Assembly (NCBI GenBank): GCA_027080245.1 | Contig: JALWSN010000214.1 | Location: forward strand, 1 to 24,160 | Length of the DNA stretch: 24,160 bases | Direction of reading: 5' to 3' | Source of the DNA: Ignavibacteriales bacterium | GTDB taxonomy: Bacteria; Bacteroidota; Ignavibacteria; Ignavibacteriales; Melioribacteraceae | Part shown: one piece after another, positions 1 to 24,160 of the stretch | How positions within the stretch are numbered: position 1 is the first letter of the stretch | How the letters are laid out: every line of letters starts with the position of its first letter | Notes under the pieces: generated by a model | Told to the model about the DNA's origin: nothing | The model's database searches: none | Seen by the model: the letters and a program-made list of their open reading frames with translations, nothing else | Position numbers and translations under genes: made by a program

Positions 1-1
1 T

Positions 2-328
2 ATAAATAATGAAGAAAAAAAGATTATTGGTCTAAGACTTAAGGAATTTGCGAATGAAAAATTTGGCTCTGTTAGTGAGCTTTCAAGAATTTTAGGATAT
101 AATGAGAATTCTTTAGCTTCATATATATATGGTAGAGCGGTGCCAGGGACAAAATTATTAAAAAAATTAAGAATGTTAGGTTGTAATACACATTATTTAT
201 TAACTGGGCAAAAATATGAAGAAGAGGTACTTTTATTTAATATCAATTCCAACTTAGAGAGGCTAAATCAAAACATTGAAAAGATAATAGAATATTTAAT
301 TGAAAACAATAACGAGGCTGAGAAATGA
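2..328 (+). CDS. XRE/Cro-CI family HTH regulator (5' truncated by window edge)
   Basis: Frame is open from base 2, upstream of the track's GTG at 140: IGLRLKEFANEKFGSVSELSRILGYNENSLASYIYGRAVPGTKLLKKLRMLGCNTHYLLTG is a typical HTH_XRE pattern. Confidence 0.75.
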   Translation: MNNEEKKIIGLRLKEFANEKFGSVSELSRILGYNENSLASYIYGRAVPGTKLLKKLRMLGCNTHYLLTGQKYEEEVLLFNINSNLERLNQNIEKIIEYLIENNNEAEK

Positions 329-558
329 GCCAAATTTCACGCAAAAAAGCAACGGTTCTTGCCTCACCGAATTATCTCTTTACGTTGAACGAGGCGGCGC
401 TCCTATTTCGCAAAAACAGAAGAGAGTTTGAACGGACTTATATCGATACCGGCAAACTCTCTTTTGTGCTTTTAAATGGACGGAAATATATCCGTAACAG
501 CGAAATCACAAGATTTTTGAACGAGAATGAATACATCGCACAAGCAGAGGAGGCTTGA
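325..558 (+). CDS. Excisionase-like (HTH_17-type) DNA-binding protein
   Basis: LFTLNEAALLF...TGKL...NGRKYIRNSEITRFL fits the winged-helix excisionase pattern; ATGA overlap with upstream gene. Confidence 0.6.
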   Translation: MSQISRKKATVLASPNYLFTLNEAALLFRKNRREFERTYIDTGKLSFVLLNGRKYIRNSEITRFLNENEYIAQAEEA

Positions 559-559
559 A

Positions 560-724
560 ATGATTGTTGCAATTCATTCGGGAAAGGATTATTCCGTTGT
601 GGAAATTAAGCACAACGGCAAATATGCTTGGGCACGTGGCAAAAGGATTTGCAGTCTGCCTTTCTTTGTGCTTTTCAAGGCAGTTATTAAGCTGATTATC
701 AACAATTACAAAAAGGAAAAATGA
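560..724 (+). CDS. Hypothetical protein
   Basis: Start re-assigned to ATG 560 (GAGGAGG at 547-553, one base after upstream stop); ATGA overlap with next gene. Confidence 0.6.
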   Translation: MIVAIHSGKDYSVVEIKHNGKYAWARGKRICSLPFFVLFKAVIKLIINNYKKEK

Positions 725-954
725 TTGTGGAAGTTCTAACTCGGCGCAAATGTTCTTCTTGCAACGGCACGGGAAAGATAGTTCCGGAATCTGTTATCGC
801 TTTCCGGCAAAAGTGGAGCGACGCACCGCCAAGGAGGCTCGTTTCGGAATTCTATCTTGAATATGGATATGATCCGAGAGAAGACGTAAAAGTTGAATGC
901 CTCCATTGCAACGGGACGGGCTATATTCAAGAATGGAGAGAGGTGGAACTATGA
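721..954 (+). CDS. Small protein with split DnaJ-type zinc-finger motifs
   Basis: CSSCNGTG and CLHCNGTG (two CxxCxGxG repeats). Confidence 0.65.
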   Translation: MIVEVLTRRKCSSCNGTGKIVPESVIAFRQKWSDAPPRRLVSEFYLEYGYDPREDVKVECLHCNGTGYIQEWREVEL

Positions 955-1067
955 CCTGCGACGTTTTAGTTTGCTTAATTCTTTTGGGAATTTTGTTCGT
1001 GCAACTTATTGTAACCGGCTATTTCGCTATCAAATTTCTAAAGGAGCTTAAAGATGAATCACGTTGA
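951..1067 (+). CDS. 38-aa single-pass membrane peptide (not in ORF track)
   Basis: Hand translation MTCDVLVCLILLGILFVQLIVTGYFAIKFLKELKDESR*; ATGA coupling to upstream stop; GAGG upstream; overlaps next start. Confidence 0.55.
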   Translation: MTCDVLVCLILLGILFVQLIVTGYFAIKFLKELKDESR

Positions 1068-1296
1068 AATTACGGCAATAAAGCGAATTTGGGGAATATT
1101 TTCCCTCGAAAAGAGATTATTGCGGGCGGGAATCAGCTTTGTGCTGGAAGGGCATCCTACATACATAATCGTAAATCGGAAATATGTTGATGATATGCTT
1201 AATCATAAGATTTTGAGTGATGAGGACGTTGACGAAATTAAGCGCTGGGAAAAGGAACATAACATCGAAATTGAATGGGTTAAATTTGAATATTAG
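1054..1296 (+). CDS. Hypothetical protein
   Basis: ORF with AAGGAG RBS in packed operon. Confidence 0.65.
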   Translation: MNHVEITAIKRIWGIFSLEKRLLRAGISFVLEGHPTYIIVNRKYVDDMLNHKILSDEDVDEIKRWEKEHNIEIEWVKFEY

Positions 1297-1304
1297 GAGG
1301 CATT

Positions 1305-1532
1305 ATGTCGGAATTTTCAAAAGCTAAAGGACAATTATCCGCTAAAATGGTGGAAATGCTGGATGCAATTGACAAATTGGAGCCCGAACGGCTTTCCATT
1401 TTCGAGATTGAGCAGGCACTTAGTCTTTGCAGTCATTTTTCGGAAGGGATTTTACGCAGAATTGTGAACCTTCAAAAAATTATTACAGACAGGAAAACAA
1501 CACGTCCGCATTTAACTTTAATGCAAAGGTAA
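1305..1532 (+). CDS. Hypothetical protein
   Basis: ORF with AGGAGG RBS at 1295-1300. Confidence 0.65.
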   Translation: MSEFSKAKGQLSAKMVEMLDAIDKLEPERLSIFEIEQALSLCSHFSEGILRRIVNLQKIITDRKTTRPHLTLMQR

Positions 1533-1565
1533 ATTTCAAAACAAAAAATTTTTGGAGATATTAAA

Positions 1566-1811
1566 ATGGACGAACAGACATTTTTAATCGTTTTACTTCC
1601 GATTGTGGCTTCTATTGCCGGTTATGCGGTTTGCTGGGAAAAGGCAAAGCGTTCGAGAGAGGAAATCTGGAAGCTCTACGAGCGCGTGGTAAATCAGAAT
1701 TTTGAGATGCGGGACAAATTGGAAAAAGCAGAATTGGAAAAGGATTTGGTTAAAGAGGAATATTTCCGCAAAGGTTTCGAGGCTAAATTAGTGGAGATTG
1801 GAAATGAGTAA
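1566..1811 (+). CDS. Hypothetical protein, N-terminal TM helix plus coiled coil
   Basis: TFLIVLLPIVASIAGYAVCW followed by E/K-rich helical segment; GGAG upstream. Confidence 0.65.
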   Translation: MDEQTFLIVLLPIVASIAGYAVCWEKAKRSREEIWKLYERVVNQNFEMRDKLEKAELEKDLVKEEYFRKGFEAKLVEIGNE

Positions 1812-1995
1812 CTTCTCTATTCTAATCGAATTTATGCTTAACCTTGCCGTTAATTTTATTAACGAGGCACTGAAAAATAACATCATTAAGGCAAATGAAT
1901 TGCAGATTATTTCGGCATCAATTGATTCGGCGGTTTCCAAGCTGTTTAAGCTCTCTGAAAAGATTGATAAGTTAATGAAAGCGCAGGTGAACTAA
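1804..1995 (+). CDS. Hypothetical protein
   Basis: ATG at 1804 with GGAG upstream, overlapping previous stop; TAATG coupling to next gene. Confidence 0.6.
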   Translation: MSNFSILIEFMLNLAVNFINEALKNNIIKANELQIISASIDSAVSKLFKLSEKIDKLMKAQVN

Positions 1996-2321
1996 TGAGC
2001 AGGTGGCATACACGATTGGAAAATACTAAGAAGCTCTTGCCTAAAGGTTGGAAGCTTAATAGTGATTTAGCCACAGAATACGGCATTCCCGCGGATGCAA
2101 TTAATTCTTTGAGGAGATTTAAGGATATTGAGAAGGCGCGGCTGAATGGGGTTTTGATTGTTAAGGTAACACCGGAGCTGATTAAGAAAATTAAGGAATA
2201 CAAAATTTACCGGAAAGAGAAAAAAGAAAAGGCTAAGAAAAAGAAGGTTTTTAAAAATAAAGGTTATTACTCTTTTGATTGGGTGAAACAGGGTCCGTGG
2301 GGATGGACGCTGAAGAATTAA
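1995..2321 (+). CDS. Basic hypothetical protein, possibly DNA-binding
   Basis: HTH-like SDLATEYGIPADAINSLRR and Lys-rich C-terminal half. Confidence 0.6.
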   Translation: MSRWHTRLENTKKLLPKGWKLNSDLATEYGIPADAINSLRRFKDIEKARLNGVLIVKVTPELIKKIKEYKIYRKEKKEKAKKKKVFKNKGYYSFDWVKQGPWGWTLKN

Positions 2322-2357
2322 AAATGAAGAATGAAGAATGAAGAATTAAAAATGAGA
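2309..2357 (+). repeat. Heptamer tandem repeat (AATGAAG/AATTAAA units, x7)
   Basis: gctgaag aattaaa aatgaag aatgaag aatgaag aattaaa aatgaga, exact 7-nt period. Confidence 0.85.
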
Positions 2358-2489
2358 AGGTTAAAATTAATAATATTGTTTTTATCAATTGTTTGGCGTA
2401 AATGGTATGATGTGAAATTAGATGATAAGAAAACAGCTCCGAGAATATCATTCAAAACAGCAATTGATGTAATAAAAATTTGGTGGTGA
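2352..2489 (+). CDS. 45-aa hypothetical protein (not in ORF track)
   Basis: Hand translation MRRLKLIILFLSIVWRKWYDVKLDDKKTAPRISFKTAIDVIKIWW* fills the gap before the initiator gene; no clear RBS. Confidence 0.45.
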   Translation: MRRLKLIILFLSIVWRKWYDVKLDDKKTAPRISFKTAIDVIKIWW

Positions 2490-2497
2490 TTTCTGAA

Positions 2498-3319
2498 ATG
2501 AAAAATAATATTGATTATTATCAGCATTTTGCTACTTCACACGAGCACCCGAAGTTTAAATTACTCCGATCGGAATATGGCTGGGCGGGCGAAGGAATGT
2601 TTTGGGCACTCAATAATGAAATAGCTAAATCGGAAAATTGTGAGTTGGACATTTCAAGAAAATTTATTCTTGCTAATTTGCTTGATTTATTCCGAATGAC
2701 AAAAGAGGATTTTGAAAAATTTTTGAATTTTTTAGTTGAAGAATGTGAGTTAATAATCAGAAATGGTGATATTATTACTACAGAAATTGTTCAAGAAAAT
2801 TTCGGAAAGGTTATTGAAAAAAGAAAAAAGAATAAATCTTTTTATGAGAAAAAATCCATTCAGAAAAATTCAGTAACTGAAAATGAAATTCAGTCAACTG
2901 AAAACGAAATTCAGTCAACTGAAAATATACAAAGTAAAGTAAAGAAAAGTAAAGTAAAAGAAAATAAAGAGTATATACAAGAAAAGAGTTTTAATTTAAA
3001 AACATCATCATCATCTAATTTAAAATTAATTAGTAATAGAAATAAAGAAAAAGAAGAAGATGATGATGATTTTCCAATAAATTCTCAAGTTCAAAATATT
3101 TGGATTAGGACAGTAGGGAAAAATCCTAATCTTGTTCAAGCGGAAGATACTCAATCTCTGCTCAGGCAATATGGGGAACGAGAAGTTCTTTCTGCTTTCC
3201 GGCAGGCTGCGAGGGCATCTCCAAAAAACATAACCGCTTACGTCAAAAAGATTTTGCAAAATGAAAAACAGGAATTAAAAAATGAAAACCCAAGAGAATT
3301 TTTCATAGTAGAGGATTAA
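2498..3319 (+). CDS. Phage replication initiator (Lin1244/Lin1753-like, DUF4373-type N-terminus)
   Basis: YYQHFATSHEHPKFKLLRSEYGWAGEGMFWAL N-terminus, central repeats, QSKVKKSKVKE linker, position upstream of helicase; ATG 2498 preferred over GTG 2480. Confidence 0.75.
   Translation: MKNNIDYYQHFATSHEHPKFKLLRSEYGWAGEGMFWALNNEIAKSENCELDISRKFILANLLDLFRMTKEDFEKFLNFLVEECELIIRNGDIITTEIVQENFGKVIEKRKKNKSFYEKKSIQKNSVTENEIQSTENEIQSTENIQSKVKKSKVKENKEYIQEKSFNLKTSSSSNLKLISNRNKEKEEDDDDFPINSQVQNIWIRTVGKNPNLVQAEDTQSLLRQYGEREVLSAFRQAARASPKNITAYVKKILQNEKQELKNENPREFFIVED
2866..2970 (+). repeat. Iteron-like repeats plus A-rich tract; putative phage replication origin
   Basis: Three 20-21 nt units aaattcagt(c)aactgaaaa at 2866, 2886, 2907, each holding the dyad TTCAGT-N1/2-ACTGAA, followed by aaagtaaagtaaagaaaagtaaagtaaaagaaaataaaga. 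Confidence 0.7.
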
Positions 3320-3320
3320 A

Positions 3321-3785
3321 ATGAGAATTCAAAAAGTAAAATACAAAAAAGGCAAAGTAGAGATTCACTATCTCTACAAACGAGAGGATAAAGAAACTGA
3401 ATTGGTTTTGCGCTCGGATGAAGAACCAATCGAGGATTTCAAAAGAGCACTTGAAGATTTGCGGGAATTTGTGGTCGAAATTTGTGAGCTCGGAAATGTT
3501 TCTCTCGAAAAAATCGATGTAACCGGAGTTTCTTTTTCTTGGTCTGGTGAAGAAGAGGCAATGGGAGCCACGATTATTGCTCAGAGAAGTTTGCAATATT
3601 CGAATGCACCATTGAATCTTGTTACTCCGCATAAGATTGAAAATATTTCCGGAAACATTGATCCTCTTCAAGAAATGAATCCGGAAATGAAAGATGCTTT
3701 GGAGGAATTGATTGCGCAAGCAAAGAATTACATCGACGGAGACAGGCGTTTCAAACAATTGGAGTTGGAATTTGAAACAGCTTGA
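3321..3785 (+). CDS. Hypothetical phage protein
   Basis: 154-aa ORF with GAGG RBS between initiator and helicase. Confidence 0.75.
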   Translation: MRIQKVKYKKGKVEIHYLYKREDKETELVLRSDEEPIEDFKRALEDLREFVVEICELGNVSLEKIDVTGVSFSWSGEEEAMGATIIAQRSLQYSNAPLNLVTPHKIENISGNIDPLQEMNPEMKDALEELIAQAKNYIDGDRRFKQLELEFETA

Positions 3786-5136
3786 GATTGACATCCTTGG
3801 CGCAATGGTTCTTAGCAAGGACATTGCAATAGATGCCGAAATGCGTTTGCGGGAAAAATATTTCGAGACGTTCGCGGCTAAACAATTGTTTCGGATTATT
3901 CTTGAGCTTTGGGCTTTGGAAATCCAACCGGATGTTGTTTCGATTTACAATGCCGTTTTGCAAAAGGAACTTGATAAGAAAATTAAAATTGAAGAAATAA
4001 CAAAAGTTACAGATGTTCTGATTACTTCAAATTATGCTTACAATTCCGCTTTATTGATTGAAAATTATTTGCGAAAATTATTGCAGGAAAAGGCAAAGAA
4101 AATCGATTTTGAAAATAAGGCTCAGGATATTTTCGAAATTTACGAGAACTACATCAATGAATTGAATCTTACTCTCAACGAGGTTAGCACAGAAGAACTG
4201 CCTACTGCAAAACAATTACTTGAGGAAGTAATTACCGAAATGGAATTGGAAAGGGAAGGGGAAATTGAACCGGCAATTTATTCGAAACAATTTCCTTCCC
4301 TCAATTACATCGACGGTTTACGGAAAGGAAATATGATGACCATTTCCGGACAGCAGAAAGCGGGGAAATCAACTTTCGGAATTGCTCTGATTGTTGACTT
4401 TGCAATTAGGCAGGGAAAGAAAGCAGCAATAATTTCGCTTGAAATGACACGGAAAGAAGTAATGCAAAAGATGATTGCGCAGGCTACACGAACTCGTTAC
4501 GGCTATCTCAGGAATCCGGCTAAGAAGAATAAGCACGGAAAGTTCAAATATTCCGACGAGCGATTTCTCGAAACAAAAGAGAAAGCCGCGAGGGAACTAT
4601 CGACTGAAGATGTTTATATTTTTGACAACTTAATGCAGGAAAGCGAAATTAGAGCAAAGATTAAGTTCTTAGTTGAGCGCAAAGGTGTTGAAATAATTAT
4701 GATTGATTACATCGGATTGATTCAAACCTCAGTAAGACGAGAGCGGCGGGATTTGGAAGTTGCTGCACTTAGCCGTGGGTTCAAGACTTTAGCGCAAAAA
4801 CTTAATTGTATTATGATTATTCTTTCTCAGGAAAATACTGAGAAGAAAATTGCCGAAAGTAAAGCGCTTGCTCGTGATTCCGATTTCTGGATTTCAATTT
4901 CGAGACCGATTGATGAATCGAATAAGGAATATGAGAAATTTATTAACCGGCACGGAGTAGAACAGGAAGTTAAGATTGACAATTCTCTATTCAAAGTTTT
5001 GATTCGTGCAAGCAGGCATTCGGCTGCCGGTGGGAAATTCTACACTTACCTAATGCCTTATGGAGAAATGGTTGAGTTGGATACTGAGCATCAATTGGAA
5101 TTGCAAGAGCCACAAAAAGAGGAGACCCCGATATGA
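3772..5136 (+). CDS. dnaB: DnaB-like (SF4) replicative helicase
   Basis: N-terminal LEIDILGAMV, Walker A-like ISGQQKAGKST, SLEM motif, Walker B-like IMIDYIGLI; start placed at TTG 3772 (GGAG at 3761-3764). Confidence 0.88.
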   Translation: MKQLEIDILGAMVLSKDIAIDAEMRLREKYFETFAAKQLFRIILELWALEIQPDVVSIYNAVLQKELDKKIKIEEITKVTDVLITSNYAYNSALLIENYLRKLLQEKAKKIDFENKAQDIFEIYENYINELNLTLNEVSTEELPTAKQLLEEVITEMELEREGEIEPAIYSKQFPSLNYIDGLRKGNMMTISGQQKAGKSTFGIALIVDFAIRQGKKAAIISLEMTRKEVMQKMIAQATRTRYGYLRNPAKKNKHGKFKYSDERFLETKEKAARELSTEDVYIFDNLMQESEIRAKIKFLVERKGVEIIMIDYIGLIQTSVRRERRDLEVAALSRGFKTLAQKLNCIMIILSQENTEKKIAESKALARDSDFWISISRPIDESNKEYEKFINRHGVEQEVKIDNSLFKVLIRASRHSAAGGKFYTYLMPYGEMVELDTEHQLELQEPQKEETPI

Positions 5137-5258
5137 TTTATTCCGGTTGGGAAGAAACAATGTTGAAACGCTTAGGAATTAAGGAAAGAAATCCGTTTGT
5201 AGTTATTAGATTATTATTAAAAATTATTGATGAATTAAAAAGAAAATTAAATAATTAA
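5133..5258 (+). CDS. 41-aa hypothetical protein (not in ORF track)
   Basis: Hand translation MIYSGWEETMLKRLGIKERNPFVVIRLLLKIIDELKRKLNN*; ATGA overlap with helicase stop; GAGGAG RBS. Confidence 0.55.
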   Translation: MIYSGWEETMLKRLGIKERNPFVVIRLLLKIIDELKRKLNN

Positions 5259-5268
5259 GGAGGAAAAA

Positions 5269-5730
5269 ATGTATAAGTTAAAAAAAGTAAAATTCGAAGA
5301 AGGAAGTGTAACTATTAATTATTTTTATTTTGTAGAAGATATGAAGATTGATTGTCAAATATCTTTTAATTACCCAGATTTTTTAAAAGAATCATATAAA
5401 CGATTCTTTGATTATTTTAAAAAAAATAATAAGGAATGTTTAATTAGATTAAAAGAAATTGAAATAACATATCCTGAAAAAGAATTAAAAAAAGAAAACA
5501 CTTCAAAAATTGTAATTGAGACCTCTTTCTTTGTTGAAAATAAAGATAAAGTTCAGATTACAACTTTCCCAATAATGTATCATCTTGATAAATATGGAAG
5601 TCCTAAACACTCTGATGATTTTTGGTTTATTTTTCAATTACTATTAGAAGATGTTTATAGTTTAATTGGTAGTTTTTATTGCGAGGCTATTAAACAAGGG
5701 GAACATTTATGTCGGCAGGAAAAAAATTAG
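5269..5730 (+). CDS. Hypothetical protein (AT-rich gene)
   Basis: AAGGAGG RBS; line 5281-5340 has 12/60 G+C by hand count. Confidence 0.7.
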   Translation: MYKLKKVKFEEGSVTINYFYFVEDMKIDCQISFNYPDFLKESYKRFFDYFKKNNKECLIRLKEIEITYPEKELKKENTSKIVIETSFFVENKDKVQITTFPIMYHLDKYGSPKHSDDFWFIFQLLLEDVYSLIGSFYCEAIKQGEHLCRQEKN

Positions 5731-6266
5731 CAAATAGTTTTAAGTTTGCAATTAAGGCAGTGGACAAGGCAAAGCTGAGTGCGCTTAATCGGGCGGCGCG
5801 CTCGGCAAGAGCCGAGGGAGTTAGGAAAGCACGAGAAATTTACAACATTAAAGCAGGAGACTTAAAAGAACAAATCCGTTTAATTCCTGCAACACGGCAA
5901 AGAAAATTTGCTTTATTGCAAGCTGTTTACAAAGGGATTTCTTTAATTAAATTCTCTGCAAGACCGACAAAACGTCCAAAGAAATACCGGACGGGTAAAA
6001 TCGGTGGAACAAAAGTAACGGTTAAGAAAGGAAAAAGAGAATTAATTCCTCACGCTTTTGTTCAAACAATTCGAGGTAAGGAAGGTGTGTTCGTGAGAAC
6101 GGGAAAGATAATACAAGGGAAAGAAACTGTTAAGAAATTATATGGTCCCTCGGCGGCGCACATATTGCACGATAAACGGGTGACCGATGCGATAGAAAAA
6201 AAATTTGTAGAGCAATTTAAGAAGGAGTTCGAGTCTAAACTCGATTATTACATCGAAAAATTTTAG
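5709..6266 (+). CDS. Minor tail protein Z (gpZ)-like tail completion protein
   Basis: ALNRAARSAR...YNIKAGDLK, HAFV...GVFVR, KLYGPS motifs; very basic, as in lambda gpZ family. Confidence 0.7.
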   Translation: MSAGKKLANSFKFAIKAVDKAKLSALNRAARSARAEGVRKAREIYNIKAGDLKEQIRLIPATRQRKFALLQAVYKGISLIKFSARPTKRPKKYRTGKIGGTKVTVKKGKRELIPHAFVQTIRGKEGVFVRTGKIIQGKETVKKLYGPSAAHILHDKRVTDAIEKKFVEQFKKEFESKLDYYIEKF

Positions 6267-6306
6267 GTTCTTTCTTTTGTTTTCAAATTCGGATGCGGTG
6301 CGATGG
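6265..6306 (+). other. Candidate lambda-like cos site (cosQ-like plus cosN-like)
   Basis: AGGTTCTTTC at 6265 resembles lambda GGGTCCTTTC; 30 nt downstream GCGGTGCGATGG aligns with lambda cohesive end GGGCGGCGACCT at 6/12 positions including GCGA; lies upstream of gpA-type terminase. Confidence 0.4.
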
Positions 6307-6377
6307 CAAAAAACGTAAAATTTTTGGAGACAATTAAAGATGTTTCGTTTCGCTAACTTATTAAGGAATAAGGACTT

Positions 6378-7745
6378 ATGCAAAACAAAGTGGCAAAACT
6401 GATTGAAATTGAGTGGGAAAAACTTCGCTGGTTGCAAGGTGAATTAAAGCAAATAAGCAAAGAAAACATCGAGAAAATAAAAAACTCCTTCCGGGAAAAC
6501 GGTTTTGTGCAGCCGTTTTTTGTATGGAAAGATGACTCTGGCGAATATTGGATTCTGGACGGGCATCACCGCATAAAAGTTTTGCGTGAACTTAAAGAAG
6601 AGGGAGCGGACGTGCCGGAAAAGTTACCGGCAATTGAAATTGAAGCCGAAAGCAGAGACGCCGCGGCTAAGTTGGTTTTGATTTATTCAAGTTCTTATGC
6701 GGAAATAACAAAAGACGGTTTGGAAAAATTTGCAAAAGATTTTGACCTTGATTTAGAATCTCTTAATAAGGAAACCGATTTAATTGGTATTGACTTGGAT
6801 AGCTTAATAATTGATTTACGCCACGGGCAATTGACAGAAGAACAATTAGATGATGCACCTTCAGTACAAGAAAAGACATTCTCTCAAACCGGTGATATTT
6901 TTTTGCTCGATAACCGGCATCGGGTTATGTGTGGAGATAGCACAAAAAAAGAGGACGTCGAAAAATTAATGGACGGTAAAAAAGCGGATATATTTTATTC
7001 GGATCCGCCTTACAATATTGGGTTAGATTATAGAAATGGAATGAGGAATACACAAGATAAATACACAAAATCAAAAATTTTTAATGATGAAAAATCCGAA
7101 ATAGAATATAAAGAATTTATCTCAAATGCATTAAGAATCGCTAAATTATTTATGAAAGAGGATGCTCATTATTTTTATTGGTGTGATGAAAAATATATTT
7201 ATTTATTTCAAGAAATATTTGCCGAAAATAATATTAAAAACGAAAGAGTTAATATTTGGATTAAAAATACCTTTAATGTTATTCCTCAGATTGCTTTTAA
7301 TAAAATTTACGAACCTTGTATTTATGGGATTACAGGAAAGCCTTATTTAAATAAAGAATTAACTAATTTTTCAGAAATATTAAACTCTGAGTTAACCGGC
7401 AAGCAAATAATAAATAAGATTTTAAATTATTTAAATATTTGGATCGAGAAAAGAGACAGAACAGATAAATACGCACATCCAACACAAAAACCAGTTCAAT
7501 TACATTACAAACCAATAAAGAGATGCTCTACAATAATGGATATTATTTTAGATTTATTTTTGGGCTCCGGTAGCACATTAATTGCCGCCGAACAAACCGG
7601 GCGTGTTTGTTACGGAATGGAAATAGACCCGCATTTTATTGATGTTATTTTAAGACGCTACAAAAAATTATATCCTGACGCTGAAATAAAATGCCTTAAC
7701 AGAGAGTTTGATTTCGGAAAATTATTCGAGGGATTGAATGGCTGA
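6378..7745 (+). CDS. ParB-like domain fused to beta-class N6/N4 DNA methyltransferase
   Basis: N-terminal SFRENGFVQP...ILDGHHR (ParB/Srx); catalytic DPPY precedes HPTQKP and SAM-binding LDLFLGSGST. Confidence 0.92.
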   Translation: MQNKVAKLIEIEWEKLRWLQGELKQISKENIEKIKNSFRENGFVQPFFVWKDDSGEYWILDGHHRIKVLRELKEEGADVPEKLPAIEIEAESRDAAAKLVLIYSSSYAEITKDGLEKFAKDFDLDLESLNKETDLIGIDLDSLIIDLRHGQLTEEQLDDAPSVQEKTFSQTGDIFLLDNRHRVMCGDSTKKEDVEKLMDGKKADIFYSDPPYNIGLDYRNGMRNTQDKYTKSKIFNDEKSEIEYKEFISNALRIAKLFMKEDAHYFYWCDEKYIYLFQEIFAENNIKNERVNIWIKNTFNVIPQIAFNKIYEPCIYGITGKPYLNKELTNFSEILNSELTGKQIINKILNYLNIWIEKRDRTDKYAHPTQKPVQLHYKPIKRCSTIMDIILDLFLGSGSTLIAAEQTGRVCYGMEIDPHFIDVILRRYKKLYPDAEIKCLNREFDFGKLFEGLNG

Positions 7746-8274
7746 AACCAAACTCATTGACGTTCATACTCTTGCTCAATTCTGGGGTGTAGATGTTCGC
7801 ACGGTGCAGAATTATGCTGACGCTCGTTACGCACAACCTCCACTTCCGAGAGAGGCGCGCGGGAAATATGATTTCGTCAAAGCAATGAAATGGATGTATG
7901 AATACCAAAAAAAGAAAATAGAGGTATTAGAAACTTCCGGCGACGAAAAACTCCACGCACTCCGAATGCGCGGGCAAATAATTAAGAATAAAAAAGACGA
8001 AATTGCACTTAAGCGGGAGCTTGGGCAATTGCTCGATAAGAAAACGACATTGATTGCTTGGACGAACCAAATCAATGTGATTAAGAATTATCTTAATAGT
8101 CTCAAATATGACCTTACCCGAGACCTTGAGGATATTGTTGGCAAGGATGTTTTCACTCTGATGAAAGAAATAATCGAGCAAAACATTGACCGGATAATGG
8201 AAATAATTTCCAATCTTGAAATTGAGAAATATGTAATTGATGAAGAAAAACTATTGGAAGAAGAAGATAAATGA
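7738..8274 (+). CDS. terS: Terminase small subunit (Nu1-like)
   Basis: N-terminal wHTH LAQFWGVDVRTVQNY, coiled-coil middle, immediately upstream of large subunit. Confidence 0.8.
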   Translation: MAETKLIDVHTLAQFWGVDVRTVQNYADARYAQPPLPREARGKYDFVKAMKWMYEYQKKKIEVLETSGDEKLHALRMRGQIIKNKKDEIALKRELGQLLDKKTTLIAWTNQINVIKNYLNSLKYDLTRDLEDIVGKDVFTLMKEIIEQNIDRIMEIISNLEIEKYVIDEEKLLEEEDK

Positions 8275-10259
8275 ATCCGGCGTTAAAAGAATATAGCAAA
8301 TATATTGACGACATTTCTCAAAAATATCTTTACGGAAATGTTGAAGAAGTAATGCGCCGGAGCTTGCAAATTCTGAAACCTCCTGCACGAATCCCAATAG
8401 TGGAATGGGCGGAGCGGAATATTATTCTTGACGAAACTTCGCCTATTCCGGGACCGTTCCGAATTATCAATTCGCCACATCTTAAGGAAATTTTCGAGGC
8501 AATCGAAGATCCGGAAGTTCACAAAATTACCATTATGGGCTCGGCACAAATGGGAAAGACATTGCTTGAAATGATTGTGTGGGCATACTTTGTTGACCAA
8601 GATCCGTCGCCAATGTTAATAATGCACCCTAATGATAGGGAAGTAAGAAGTTTTGCGCTACACAAATTGGAGCCGCTGATTAACAACTCTGCAATATTGC
8701 GGGAAAAGGTTGCAAAGAAAAAGCGTGGAAGTTCGACGGACAGTTCCACACGCCTCAAAATGTACCCGGGCGGGTGGACGGAAATTATTTCCGGTACGGC
8801 AAAGGGAACTACACGCCAGCGTTCCGTGCGCAGAATAATTGCAGATGACATCGACGCAATTGAGATGTCTGTTTCTTCTGAAGGTGATCACGTGATGAAT
8901 CTTGAGAAGCGGACGGCGGCGTACAAATACAATTATCTGCACATACTCATTTCCACGCCGCGCGTGGAAGGAGAAAGCCGTATTGAGGCGCGCTACAAAG
9001 AAGGAAGTATGGGAAAATATTCCGTCAAATGTCCGCATTGCGGAACGGTGCAATATTTTCAAGAAGACCAGCTCGTTTGGGATAAGGATTTCGATTTAGT
9101 CGGCAATGTGATTAAGCACTATCCTGAAACAGCAAAGGTTGCCTGCCGTGGCTGTGGTGCTGTCTTTTCGGAAAAAGAAAGAATCGAATTACTTCGAAAT
9201 GGCTTCTACGTCCACGAGCATCCCGAGCGTAAAAGTCACCGCTCCTTTTGGCTCAATCAAATAATGAGCACGCTTTCAGACCTCAAAACAATCGTTGCCG
9301 AGAAAATCCGCGCCGAGCAAGCCTACGAAAATGGTGATGACGAGACTTACGAAAGCTATGTAAACACAACTCTCGGTTTGCCTTACAAGCGCACAAAAGG
9401 AAAGGAAACCGACGCCAAATATTTGATTGACCGCCGTGAGGATTATATTAACATTGACAATCCGAAAATACCGAACGGCGTTCTGCTGATTACCTCTGCA
9501 GTGGATGTGCAGGCGGGAAGCGGCACAAAACCGGCACGCCTCGAAGTTGAAACTTGGGGCTGGGGCTCCGGTGAGGAGGCGTGGATTCTCGACAAATTTG
9601 TTTTGCCGGGCAATCTCGAAAAGGAAGGCGTTTGGACTAAGCTCGATAATTATTGGCGAAACAAAACCTTTGAGAGAGAGGACGGCGTGAAATTGAAAAT
9701 TACACGCAAAGGAATTGACTCCGGTTATCTTACGCAAACGGTTTATGAATTTTGCGCTGGAAAATTTCCGACGCAAAATGTTCTTGCTCTCAAGGGAGCA
9801 GTAAAATACGGAGCTCCACTCGTGCCAAAAAAATTGACGGATGCTAACAACGGCAAAACCGCCTTAATGATGATTGGCACGCAAGCCGCAAAAACAATTT
9901 TATTTAACCGGCTGAATGAAATTAAAGAGCCGGGCAAAAAATATATTCACTTCACAAAAGCATTTTGCGATGTGGAATACTTTGATCAGCTCACTGCCGA
10001 GCACGCCGTAACAAAAACAATTGGAATGAATCAATACATTGTTTATGAGCCGAAAAAACGGGGCTTGGCAAACGAAGCATTGGACTTGCTTGTAATGAAT
10101 TACACACTGATGAAATCGCTCAATCCTAATTTCGAGAGCCTTGAGGCAAGCATTGAAAAACACAAAACCGGAACTAAGCAAGAAGAAGAACCGGATAAAC
10201 CGAAAAAAGCAAAAAGGAAAATCATTAAACCGAGGAAGAATTTTGTAACGGGATTCTAA
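8271..10259 (+). CDS. terL: Terminase large subunit, lambda gpA family
   Basis: GSAQMGKT Walker A, IADDIDA Walker B, ISTP, CPHC/CRGC zinc knuckles, SAVDVQ and IDSGY nuclease motifs, NEALDLLVM. Confidence 0.96.
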   Translation: MNPALKEYSKYIDDISQKYLYGNVEEVMRRSLQILKPPARIPIVEWAERNIILDETSPIPGPFRIINSPHLKEIFEAIEDPEVHKITIMGSAQMGKTLLEMIVWAYFVDQDPSPMLIMHPNDREVRSFALHKLEPLINNSAILREKVAKKKRGSSTDSSTRLKMYPGGWTEIISGTAKGTTRQRSVRRIIADDIDAIEMSVSSEGDHVMNLEKRTAAYKYNYLHILISTPRVEGESRIEARYKEGSMGKYSVKCPHCGTVQYFQEDQLVWDKDFDLVGNVIKHYPETAKVACRGCGAVFSEKERIELLRNGFYVHEHPERKSHRSFWLNQIMSTLSDLKTIVAEKIRAEQAYENGDDETYESYVNTTLGLPYKRTKGKETDAKYLIDRREDYINIDNPKIPNGVLLITSAVDVQAGSGTKPARLEVETWGWGSGEEAWILDKFVLPGNLEKEGVWTKLDNYWRNKTFEREDGVKLKITRKGIDSGYLTQTVYEFCAGKFPTQNVLALKGAVKYGAPLVPKKLTDANNGKTALMMIGTQAAKTILFNRLNEIKEPGKKYIHFTKAFCDVEYFDQLTAEHAVTKTIGMNQYIVYEPKKRGLANEALDLLVMNYTLMKSLNPNFESLEASIEKHKTGTKQEEEPDKPKKAKRKIIKPRKNFVTGF

Positions 10260-10480
10260 TGGAAGAATTAATAGTCCACGAAATAGCGAACATTGCACGT
10301 AATCTCGGCATACTTAATGAGCGGGCATACCGCAACCTTTGCATCCGTATGGATTTCGATAAGATGCGCCGGGAAGGCGTGCGTGTTGAAGAAGCGGAAA
10401 TAATTCTTTCGGAAAAATATTCAAGCGCAAAATCAAAAATTACACCGGAAACTATTCATAGTATTCTTTATCGGCGGTGA
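10259..10480 (+). CDS. Small HTH protein, Mor/late-activator-like C-terminal pattern
   Basis: RNLCIR..F...G...LSEKY...TPETIHSILY; TAATG coupling to terL. Confidence 0.5.
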   Translation: MEELIVHEIANIARNLGILNERAYRNLCIRMDFDKMRREGVRVEEAEIILSEKYSSAKSKITPETIHSILYRR

Positions 10481-10520
10481 AAAAAAATCAAAAAAAATTA
10501 AAATTTTTTTCATTTTTTAC

Positions 10521-10549
10521 TTGACAAACTATAACAAATATGTTATATT
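10521..10549 (+). promoter_or_regulatory. Near-consensus sigma70 promoter of accessory operon
   Basis: TTGACA (10521-26), 17-nt spacer, TGt TATATT (extended -10, 10544-49), A/T-tract UP-like region 10481-10520. Confidence 0.85.
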
Positions 10550-10550
10550 T
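10527..10550. promoter_or_regulatory. Inverted-repeat operator overlapping spacer and -10
   Basis: AACTATAACA-aata-TGTTATATTT; perfect 7-bp arms TATAACA/TGTTATA, 9 of 10 when extended. Confidence 0.65.
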
Positions 10551-10594
10551 GAAGTGTAAAAATTAAGTTCTTAAACAAAATGTAAAACAAAAAA

Positions 10595-10611
10595 CTCTGG
10601 CGACAACAGAG
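10595..10611 (+). promoter_or_regulatory. 5' UTR hairpin
   Basis: CTCTG-gcgacaa-CAGAG, the only G+C-rich patch in the A-rich leader. Confidence 0.45.
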
Positions 10612-10638
10612 GATAAAAAATTCGGTAGGAGGTTTAAA

Positions 10639-11244
10639 ATGAAATTTCAAGACAAAAACTGGGACGAAACTTACGAAGTAAAAAATCCTGAAATATTAGA
10701 AGATGCTCTCGAATATTTTTTGGATTTCGAATTTGAGACGGAGTGGTTCGAAGACAAATATGAATACGACCATACTGCAACAGAAGTAGTAAATTGGTCT
10801 TTAGGGGATATTGAGACCATTTACGAGGTCGTAGATGAAAATGGTCGAGAAGGGCTATTAGATATAGCTTCAAATATTTTTATTCCTGATGCAACGTACG
10901 AAGACGGAGTAGTAGTTTTCTTTTTTTGGGATGGTGTTTCTGTCCGTTGGAGTGTTGCAGAGACGGTAGAAAAAGCAAAAGCAAATGCCCTAATCGATAT
11001 GATTGAAGACAAAGGGTATGAATGCAGATATGAAGAAGGTTCTGATTATATTTTTGTTTCCGGTAGTGTTGCCGAAATGATAGATGAACCTGCTTATTGG
11101 AATCTCGATACAGATGAATTTGCTCCCGAAGAATCAGATGATCCTCGAGATTGGGATAATAATGGAGAATTTTTTCTCTCTGTTTTTGAGATAAATGGAA
11201 AAGGAGAGATTATTATTTCGATTTCAGATTTTTGGGAAAAATAA
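10639..11244 (+). CDS. Highly acidic hypothetical protein; candidate DNA-mimic/anti-defence protein
   Basis: Hand count 54 D+E versus 13 K+R in 201 aa; rich in W/Y/F; AGGAGG RBS; first gene behind strong promoter. Confidence 0.8.
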   Translation: MKFQDKNWDETYEVKNPEILEDALEYFLDFEFETEWFEDKYEYDHTATEVVNWSLGDIETIYEVVDENGREGLLDIASNIFIPDATYEDGVVVFFFWDGVSVRWSVAETVEKAKANALIDMIEDKGYECRYEEGSDYIFVSGSVAEMIDEPAYWNLDTDEFAPEESDDPRDWDNNGEFFLSVFEINGKGEIIISISDFWEK

Positions 11245-11247
11245 TTT

Positions 11248-11318
11248 TTTCTCTCCTGGGCGACATAATCCGGAATTAACCGGGTCCATTACAACAAGGC
11301 GTGCGTCCGGGGGAGAAG
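11248..11318 (+). ncRNA. Putative structured RNA element (long closing stem with inner hairpin)
   Basis: TTCTCTCCTGGGCG (11249-62) pairs with CGTCCGGGGGAGAA (11304-17), 14 bp with three G-U pairs; inner ATCCGG-aattaa-CCGGGT hairpin. Confidence 0.5.
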
Positions 11319-11334
11319 CTTTAATAATTGAGAA

Positions 11335-11354
11335 CCTGTCTGACGGCAGGCAGG
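11335..11354. repeat. REP-like 20-nt palindrome
   Basis: CCTGTCTG-acgg-CAGGCAGG, 8-bp stem with one G-T pair. Confidence 0.6.
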
Positions 11355-11380
11355 TGAAAAATGAAAAATTAAAAATGAAT
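11353..11380 (+). repeat. Heptamer tandem repeat (x4)
   Basis: ggtgaaa aatgaaa aattaaa aatgaat. Confidence 0.65.
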
Positions 11381-11696
11381 GGAACATCTGAATCGAAATA
11401 GAGAGAAATTAGCAAAGCTGCTCAAGGAGCGCAGGGAGGAGCTTGGCTTAACGCAGCAGCAGCTTGCTGAAAAAACCGGTTTCAAACAACCGACAATTGC
11501 GCGGATTGAAGCCGGAAAATTTTTCATAAATACAAAGCAATTATTTGTTTTGTGTGAGGCTTTGAAACTCAGAATTATTTTAAGCGAGTCTGAAAAATTT
11601 GAAATTAAGAAAGAGGAGAAAGATGATGATACTATTTATAAGAAGAAGGCTATCTTTATGGGAATATTATTTATATTATTTCTTTATTTGTCATAG
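11379..11696 (+). CDS. XRE-family HTH regulator (Aca-like position)
   Basis: LKERREELGLTQQQLAEKTGFKQPTIARIEAGK is a canonical HTH_3; hydrophobic C-terminal tail overlaps next ORF. Confidence 0.88.
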   Translation: MEHLNRNREKLAKLLKERREELGLTQQQLAEKTGFKQPTIARIEAGKFFINTKQLFVLCEALKLRIILSESEKFEIKKEEKDDDTIYKKKAIFMGILFILFLYLS

Positions 11697-11904
11697 ATAT
11701 AAAGGGAAATTATTAGCGATATCTTTTGATGAAATAAAAGAAGAAGTTGATAAATGTTTAAAAGAATATAATATTAGAAAGTTTTTTAGAAGAGATAAGG
11801 GTAAAATAGAAATATATTCGGGGGCTAAAAAGATTAAACAAAAAAAGGAAATTAAACTGATTGCTTATGATGATTTGGAGAAAAATAAAAAAAAGGAGAA
11901 TTAA
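11623..11904 (+). CDS. Basic hypothetical protein
   Basis: ATG 11623 with GAGGAG RBS at 11613-18; AT-rich; overlaps XRE gene by 74 nt. Confidence 0.6.
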   Translation: MMILFIRRRLSLWEYYLYYFFICHRYKGKLLAISFDEIKEEVDKCLKEYNIRKFFRRDKGKIEIYSGAKKIKQKKEIKLIAYDDLEKNKKKEN

Positions 11905-11905
11905 A

Positions 11906-12244
11906 ATGGATATCGAAAAATTAAATGATTTACCCGAGCAAATAGTAAAAACATTAAAAGGAAGATTTCCTAAAATATCGGGAAAGACAAAAATACTTTC
12001 GGGATTGAAAGAGGAGATAACAATTCCTGTTTCTGCAGAAAGCAGGGATATTGTTGGACGTAAAAAAATCGAAGAAATGACTATTAAAGAATTAATGCAA
12101 ATTGTAAATGAACCGCAGTTTGATATTAAAGAGAAAAAATATAACCCAATAATAGAATTGGGCGACGATCCAATTTTAGGGTTTAACTACTGTGAGGAAA
12201 GAGATGCTTTATTAATTTGGGAAAGAAATTTATTTGAAAATTAA
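11906..12244 (+). CDS. Hypothetical protein
   Basis: ATG 11906 with AAGGAG RBS, one base after upstream stop. Confidence 0.7.
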   Translation: MDIEKLNDLPEQIVKTLKGRFPKISGKTKILSGLKEEITIPVSAESRDIVGRKKIEEMTIKELMQIVNEPQFDIKEKKYNPIIELGDDPILGFNYCEERDALLIWERNLFEN

Positions 12245-12281
12245 ATAGTTATTAAAACCTTTAAAATCCCTCAAATTTTAA

Positions 12282-12305
12282 AAGGGTGTGAAATTTCACA
12301 CCCTT
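12282..12305. other. Perfect 24-bp palindrome (terminator-like hairpin or dimer binding site)
   Basis: AAGGGTGTGAAA|TTTCACACCCTT is its own reverse complement. Confidence 0.8.
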
Positions 12306-12435
12306 GACCTTCCAAATCTTTCGATTTTCGTCGAAAAACCCACAAAAAAAATTACAAAAAAGATGAATTTTACACTAACGCTCGAAAAAAAAATGTATTA
12401 TATATACGGCGAATTTTTTGGAGATGTTTTTGTAA

Positions 12436-12969
12436 ATGACATTAGAATTCGCCAATCAGACATTATACGCCGGTGCAACTTGGAGTTGGACGGAAGAAAT
12501 TGATGACTATCCTGCCTCAGAGGGTTGGACGCTTACCATTCTTCTCAAACACAATACCGATAATGCGGTAACCTTAACTGCAACGGCTTCCGGTGATGAT
12601 TACGAATTCAATATTAGTGCTGACGACACAAAGCAATTCACAAAAAGAAACTACATTTACCAAGGCATAATCACAAAGACCGGCGAAGTCAATATAATTG
12701 ATGAAGGCGAAGTTGAAATTTTTCCGAAGTTAGATGTTGCCTCTGACCTAAGGACCGATAATGAAATTATTCTCGATGCAATTGTTGCCGCGTTGAAAAG
12801 TAGAGCAACGAAAGAACAGCAATCTATTTCCATTGCCGGTCGGCAAATACAATACCTCTCATTGCAAGAATTAACCGATGCAAAAAAATATTACGAGAGC
12901 TTGGTGGCAAAAGAGAAACGTGTGGCTGCGGGAAAAACCGGCACGCCGAGAGTTCTGGAGGAATATTAA
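12436..12969 (+). CDS. Head-tail joining protein (gpW-like C-terminus) with N-terminal extension
   Basis: C-terminal ILDAIVAAL...QSISIAGRQIQYLSLQEL pattern; position directly before portal. Confidence 0.72.
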   Translation: MTLEFANQTLYAGATWSWTEEIDDYPASEGWTLTILLKHNTDNAVTLTATASGDDYEFNISADDTKQFTKRNYIYQGIITKTGEVNIIDEGEVEIFPKLDVASDLRTDNEIILDAIVAALKSRATKEQQSISIAGRQIQYLSLQELTDAKKYYESLVAKEKRVAAGKTGTPRVLEEY

Positions 12970-14537
12970 TGGGCGTAATGCAAAAAATATCGAACCTTTT
13001 CAAGGGTAAAAAAACGGAAGGCAAACGTGCCTTTCAAGCCGCTACTCAAGACAGGCTAACTTCCTCTTGGACTACCTCTCTCACAAATATCAATTATGAT
13101 ATTCGTGTTGGGAATAAGATTTTACGTTCACGCGCGCGGGACTTAGCCGAGAATGACCCTCACGCGAAAAAGTTTTTGCGAATGCTTGATAAAAATGTAA
13201 TTGGGCCCGACGGATTTGCTTATCGCAATACCGCTTATGATATGAAGAAAAACGCCGACGGTGAATGGGAAAAAGTTTACGATGCGCTGGCAAACAATAT
13301 TCTCAAAGATATGTGGGATGAATGGACAAAGCCGGAAAACTGCACAATTACCGGCGATGTTTCTTTCCGTGAGGCTTCGGCGCTGGAGCTTAAAACCATT
13401 GCGGTGGACGGTGAAGTTTTCTTGAAATTAATTTCAAATAAAAATGCAAATAAATTCGGATTCACTTACCAAATTCTTGACGCGGCTCTTTGTGATGAGG
13501 GCTACAATAGCGTCAATCCTAAGACCGGAAATCAAATTATTATGGGGATTGAATATAATTCCTATATGAAACCGGTTGCTTATTATTTCCGCAAAACGGA
13601 TTCGAAAGAAATTGTTTACAACGGAACTTATTATTCTCAGGATTATGTTCGCATTCCTGCCGAGCAAATAATTCATCTCTACCGGAAAGAATTTGTTGGG
13701 CAGTTGCGCGGGATTTCGTGGTTCTTGCCTGTTGCTTACAGAATGAATATTTTAAAGGGCTATCAAGAAGCGGTTCTTCTCAATGCACGTTCAGCCGCAA
13801 TGAAAACGGGGGTTCTGGTTCCGAAAGATTCAGCAAGCGCATTGACAGAAGCTAATATTGCCGGTGGCGATGAAGACGAAGACGGCAATATTGTTCAGCC
13901 GATAGAGCCGGGTGAGACTTACATTGTGCCAGAGGGCTATGACTGGAATACTTATGATCCCACATATCCTTCCGGTTCGGAGGGACCCTTTACGACTGCT
14001 GTTCTGCAGGCAATTGCGTCCGGTTTCGATGTGGATTATCCAACTTTGGCAAGTGATTTTTCGAGAGTTAATTATACATCCTCGCGCGCTGCCTTGTTGG
14101 ATGCACGGGCGGGTTACAAAATCTTACAGAAATATTTGATTGACCACAAACTTAAAAGAATACACACTGAATTGCTCAATATGGCAATCCTCACGGGAGC
14201 CGTCAATTTGCCGGTTGCTAAAATAGAGAAATTCGACAAACCCGAATTTGTGGGCTACAAAGGCGATTGGGTGGATCAATGGAAAGAGAACAAAGCCGAT
14301 GCTTACGCCGTTCAGAACGGATTGGAAAGCTACGCTAATGTAATTGCAAAGCGCGGTTACAATCTCGAACAAATGGTTAAGCAAATCAAATACGAAAAAG
14401 AATTGTTTGAGAAAAATAATCTTGAATATCCGGGCACGAAAGATTCACCGCAAGAAGAGGAAAATTCAGGAGGCAATCCGACAGACGACTCCATTGAGCA
14501 GGAAGAAAAAAATTATTTAAAACTCTTTGGGAGATAG
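12969..14537 (+). CDS. Portal protein, lambda family
   Basis: LRSRARDLAENDPHA, DGEVF, HLYRKEFVGQLRGISW, DFSRVNYTSSRAALL, WVDQWKE motifs. Confidence 0.96.
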   Translation: MGVMQKISNLFKGKKTEGKRAFQAATQDRLTSSWTTSLTNINYDIRVGNKILRSRARDLAENDPHAKKFLRMLDKNVIGPDGFAYRNTAYDMKKNADGEWEKVYDALANNILKDMWDEWTKPENCTITGDVSFREASALELKTIAVDGEVFLKLISNKNANKFGFTYQILDAALCDEGYNSVNPKTGNQIIMGIEYNSYMKPVAYYFRKTDSKEIVYNGTYYSQDYVRIPAEQIIHLYRKEFVGQLRGISWFLPVAYRMNILKGYQEAVLLNARSAAMKTGVLVPKDSASALTEANIAGGDEDEDGNIVQPIEPGETYIVPEGYDWNTYDPTYPSGSEGPFTTAVLQAIASGFDVDYPTLASDFSRVNYTSSRAALLDARAGYKILQKYLIDHKLKRIHTELLNMAILTGAVNLPVAKIEKFDKPEFVGYKGDWVDQWKENKADAYAVQNGLESYANVIAKRGYNLEQMVKQIKYEKELFEKNNLEYPGTKDSPQEEENSGGNPTDDSIEQEEKNYLKLFGR

Positions 14538-14540
14538 AAA

Positions 14541-16487
14541 ATGAAAATGAAAAAAGAAATTGAAAATTTACGCAACGAGCGGTTTGTAAGCCGCGCGGCT
14601 GTGGTGAAATCCGATATAATCGATGTTAAGAACCGGACAATCAGGACGGTGCTTGCAACGGAAACTCCTGCGGAAGTTTTCGATTGGGAGCGCTGGGAAG
14701 TTGTTCGGGAAATTCTAATGATTACTGACGATTCCGTAATGCTACCGGATAATCGTCAAGTTCCGCTTGTAGATACTCACGTCCGTTCCTCTGTGGAAAA
14801 GCTCAAGGGGTCGATACGAAATCTCCGAATTGAAGGTAACGAGCTTATTGGCGAGACGCAGTTCTCTTCTCTTGCAGAAGACGAGTGGACTAAGGCGCGG
14901 GAGGGACATCTTACAGATGTTTCCGTGGGTTATAGGACTTTCCCCGAAAATACGATCGTCTTAGCTCCGGGCGAAACCGCTAATGTTGGCGGGCGGGAAA
15001 TCAGGAATGATTTTCCGGACAAAAAGACACTGCTCATCCGTACGAAATGGCAGCCTAAGGAAGGCAGCCTTGTAATTGTCGGCGCGGACCCAAAAGCGCA
15101 GTTCCGGAGCTATTTCGAAAGCGAGACGGAAAAAACTACTATGCTCGGGGATTTGAAAAACGAAATAATTTCCGAACTGCAAAAGCAAAGAACCGAAATT
15201 GAGGAAAAAATTAAACATATCACATTTCAAGGAGAGAAAAAAATGGAAGAACCTAAAAACACACTTACGCCGGAGGAAATCCGCAAACAGGAATTGGAGA
15301 GAATCCGTGAAATTGAGGCGCTTAGCCAAAGATTTTTCGGCAAGGCTCCGAATCTCAAAGAAGAAGCGCAGAAAGCGATTCAGGAAGGTAAAAGCATTGA
15401 CGAATTCAGGAATTATATTCTTGACAACTTAGATGCTTCCCAGCCGGTCGAAACTCCGAAAACACAAATCGGAATGAGCAAAAAGGAAATTCAGGAATTC
15501 TCTATTTCACGTGCTATTCTTGCCGCGGCTTCGGGCGATTGGAATATTGCTCCGGGCGAAAGAGAAGCAATTAAGGCAACCGCAGAGGCATTGGGACGTG
15601 AATGGAACGACAAAAAAATTCTCCTGCCTCGTGAAGTTCAGCTCCGTGGCGCAAGGACACTCTATTCCGGCTCTACAGACGGGCAGTATGTTGTTGGAAC
15701 GGACTTGCGCGGAGATGAGTTCATTGAGTATTTGCGCGCAAAAACCGTACTCGGGCAGGCTGGAATGACAATCTTAACCGGCTTGAAAGATAACATCGCA
15801 ATTCCGAAACAGGACGGAGCAGTTTCCATTACAATGGTCGCCGAAGGTTCGGCAGCAACCGCCGCTGATTTGAGTCTTACTCAATTAAGCGCATCTCCAA
15901 AAACCGCAACTGCAAACACTTCATATTCACGGAAATTATTGCTGCAATCTAATCCTTCAATTGACAGCTTAGTAATGACCGACTTGTACCGCCAAATGGA
16001 CATCAAGCGGGATTATATGGGCTTGCACGGAGATGGCGTTGCGCCTAATCCTACCGGCGTTGCAAATACAACCGGTGTTGGCTCAGTAGATATGAGTTTG
16101 GCTGTCGATTGGAGCAAAATTGTTTCTTTCGAAACCGACATCGAAACTGCGAATGCCGACACTCCTTCGCTGAAATGGATTGCAAATCCGGCGGTAAAGG
16201 GGAAACTCAAAACCACATTGAAAGCATCGAACACAGGATTTTTCCTCTGGGAAAACAACGAGATGAATGGCTATCCTGCATTGTGGAGCAGTAATGTTGC
16301 GGCTCAGCATCTTTTCTTTGGCGATTGGAGTCAATTAATGTTCTTAGAGTGGGGCGTTGTGGAAATTATTGTTGATCCTTATACTCACTCCACAAGCGGA
16401 ATAATTGACGTAACAATTCTTGACGAATTCGACTTCATTGTTCGCCAGCCGGGTGCTTTCGCTGTTTCCATAAACGTTGCAGTGTAA
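14541..16487 (+). CDS. Fused prohead protease-scaffold-major capsid protein (HK97 fold)
   Basis: N-terminal LVDTH...DVSVGY (His/Ser protease motifs), E/K-rich coiled coil, C-terminal capsid motifs (SRKLLLQS, FFGDWSQL, VDPY, VRQPGAF); start may be ATG 14547. Confidence 0.92.
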   Translation: MKMKKEIENLRNERFVSRAAVVKSDIIDVKNRTIRTVLATETPAEVFDWERWEVVREILMITDDSVMLPDNRQVPLVDTHVRSSVEKLKGSIRNLRIEGNELIGETQFSSLAEDEWTKAREGHLTDVSVGYRTFPENTIVLAPGETANVGGREIRNDFPDKKTLLIRTKWQPKEGSLVIVGADPKAQFRSYFESETEKTTMLGDLKNEIISELQKQRTEIEEKIKHITFQGEKKMEEPKNTLTPEEIRKQELERIREIEALSQRFFGKAPNLKEEAQKAIQEGKSIDEFRNYILDNLDASQPVETPKTQIGMSKKEIQEFSISRAILAAASGDWNIAPGEREAIKATAEALGREWNDKKILLPREVQLRGARTLYSGSTDGQYVVGTDLRGDEFIEYLRAKTVLGQAGMTILTGLKDNIAIPKQDGAVSITMVAEGSAATAADLSLTQLSASPKTATANTSYSRKLLLQSNPSIDSLVMTDLYRQMDIKRDYMGLHGDGVAPNPTGVANTTGVGSVDMSLAVDWSKIVSFETDIETANADTPSLKWIANPAVKGKLKTTLKASNTGFFLWENNEMNGYPALWSSNVAAQHLFFGDWSQLMFLEWGVVEIIVDPYTHSTSGIIDVTILDEFDFIVRQPGAFAVSINVAV

Positions 16488-16506
16488 TTGAAAATTGAAA
16501 ATTAAA
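16486..16506 (+). repeat. Heptamer tandem repeat (x3)
   Basis: aattgaa aattgaa aattaaa between capsid stop and next RBS. Confidence 0.65.
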
Positions 16507-16522
16507 ATAAGGAGAAAAGAAA

Positions 16523-16708
16523 GTGGCAAAGATTGATTGGCAAAAACCGGAAAAGGTAAAGCTCTTACGTTCCGTGATTGTAAAAGAGCACGGGAAAGAA
16601 AAAGCAAAATCCTACAAAGCCGGGGACATTGTAACTGTTTCCGGTAAGGATAAACACGAGCTTATCGGACGTGGCATCGCAACCTTTGAATTGAAAGGCG
16701 AAAAATAA
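16523..16708 (+). CDS. Small basic protein downstream of capsid gene
   Basis: GTG start with AAGGAG RBS; YKAGDIVTV...ELIGRGIA pattern resembles small post-capsid phage proteins. Confidence 0.65.
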   Translation: MAKIDWQKPEKVKLLRSVIVKEHGKEKAKSYKAGDIVTVSGKDKHELIGRGIATFELKGEK

Positions 16709-17001
16709 TGGATATTCCGGTTGCCGAATTTTTCAACACGGGCTTGGAAGAGGATGCCGTTCTCACAACGGCATCCGCAAGCTCGTCAATTAAGGTGCAT
16801 TTTCTTAATGAATACGAGTCGCTTGGAGCGGAGATACAATTCGAATCTTCTAATCTGCAAGTCTATGCACAAACAAGCGATGTTGAAAACGCTACTCAAG
16901 GGGATAAGCTCTCAATTAATGGAACTGATTATTACATTCTTGAGATGCACCCGGACGGCACTGGAATTACTACGATTCTCTTAAGTGAGGAACAACCGTG
17001 A
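16708..17001 (+). CDS. Head-tail joining / head closure protein (gpFII-like)
   Basis: TSDVENATQGDKLSINGTDYYILEMHPDGTGITTILL beta-barrel pattern; position. Confidence 0.75.
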   Translation: MDIPVAEFFNTGLEEDAVLTTASASSSIKVHFLNEYESLGAEIQFESSNLQVYAQTSDVENATQGDKLSINGTDYYILEMHPDGTGITTILLSEEQP

Positions 17002-17480
17002 CAAAAGAGCAGAAAATATTTTCCTTAATTGTTGCCGGAGTGCAGGGTATATTAACGACTAATGAATACGCAACCGGCAAGAATTACGAGACTGACATCG
17101 GGAATTATTATCAGGATTGGTACGGATTAGTAAATCCGGAAAGCGATACCGATGTTCTGGAAGTTCGGGATGTTTCCGCAAGTGCAGATGAAGAGCAATA
17201 TCCTTTTCAGCGGGAATCTCTCGAAGTTCAGATTGTTTATGCCTGCAAGCGCGGGACGGACACGGCAAATCAATTGCGAAAGGCGAAAGCAGATATTTAC
17301 AGGATGATCGGTGCAAATCTCGATACTTGGCGGGCTACGGTCGGCGGTGATTTGCACCCGGTTCAAATGGGTTGGGAAAAGGAGATTAAGCACGAAAAAG
17401 AAATTTTCGGTGAAATAACAATTACAATTGTTTTTGAATATCAAACTGAATTTTGGCTTGTTGAAGAACCAAATTATTGA
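16998..17480 (+). CDS. Putative tail terminator (gpU-like)
   Basis: 160 aa, acidic, follows head closure gene; ends in beta-strand ITITIVFEYQT; assignment mostly positional. Confidence 0.55.
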   Translation: MTKEQKIFSLIVAGVQGILTTNEYATGKNYETDIGNYYQDWYGLVNPESDTDVLEVRDVSASADEEQYPFQRESLEVQIVYACKRGTDTANQLRKAKADIYRMIGANLDTWRATVGGDLHPVQMGWEKEIKHEKEIFGEITITIVFEYQTEFWLVEEPNY

Positions 17481-17488
17481 GGTAGAAA

Positions 17489-17770
17489 ATGGCAGCTACA
17501 GAAAAATTTTACAACGGTGTTAGCTCGGATAATGTTAGCGTGGACGCACCGGCAACGGATGCGTTTGCAATTACTCCTGATGATGCTTCGGAGCTTACTT
17601 ACATTACACGGGCAATATTTGTGGGGTTGGACGGAGATATTAAGGTGAAAATGAAAGACGGAACAGCGGTGACATTTCAAAATTGTGTCGCGGGCAGTGT
17701 TTTGCCGATACGCGCAAGTCAAGTTTATGCAACCGGCACAACCGCAACTGGATTAATCGGATTGATTTGA
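17489..17770 (+). CDS. Head spike base protein, RcGTA Rcc01079-like
   Basis: AFAITPDD...TRAIFVG..GDIKV....G..VTF....AGSVLPIR...VYATGTTAT family pattern. Confidence 0.8.
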   Translation: MAATEKFYNGVSSDNVSVDAPATDAFAITPDDASELTYITRAIFVGLDGDIKVKMKDGTAVTFQNCVAGSVLPIRASQVYATGTTATGLIGLI

Positions 17771-17780
17771 GGTAAGGGAA

Positions 17781-17915
17781 ATGAAAATTTTTCTTGGATT
17801 ATTTTCTTCTGTCGGGAGAGTAATCCGAAAATTAATTGAAAATAACAGAGTAACTTCTACCGGAGATGTTCGAGTAACATCCTCGGGTAACATAAGAATT
17901 TCAAGGGAGGCATAA
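17781..17915 (+). CDS. 44-aa peptide, candidate spike-fibre adaptor (not in ORF track)
   Basis: Hand translation MKIFLGLFSSVGRVIRKLIENNRVTSTGDVRVTSSGNIRISREA*; GAGG RBS; fills the gap exactly. Confidence 0.7.
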   Translation: MKIFLGLFSSVGRVIRKLIENNRVTSTGDVRVTSSGNIRISREA

Positions 17916-17918
17916 AAA

Positions 17919-19544
17919 ATGGCTAACGTAACAATTTCGCAAATATCTGCAGAATTAACCGATCCTAATAATGGGAAAGAGGATGTAACTTATATCGAGA
18001 CCGACCATTCTACCGATGGAACTAAGAAAATGGCATTGAAAAATATCCGAAAATTGATTACTGAAAAATGGGTAGACCCAAGTGGTGGATATATTATGGA
18101 CGGGAATAATGACGTTATTACAGTTCCGCATAGCTCGGATATTGATTTTTCAACAGACCAAGATTTTTCTTTCGGTAAAACATTTGAGCTTGATGACTGG
18201 ACGCCTTCAAGTGAAATGGTACTTGCACAGAAGTATGATTCTACTAATCATAAGGGTTGGAGATTAAGCCTTACAACTTCTGGTGAGCTAAAACTTTCCT
18301 TTGGTAATGGCACAGATATAACTACTTATGTTTACACTTCCTTTACAACAGGTTTAACCTCCGGGAAACATTTTATCGGTTTTGCCGCTGAAAGAGATAC
18401 AAATAAAACCGGTTATGTTGGCAATGTTGAGTTTTATGTGGACGGACAATCTATCGGAACGGTAGATATTTCGGGTAGTTCTTCGCAAACATTAGCTAAT
18501 TCAAGTGATTTGTTAATAGCAAGCGACGGAACTAATTATTATGCAGAGACAGTTTATCGTCCTTATCTATTTAATATGCTTTTGTCCTCCGCACAATTTG
18601 AGCAACTTTGGAACAACGGCTCACCCGAAACAGCAACTATACCTTATGAGTTGCAAGGGGCAAACGTTGTTAATTCCTTTATTACTGGTTCTTCATCTGA
18701 TTTTGAGGGTGGAGTTGGTTCTTGGACTGCTCAAGATTCTGCTTCTGTTTCTCAATATACCTCTGATGCATATTCTGGTTCGGCTTCATTAAAAATAGAC
18801 ATTACAACTGCTTCGTTATCTTATGATACTGGTGATAAGGCAGTGCTTACGAAAGGTGGCTTAGAACCACGCTATTATATGATTTCTTTTTATGCTAAAT
18901 CGCTTTCTGGTGGGACTTCACTTTTGGTTGGACACACTGGCGGAACTGTTAAAGGGGAAACTTTTTCTATCAATACAACTGACTGGACACATATTATTTC
19001 CATTATTGATAGAACTGATATGAACTCCACTGCATATTTTAAACTTGGATTAGGCGATGCATCTGGCTCGTTTCTTATTGATGATTTTAAGTTGTACAAA
19101 GCTGGCAATGTCCTTGACCTTAAGCCAAGCGGAGCAGGAAATAATGCTTGGGTAGGAACTCTTGGTGGAGCTTCTGTGATAGCTAATACAAGTGGAAGTC
19201 CGATTGTAATTGGCAAAGGAGAGCTTGAAACCTACAAAGACGGACAGAATGGCATTACAGGAGATACTACATTAACCGATATAGCACCCGCAGGTTACAG
19301 GATAAAATCAATCTATTGGAAAGAGACAGCGGGAGGTAGTGCTACGGTAAATATTGGCACAACCGCCTCTGGAACTGATGTAGTAAATGGCTTAAGCGTA
19401 ACTGCCAATGGTGAAGGACTTGCCACAATAAGCAAGGATTTCTTCTCCTCAAGTTCAGACCAGACATTATACATTTCCTCTGCGGATTGGTCTGGTGTAC
19501 CAAGCATTGACCTTATATTTGTATTTGAAAAAATCGGAGGATAA
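17919..19544 (+). CDS. Virion fibre/receptor-binding protein with LamG (concanavalin-like) and CBM4/9-like domains
   Basis: GYIMDGNND...FSF...GWRL...FYVDG (LamG); SDFEGGVGSW...AYSGSASLKI...ISFYAK...LIDDFKL (CBM-like); S/T/G-rich; GGAGG RBS. Confidence 0.75.
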   Translation: MANVTISQISAELTDPNNGKEDVTYIETDHSTDGTKKMALKNIRKLITEKWVDPSGGYIMDGNNDVITVPHSSDIDFSTDQDFSFGKTFELDDWTPSSEMVLAQKYDSTNHKGWRLSLTTSGELKLSFGNGTDITTYVYTSFTTGLTSGKHFIGFAAERDTNKTGYVGNVEFYVDGQSIGTVDISGSSSQTLANSSDLLIASDGTNYYAETVYRPYLFNMLLSSAQFEQLWNNGSPETATIPYELQGANVVNSFITGSSSDFEGGVGSWTAQDSASVSQYTSDAYSGSASLKIDITTASLSYDTGDKAVLTKGGLEPRYYMISFYAKSLSGGTSLLVGHTGGTVKGETFSINTTDWTHIISIIDRTDMNSTAYFKLGLGDASGSFLIDDFKLYKAGNVLDLKPSGAGNNAWVGTLGGASVIANTSGSPIVIGKGELETYKDGQNGITGDTTLTDIAPAGYRIKSIYWKETAGGSATVNIGTTASGTDVVNGLSVTANGEGLATISKDFFSSSSDQTLYISSADWSGVPSIDLIFVFEKIGG

Positions 19545-19545
19545 A

Positions 19546-19797
19546 ATGATAAAGAAAGAAGTGGAAGTTAAAGTATTAAATGAAACCGCCGATATAGCTC
19601 TTGTAAAGGAATATCGTGAAGCGGAGGATATTTATGTTTTTGACTTGGTAAAATCTGTTGAGGAGAAAAAAGGAGATATAACTGATATAACTTATCAAAT
19701 CCTTGCACAAAACAGATATGCCAAAGTCAAGGATGCTCCATTTACGCTAACGGAAGATGAGCTTGAGGAGCTTATCGGGGGAGAAAATGATAATTGA
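19546..19797 (+). CDS. Acidic hypothetical protein
   Basis: ATG 19546 with GGAGG RBS directly after fibre stop. Confidence 0.65.
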   Translation: MIKKEVEVKVLNETADIALVKEYREAEDIYVFDLVKSVEEKKGDITDITYQILAQNRYAKVKDAPFTLTEDELEELIGGENDN

Positions 19798-20011
19798 CAT
19801 TAAAAATAAGATTGTTGAGCTTGAAGAAGAATTGTCTATCCAAGAATTATTAGAAACTGTTAAGAAATATAATATGCAAGATTTCAAGATAGTTCCTAAA
19901 AAAGATATTGAGCACAATCCTGCTCCTACTTATCTTTGGATAGAGCCAAATCCTTATGTTTATCCTACTGTTTGGTATCAGAGAGATATTGCTGAGGATA
20001 GAATATGGTAA
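19787..20011 (+). CDS. Hypothetical protein
   Basis: ATG 19787 with GGGGAG RBS, overlapping previous stop. Confidence 0.6.
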   Translation: MIIDIKNKIVELEEELSIQELLETVKKYNMQDFKIVPKKDIEHNPAPTYLWIEPNPYVYPTVWYQRDIAEDRIW

Positions 20012-20436
20012 TCTACTTAATCTTAATATTATTTCTATTAGCCTTTTGCCTTTCATACACGGCTTTACACGGTTACACTTCCAAGATGATTGAGTATATG
20101 AGCTACAAGAAGGGCAAAGAGAAATTAGCAAGGAAATATAAAGGCTATTTTCATACTGCTGGTGGGATTGTTCGTATTAGCTTGATGGGTATCCTTTCGG
20201 TATTTAATTGGAAGTTAGGAATTACCTATGGTCTATTCTCCTTTACATTCTTCGATGCTCTGCTTAATGCTTGGCGTGGATTAGATTTTTATCACTTTAC
20301 AGGAACTTGCGAGCACTGGGGTAATGGGTTTGATTTCGATTGTATTTGGGTATGGATTCAGAAACACTTAAAGATAGAGCCAATAGTAGTGAAAGCAATA
20401 ATTTCAATAATTATTATCTATTTTATTTATTCATAA
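20005..20436 (+). CDS. Multi-pass membrane protein of unknown function
   Basis: Several hydrophobic segments (N-terminus, about 55-88, C-terminus); GAGG RBS. Confidence 0.65.
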   Translation: MVIYLILILFLLAFCLSYTALHGYTSKMIEYMSYKKGKEKLARKYKGYFHTAGGIVRISLMGILSVFNWKLGITYGLFSFTFFDALLNAWRGLDFYHFTGTCEHWGNGFDFDCIWVWIQKHLKIEPIVVKAIISIIIIYFIYS

Positions 20437-20456
20437 AATTGAAGGAATAATCGTGA

Positions 20457-20702
20457 ATGAACGAAATCGAAAAATTGCGTTGGGATGTAAAAGAACTATC
20501 CAATCAAATCGAGCAAATGAATACTATCCACATCTCAAACGGGCAGGGGAGGCACATTATGTTTAAGCGACACGAATTTTATCAGATGATTTACGATCGC
20601 ACGGTTTTCCGCTGGAAGGATTATGCGAAAGATATTGTAATTATTCTTAGCGTGCTTACAAACATTGCCTTAACACTCAAAGCATTTGGAATTTTGAGGT
20701 AA
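20457..20702 (+). CDS. Putative holin-like protein (single C-terminal TM)
   Basis: Coiled N-terminus plus DIVIILSVLTNIALTLKAFGIL; directly upstream of endolysin. Confidence 0.5.
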   Translation: MNEIEKLRWDVKELSNQIEQMNTIHISNGQGRHIMFKRHEFYQMIYDRTVFRWKDYAKDIVIILSVLTNIALTLKAFGILR

Positions 20703-20705
20703 AAA

Positions 20706-21281
20706 ATGAATTTCGATACTGCTTTTGAGAAAATAATTAAGATTGAAGGTGGTTATGTTGATGATCCTGATGATAAGGGTTGTGAGACTTATGCCGGTAT
20801 TTCCCGCAAATTTAATCCTGATTGGGGAGGCTGGGAAAAGATTGACGAATTGAAAGAGAAAAATGATTTTCCGAAAAATTTGGGAATAAACCCTGTTCTT
20901 TACAGACTGGTAAAAGATTTTTACCACGAAACTTTTTGGGATGCTTTGCAATGCGATTCCCTGCCGAGTTCAATAGCGCAGGAAATTTTTGAGCAAGCCG
21001 TAAATATTGGGAAACATACGGCGGTTAAACATCTACAAAGAGGCATTAATCTTTTAAATCGAAATCAGAAATTATTTCTGGACATAAAAGTTGACGGCAT
21101 TGTTGGTAAGAAAACAATTGAGTCTGTTCAGAAAGTTTGCAGTTCAAAAGAGAGTGAAGAATTATTGTTTAATATTCTTAATATTCTTCAAGGCTCGAAA
21201 TACATTACGTTAATGGAGAGAAATCCGGTATATGAAAAATATATCGGCTGGTTTAAACGAGTAATAATTATGAAGGTGTAA
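20706..21281 (+). CDS. Endolysin, glycoside hydrolase family 108 with peptidoglycan-binding C-terminus
   Basis: EGGYVDDPDDKGCETYAGI catalytic motif; AVNIG, VDGIVGKKT; C-terminal YIGWFKR. Confidence 0.92.
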   Translation: MNFDTAFEKIIKIEGGYVDDPDDKGCETYAGISRKFNPDWGGWEKIDELKEKNDFPKNLGINPVLYRLVKDFYHETFWDALQCDSLPSSIAQEIFEQAVNIGKHTAVKHLQRGINLLNRNQKLFLDIKVDGIVGKKTIESVQKVCSSKESEELLFNILNILQGSKYITLMERNPVYEKYIGWFKRVIIMKV

Positions 21282-21283
21282 TT

Positions 21284-21718
21284 ATGGCAATATGGGATTT
21301 TCTTACGGACGGAGCCGCAAAGGTTGTTGATAGCATTGGAAACGCTATCGACAAATTGACAACGACCGATCAAGAAAAATTGCAGCTTAAAAACGAGCTT
21401 GCAAAGGAGATGAATAAATACAAGTTGGCAATTATGCAGGCGCGTCTGGAATATGAAAAACAACTTACGGAACGCCAAAAAAATGATATGACTTCCGATA
21501 GCTGGCTTTCCAAAAACATTCGTCCAATTATGTTAATTCTTGTTTTCGGATTGTTCACAATATTATCAATTACCAATGGATTTGCCGGCTTGAAATATGA
21601 TACTGCTTATATTGATACAATTAGGATTTGGGGTATTACGGCGTTCACATTCTATTTTGGTTCGAGAGGATTTGAAAAAGTTACAAAAATGAAAGGTGGG
21701 AAAAATGAAAACGGGTGA
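21284..21718 (+). CDS. Holin, 3TM (GTA-type) family
   Basis: AIDKLTTTDQEK, NDMTSDSWLSKNIRP, FYFGSRGFEK signatures. Confidence 0.85.
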   Translation: MAIWDFLTDGAAKVVDSIGNAIDKLTTTDQEKLQLKNELAKEMNKYKLAIMQARLEYEKQLTERQKNDMTSDSWLSKNIRPIMLILVFGLFTILSITNGFAGLKYDTAYIDTIRIWGITAFTFYFGSRGFEKVTKMKGGKNENG

Positions 21719-21941
21719 ATACGTTAAACTTAAAAAACCGGAATTTGCAAAGGTACACGGGCAGGGAGAACCTCCGAAATATTGGCTGGTTAAGTATTCG
21801 GGAAAAGTTTACAAGTTGCACTTTGGAGATGTTTTTAAGCTGACTACAAAATTTGCACCGGTTGGAGACCCGGAAAAAGGTTTGCTTAATATCAATTTTG
21901 CGAAAACACACAAAGAAAATTTTAAAAAAATCAAAAAATAA
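21705..21941 (+). CDS. Basic hypothetical protein
   Basis: ATG 21705 with AGGTGG RBS. Confidence 0.6.
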   Translation: MKTGEYVKLKKPEFAKVHGQGEPPKYWLVKYSGKVYKLHFGDVFKLTTKFAPVGDPEKGLLNINFAKTHKENFKKIKK

Positions 21942-21953
21942 GGAGACTAAATT

Positions 21954-22328
21954 ATGGGCTTCACATATTCGGGAATTAAGAAAGTTGAATATTCTTCTGA
22001 TGGCGGGACTACTTGGGTGGACTTGGGGACGCCTCTTTCCGATTCCACAATTGGTTTTGAGCCGCAGGAAAGCGAAACAGGGAAAGGCACGAGTCTTTAT
22101 GCCGGTGAGAAAAAAGAACACGTTTTTCACATTCCTGATCTCTCGAAATACTCTGCTCTCGAAACAATTATGAAAGCAGATACCGAAATTGATGTTCGTG
22201 TAACGGATGTGGAAGGCAATACCGAAACAATCGCAGAAGACGCAACCGTAAAAGTTAAGAAAGTTTATGCGGGCGCAGTTGGAAATCGTAATTACTTCGA
22301 GATGAAAGTTACAACTTTTGAAGCGTGA
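21954..22328 (+). CDS. Putative tail tube protein (paralog 1, core domain only)
   Basis: 124 aa, beta-rich, T/G/E-rich; AAGGAG RBS; homologous to N-termini of next two genes; tube call is inference. Confidence 0.6.
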   Translation: MGFTYSGIKKVEYSSDGGTTWVDLGTPLSDSTIGFEPQESETGKGTSLYAGEKKEHVFHIPDLSKYSALETIMKADTEIDVRVTDVEGNTETIAEDATVKVKKVYAGAVGNRNYFEMKVTTFEA

Positions 22329-23281
22329 TGATTTCAGGAACTAAGCGGGCGGCGGTTTATGATCCTTCCGACGGAACTGTTGTGCAGTTCAATAATCTTA
22401 TGCCGGAAGGTGATTTCAAAGTAAGAGAAAGTCTGGAAGATGAGACCGGAGTTGGAAATACAATTTTTTCCGGTGAGAAATCGACGGTCTCTTTCTTCTC
22501 TTTCGATGTTTCCGCTTATTCGCAGCTTAATATTTGGTCTGAAGCTGAAACGCCTTTGAGGCTGGTAATTGAGGGAGTTGAGAATCATATTCTCTGGTAT
22601 GAGGATGTTGCAGTTAAGGTAGAGCCTCATTACAAGGGAGCTGTTGGCGAGCTTAACGGAATTTCAATTACTTTCCATAAGAAAGGTGGTTTGCAAAGTG
22701 TTTACAACCTTAAGAATTTGTTGATCGGGGCTATTGGAGCGCCTTGGGCAACGGATTCCAATAATGACGGTATTGTGGACGGAATTGTTTTTTCGCTTGT
22801 TTCGGGGGCGGAGCCGGATTATTCGATTTTTTATTCACGTTATCAGGGAATTACAAGCGCGGGAACGGGTGAAATTACCGCGACAATGCAGATTGAATTT
22901 CCTCTTGCCGGAGTTGAGCTTACTGCATTCCCTAATATTTATTTGAATGATAACACTTTTAATTCGCACACATTGAAAGCGGTAGATTTTTCGGGAACGG
23001 TTCTTGCGAGTGCAACTTCAACAAATCCTGAAGAAACAATTTCCATAACAACACCGGCAAATACGTACAAAATAATTTACGAGCTTGCGGATATTACTCT
23101 CGGAGACGCAGGCAAAATTACAAATATTGACGTGCCTTATCTCGGCACAGATGCTGAAAATTATCAAGATATTTGCGAGTGGGGTTTTGCGACGGACCCG
23201 ACTACTTATGACAGAGTTACTTCCAGCGGAGATACAAGAACAACTTCCATTGGAAATGAAAGAATAGCAGTAATAATTTGA
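22325..23281 (+). CDS. Tail-tube-like paralog 2 with C-terminal extension and RVTS-G motif tail
   Basis: 318 aa; colinear with 23290-24147; N-terminal ~122 aa aligns with 21954-22328. Confidence 0.7.
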   Translation: MMISGTKRAAVYDPSDGTVVQFNNLMPEGDFKVRESLEDETGVGNTIFSGEKSTVSFFSFDVSAYSQLNIWSEAETPLRLVIEGVENHILWYEDVAVKVEPHYKGAVGELNGISITFHKKGGLQSVYNLKNLLIGAIGAPWATDSNNDGIVDGIVFSLVSGAEPDYSIFYSRYQGITSAGTGEITATMQIEFPLAGVELTAFPNIYLNDNTFNSHTLKAVDFSGTVLASATSTNPEETISITTPANTYKIIYELADITLGDAGKITNIDVPYLGTDAENYQDICEWGFATDPTTYDRVTSSGDTRTTSIGNERIAVII

Positions 23282-23289
23282 GGTGAAAA

Positions 23290-24147
23290 ATGATTAGCGG
23301 GATTAAACGGGCTGCAATCTATGACCCGGCAACAGGAACGGTGGTGCAGTTTAACAAAGTTTCTCCTGAAGGAGAGTTCAAAATTTGTGAGCCGATTGAA
23401 GTTGAAAGCGGGAAAGGCGGGACGGTTTACGCCGGTGATGACAGCTCGGTAACATTGAAAACTTACGACGTTTCTAATTATTCTCAATTGGAAACTTGGA
23501 TGGACAATGAAACGCCGGTTCGAATGGTAATTGAAGGCGTAGAAGAACACATTCTTTGGTACGAAAGCGTTCCTCTCGTGGTTAAGAAAAATTACGAGGG
23601 AGGCGTTGGGAAACTCAATAGTCTTTCAATTACGCTTTCAAAGAAAGGTGGGACGCACAATATTTATGCCCTAAAGAATCTTTTGCTCGGCGCACTTGGC
23701 GCTGCGTGGCCCACTGATGACGATAATGACGGCAAGGTGGATAATGTAACTTATGCAACTGCCTCGGGGAGTGATCCCGATTATTCAATTTCCGCTTCGA
23801 AATATCAGAAAATTTCGAGTGACGGGACGGCAATAGTTACCGGAAAGATTGAGTTTGAGTTTCCTATTCAGGGAGCTACGCTTATTGCGGCGGTTGATTT
23901 GTATATCAATATGAATACATTCAATTCGCATACTCTTACCGTTAAGGATTTTTCCGGAAGTTCGCTTACGAGTGATACGGATACGAGTGATTCTAACACT
24001 CTCAGCGTTACAACTCCTGCAAATACCTACAAAATTTCTTACGAGTTTGTGAATTTGGAAATGAGTTCAACGGCTACGGACGAAACACAAATTGCAGTTC
24101 CTTATACCGGAACGGATGCGAACAATTACACGAATATTAATTACTAA
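23290..24147 (+). CDS. Tail-tube-like paralog 3 with C-terminal extension
   Basis: 285 aa; shares ISG.KRAA.YDP, TVVQFN, IEGVE.HILWYE, KKGG, LKNLL, NTFNSHTL, TTPANTYKI with paralog 2. Confidence 0.7.
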   Translation: MISGIKRAAIYDPATGTVVQFNKVSPEGEFKICEPIEVESGKGGTVYAGDDSSVTLKTYDVSNYSQLETWMDNETPVRMVIEGVEEHILWYESVPLVVKKNYEGGVGKLNSLSITLSKKGGTHNIYALKNLLLGALGAAWPTDDDNDGKVDNVTYATASGSDPDYSISASKYQKISSDGTAIVTGKIEFEFPIQGATLIAAVDLYINMNTFNSHTLTVKDFSGSSLTSDTDTSDSNTLSVTTPANTYKISYEFVNLEMSSTATDETQIAVPYTGTDANNYTNINY

Positions 24148-24160
24148 GGAGATTGAGGAA

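Follow-up and report, generated by a model that had tools for sequence, protein, structure and literature searches.

What does a separate unit do for a phage when it is set between the terminase and the head genes? The question is raised by a 1.8-kb cassette (10481 to ~12281) in a hydrothermal-vent phage of Melioribacteraceae (Ignavibacteria), lying within a stretch of 24,160 nucleotides that is called the window below. The first-pass annotation had described the unit as an acr-aca-like anti-defense locus, and all the features on which it drew were found where it had placed them (Table 1). We describe here how the cassette is bounded and shared among phages, what it encodes, and which readings of its function the evidence favors.

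Boundaries of the cassette and its distribution in related phages

The claim that a separate unit interrupts the packaging and head module agrees with the annotation of the neighbors on both sides. The 5' neighbor is a lambda-type TerL gene (8271-10259; GpA_ATPase 4e-59, GpA_nuclease 7.5e-65), followed by a 73-aa backbone gene with homologs 3' of TerL in the genomes G022 (64%), G025, G133, G026, and G057. On the other side, the head module resumes with a gpW-like gene that has homologs in G025, G026, and G057, and continues with the portal gene (12969-14537) and a capsid fusion. The G+C content falls to 22-30% at both cassette ends, compared with ~40-50% in the flanking genes.

As had been foreseen, the locus is absent or variable in relatives. 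In the closest prophage, G022 (TerL 80% identical), homology to the window stops at 10471, and an HNH/NUMOD4/AP2 homing-endonuclease gene fills the slot exactly from the stop codon of the 73-aa gene to the 24-bp palindrome. The cassette is thus dispensable, since the closest relative has a homing endonuclease in its place. Other small genes occupy the slot in G025, G026, and G057. The palindrome itself is a perfect 12+12 repeat, as first reported; its role as the closing element of the cassette did not hold up. Because a degenerate copy, AAGGTGCAAAAATTTGAACCTT, is present at the same place in the cassette-free G022, 5' of the conserved gpW leader, we assign it to the phage backbone.

Our analysis also uncovered a sister cassette, L022, on an unrelated metagenome contig with a different backbone. 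The window and L022 share three blocks of DNA, namely promoter, operator, and 5'UTR (10479-10644, 92% identical), the structured RNA (11247-11316, 94%), and the XRE gene (11373-11680, 84%), and the genes separating these blocks are unrelated between the two. A further XRE gene, encoding a protein 52% identical to that of the window, is found in G026 with a different 123-aa first gene and with no partner downstream. The guilt-by-association search proposed earlier came out in favor: XRE proteins 52-87% identical are found in the window, L022, and G026, beside first genes that are unrelated. Matches to the window DNA were not found among 50,697 phage records, and a search of sequencing runs returned DNA contigs of one hydrothermal-vent study only; neither RNA runs nor variants of the cassette were among the results. 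The region from 10481 to ~12281 is very probably an autoregulated mobile cassette, whose promoter-RNA-regulator chassis would move between phages of Ignavibacteria while exchanging its protein genes.

Table 1. Features of the cassette and its immediate borders, with positions in the window
Feature	Position	Strand	Remarks
Backbone 73-aa gene	10259..10480	+	Stop codon is the left cassette boundary
UP-element-like A/T-tract region	10481..10520	+	Upstream of promoter; inside the 92%-identical L022 block
Sigma-70-type promoter TTGACA-17-TATATT with TG extension	10521..10549	+	Scores 11/12
Putative XRE operator palindrome TATAACAAATATGTTATA	10530..10547	.	Spans spacer and -10
Small 5'UTR hairpin CTCTGGCGACAACAGAG	10595..10611	+	Read from sequence; in L022 with one change
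ORF1, 201-aa acidic, aromatic-rich orphan	10639..11244	+	pI 4.05, net charge about -41
Protospacer-like site in ORF1	10961..10997	-	First spacer of the host MAG (G000) array
Structured RNA, 70 nt	11249..11318	+	17-bp outer stem, CCGG-AAUUAA-CCGG inner hairpin, CC-N10-GG mini-hairpin
CRISPR-repeat-like core GTCCATTACAACAAGG	11284..11299	+	Unpaired core of the RNA, 16 nt
Host-type palindromic hairpin ACCTGTCTGACGGCAGGCAGGT	11333..11355	+	Before the XRE gene; U-tract absent 3'
XRE-family HTH protein, 105 aa, putative autorepressor (Aca-like)	11379..11696	+	HTH_3 2.9e-12
ORF3, 93-aa basic orphan	11623..11904	+	Overlaps XRE 3' end by 74 nt; pI 9.67
ORF4, 112-aa orphan	11906..12244	+	Ribosome-binding site AAGGAGAA
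24-bp palindrome	12282..12305	.	10-bp stem, -16.1 kcal/mol, z = -4.5; right cassette edge
gpW-like head-tail joining gene	12436..12969	+	phrog_5774 6e-33; head module resumes

Promoter, regulator, and protein cargo

The promoter announced in the first-pass annotation is the top-scoring site in an 8-kb scan (7000-15000), an interval in which the number of promoter-like sites is not above that in shuffled sequences. It is identical in L022, and the equivalent place in G026 reads TTGCAT-17-TATATT. Comparable A/T tracts followed by TTGACA are present in other Melioribacteraceae genomes. The inverted repeat TATAACA-N4-TGTTATA over the -10 element was likewise found and is conserved in L022, where it forms a perfect 9+9 (18-bp) palindrome, TATAACAAATTTGTTATA; the G026 operator, TACAACAAATATGTTGTA, carries a symmetric change in both half-sites beside its 52%-identical XRE gene. 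There is one operator copy, at the cassette's own promoter. Exact scans of viral, metagenome, and genome collections for the promoter-operator returned nothing.

The XRE gene, identified as such from the start and bearing a clear HTH_3 domain, lies on the same strand as the cargo, and an intervening promoter is not needed. Its orthologs are P0006 (87%, 79 aa, in L022), P0007 (67%), and the G026 protein (52%). Compared with L022, a 2-nt indel has produced a lineage-specific read-through that makes up the last ~25 residues, which are hydrophobic. Among solved structures the protein matches DBP48, MBF1, HipB, HigA, and 434 Cro (4e-4), with no Aca-named entry among the matches at E<=1e-3. In acr-aca operons, Aca repressors (e.g., Aca1 and Aca2) bind inverted repeats in the promoter, and aca is usually the last gene. 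The proposal that XRE is an Aca-type repressor was borne out insofar as the gene travels with its promoter and operator and the G026 operator has changed symmetrically; it is not the terminal gene, as ORF3 and ORF4 come after it. From these sequence patterns, XRE would be expected to bind the operator. A palindrome-like site near another XRE gene (L128) was considered as a member of the same family and rejected, as it adjoins an apparent pair of a RelE/HigB-type toxin and an XRE protein.

The first gene is as acidic as had been reported, with 54 D+E against 13 K+R, and is also rich in aromatic residues (33 F/W/Y, 16% of the total). Searches for ORF1 homologs among 5.8 billion clusters and 1.84 billion representatives, including an exhaustive HMMER search, retrieved only ORF1 itself, and viral contigs gave no match. 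Its AlphaFold2 model (pLDDT 38) is unusable, and only a 20-aa C-terminal motif is common to ORF1 and the 83-aa first gene of L022. The two AT-rich genes described as unknown, ORF3 and ORF4, have good ribosome-binding sites (AAGAGGAGAAAG precedes the ATG of ORF3) and no detectable homologs. The start and first ~20 codons of ORF3 align in frame with a small L022 ORF and diverge afterwards. ORF4 retrieved only itself among the 5.8 billion clusters, and a protein-atlas search gave only viral hypothetical clusters with weak scores; the same type of search returned nothing informative for ORF1 or for the 123-aa gene of G026. None of ORF1, ORF3, and ORF4 matched a family in Pfam, PHROG, NCBIfam, or PADLOC, and these four collections revealed no likeness of any cargo gene to known anti-CRISPR or anti-defense proteins. 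Because the cargo proteins have neither a homologue nor an informative fold, anti-defense activity is not readable from their sequences. ORF1 may be a nucleic-acid mimic.

A structured RNA with a CRISPR-repeat-like core

The RNA noted between ORF1 and XRE folds at -31.6 kcal/mol (z = -4.7), a stability that 200 shuffled sequences all failed to reach. It lies between genes (11245-11378) of a phage contig, with no cas genes seen among the annotated genes of the window, and an Rfam search of the whole window at E<=1 found no family. Despite different flanking genes, the RNA is 94% identical in L022; all four stem substitutions between the copies preserve base pairing, with G-U pairs that can form on the + strand only. 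Double-sided covariation is absent between the two known copies (window and L022). The two copies agree at every position of a 48-nt core that takes in the loops; the XRE genes of the two cassettes are 84% identical. A covariance model run over 151 family genomes gave one weak match (E 0.046), which we judged to be due to chance, and a BLAST match in G032 was discarded as a copy of the RNA, as it lies inside a gene whose translation reads as integrase-like. The nearest good promoter is that of the cassette, ~730 nt upstream (10521-10549) and past a protein gene; the only + strand site nearer to the RNA (11186-11213) scores 9/12. The hairpin that follows the RNA occurs with similar flanks in G155, G055, G080 (twice), and G062, where it is intergenic and after genes. 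Its likely role is that of a terminator or a punctuation element between genes, and in L022 a hairpin is also found 3' of the RNA.

The unpaired core is identical, in the sense orientation, to nucleotides 14-29 of the 37-nt type I-B CRISPR repeat GTTCTTATTCATTGTCCATTACAACAAGGATTGAAAC of G092, a Melioribacteraceae genome in which the array comes after a cas8b-cas7b-cas5b-cas3b-cas6b-cas1b-cas2b-cas4b operon. The local score of 32 (12.6 +/- 2.1 in shuffles) makes it the top tile in the window, and the probability of a chance 16-mer match to a family CRISPR repeat is, by a rough estimate, ~1e-4 to 1e-3. The matching segment is the part kept among the repeat variants of Melioribacteraceae. Cleavage by Cas6b separates a 29-nt fragment of the 37-nt I-B repeat from an 8-nt AUUGAAAC tag (PMC3479195), which places the end of the match precisely at the cut. 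This repeat-like core is the strongest pointer to CRISPR in the cassette.

The likeness is partial. The core covers 16 of the 37 nt (43%) at 100% identity, the AUUGAAAC tag is absent, and the 3' strand of the stem, with no ATTGAAAC tag, adjoins it directly. SRUFinder takes >=90% identity over >=50% (partial) or >=90% (full) of the repeat length (PMC10651486), and with 43% the core lies below this coverage threshold for Racr-type solitary repeats. Of the further marks by which Racrs are recognized, the RNA is non-coding and carried by a virus away from any adjacent cas genes, and it has no good promoter within ~250 bp upstream. The matching repeats are nearly unstructured, the CC-AUUACAACAA-GG mini-hairpin being the only predicted element that they have in common with the RNA. 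The 20-mer CCGGGTCCATTACAACAAGG was absent from metagenome, genome, and viral collections in exact scans. Two other likenesses were tried and set aside: a Cas13b repeat mimic (there is no GTTG 5' end, and the actual match is to a I-B repeat); and a resemblance of 11319-11336 (GCTTTAATAATTGAGAAC) to the G000 repeat ends, which is weak (p 0.02) and not the top tile, and whose AATTGAGAA motif is part of the host-type hairpin element.

A self-matching spacer in the host had been suggested as a sign to look for. The host MAG, G000 (90.7% complete, 636 contigs), encodes cas1b-cas2 and cas6-cas10 and has one assembled array, with a 30-nt repeat different from that of G092. Its leader-proximal spacer matches ORF1 at 31 of 37 positions (26 for the best of 300 shuffled spacers), and the ORF1 site is the best match of this spacer in the whole G000 assembly. 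A crRNA made from it would be complementary (antisense) to the ORF1 mRNA. This imperfect match of the newest spacer ties the phage directly to a host in an uncultured lineage. Among 166 family genomes, the repeat family that matches the core turned up in four, namely G092, with its complete I-B operon, and in related form G088, G091, and G136; G000 and its genus did not yield it. Only Cas1 and Cas2 of the G092 Cas proteins have matches in G000. The spacers of G092, G088, and G091 gave no convincing match to the phage or its relatives, and none of the short BLAST matches of the window in eight other genomes falls within a CRISPR array.

Function of the cassette and its likeness to known systems

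Taken together, these results make the cassette a real candidate counter-defense operon; we see a counter-defense function as evenly poised. The first-pass reading of an acr-aca-like anti-defense locus stands as to the conserved XRE, promoter, and operator with changing neighbors; no known anti-defense protein was recognized among the cargo. In the model that we favor, the near-consensus sigma-70 promoter would drive ORF1 and the 70-nt RNA, and the hairpin at 11333-11355 would reduce read-through into XRE, ORF3, and ORF4. Once XRE reached a sufficient level, its dimer could bind the 18-bp palindrome over the -10 element and shut the promoter, as Aca proteins do. The cargo would most likely act against host defense. 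The RNA could present the 16 nt that precede the Cas6b cut site on a rigid stem and so decoy crRNA processing or Cascade assembly; lacking the scissile junction and the 8-nt tag, it might trap Cas6b or nascent Cascade unprocessed. That the RNA is a Cas6b or Cascade decoy is a tentative proposal, and equally tentative is its description as a new RNA anti-CRISPR, a minimal decoy with the Cas6b-proximal 16 nt on a stable stem scaffold. A 37-nt ...TCCATTACAACAAGGATTGAAAC array in the G000 lineage would favor the decoy model.

The orphan cargo proteins could also belong to a generic moron with a task outside counter-defense, such as host takeover or superinfection exclusion. In that case the RNA would be only a transcript-end, processing, or stability element, a role that fits the hairpin found 3' of it both in the window (host-type) and in L022. 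Its 16-nt repeat identity would be accidental, or would be left over from past recombination with a CRISPR array, as would be allowed by the partial match and by a cognate repeat that was not found in G000. We consider this explanation doubtful, if the most serious of the rivals. A 48-nt core that is the same down to its loops, beside XRE genes at 84%, argues for sequence-specific recognition beyond a stem; the repeat identity falls in the conserved segment nearest the Cas6 site, reads in the sense direction, and stops right at the point of cleavage; and the architecture is acr-aca-like.

It is rather unlikely that the unit is a toxin-antitoxin or abortive infection system, with XRE as a HipB/HigA-type antitoxin-autorepressor and ORF3 (or ORF4) as the toxin. 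The best curated matches of XRE are indeed antitoxins (TIGR03070 at 7.8e-12, and HipB), as are the HigA and HipB structures, but it falls below the curated cut-offs of both models (45 vs 71.65 bits for TIGR03070; 29.7 vs 79 for HipB, NF007271). The overlap of ORF3 with the XRE gene would suit such a pair, as would an ORF3 start that is kept in L022; the two counterparts, however, part ways after ~20 residues. In a Chlorobiota MAG, a related XRE pairs with a 116-aa upstream gene that reads by eye as RelE/HigB-like, whereas the G026 XRE has no downstream partner and its variable gene lies upstream. A known toxin-antitoxin family, named by the first-pass annotation as the contrary case, did not emerge for ORF1, ORF3, or ORF4 in Pfam, NCBIfam, or PADLOC, nor was any toxin recognizable among them there. 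More improbable still is a developmental switch. Phage XRE proteins are often regulators of the lytic-lysogenic decision or of late genes, and a Cro/CI-like role would suit the matches of XRE to phrog_3 and phrog_8 ('transcriptional repressor/regulator') and to 434 Cro, as well as the position of the unit directly 5' of the head genes. The whole unit is nevertheless missing in the closest relative, which has a homing endonuclease there, it also occurs in the unrelated backbone of L022, and it has a single operator, at its own promoter.

Anti-CRISPR loci and RNA anti-CRISPRs are known mostly from Proteobacteria, Firmicutes, and Actinobacteria. If the counter-defense reading is true, acr-aca logic would reach Ignavibacteria phages of hydrothermal vents, and the cassette would provide a new Aca-like regulator and operator pair for guilt-by-association mining, together with orphan inhibitor candidates, one strongly acidic protein among them. 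If the decoy reading is true as well, the Cas6-proximal third of a repeat, grafted on a scaffold, would suffice against crRNA biogenesis, and repeat-similarity searches that need >=50% coverage would overlook such a partial-repeat design by construction.

The cassette resembles acr-aca loci in its strong promoter under an inverted repeat, in the small HTH gene that its operon includes, in the conservation of regulator and operator while small neighbors are swapped, and in its place among phage structural genes, where it is dispensable in relatives. It differs from them in having no known Acr homologue, two genes after XRE, and an Ignavibacterium host. Acidic proteins of the Ocr, ArdA, AcrF2, and AcrIIA4 types act as DNA mimics in anti-restriction or anti-CRISPR. 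ORF1 is like them in its pI and charge (Table 1) and as the first, presumably strongly expressed gene of an accessory operon; there is no sequence similarity, and at 201 aa with 16% aromatic residues the likeness is one of composition only.

Racrs such as RacrIF1 copy nearly the whole repeat and are bound and cleaved by Cas6, and candidates often adjoin acr genes (Camara-Wilpert et al. 2023, PMC10651486). The cassette RNA shares with them its nature as a phage non-coding RNA with sense CRISPR-repeat sequence away from cas genes, in an acr-like context with a strong promoter ahead. Unlike Racrs, it copies 16 of 37 nt without the 8-nt tag, within a 17-bp stem scaffold, and would be co-transcribed ~730 nt past the promoter, after a protein gene. 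Cracrs are arranged as repeat-spacer-repeat, with a handle and with a pseudo-spacer that is in part complementary to a cas or toxin promoter, and candidates include type I-B (bioRxiv 10.1101/2024.10.29.618823). As in Cracrs and the host CreA/CreR systems, a CRISPR-repeat-derived RNA would divert Cas proteins; in contrast to Cracrs, the cassette RNA carries no recognizable handle or pseudo-spacer. Finally, as an independent unit with low-G+C ends among late genes, the cassette is like the morons and homing-endonuclease slots of lambda-like head modules, and it is set apart from ordinary morons by its own regulator, its conserved RNA, and its recurrence in a second backbone.

Phage backbone and the variable slot

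The 24,160-bp window, which is the entire contig C214 of the host MAG G000 (2.79 Mb, 636 contigs, 90.7% complete), comes from a hydrothermal-vent metagenome, and its host belongs to the family Melioribacteraceae (Ignavibacteria). Every gene in the window is carried by the + strand, and no tRNA was found in it. The ParB-N/methylase fusion may be a phage self-protection methylase and a second counter-restriction candidate on the contig. A low-complexity tract at 2311-2358 (GAAGAATTAAAAATGAAGAATGAAGAATGAAGAATTAAAAATGAG) gave short matches of 83-97% identity in >20 family genomes; rather than an att site, it probably represents a widespread leader or intergenic motif rich in A.

Features of the window and of related loci
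Feature	Location	Strand	Remarks
DnaB-like helicase	window	+	
ParB-N domain fused to N6/N4 DNA methylase	6378-7745	+	directly upstream of terS
TerS	7738-8274	+	
Lambda gpA-type TerL	8271-10259	+	
gpW-like head-tail joining gene	12436-12969	+	
Lambda-family portal	12969-14537	+	
Capsid fusion	14541-16487	+	
Homing endonuclease of G022	L019:132-806 (G022:C55)	minus strand of contig	
Island 1 shared with L022	10479-10644		A/T tract, promoter, operator, 5'UTR hairpin, ribosome-binding site; 92% identity
Island 2 shared with L022	11247-11316		structured RNA; 94% identity
Island 3 shared with L022	11373-11680		XRE gene and start of next ORF; 84% identity

All eight features that the first-pass annotation had described between the terminase and head genes were found to be present. 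The TTGACA-17-TATATT promoter with TG (10521-10549) scored 11/12, the top site within 8 kb, and the inverted repeat TATAACA-N4-TGTTATA spans 10530-10547. ORF1 is acidic (pI 4.05, net charge about -41), the intergenic RNA has a fold z of -4.6 to -4.7 (0/200 shuffles as good), the XRE gene matches HTH_3 (2.9e-12), and a good ribosome-binding site precedes both ORF3 and ORF4. The 24-bp palindrome at 12282-12305 is indeed perfect (12+12), but it does not close the cassette as had been proposed, being a backbone element with a degenerate copy in the cassette-free relative G022. G+C dips to 22-30% at either end of the cassette.

TerL relatives occur in 10 of the 165 other family genomes. In the nearest, G022 (TerL 80%), a 224-aa NUMOD4/HNH_3/AP2 homing endonuclease lies directly after a conserved 73-aa gene, exactly in the cassette slot. 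Similarity to the window restarts at the degenerate palindrome copy (AAGGTGCAAAAATTTGAACCTT) and runs on through the gpW leader (window 12311-12404, 79% identical); because homology resumes there, the cassette is placed, with sharp boundaries, at 10481 to ~12281 and the palindrome is assigned to the backbone. Genome G026 has between terL and the 73-aa gene a 4.4-kb block of other small genes (L016:5143-9410 on G026:C18), among them genes for a DUF1937 and a DnaJ-type zinc-finger protein, and at the end of the block an operator, a 123-aa orphan and an XRE gene form a mini-cassette; further small ORFs occupy the slot in G025 and G057. The proposed check for absence or variability in relatives was thus borne out.

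A sister cassette and the putative XRE regulator

Three close relatives of the XRE protein were found among 5.8 billion protein clusters. The best (P0006, 79 aa, 87% identical) lies on L022, a 2,158-bp metagenome contig with three islands of similarity to the window. The genes between the islands are unlike: the first L022 gene, also acidic, is 83 aa long and has only a 20-aa C-terminal motif in common with ORF1, there is an extra 130-aa gene, and the last gene (118 aa) is different. As the L022 flanks are also unlike this phage, the module moves between backbones. The suggested guilt-by-association search thus returned a locus where promoter, operator, RNA and XRE are kept and the other genes swapped. 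At 11599-11696, a 2-nt indel relative to L022 extends the window XRE into a T-rich stretch, giving it a hydrophobic ~25-aa tail, missing from its relatives, and a 74-nt overlap with ORF3.

The operator palindrome of L022 is perfect (TATAACAAATTTGTTATA). The G026 XRE is 52% identical and stands directly behind the unrelated 123-aa gene, whose promoter (TTGCAT-17-TATATT) contains in its spacer TACAACAAATATGTTGTA, the same palindrome with both half-sites changed. Such a symmetric half-site pattern is the look of a dimeric repressor site. That the operator changes with the regulator is the main support for the XRE protein as a putative Aca-like autoregulator, its binding being predicted from sequence. 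In a Chlorobiota MAG, a related XRE (L128:3555-4192; 57% identical over the HTH) is preceded by a partner gene of 116 aa whose sequence reads as RelE/HigB-like; from this pair, some members of the clade may be antitoxins too.

A 22-bp GC-rich palindrome (ACCTGCCTGCCGGCAGGCAGGT) lies ahead of the XRE gene at 11333-11355. With its flanks, which often consist of (G)AATTGAGAA and GAAAAATGAAAAAT-like tracts, it recurs intergenically after genes at five places in four Melioribacteraceae genomes (L288, L289, L290, L291, L293). No U-tract follows the hairpin, which we infer to be a host-family terminator or REP-like transcript punctuation that would reduce read-through into the XRE gene.

A host spacer and a CRISPR-repeat-like core

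Contig C632 of G000 (L021) encodes cas1b-cas2, followed by a leader and one short assembled array with repeat GTTTTAATCGGACTATTTTAGAATTGAGAT. A second cas1 paralogue is on C173, and C614 (L284:8750-10108) has cas6 and then the cas10 N-terminus, cut off at the contig end. Together these genes point to a type III effector that relies on an I-B-like adaptation module. A PD-T4-6-like gene adjoins this cas6. The proposed search for self-targeting spacers gave an imperfect match: the first spacer of the array agrees with window 10997-10961, inside ORF1, at 31/37 positions (best of 300 shuffled spacers, 26), and the site is its best match in the entire G000 assembly. A crRNA from this spacer would base-pair with the ORF1 mRNA, which is a requirement of type III targeting. 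All three codon positions are represented among the six mismatches, and the spacer therefore probably comes from a diverged ORF1 relative. The match connects phage and host and shows that ORF1 was seen by the host CRISPR system; alone it is no demonstration of anti-CRISPR activity.

In the consensus fold of the RNA, the outer stem is 17 bp long, the inner hairpin is CCGG-AAUUAA-CCGG, and a mini-hairpin of the form CC-N10-GG is also present. Stem substitutions between the two copies keep pairing in 4/4 cases (weak evidence, n=2 sequences), and several stem pairs are G-U, valid on the + strand only. When 101 nt with the CRISPR-repeat-like core were searched against 166 family genomes, the genome G092 gave 109 matches ~74 nt apart, a CRISPR array adjoining a complete type I-B operon (cas8b, cas7b, cas5b, cas3b, cas6b, cas1b, cas2b, cas4b, then array). 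Nucleotides 14-29 of its 37-nt repeat (GTTCTTATTCATTGTCCATTACAACAAGGATTGAAAC) are identical to window 11284-11299; the array is oriented such that ATTGAAAC closes the repeat, and the phage copy is in sense orientation. Related repeats (GTTCTTTTACATCTTCCATTAAAACAAGGATTGAAAC in G088 and G091, a solitary copy in G136) conserve just the phage-shared part, plus the tag. Since Cas6b cleavage of a 37-nt I-B repeat leaves a fragment of 29 nt on one side and the 8-nt AUUGAAAC tag on the other (PMC3479195), the phage segment stops exactly at the cleavage site, without the tag. The local alignment score was 32, against 12.6 +/- 2.1 in shuffles and 24 for the next best window tile; a rough estimate puts the probability that a 16-mer matches some CRISPR repeat of the family by chance at ~1e-4 to 1e-3.

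The solitary G136 copy (L266:389-428 on G136:C325; GTTCTTTAAGACCGAATTCCATTACAACAAGGATTGAAAC) is full-length and lies in a chromosomal intergenic region, downstream of a gene that is YoeB/Txe-type toxin-like by eye; it could be what is left of an array, or else a host repeat of crRNA-like or solitary type. Downstream of the L022 XRE gene, a second short repeat-like stretch (L022:1514-1532, CTTCCATTACAATCGCC) has 11 nt (TTCCATTACAA) in common with the I-B repeat core.

Possible functions and known phage RNAs

That the cassette is autoregulated, mobile and dispensable is well supported. We give about even chances to a counter-defence role, based on the resemblance of the anatomy to acr-aca loci, on the repeat-like core of the RNA and on the acidic product of the first gene; that the RNA acts as a decoy for Cas6b or Cascade is a tentative proposal. 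The cargo gave no homologue of ORF1 or ORF4 among 5.8 billion protein clusters and no match for ORF1, ORF3 or ORF4 in Pfam, PHROGs, NCBIfam or PADLOC; the ORF1 structure model (pLDDT 38) was unusable. A moron of other function, its RNA purely structural, is rather unlikely. A toxin-antitoxin module, a known family of which the first-pass annotation had named as refuting its reading, is improbable: no toxin family was matched in Pfam, NCBIfam or PADLOC, and antitoxin models stayed below cut-offs. A developmental regulator is very improbable because the cassette is absent from the nearest relative.

Comparison with Racr and Cracr, known phage RNAs derived from CRISPR repeats, sets the candidate RNA apart from both. 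The SRUFinder rules ask for >=90% identity over >=50% of the repeat (PMC10651486), so that with 43% coverage it is not a solitary repeat unit; in this, and in having no good promoter within 250 bp upstream, it differs from Racr. Unlike Cracr, it has neither a crRNA-like handle nor a pseudo-spacer. If functional, the phage RNA would be a new design, outside Racr and Cracr.

Follow-up and report, generated by a model that had tools for sequence, protein, structure and literature searches.

A 71-base structured RNA has been identified on the + strand of a phage-derived contig, in a cassette which also carries a cargo gene and an HTH repressor-type gene. The RNA is strongly and strand-specifically folded, and it presents in an unpaired loop the 15-mer TCCATTACAACAAGG, which is the conserved core of the CRISPR repeats found, together with Cas6b, in the family of the host and, among others, in two sister species. 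Our tentative reading is that this RNA may be a handle-less decoy for Cas6b held on a stable scaffold. A plain intercistronic stem is a close competitor of this reading, and the evidence bearing on both is laid out below.

Phage context and organisation of the cassette

The window analysed here is the entire 24,160-nucleotide contig C214 of the MAG G000 (Ignavibacteriales bacterium), the assembly of which comprises 2.79 Mb in 636 contigs with 40% G+C and is 90.7% complete. Its long ORFs lie without exception on the + strand, and its gene content was found by Pfam and PHROG searches to be that of a lambda-like packaging and head module. An inserted unit is present between a 73-aa ORF and the head-tail joining gene. 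In this unit a promoter, a 5'-UTR hairpin, a 201-aa orphan gene (the cargo), the structured RNA, a palindrome and the HTH gene follow one another in that order (Table 1).

Table 1. Positions of the features described in the window and of the parts of the structured RNA.
Feature	Position	Strand	Remarks
DNA methylase and small terminase genes		+	part of the packaging/head module
Large terminase, GpA-type	8271-10259	+	
73-aa ORF	10259-10480	+	without family match
Cassette promoter, TTGACA-17-TATATT with TG	10521-10549	+	11/12 consensus positions
Inverted repeat TATAACAAATATGTTATA, 18 bp	10530-10547		overlaps the cassette promoter
5'-UTR hairpin, loop GCGACAA	10595-10611	+	read off the sequence
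Cargo gene, acidic 201-aa protein	10639-11244	+	without family match
Protospacer in cargo gene	10961-10997	+	complementary to the leader-proximal spacer, C632 2379-2415
Structured RNA, 71 bases	11248-11318	+	RNAfold, shuffles, 361-nt context fold
P1 clamp, 15 bp	11248-11262 with 11304-11318	+	
P1b extension, 3 bp	11264-11266 with 11301-11303	+	
P2 hairpin, 6 bp	11268-11273 with 11280-11285	+	
15-mer TCCATTACAACAAGG	11285-11299	+	loop unpaired
REP-like palindrome AACCTGTCTGACGGCAGGCAGGT	11333-11355	+	dispersed host-genus element
XRE-type HTH gene, Aca-like	11379-11696	+	conserved cassette anchor; HTH_3 E 2.9e-12
Head-tail joining protein	12436-12969	+	
Lambda-family portal and capsid genes		+	part of the packaging/head module

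The inverted repeat TATAACAAATATGTTATA is likely to be the operator for the HTH protein of the cassette, and conservation of the promoter region extends to the homologous cassettes L056 and L140. The loop of the 5'-UTR hairpin is also found in L140 (about 2253-2271), where the stem is changed on both sides (CTCTG/CAGAG vs CTTG/CAAG), and this conserved hairpin is possibly a regulatory RNA site for the HTH protein. Altogether three related cassettes were recovered, one in G013 (contig C18, L056), one on a metagenome contig (L140) and one on an IMG/VR contig (L002). Their resemblance to the present cassette, at 43-67% identity, lies in the promoter/operator region, in the HTH protein or in both, and their cargo consists of unrelated small genes which overlap or abut the HTH gene. 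An intergenic RNA like that at 11248-11318 was found in none of the three, and the structured RNA therefore lies outside the conserved cassette frame, having arrived with, or been added to, the present cargo.

In the G076 prophage (G076:C55, L046 1-1073, minus strand), which has a terminase 80% identical to that of the window, a gene for a homing endonuclease of HNH/AP2-like type (224 aa) occupies the slot of the cassette. The slot is thus one in which the cargo can be exchanged while the repressor gene anchors it. The context of the cassette is acr-aca-like, with the HTH gene placed 3' of variable small cargo genes and the promoter furnished with an inverted-repeat operator, and the cargo gene can be regarded as a candidate for an anti-defence protein. 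Pfam and PHROG searches with the cargo protein gave no match, no relatives of it were found in IMG/VR, and among 5.8 billion proteins it retrieved only itself.

The REP-like palindrome (AACCTGCCTGNCGGCAGGCAGGT) has AT-rich, partly complementary flanks. When strand-hits were counted, a palindromic site being scored once per strand, 88 were obtained in G002, 17 in G008, 12 in G003 and one each in G001 and G000, against 0 for the reversed-pattern control; the single G000 copy is the phage copy. This distribution hints that the phage DNA was once in G002- or G003-like hosts, of which G002 has Cas6b. The palindrome itself is probably a transcription terminator or serves to stabilise mRNA.

Fold of the structured RNA

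The RNA starts 3 nt past the stop codon of the cargo gene and occupies the intergenic region before the HTH gene, forming an island of 55% G+C in comparison to 33% in the 200 bases upstream. The initial annotation had described this island as folding into a 14-bp stem with three non-Watson-Crick positions, all G-U compatible on the + strand, which encloses a 6-bp hairpin together with the 15-mer. RNAfold reproduces this arrangement with a 15-bp P1 containing three internal non-Watson-Crick pairs (U11254-G11312, U11257-G11309 and G11260-U11306), and with P2 and the 15-mer enclosed by it. The minimum free energy on the + strand is -32.1 kcal/mol as compared to -19.1 +/- 2.9 kcal/mol in 200 dinucleotide shuffles, none of which was as good (z -4.48). 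The reverse complement folds weakly (-18.6 kcal/mol, z -0.39) because the G-U pairs of P1 turn into C-A on the minus strand. Within a 361-nt context, 13 of the 15 P1 pairs have a probability of at least 0.97, and the core loop 11288-11297 is unpaired with a probability of 0.94.

This fold is strong but not unique within the contig. Among about 2,400 windows of 90 nt on the + strand it takes 4th place by raw energy, and the more stable ones lie inside G+C-richer coding sequence. No intrinsic terminator, defined as a G+C-rich stem with a U tract, was found on the + strand in 10400-12500, and the tail of the RNA reads CUUUAAUAAUU. Relative to the RNase III yardstick of about two turns of dsRNA, the RNA offers a helix of 15 bp and, beyond a 1-nt bulge, 3 bp more.

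Hairpins of very high stability are also present elsewhere in the window, at 411-500 (-29.6/-27.3 kcal/mol) and at 16741-16830 (-33.8/-31.1 kcal/mol). As the two strands are about equal in both cases, these correspond either to palindromes at the DNA level or to bidirectional terminators and differ in this from the strand-specific RNA at 11248-11318.

Other identities were considered for the RNA and rejected. Neither a tRNA nor a tmRNA was found in the sequence, and no known Rfam family was obtained at the gathering score, the partial matches to RT-13, freshwater-1, RAGATH-22 and SpR14 being weak and at chance level. An integron attC site was discarded on reading the sequence, in which the RYYYAAC/GTTRRRY boxes are absent and the wrong strand folds. 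An 18-mer of the RNA gave 0 matches in IMG/VR, BLAST against 60 relatives and 400 genomes of the order returned coding-region chance matches only (G053, G081), and no homologue was present in the fetched loci or in the INPHARED phage collection. Since no RNA homologue exists in the searched collections, neither covariation nor conservation can decide between a decoy and a stem.

Likeness of the loop to DR7-type CRISPR repeats

The initial annotation had noted, from the sequence alone, a likeness of the loop to the core of a 37-nt CRISPR repeat with the repeat handle replaced, and both points were borne out. In the alignment with Rfam RF01320 (CRISPR-DR7), 13 of the 14 bases at 11286-11299 are identical to positions 16-29 of the model, with a score of 14.4 bits (gathering score 37) and an E-value of 1.6 for 91 nt searched against all 4227 Rfam families; a search of the entire window against all Rfam families does not report the match, which is not significant at that scale. 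The RNA is not a full DR7 repeat, as model positions 16-29 alone were aligned and CGTGCGTC stands where the 3' ATTGAAAC tag is expected.

Within the host family the agreement is closer. The 15-mer corresponds to positions 15-29 of the 37-nt DR7-type repeats of the family, which form their conserved core, and the structured RNA matches 12 of the 12 fixed core positions of the consensus nTTC-n10-TCCAnnAnAACAAGG-ATTGAAAC derived from seven family repeats. Its identity is 15/15 to a unit in G165 and 14/15 to the repeat of the sister species G002 (Smith-Waterman p < 1/3000 vs shuffles). The likeness starts where the conservation of the repeat starts and stops at the base after which Cas6b cuts; cleavage of a 37-nt repeat by Cas6b yields 29 nt and the 8-nt AUUGAAAC tag (Richter et al. 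2012, PMC3479195). Neither the 8-nt tag nor the TTC found at positions 2-4 of the repeat is present, and 15 of the 37 positions (41%) are matched. Extending the likeness with P2 treated as inserted sequence, which would add ACA in front of the core or align CCGGAATT with ACCGAATT of G165, was tried and was not significant.

The G165 unit (G165:C325 389-428, L224) is a solitary 40-nt DR7-like unit of the form GTTC...ATTGAAAC, containing the exact 15-mer of the window. It is located in a chromosomal intergenic region 3' of a YoeB-like toxin gene.

The weight of this likeness depends on how readily chance would produce it. In the 2.79-Mb assembly the structured RNA is the single site of the core pattern, for which 0.39 occurrences are expected in a genome, 0.0034 in a window and 4e-6 within the RNA element. 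The handle-less pattern has 69 matches in 166 family genomes, or about 0.4 per genome, which is comparable to the chance prediction and to the reversed-pattern control. When 30 other handle-less matches were fetched, 29 were found to lie in ORFs of at least 140 codons, and all of them fold weakly (-4 to -20 kcal/mol per 91 nt). For DR7 alone against the element, arithmetic from the Rfam E-value gives about 4e-4. When the two repeat families of the clade, the two strands and the presence of several candidate elements in a window are taken into account, the chance probability is estimated to be near 1e-3; in a scan of such size this still gives many false positives, and the likeness was noticed post hoc. 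The concordance with the host clade, which was not known when the likeness was first noticed, is independent support.

CRISPR systems of the host and its relatives

A search with RF01320 in 151 genomes of the host family found arrays or single repeats in 17, of which 8 are above the cut-off, and these include G001 and G002. These two, out of three sister species, each combine DR7-type repeats with a Cas6b gene. In G001 (contig C69, L238) the locus consists of cas6b-cas1-cas2-cas4, a leader and one DR7 repeat, and no second repeat was found across the remaining 321 nt to the contig end. The G001 Cas6b, encoded at L238:2470-3147 on the minus strand, contains the Pfam domains Cas6b_N and Cas6b_C; its match to PDB 4Z7K is at 1e-41, and the Cas6b of G002 is 62% identical to the G001 protein.

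Neither a DR7 repeat nor Cas6b was found in the G000 assembly, at its completeness of 90.7%. The only assembled array of this MAG, on contig C632, accompanies cas1-cas2 and has a 30-nt repeat ending in ATTGAGAT, and contig C614 carries cas6 and then the start of cas10/csm1, which are type III-A genes. The comparison of the core with repeat families and with the arrays of the host, set in advance as the check on the annotation, showed the core to be shared by RF01320, with DR7-type repeats in 17 of 151 family genomes, but gave no likeness to the 30-nt repeat of the MAG itself. This repeat has TAATC(C)GGA in common with the structured RNA, but at p 0.41 the resemblance was rejected. Among the genomes of the family, 8 of 166 have 30-nt repeats and 17 of 151 have 37-nt repeats, and two repeat systems are likewise found in Clostridium thermocellum (PMC3479195).

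The newest spacer of the MAG corresponds to the cargo gene, with 31 of 37 positions identical (30 of 36 in the scored alignment), a match for which we estimate a chance probability of about 1e-6 for the whole genome. The spacer is oriented such that its crRNA would pair with the cargo mRNA, as type III targeting requires, and this fits the III-A genes on C614. From this match it follows that the MAG has already met a relative of the cassette; the six mismatches are spread across all codon positions, which indicates that the spacer came from a diverged relative. No spacers against the phage were found in 26 family loci with CRISPR arrays or single repeats.

Comparison with known systems

The suggestion that the RNA is a solitary-repeat decoy of the Racr kind was sustained in part. 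The acr-aca-like cassette, the sense orientation and the unpaired display of the core agree with it, but 15 of 37 repeat positions are kept and the thresholds for solitary repeat units are failed. SRUFinder defines such units by a repeat coverage of at least 90% (partial, 50-90%) and a bit score of at least 41.1 (PMC10651486), and the structured RNA attains 41% and 14.4 bits. It is solitary, with one core-pattern copy in the assembly, and intergenic on a contig bearing terminase, portal and capsid genes. Because the defining thresholds are failed and the search of the MAG gave no CRISPR-Cas system of the matching type, the RNA is not classed as a Racr.

Like RacrIF1 and RacrIC1 (Camara-Wilpert et al. 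2023, PMC10651486), the structured RNA is intergenic, solitary, phage-borne and similar to a CRISPR repeat of the host clade. It is also located in an acr-aca-like locus with predicted co-transcription with a candidate protein inhibitor, in the manner of RacrIC1, which is co-transcribed with AcrIC5 (PMC10651486). Inhibition by RacrIF1 persists when its 5' handle is mutated, and the active species is the product that lies 5' of the Cas6f site (PMC10651486); the 8-nt handle is dispensable for inhibition by RacrIF1, and the structured RNA is without the tag. Racrs, however, are near-full repeats, whereas the structured RNA keeps 15 of 37 nt and lacks both the tag and the 5' end of the repeat. Moreover, unlike in Racrs, its core is surrounded by a clamp of 18 bp, to which a further hairpin is added.

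The CRISPR-DR7 repeats (RF01320), which are substrates of Cas6b (PMC3479195, PDB 4Z7K/4Z7L), carry the core CCAUUA(A/C)AACAAGG directly 5' of the cut that leaves the AUUGAAAC tag, and a weak CC/GG mini-stem is common to them and the structured RNA. In contrast to these repeats, the structured RNA is of partial length and lies outside an array, without spacer and without tag. With REP-type or other 3' stem-loop stabilisers, and with RNase III sites between cistrons, it has in common a stable stem placed right after a stop codon in an operon. Such elements need no specific loop, whereas the loop of the structured RNA is the conserved repeat recognition block of the host clade.

Proposed mode of action and competing explanations

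As a Cas6b decoy, the RNA would be a module of the phage anti-defence cassette, co-transcribed with the cargo from the promoter at 10521. Cas6b would bind the unpaired loop because it imitates the portion of the repeat that lies 5' of the cut, i.e. the crRNA 3' handle. The bases 3' of the core (CGUG...) are predicted to be paired in P1b/P1, and cleavage may be hindered or may give a product without the 8-nt tag. Cas6b would in this way be titrated away from the pre-crRNA, and the supply of crRNA would fall. The 15+3-bp clamp may protect the RNA, and a small RNA of some 45-55 nt may be set free if RNase III cuts the clamp. The target would be Cas6b-bearing strains of the host genus and not the 30-nt-repeat system of the MAG. 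In a stricter form, which we hold to be rather unlikely, the RNA would be a minimal Cas6b trap, that is, an anti-CRISPR pared down to the 15-nt block, without handle or repeat ends, on a clamp rich in G-U pairs in which the scissile site is hidden, with co-transcribed cargo and perhaps released by RNase III, acting at crRNA maturation alone.

The simpler processing or stabilising stem, named at the outset as the alternative, was found to be almost as likely as the decoy. According to this explanation, which we consider quite possible, the RNA is an ordinary intercistronic stem (an exonuclease block, an RNase III site or a leaky terminator) that uncouples high expression of the cargo from low expression of the repressor, and the 15-mer arose by chance. 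The position of the RNA, 3 nt past the cargo stop, and its 15+3-bp stem near RNase III size are as expected for such an element. Cargo and HTH gene overlap or abut in the homologous cassettes, which implies that coupling has been broken here, deliberately or accidentally. Equally strong hairpins elsewhere in the contig, the chance frequency of handle-less core patterns of about 0.4 per genome and the absence of RNA homologues from the collections searched point in the same direction. On the other side, a U-tract terminator was not found on the + strand, and with a generic host-type hairpin already at 11333-11355, 15 nt 3' of the structured RNA, the clamp would be unneeded merely for ending or protecting the transcript. 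Chance would in addition have to supply the exact repeat block of the clade, in sense orientation, unpaired and ending at the cleavage site, for which the probability lies between 4e-6 and about 1e-3, according to the way in which the look-elsewhere effect is counted.

The full DR7-type solitary repeats seen in viruses (L260, L330) and on a family chromosome (G165) suggest another origin, in which the RNA is the decayed relic of a captured CRISPR repeat, or of a formerly full solitary repeat, that has lost its ends and has no role beyond its hairpins; only the middle of the repeat is left here. We judge this improbable, as decay is unlikely to spare 12 of 12 conserved core positions while replacing every flanking position, and would not build a strand-specific G-U clamp around the core.

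The sequence evidence that speaks for a decoy would serve equally for a docking or cutting site at which Cas6b acts on phage RNA. The cargo mRNA would be cut or capped at 11299 and thereby stabilised or split from the repressor message, without meaningful CRISPR inhibition, and a cut would leave it with a structured, protein-bound 3' end. Expression would then hinge on a host factor missing from many strains, including the MAG as assembled, and the scissile position abuts a helix; this explanation appears more improbable still. Least probable among those considered is a trans-acting small RNA or a protein-binding site unrelated to CRISPR, for example a target of the HTH protein, to which the occurrence of GGCGACA in both P1 and the conserved 5'-UTR hairpin loop and the similarity of ACAACAA to the operator half-site of the G013 cassette would point, but these motifs have only 7 nt and were noticed post hoc, and no target or partner was identified.

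Implications

If the decoy reading is true, RNA anti-CRISPRs can be far shorter than the repeat and hidden in scaffolds, and searches which require 90% repeat coverage undercount them; in the stricter form of a minimal trap, it would also mean that catalogues built on near-full repeats miss a class of partial mimics. To our knowledge, no Racr directed against an I-B Cas6b has been tested so far. The structured RNA would be the first candidate inhibitor of Cas6b-type crRNA maturation (I-B, 37-nt repeat) and could provide a compact Cas6b-blocking RNA tool. If instead the ordinary stem is true, the element is a common intercistronic stem of little interest. The locus is a snapshot of an arms race, with a swappable cassette, a cargo sampled as the newest spacer of the host, a palindrome of the host genus and an RNA mimicking the repeat of sister strains.

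Full solitary repeats in viral contigs

Full solitary DR7-type repeats were found on two IMG/VR contigs of high G+C, in L260 at 3860-3896 (+, 38.1 bits) and in L330 at 3878-3914 (-, 34.5 bits). They are solitary like the structured RNA and have the identical 15-mer core; unlike the structured RNA with its 14.4 bits, they retain ATTGAAAC or ATCGAAAC and the 5' part of the repeat. An I-B entry of the SRUFinder catalogue is likewise solitary, with the TCCATTAAAACAAGG variant, one base off the window core. The L260 and L330 repeats are candidates for classic Racrs of the Cas6b type. In L260, a TTGACA-type promoter-like site is located just upstream of the repeat, and hairpins with a T-run follow downstream.

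Follow-up and report, generated by a model that had tools for sequence, protein, structure and literature searches.

The window, i.e., the whole stretch of 24,160 nucleotides analyzed here (contig JALWSN010000214.1 of the Ignavibacteriales assembly GCA_027080245.1), harbors three consecutive ORFs on the forward strand which encode a spike base, a 44-aa peptide, and a long fiber protein at the coordinates drawn in the first-pass annotation (Table 1). The module is part of the head operon in a siphophage resembling lambda. As read initially, the peptide starts with MKIFLGLF and ends in the repeat RVTSTGDVR/VTSSGNIR; it is joined to the fiber in the same frame by GCA TAA AAA ATG, and the fiber has a ribosome-binding site of its own (AGGGAGG, 8 nt upstream of its ATG). 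A search of sequencing runs located the stretch only in a hydrothermal-vent metagenome, the probable source sample, with no RNA run listed.

Table 1. Features of the spike module and of the related tail gene (positions in the window)
Feature	Position	Strand	Basis or remark
Spike base protein, 93 aa, Rcc01079/GhsA family	17489..17770	+	NF048002, PDB 6tb9
Micro-protein of 44 aa, a proposed adaptor: anchor, short amphipathic stretch, putative docking tag	17781..17915	+	
Anchor segment, peptide residues 2-12, KIFLGLFSSVG	17784..17816	+	Alternating hydrophobics
Docking tag (putative), peptide residues 23-41, strand-turn units RVTSTGDV and RVTSSGNI	17847..17903	+	
Fiber, 541 aa, putative glycan-binding receptor-binding protein without its own anchor	17919..19544	+	
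Fiber N-domain, ~50 aa, MANVTISQI...TDGTKKM..., proposed tag partner	17919..18068	+	
Fiber C-terminal domain, ~150 aa, swapped between phages	19089..19532	+	
Tail-tube-fold paralog, 318 aa, with CBM-like domain and C-terminal tag; second proposed docking site	22325..23281	+	
Second tag copy, RVTSSGDTRTTSIGNERIA	23213..23269	+	C-terminus of the 318-aa tail paralog

The first gene of the module belongs, as had been assumed from the outset, to the family of the head spike base Rcc01079. Its product scores 105 bits against the NCBIfam model NF048002 (spike_base; E 1.4e-30, cut-off 28 bits) and matches “Head spike base Rcc01079” (PDB 6tb9, E 1.1e-10), “Spike Base Protein” (PDB 8cjz, E 1.2e-3), and phrog_12296 (E 1.9e-24). 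Homologs numbered 77, and the window protein keeps the conserved C-terminal motif ATGTTAT.L.GL. Among 401 genomes of the host phylum, the family was detected in three, the window's own genome included. In current annotation, the base is commonly mislabeled as “tail fiber protein”.

The micro-ORF between the base and the fiber is a genuine gene under purifying selection. It is retained between a base (or another small protein) and a fiber in at least eight metagenomic lineages besides the window. In L014/15, L016/17, L018, and L029/31, it is located directly 3′ of the base; in L010/11/12, L027, and L028, a different small protein precedes it. It stays intact while the identity of the base declines to 58% and beyond, with dN/dS of 0.16–0.41 at dS of 0.46–1.48 (dN/dS of the base, 0.14–0.15), and the nine lineages share a common architecture comprising an anchor, an amphipathic segment, and two hairpins. 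A profile search also recovered stand-alone homologs of 43–46 aa called as genes in other samples. All this speaks against an untranslated ORF in a non-coding gap between base and fiber, an explanation we regard as scarcely credible, even though the peptide, described as unannotated in the first place, indeed falls into no Pfam, PHROGs, or NCBIfam family, and gene callers skipped the ORF in about half of the loci, including L010, L014, L015, and L018. A tblastn search of 50,697 phage records with the peptide and the fiber N-domain returned nothing; that of isolated-phage records with the related peptide P0229 gave chance-level matches only, the best of them (MW202691) inside a 344-aa protein.

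Some of the micro-proteins are preceded, instead of the spike base, by small proteins of another family, phrog_34166. An hhalign comparison of spike_base with the proteins of this type from L011, L013, and L028 revealed no detectable homology (probability 0.2%), and they were rejected as bases; a pentameric socket in these lineages is, therefore, an assumption only.

RcGTA-type head spikes, as known so far, are built of two proteins. In RcGTA itself, these are the base Rcc01079 (GhsA) and the fiber Rcc01080 (GhsB), represented by PDB entries 6TB9, 6TBA, 6TSU, and 6TUI (Bardy et al. 2020, PMC7296036; Westbye et al. 2016, cited there). Residues 2–10 of this fiber (IALGLGLGL), which had been described correctly in the first reading of the locus, form a five-point star within the base pentamer (PMC7296036). 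The peptide of the window displays the same alternating pattern (I3, L5, L7, (S9), V11), so that about five alternating positions of this kind stand at the start of the gene directly 3′ of the base; four of them are hydrophobic in the window and four to five in its relatives. The window version of the anchor is degenerate (I-L-L-S-V, with Phe in place of Gly between): four of its five positions are hydrophobic and two of the four intervening ones are small or polar. Stand-alone relatives of the peptide possess a canonical anchor, e.g., MRLGLGLGV in P0229 and MKIGFGISL in P0132. The strict pattern was recorded in six of the nine peptide lineages vs. 6 of 163 background ORF N-termini.

At spike-base loci lacking the micro-ORF, the next gene encodes a long protein which itself starts with the anchor: MGLGLGIGLGL in RcapNL, MIGLGLDLSL in P8625 (a ConA-like protein of 584 aa), MYIGLGISL in immuto, MIGLGLNI in ZHS, and MSAGVGTGAGIGL at an IMG/VR locus. 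Among the loci compared, the anchor is fused to the fiber where the micro-ORF is lacking and split from it in the peptide lineages. Together with the conservation of the micro-ORF under purifying selection and the (hydrophobic-Gly)n anchors of its relatives, this supports the proposal that the anchor has probably been split off as a stand-alone adaptor.

The peptide and the fiber might still make up one chain, as a result of read-through, a recent mutation to TAA, or an assembly error, in which case the locus would encode an ordinary two-gene spike of the RcGTA type; fission or read-through had been kept as a fallback in the first-pass annotation. The ORFs of the window are separated by TAA AAA only, and the two reading frames coincide in L014, L011, and L031 as well. 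At the same time, the frames differ in L016, L018, L027, L028, and L013, the genes lie −1 to 18 nt apart, two in-frame stops separate them in L031, and the Shine–Dalgarno sequence of the window fiber is strong. The ORFs are separate in all nine lineages, and a search of 1.84 billion representatives detected neither a fused peptide–fiber nor any protein longer than 46 aa matching the whole peptide. Read-through is rejected since the frame and the spacing vary between lineages and the homologous fiber P0004 begins at the same Met; the latter also removes the ground for regarding the TAA as newly acquired by an otherwise continuous gene. Overall, a single chain is highly improbable. The AlphaFold2 (AF2) model of the read-through chain reached a mean pLDDT of 50.8 (<50 in the peptide, the N-terminus of which was drawn as a helix) and was, for this reason, used neither for fold search nor for claims about interfaces.

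The fiber is probably a glycan-binding receptor-binding protein. Of the two domains ascribed to it earlier, the CBM-like one persists in a weaker form: residues 259–377 match Pfam CBM_4_9 (PF02018) with E 1.3e-4, the score of 22.8 bits falling short of the gathering threshold (25.9), and the CBM22 of xylanase Y (PDB 1h6y) is matched with E 3.9e-4. Judging from these matches, the domain is CBM-like, short of an assignment to CBM_4_9. The LamG domain was not recovered in the window protein at E ≤ 0.1; precomputed matches to Laminin_G_3 (PF13385) occur only in the homologs P0005 and the L031 fiber, and the respective region of the window protein is modeled by AF2 with low confidence.

The fiber lacks an anchor and opens with a conserved N-domain of about 50 aa (MA[ND]x[RT]I...), which shares 44% identity with the N-terminal part of P0004. 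This domain is kept in L014/15, where the continuation is unrelated, and the N-domain type MAD[IVT]RIKDL opens every fiber following a peptide of the DxxGN type. The C-domain, which is the best-modeled part of the read-through chain (pLDDT 73–84), shares 75% identity with the C-terminal part of P0003, the fiber of L013, where both the N-terminus and the micro-protein differ from those of the window. Since P0003, P0004, and P0005 match different segments of the fiber, it is a mosaic. The anchorless fibers with their common N-domain and mosaic continuation support the earlier notion that the receptor-binding part is interchangeable. Several searches were less productive: residues 1–60 of the fiber alone retrieved only the window's own protein, locus searches returned nothing in viral contigs with the fiber and 69 pattern matches, none of them confirmed, with the N-domain alignment, and a BLASTP comparison of the read-through fiber with P8625 gp24 and immuto 207 produced no more than a single weak local alignment (E 0.003).

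The C-terminal segment of the peptide belongs to a tag class hallmarked by [ST/D]xG[DN] turns and found in all peptide lineages. The RVTS-G repeat, initially seen as a feature of the peptide only, is also present on a tail protein. The two copies in the window are identical at 13 of 20 positions, while the background maximum is 8 of 20 (48,202 six-frame positions), and 7 of the 13 codons for identical residues differ in DNA. In the relative L031, the tags of the peptide and of the tail protein share 17 of 20 residues, and both copies shift together, from the RVTSxGD type in the window to the TDGNGN type in L031. The tag is absent from the colinear paralog at 23290–24147. L032 encodes a three-tag protein, and the gene after it opens with the same N-domain type. 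The WEN repeat of L013, shared by its peptide and a 128-aa protein, was rejected: the resemblance is at the level of a motif only and does not stand out in the identity scan.

The tag-bearing tail paralog was modeled by AF2 with a pLDDT of 68.9 and a pTM of 0.67. Its residues 4–143 (pLDDT 77–91) resemble the YSD1 major tail protein (Z 9.8), Hcp1 (Z 10.1), several phage tubes (Z 8.1–8.7), and the RcGTA tube (Z 7.5); by this whole-domain match, the predicted structure has the tail-tube/Hcp fold, in agreement with Foldseek matches to Dit and tail-tube proteins. Residues 130–275 resemble CBM-like beta-sandwiches (Z 8–10). The tag itself is disordered in the model (pLDDT 22–28); in the low-confidence model of the read-through chain, strands appear at peptide residues 29–32 and 38–41.

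As to the partner of the tag, its class follows the N-domain of the fiber, not the C-domain, as far as the sequences compared indicate: the window and L013 have a common C-domain and differ in both the tag and the N-domain. In a Mantel test on seven related lineages, the tag correlated with the N-domain (r 0.44, p about 0.05) and not positively with the base (r −0.22). The covariation is not strict, since the N-domains of the window and L011 are similar (0.51) and their tag types differ. This weakness would suit another ligand common to the head and the tail, such as a glycan on the host surface, a further virion protein, or the tag itself. So would the likeness of the tag to the DxxGNxYV hairpin of NHL beta-propellers, to which the resemblance to NHL proteins is limited; the tag profile also matches many multi-copy repeat proteins, and because of the NHL-like hairpin these matches are partly motif-level only. 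An assignment of the tag to NHL repeats proper (PF01436, six-bladed, with repeats of ~40 residues) was dismissed, the peptide having two units of 8–9 residues. A different ligand is nevertheless quite unlikely: a 20-residue segment disordered on its own in AF2 would make a poor lectin, the tag occurs beside N-domain fibers in independent contexts, L032 among them, and its class goes with that of the N-domain.

The findings can be accommodated by a three-gene spike of the capsid vertex with a split anchor and a portable tag docking the fiber, a reading in which we place slightly more belief than doubt and for which all protein contacts, the stoichiometry, and the glycan target are what we infer. 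Anchoring and binding, both performed by the head fiber in RcGTA, would be divided between the micro-protein and the fiber. The base, judging by its family membership, would cap eleven capsid pentamers. As the motif and the gene position suggest, one 44-aa chain could occupy the five pockets of the pentameric base with its N-terminal alternating hydrophobic residues, in the manner of residues 2–10 of Rcc01080. The C-terminal double-hairpin tag would then point outward and capture the N-domain of the fiber, as adjacency, covariation, and tag sharing suggest, so that the separately translated fiber may join the head through its ~50-aa N-domain. Since the same tag ends the tail-tube-fold paralog, the same fiber is probably borne by the tail, too. 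With attachment elements this short and separable, the sugar-binding parts farther out on the fiber could be exchanged and the virion interface left untouched.

The same set of features admits a more modest role for the micro-protein, that of a mere plug, cap, or stabilizer of the base pentamer, the 541-aa protein being an ordinary tail fiber attached otherwise than to the head, perhaps via the tail paralog. The anchor motif speaks for binding to the base only, the fiber gene lies between the head module and the lysis/tail modules, the tag recurs on a protein with the tail-tube fold, and the trio of L013 is located after tail genes. Yet a plain plug would need no conserved 20-residue C-terminal tag of the type found on a tail protein, the peptide adjoins an N-domain-bearing fiber in nine of nine lineages, often with translational coupling, and at other spike-base loci it is the fiber itself that directly follows the base. 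This explanation is, hence, considered unlikely. It is improbable as well that the micro-protein is an assembly factor (a fiber chaperone or a peptide with a part in morphogenesis or lysis) that the mature virion lacks. Small genes beside fiber genes often encode chaperones, and AF2 draws, with low confidence, a helix at residues 2–22 of the peptide; however, the basic residues 13, 16, and 17 interrupt the hydrophobic stretch, which is, therefore, not a membrane span, fiber chaperones are usually encoded downstream of the fiber gene, and such a role would leave unexplained both the canonical LGLGLG of the relatives and the occurrence of the tag on a structural protein of the tail.

A broader form of the split-anchor reading can be put forward more tentatively, with belief somewhat short of even. 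The double hairpin may represent a general portable docking tag of the virion, and the MA[ND]x[RT]I... N-domain its receptor, making up a plug-and-play system by which one exchangeable fiber is displayed on both head and tail. The tag would be carried by the vertex-plugging micro-protein, by tail-tube paralogs, and by other structural proteins with as many as three copies each, and the micro-proteins would form a family of 43–47 aa overlooked because gene callers skip them.

If true, the division of the anchor from the binding part would introduce a new class of virion micro-proteins of ~45 aa in a widespread uncultured phage group and explain the shuffling of receptor-binding fibers with the capsid interface undisturbed. 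It would also offer a minimal separable pair, the 20-residue tag and the 50-residue receptor domain, usable for capsid or tail display in laboratory phages. For annotation practice, it matters that the base goes under a wrong name and the micro-ORF is often missed entirely. The literature search returned no paper on a split head-fiber anchor and none on the entry 8CJZ.

Among the known systems, the RcGTA spike is related by a homologous base and by the alternating hydrophobic peptide of the five-point-star type at the start of the gene directly downstream. The fiber of the window, too, may bind polysaccharide, as its CBM-like matches suggest. The window differs in that its anchor is on a separate 44-aa protein with a tag, the fiber is anchorless and has a distinct N-domain, and the tag is duplicated on the tail-tube paralog; moreover, the spike of RcGTA is encoded at a remote locus, whereas the module described here is part of a siphophage head operon. 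The two-gene pairs of RcapNL (gp29/gp30, Rhodobacter), P8625 (gp23/gp24, Verrucomicrobia), immuto (206/207, Flavobacterium), and ZHS (8/9, Edwardsiella) likewise combine a base homolog with an anchor motif opening the next gene, and the ConA-like lectin protein gp24 of P8625 is close in size to the window fiber. In these phages, however, anchor and fiber constitute one polypeptide, and both the micro-ORF and the tag are lacking.

Adaptor-mediated attachment of tailspikes is known from podophages and myophages, e.g., the gp37-type adaptors of SP6 and K1-5 and the branched tailspikes of G7C and CBA120. They follow the same principle, in that the part which binds the virion is kept apart from the receptor-binding protein, allowing for exchange or multiplexing of the latter. 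Those adaptors are folded domains of at least 100 aa on the tail, while a 44-aa peptide with a 20-residue tag is proposed here for the vertices. By analogy, the tag also recalls the cohesin–dockerin system, where a short tag made of a duplicated segment and borne by various carriers recruits a common partner; there is no kinship in sequence or fold, the T1 tag of the window has none of the acidic positions that bind calcium, and the partner domains are not related.

The window, a complete contig of 24,160 bp, belongs to a metagenome-assembled genome originating from a hydrothermal-vent metagenome and reads as a lambda-like siphophage. Its early genes encode, in order, a replication initiator, a DnaB helicase, a methyltransferase, and the small and large terminases, followed by a head–tail joining protein, the portal, a protease–capsid fusion, a 61-aa ORF, an FII-like head–tail attachment protein, and a 160-aa unknown. 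Next come the spike base, the peptide, and the fibre, then four small ORFs, an endolysin, and a holin, and finally three paralogous proteins up to the contig end. A single 648-aa ORF (phrog_617, phrog_4523) combines prohead protease and major capsid protein; the 61-aa ORF after it, with a weak match to DUF7210, possibly encodes a decoration or scaffold-like peptide, and the same arrangement is kept in the metagenomic loci L029/L031. A protein of the phrog_27 type ('tail completion or Neck1 protein', E 2.6e-25) is placed amid the replication/methyltransferase genes, distant from the structural module.

Coordinates of the features discussed in the window and in the compared loci
Feature	Locus	Coordinates
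phrog_27-type protein, 185 aa	window	5709-6266
Protease–capsid fusion	window	14541-16487
61-aa ORF	window	16523-16708
Spike base, 93 aa	window	17489-17770
Peptide (micro-ORF), 44 aa	window	17781-17915
Fibre, 541 aa	window	17919-19544
Fibre, C-terminal 150 residues	window	19089-19532
Three tandem paralogs (124, 318, 285 aa)	window	21954-24147
318-aa paralog	window	22325-23281
Tube–CBM linker (~residues 141-155 of the 318-aa paralog)	window	22745-22790
Second tag copy	window	23213-23269
Colinear paralog, without tag	window	23290-24147
Region of the third system type, with the 71-aa micro-protein	L013	7025-7990
Fibre P0003	L013	8001-9902
Region with tube–CBM linker	L031	11608-12435
Region with three-tag protein, 274 aa	L032	756-1907

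The 93-aa protein can be securely assigned to the Rcc01079 family: it scored 105 bits against NF048002 (cut-off 28) and matched the structures 'Head spike base Rcc01079' (PDB 6tb9; E 1.1e-10) and 'Spike Base Protein' (8cjz; E 1.2e-3). The first-pass annotation had placed all three ORFs of the module exactly. The base–fibre anchor of RcGTA, as described there, is borne out by the structure paper: the spike comprises a base pentamer and one fibre chain, whose residues 2–10 (IALGLGLGL) form a five-point star and fill five hydrophobic pockets (PMC7296036). Spike-base homologues in the GenBank phage records (RcapNL gp29, P8625 gp23, and immuto 206; loci L022, L023, and L025) are labelled 'tail fiber protein', and so is phrog_12296; for a protein of the capsid vertex, this label looks to be an annotation error that has spread from record to record.

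The peptide, which opens with MKIFLGLF and closes with two RVTSxG[DN][VI]R units, is, on comparative grounds, a real, conserved gene. The closest metagenomic base homologues were taken and the DNA downstream of them was read, revealing micro-ORFs behind bases 83% (L014/L015; 43 aa, MKIFLGFFSSIG...STGDVRVTSSGDIRI...), 76% (L016/L017; 44 aa, MKIFIGLFANTV...), and 58% (L018; 47 aa, units IDGAGN and TDGNGN) identical to that of the window, as well as in the syntenic L029/L031 (46 aa; base assigned by profile to the spike_base family, E 1e-32). Starting from the fibre homologue P0004, a 45-aa ORF with IDESGN units was located (L010/L011/L012), and from the fibre P0003, a 71-aa ORF with W-E-N repeats (L013). 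The micro-ORF was left uncalled by the source gene callers in L010, L014, L015, and L018. Comparison of the window, L014, and L016 gave a dN/dS of 0.16–0.41 for the peptide (at dS 0.46–1.48) vs. 0.14–0.15 for the base. A profile built from five peptides and run against 1.84 billion representative proteins returned whole-peptide matches solely to 43–46-aa proteins, the three new ones each lying between a small protein of 89–100 aa and a fibre. The gene preceding the peptide encodes a protein of the phrog_34166 type in L011, L028, and L013; no homology of these proteins to the spike base was detectable, and their role as a socket for the peptide is an assumption. The L013 pair of such a protein and the W-E-N-repeat micro-protein is a third system type. 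There, a 128-aa protein just upstream ends in a similar W-Q-N...W-E-E motif (a likeness at the motif level only), and the fibre N-terminus, MSTSLTGVYPADSYKDL, differs from that of the window fibre.

Where the micro-ORF is absent from a spike-base locus, the next gene is long and carries the anchor motif of alternating hydrophobic residues at its start, as in RcapNL gp30 (MGLGLGIGLGL), P8625 gp24 (MIGLGLDLSL; 584 aa, annotated as ConA-like), immuto 207 (MYIGLGISL), ZHS 9 (MIGLGLNI), and an IMG/VR group (MSAGVGTGAGIGL). The same motif is found on the stand-alone peptides P0229 (MRLGLGLGV) and P0132 (MKIGFGISL). A strict criterion (at least 4/5 alternating I/L/V/M/F and at least 3/4 small or polar residues between them) was passed by 6/9 peptide lineages vs. 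6/163 background ORFs; the window peptide has 4/5 hydrophobic and 2/4 small or polar residues, and the fibres downstream of the peptides reach 2/5 hydrophobic positions. Judged by this pattern, the peptide N-terminus is a head-fibre anchor.

The peptide is followed by TAA AAA and, in the same frame, by the fibre ATG, which has its own AGGGAGG; hence, fission of an ancestral gene or readthrough had been considered at first. A recent mutation creating the TAA in a continuous gene is contradicted by P0004, which starts at the same Met: since its Met1 aligns with that of the window fibre (44% identity over 75 residues), the stop is not a recent break in one gene. Regarding programmed read-through, peptide and fibre are also in frame in L014, L011, and L031 (the latter with two in-frame TAA codons) and out of frame in L016, L018, L027, L028, and L013, with a spacing of -1 to 18 nt; this variation in frame and spacing between the lineages argues against it.

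All fibres behind DxxGN-type peptides have in common an N-domain of ~50 residues (MA[ND]x[RT]I[KS][DQ][LI]...[RK]K[IM]) and diverge beyond it. The N-terminal 75 residues of the window fibre match a third phage (P0004), and over its C-terminal 150 residues it shares 75% identity with P0003, a fibre of an otherwise unrelated phage that has an unlike N-terminus and is encoded downstream of the W-E-N micro-protein. Since the window fibre and P0003 share the C-domain and neither the N-terminus nor the micro-protein, the fibre is evidently a clear domain-shuffled mosaic, and the class of the tag, i.e., the double strand-turn unit in the C-terminal part of the peptide, tracks the N-domain, not the distal domains. 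From the LamG plus CBM-like architecture initially ascribed to the fibre, LamG was found in homologues alone, and the CBM part is weak (CBM_4_9 below threshold; CBM22 structure, E 3.9e-4); sugar binding is predicted on modest evidence.

The tag recurs at the C-terminus of the 318-aa paralog (RVTSSGDTRTTSIGNERIA), where 13/20 residues are identical to the peptide tag (best other among 48,202 six-frame positions, 8/20). Because 7 of the 13 identical residues differ in codon, the second tag is not a fresh DNA copy. In L031, the peptide tag (GWTDGNGNTMTDGNGNYIVL) and the C-terminus of a paralog of 155 aa from that tail family (GWTDGNGNTITDGNGNNIIL) are 17/20 identical (background maximum 7). As the tags match within the window and within L031, both copies have therefore switched type together between phages. 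AF2 modelled the 318-aa protein (pLDDT 68.9, pTM 0.67) in three parts: a predicted tail-tube/Hcp fold (residues 4–143; Z 9.8 to the YSD1 major tail protein and 10.1 to Hcp1), a predicted CBM-like sandwich (residues 130–275; Z 8–10), and the disordered tag (pLDDT 22–28). On the unrelated contig L032, a protein carrying the double tag three times, at intervals (RITESGDLRLSESGDTRIT and the like), directly precedes a gene opening with MANVKISDL...TSKKVT..., the N-domain type of the window fibre; this number of tags might fit a fibre trimer. The three-tag protein also adjoins a Gp80-like protein.

The tandem paralogs of the window have a tail-tube-fold domain in common, and the two long ones bear an extra CBM-like beta-sandwich; L031 harbors four tail-tube-fold paralogs, one behind putative chaperone genes. 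Several tube-fold genes in a row are unusual for a siphophage. The tube–CBM linker (PWATDSNNDGIVDG in the window paralogs, GWADGDSDGIADN in L031) is similar both to the L031 tag, of the TDGNGN type, and to calcium-binding loops with DxDxDG, and the tag may have been derived from it.

The simplest account is a split anchor with a portable docking tag, the contacts being proposed. The micro-protein would plug into the base pentamer and display the tag, to which the fibre N-domain would bind; the same tag on the tail paralog would bring the same fibre to the tail, too. AF2 on the natural read-through chain (13-row alignment) gave a pLDDT of 50.8, with the peptide below 50. Tag and N-domain sequences from seven lineages suggest a weak covariation (Mantel r 0.44, p about 0.05), to which the window and L011, with similar N-domains but different tag types, form a counter-example.

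The base–peptide–fibre trio was found in no isolated phage of a 50,697-record collection, and a literature search retrieved no paper on a split anchor. A direct test of the module would take a 20-residue peptide and a 50-residue domain. By its base and anchor motif, it falls into one group with the head spike of RcGTA and the two-gene spikes of RcapNL, P8625, immuto, and ZHS. One defining feature of the RcGTA type is an anchor and a fibre on one chain, whereas in the window they are separate; compared with such spikes, the window additionally possesses the tag on the micro-protein and its second copy on the tail.
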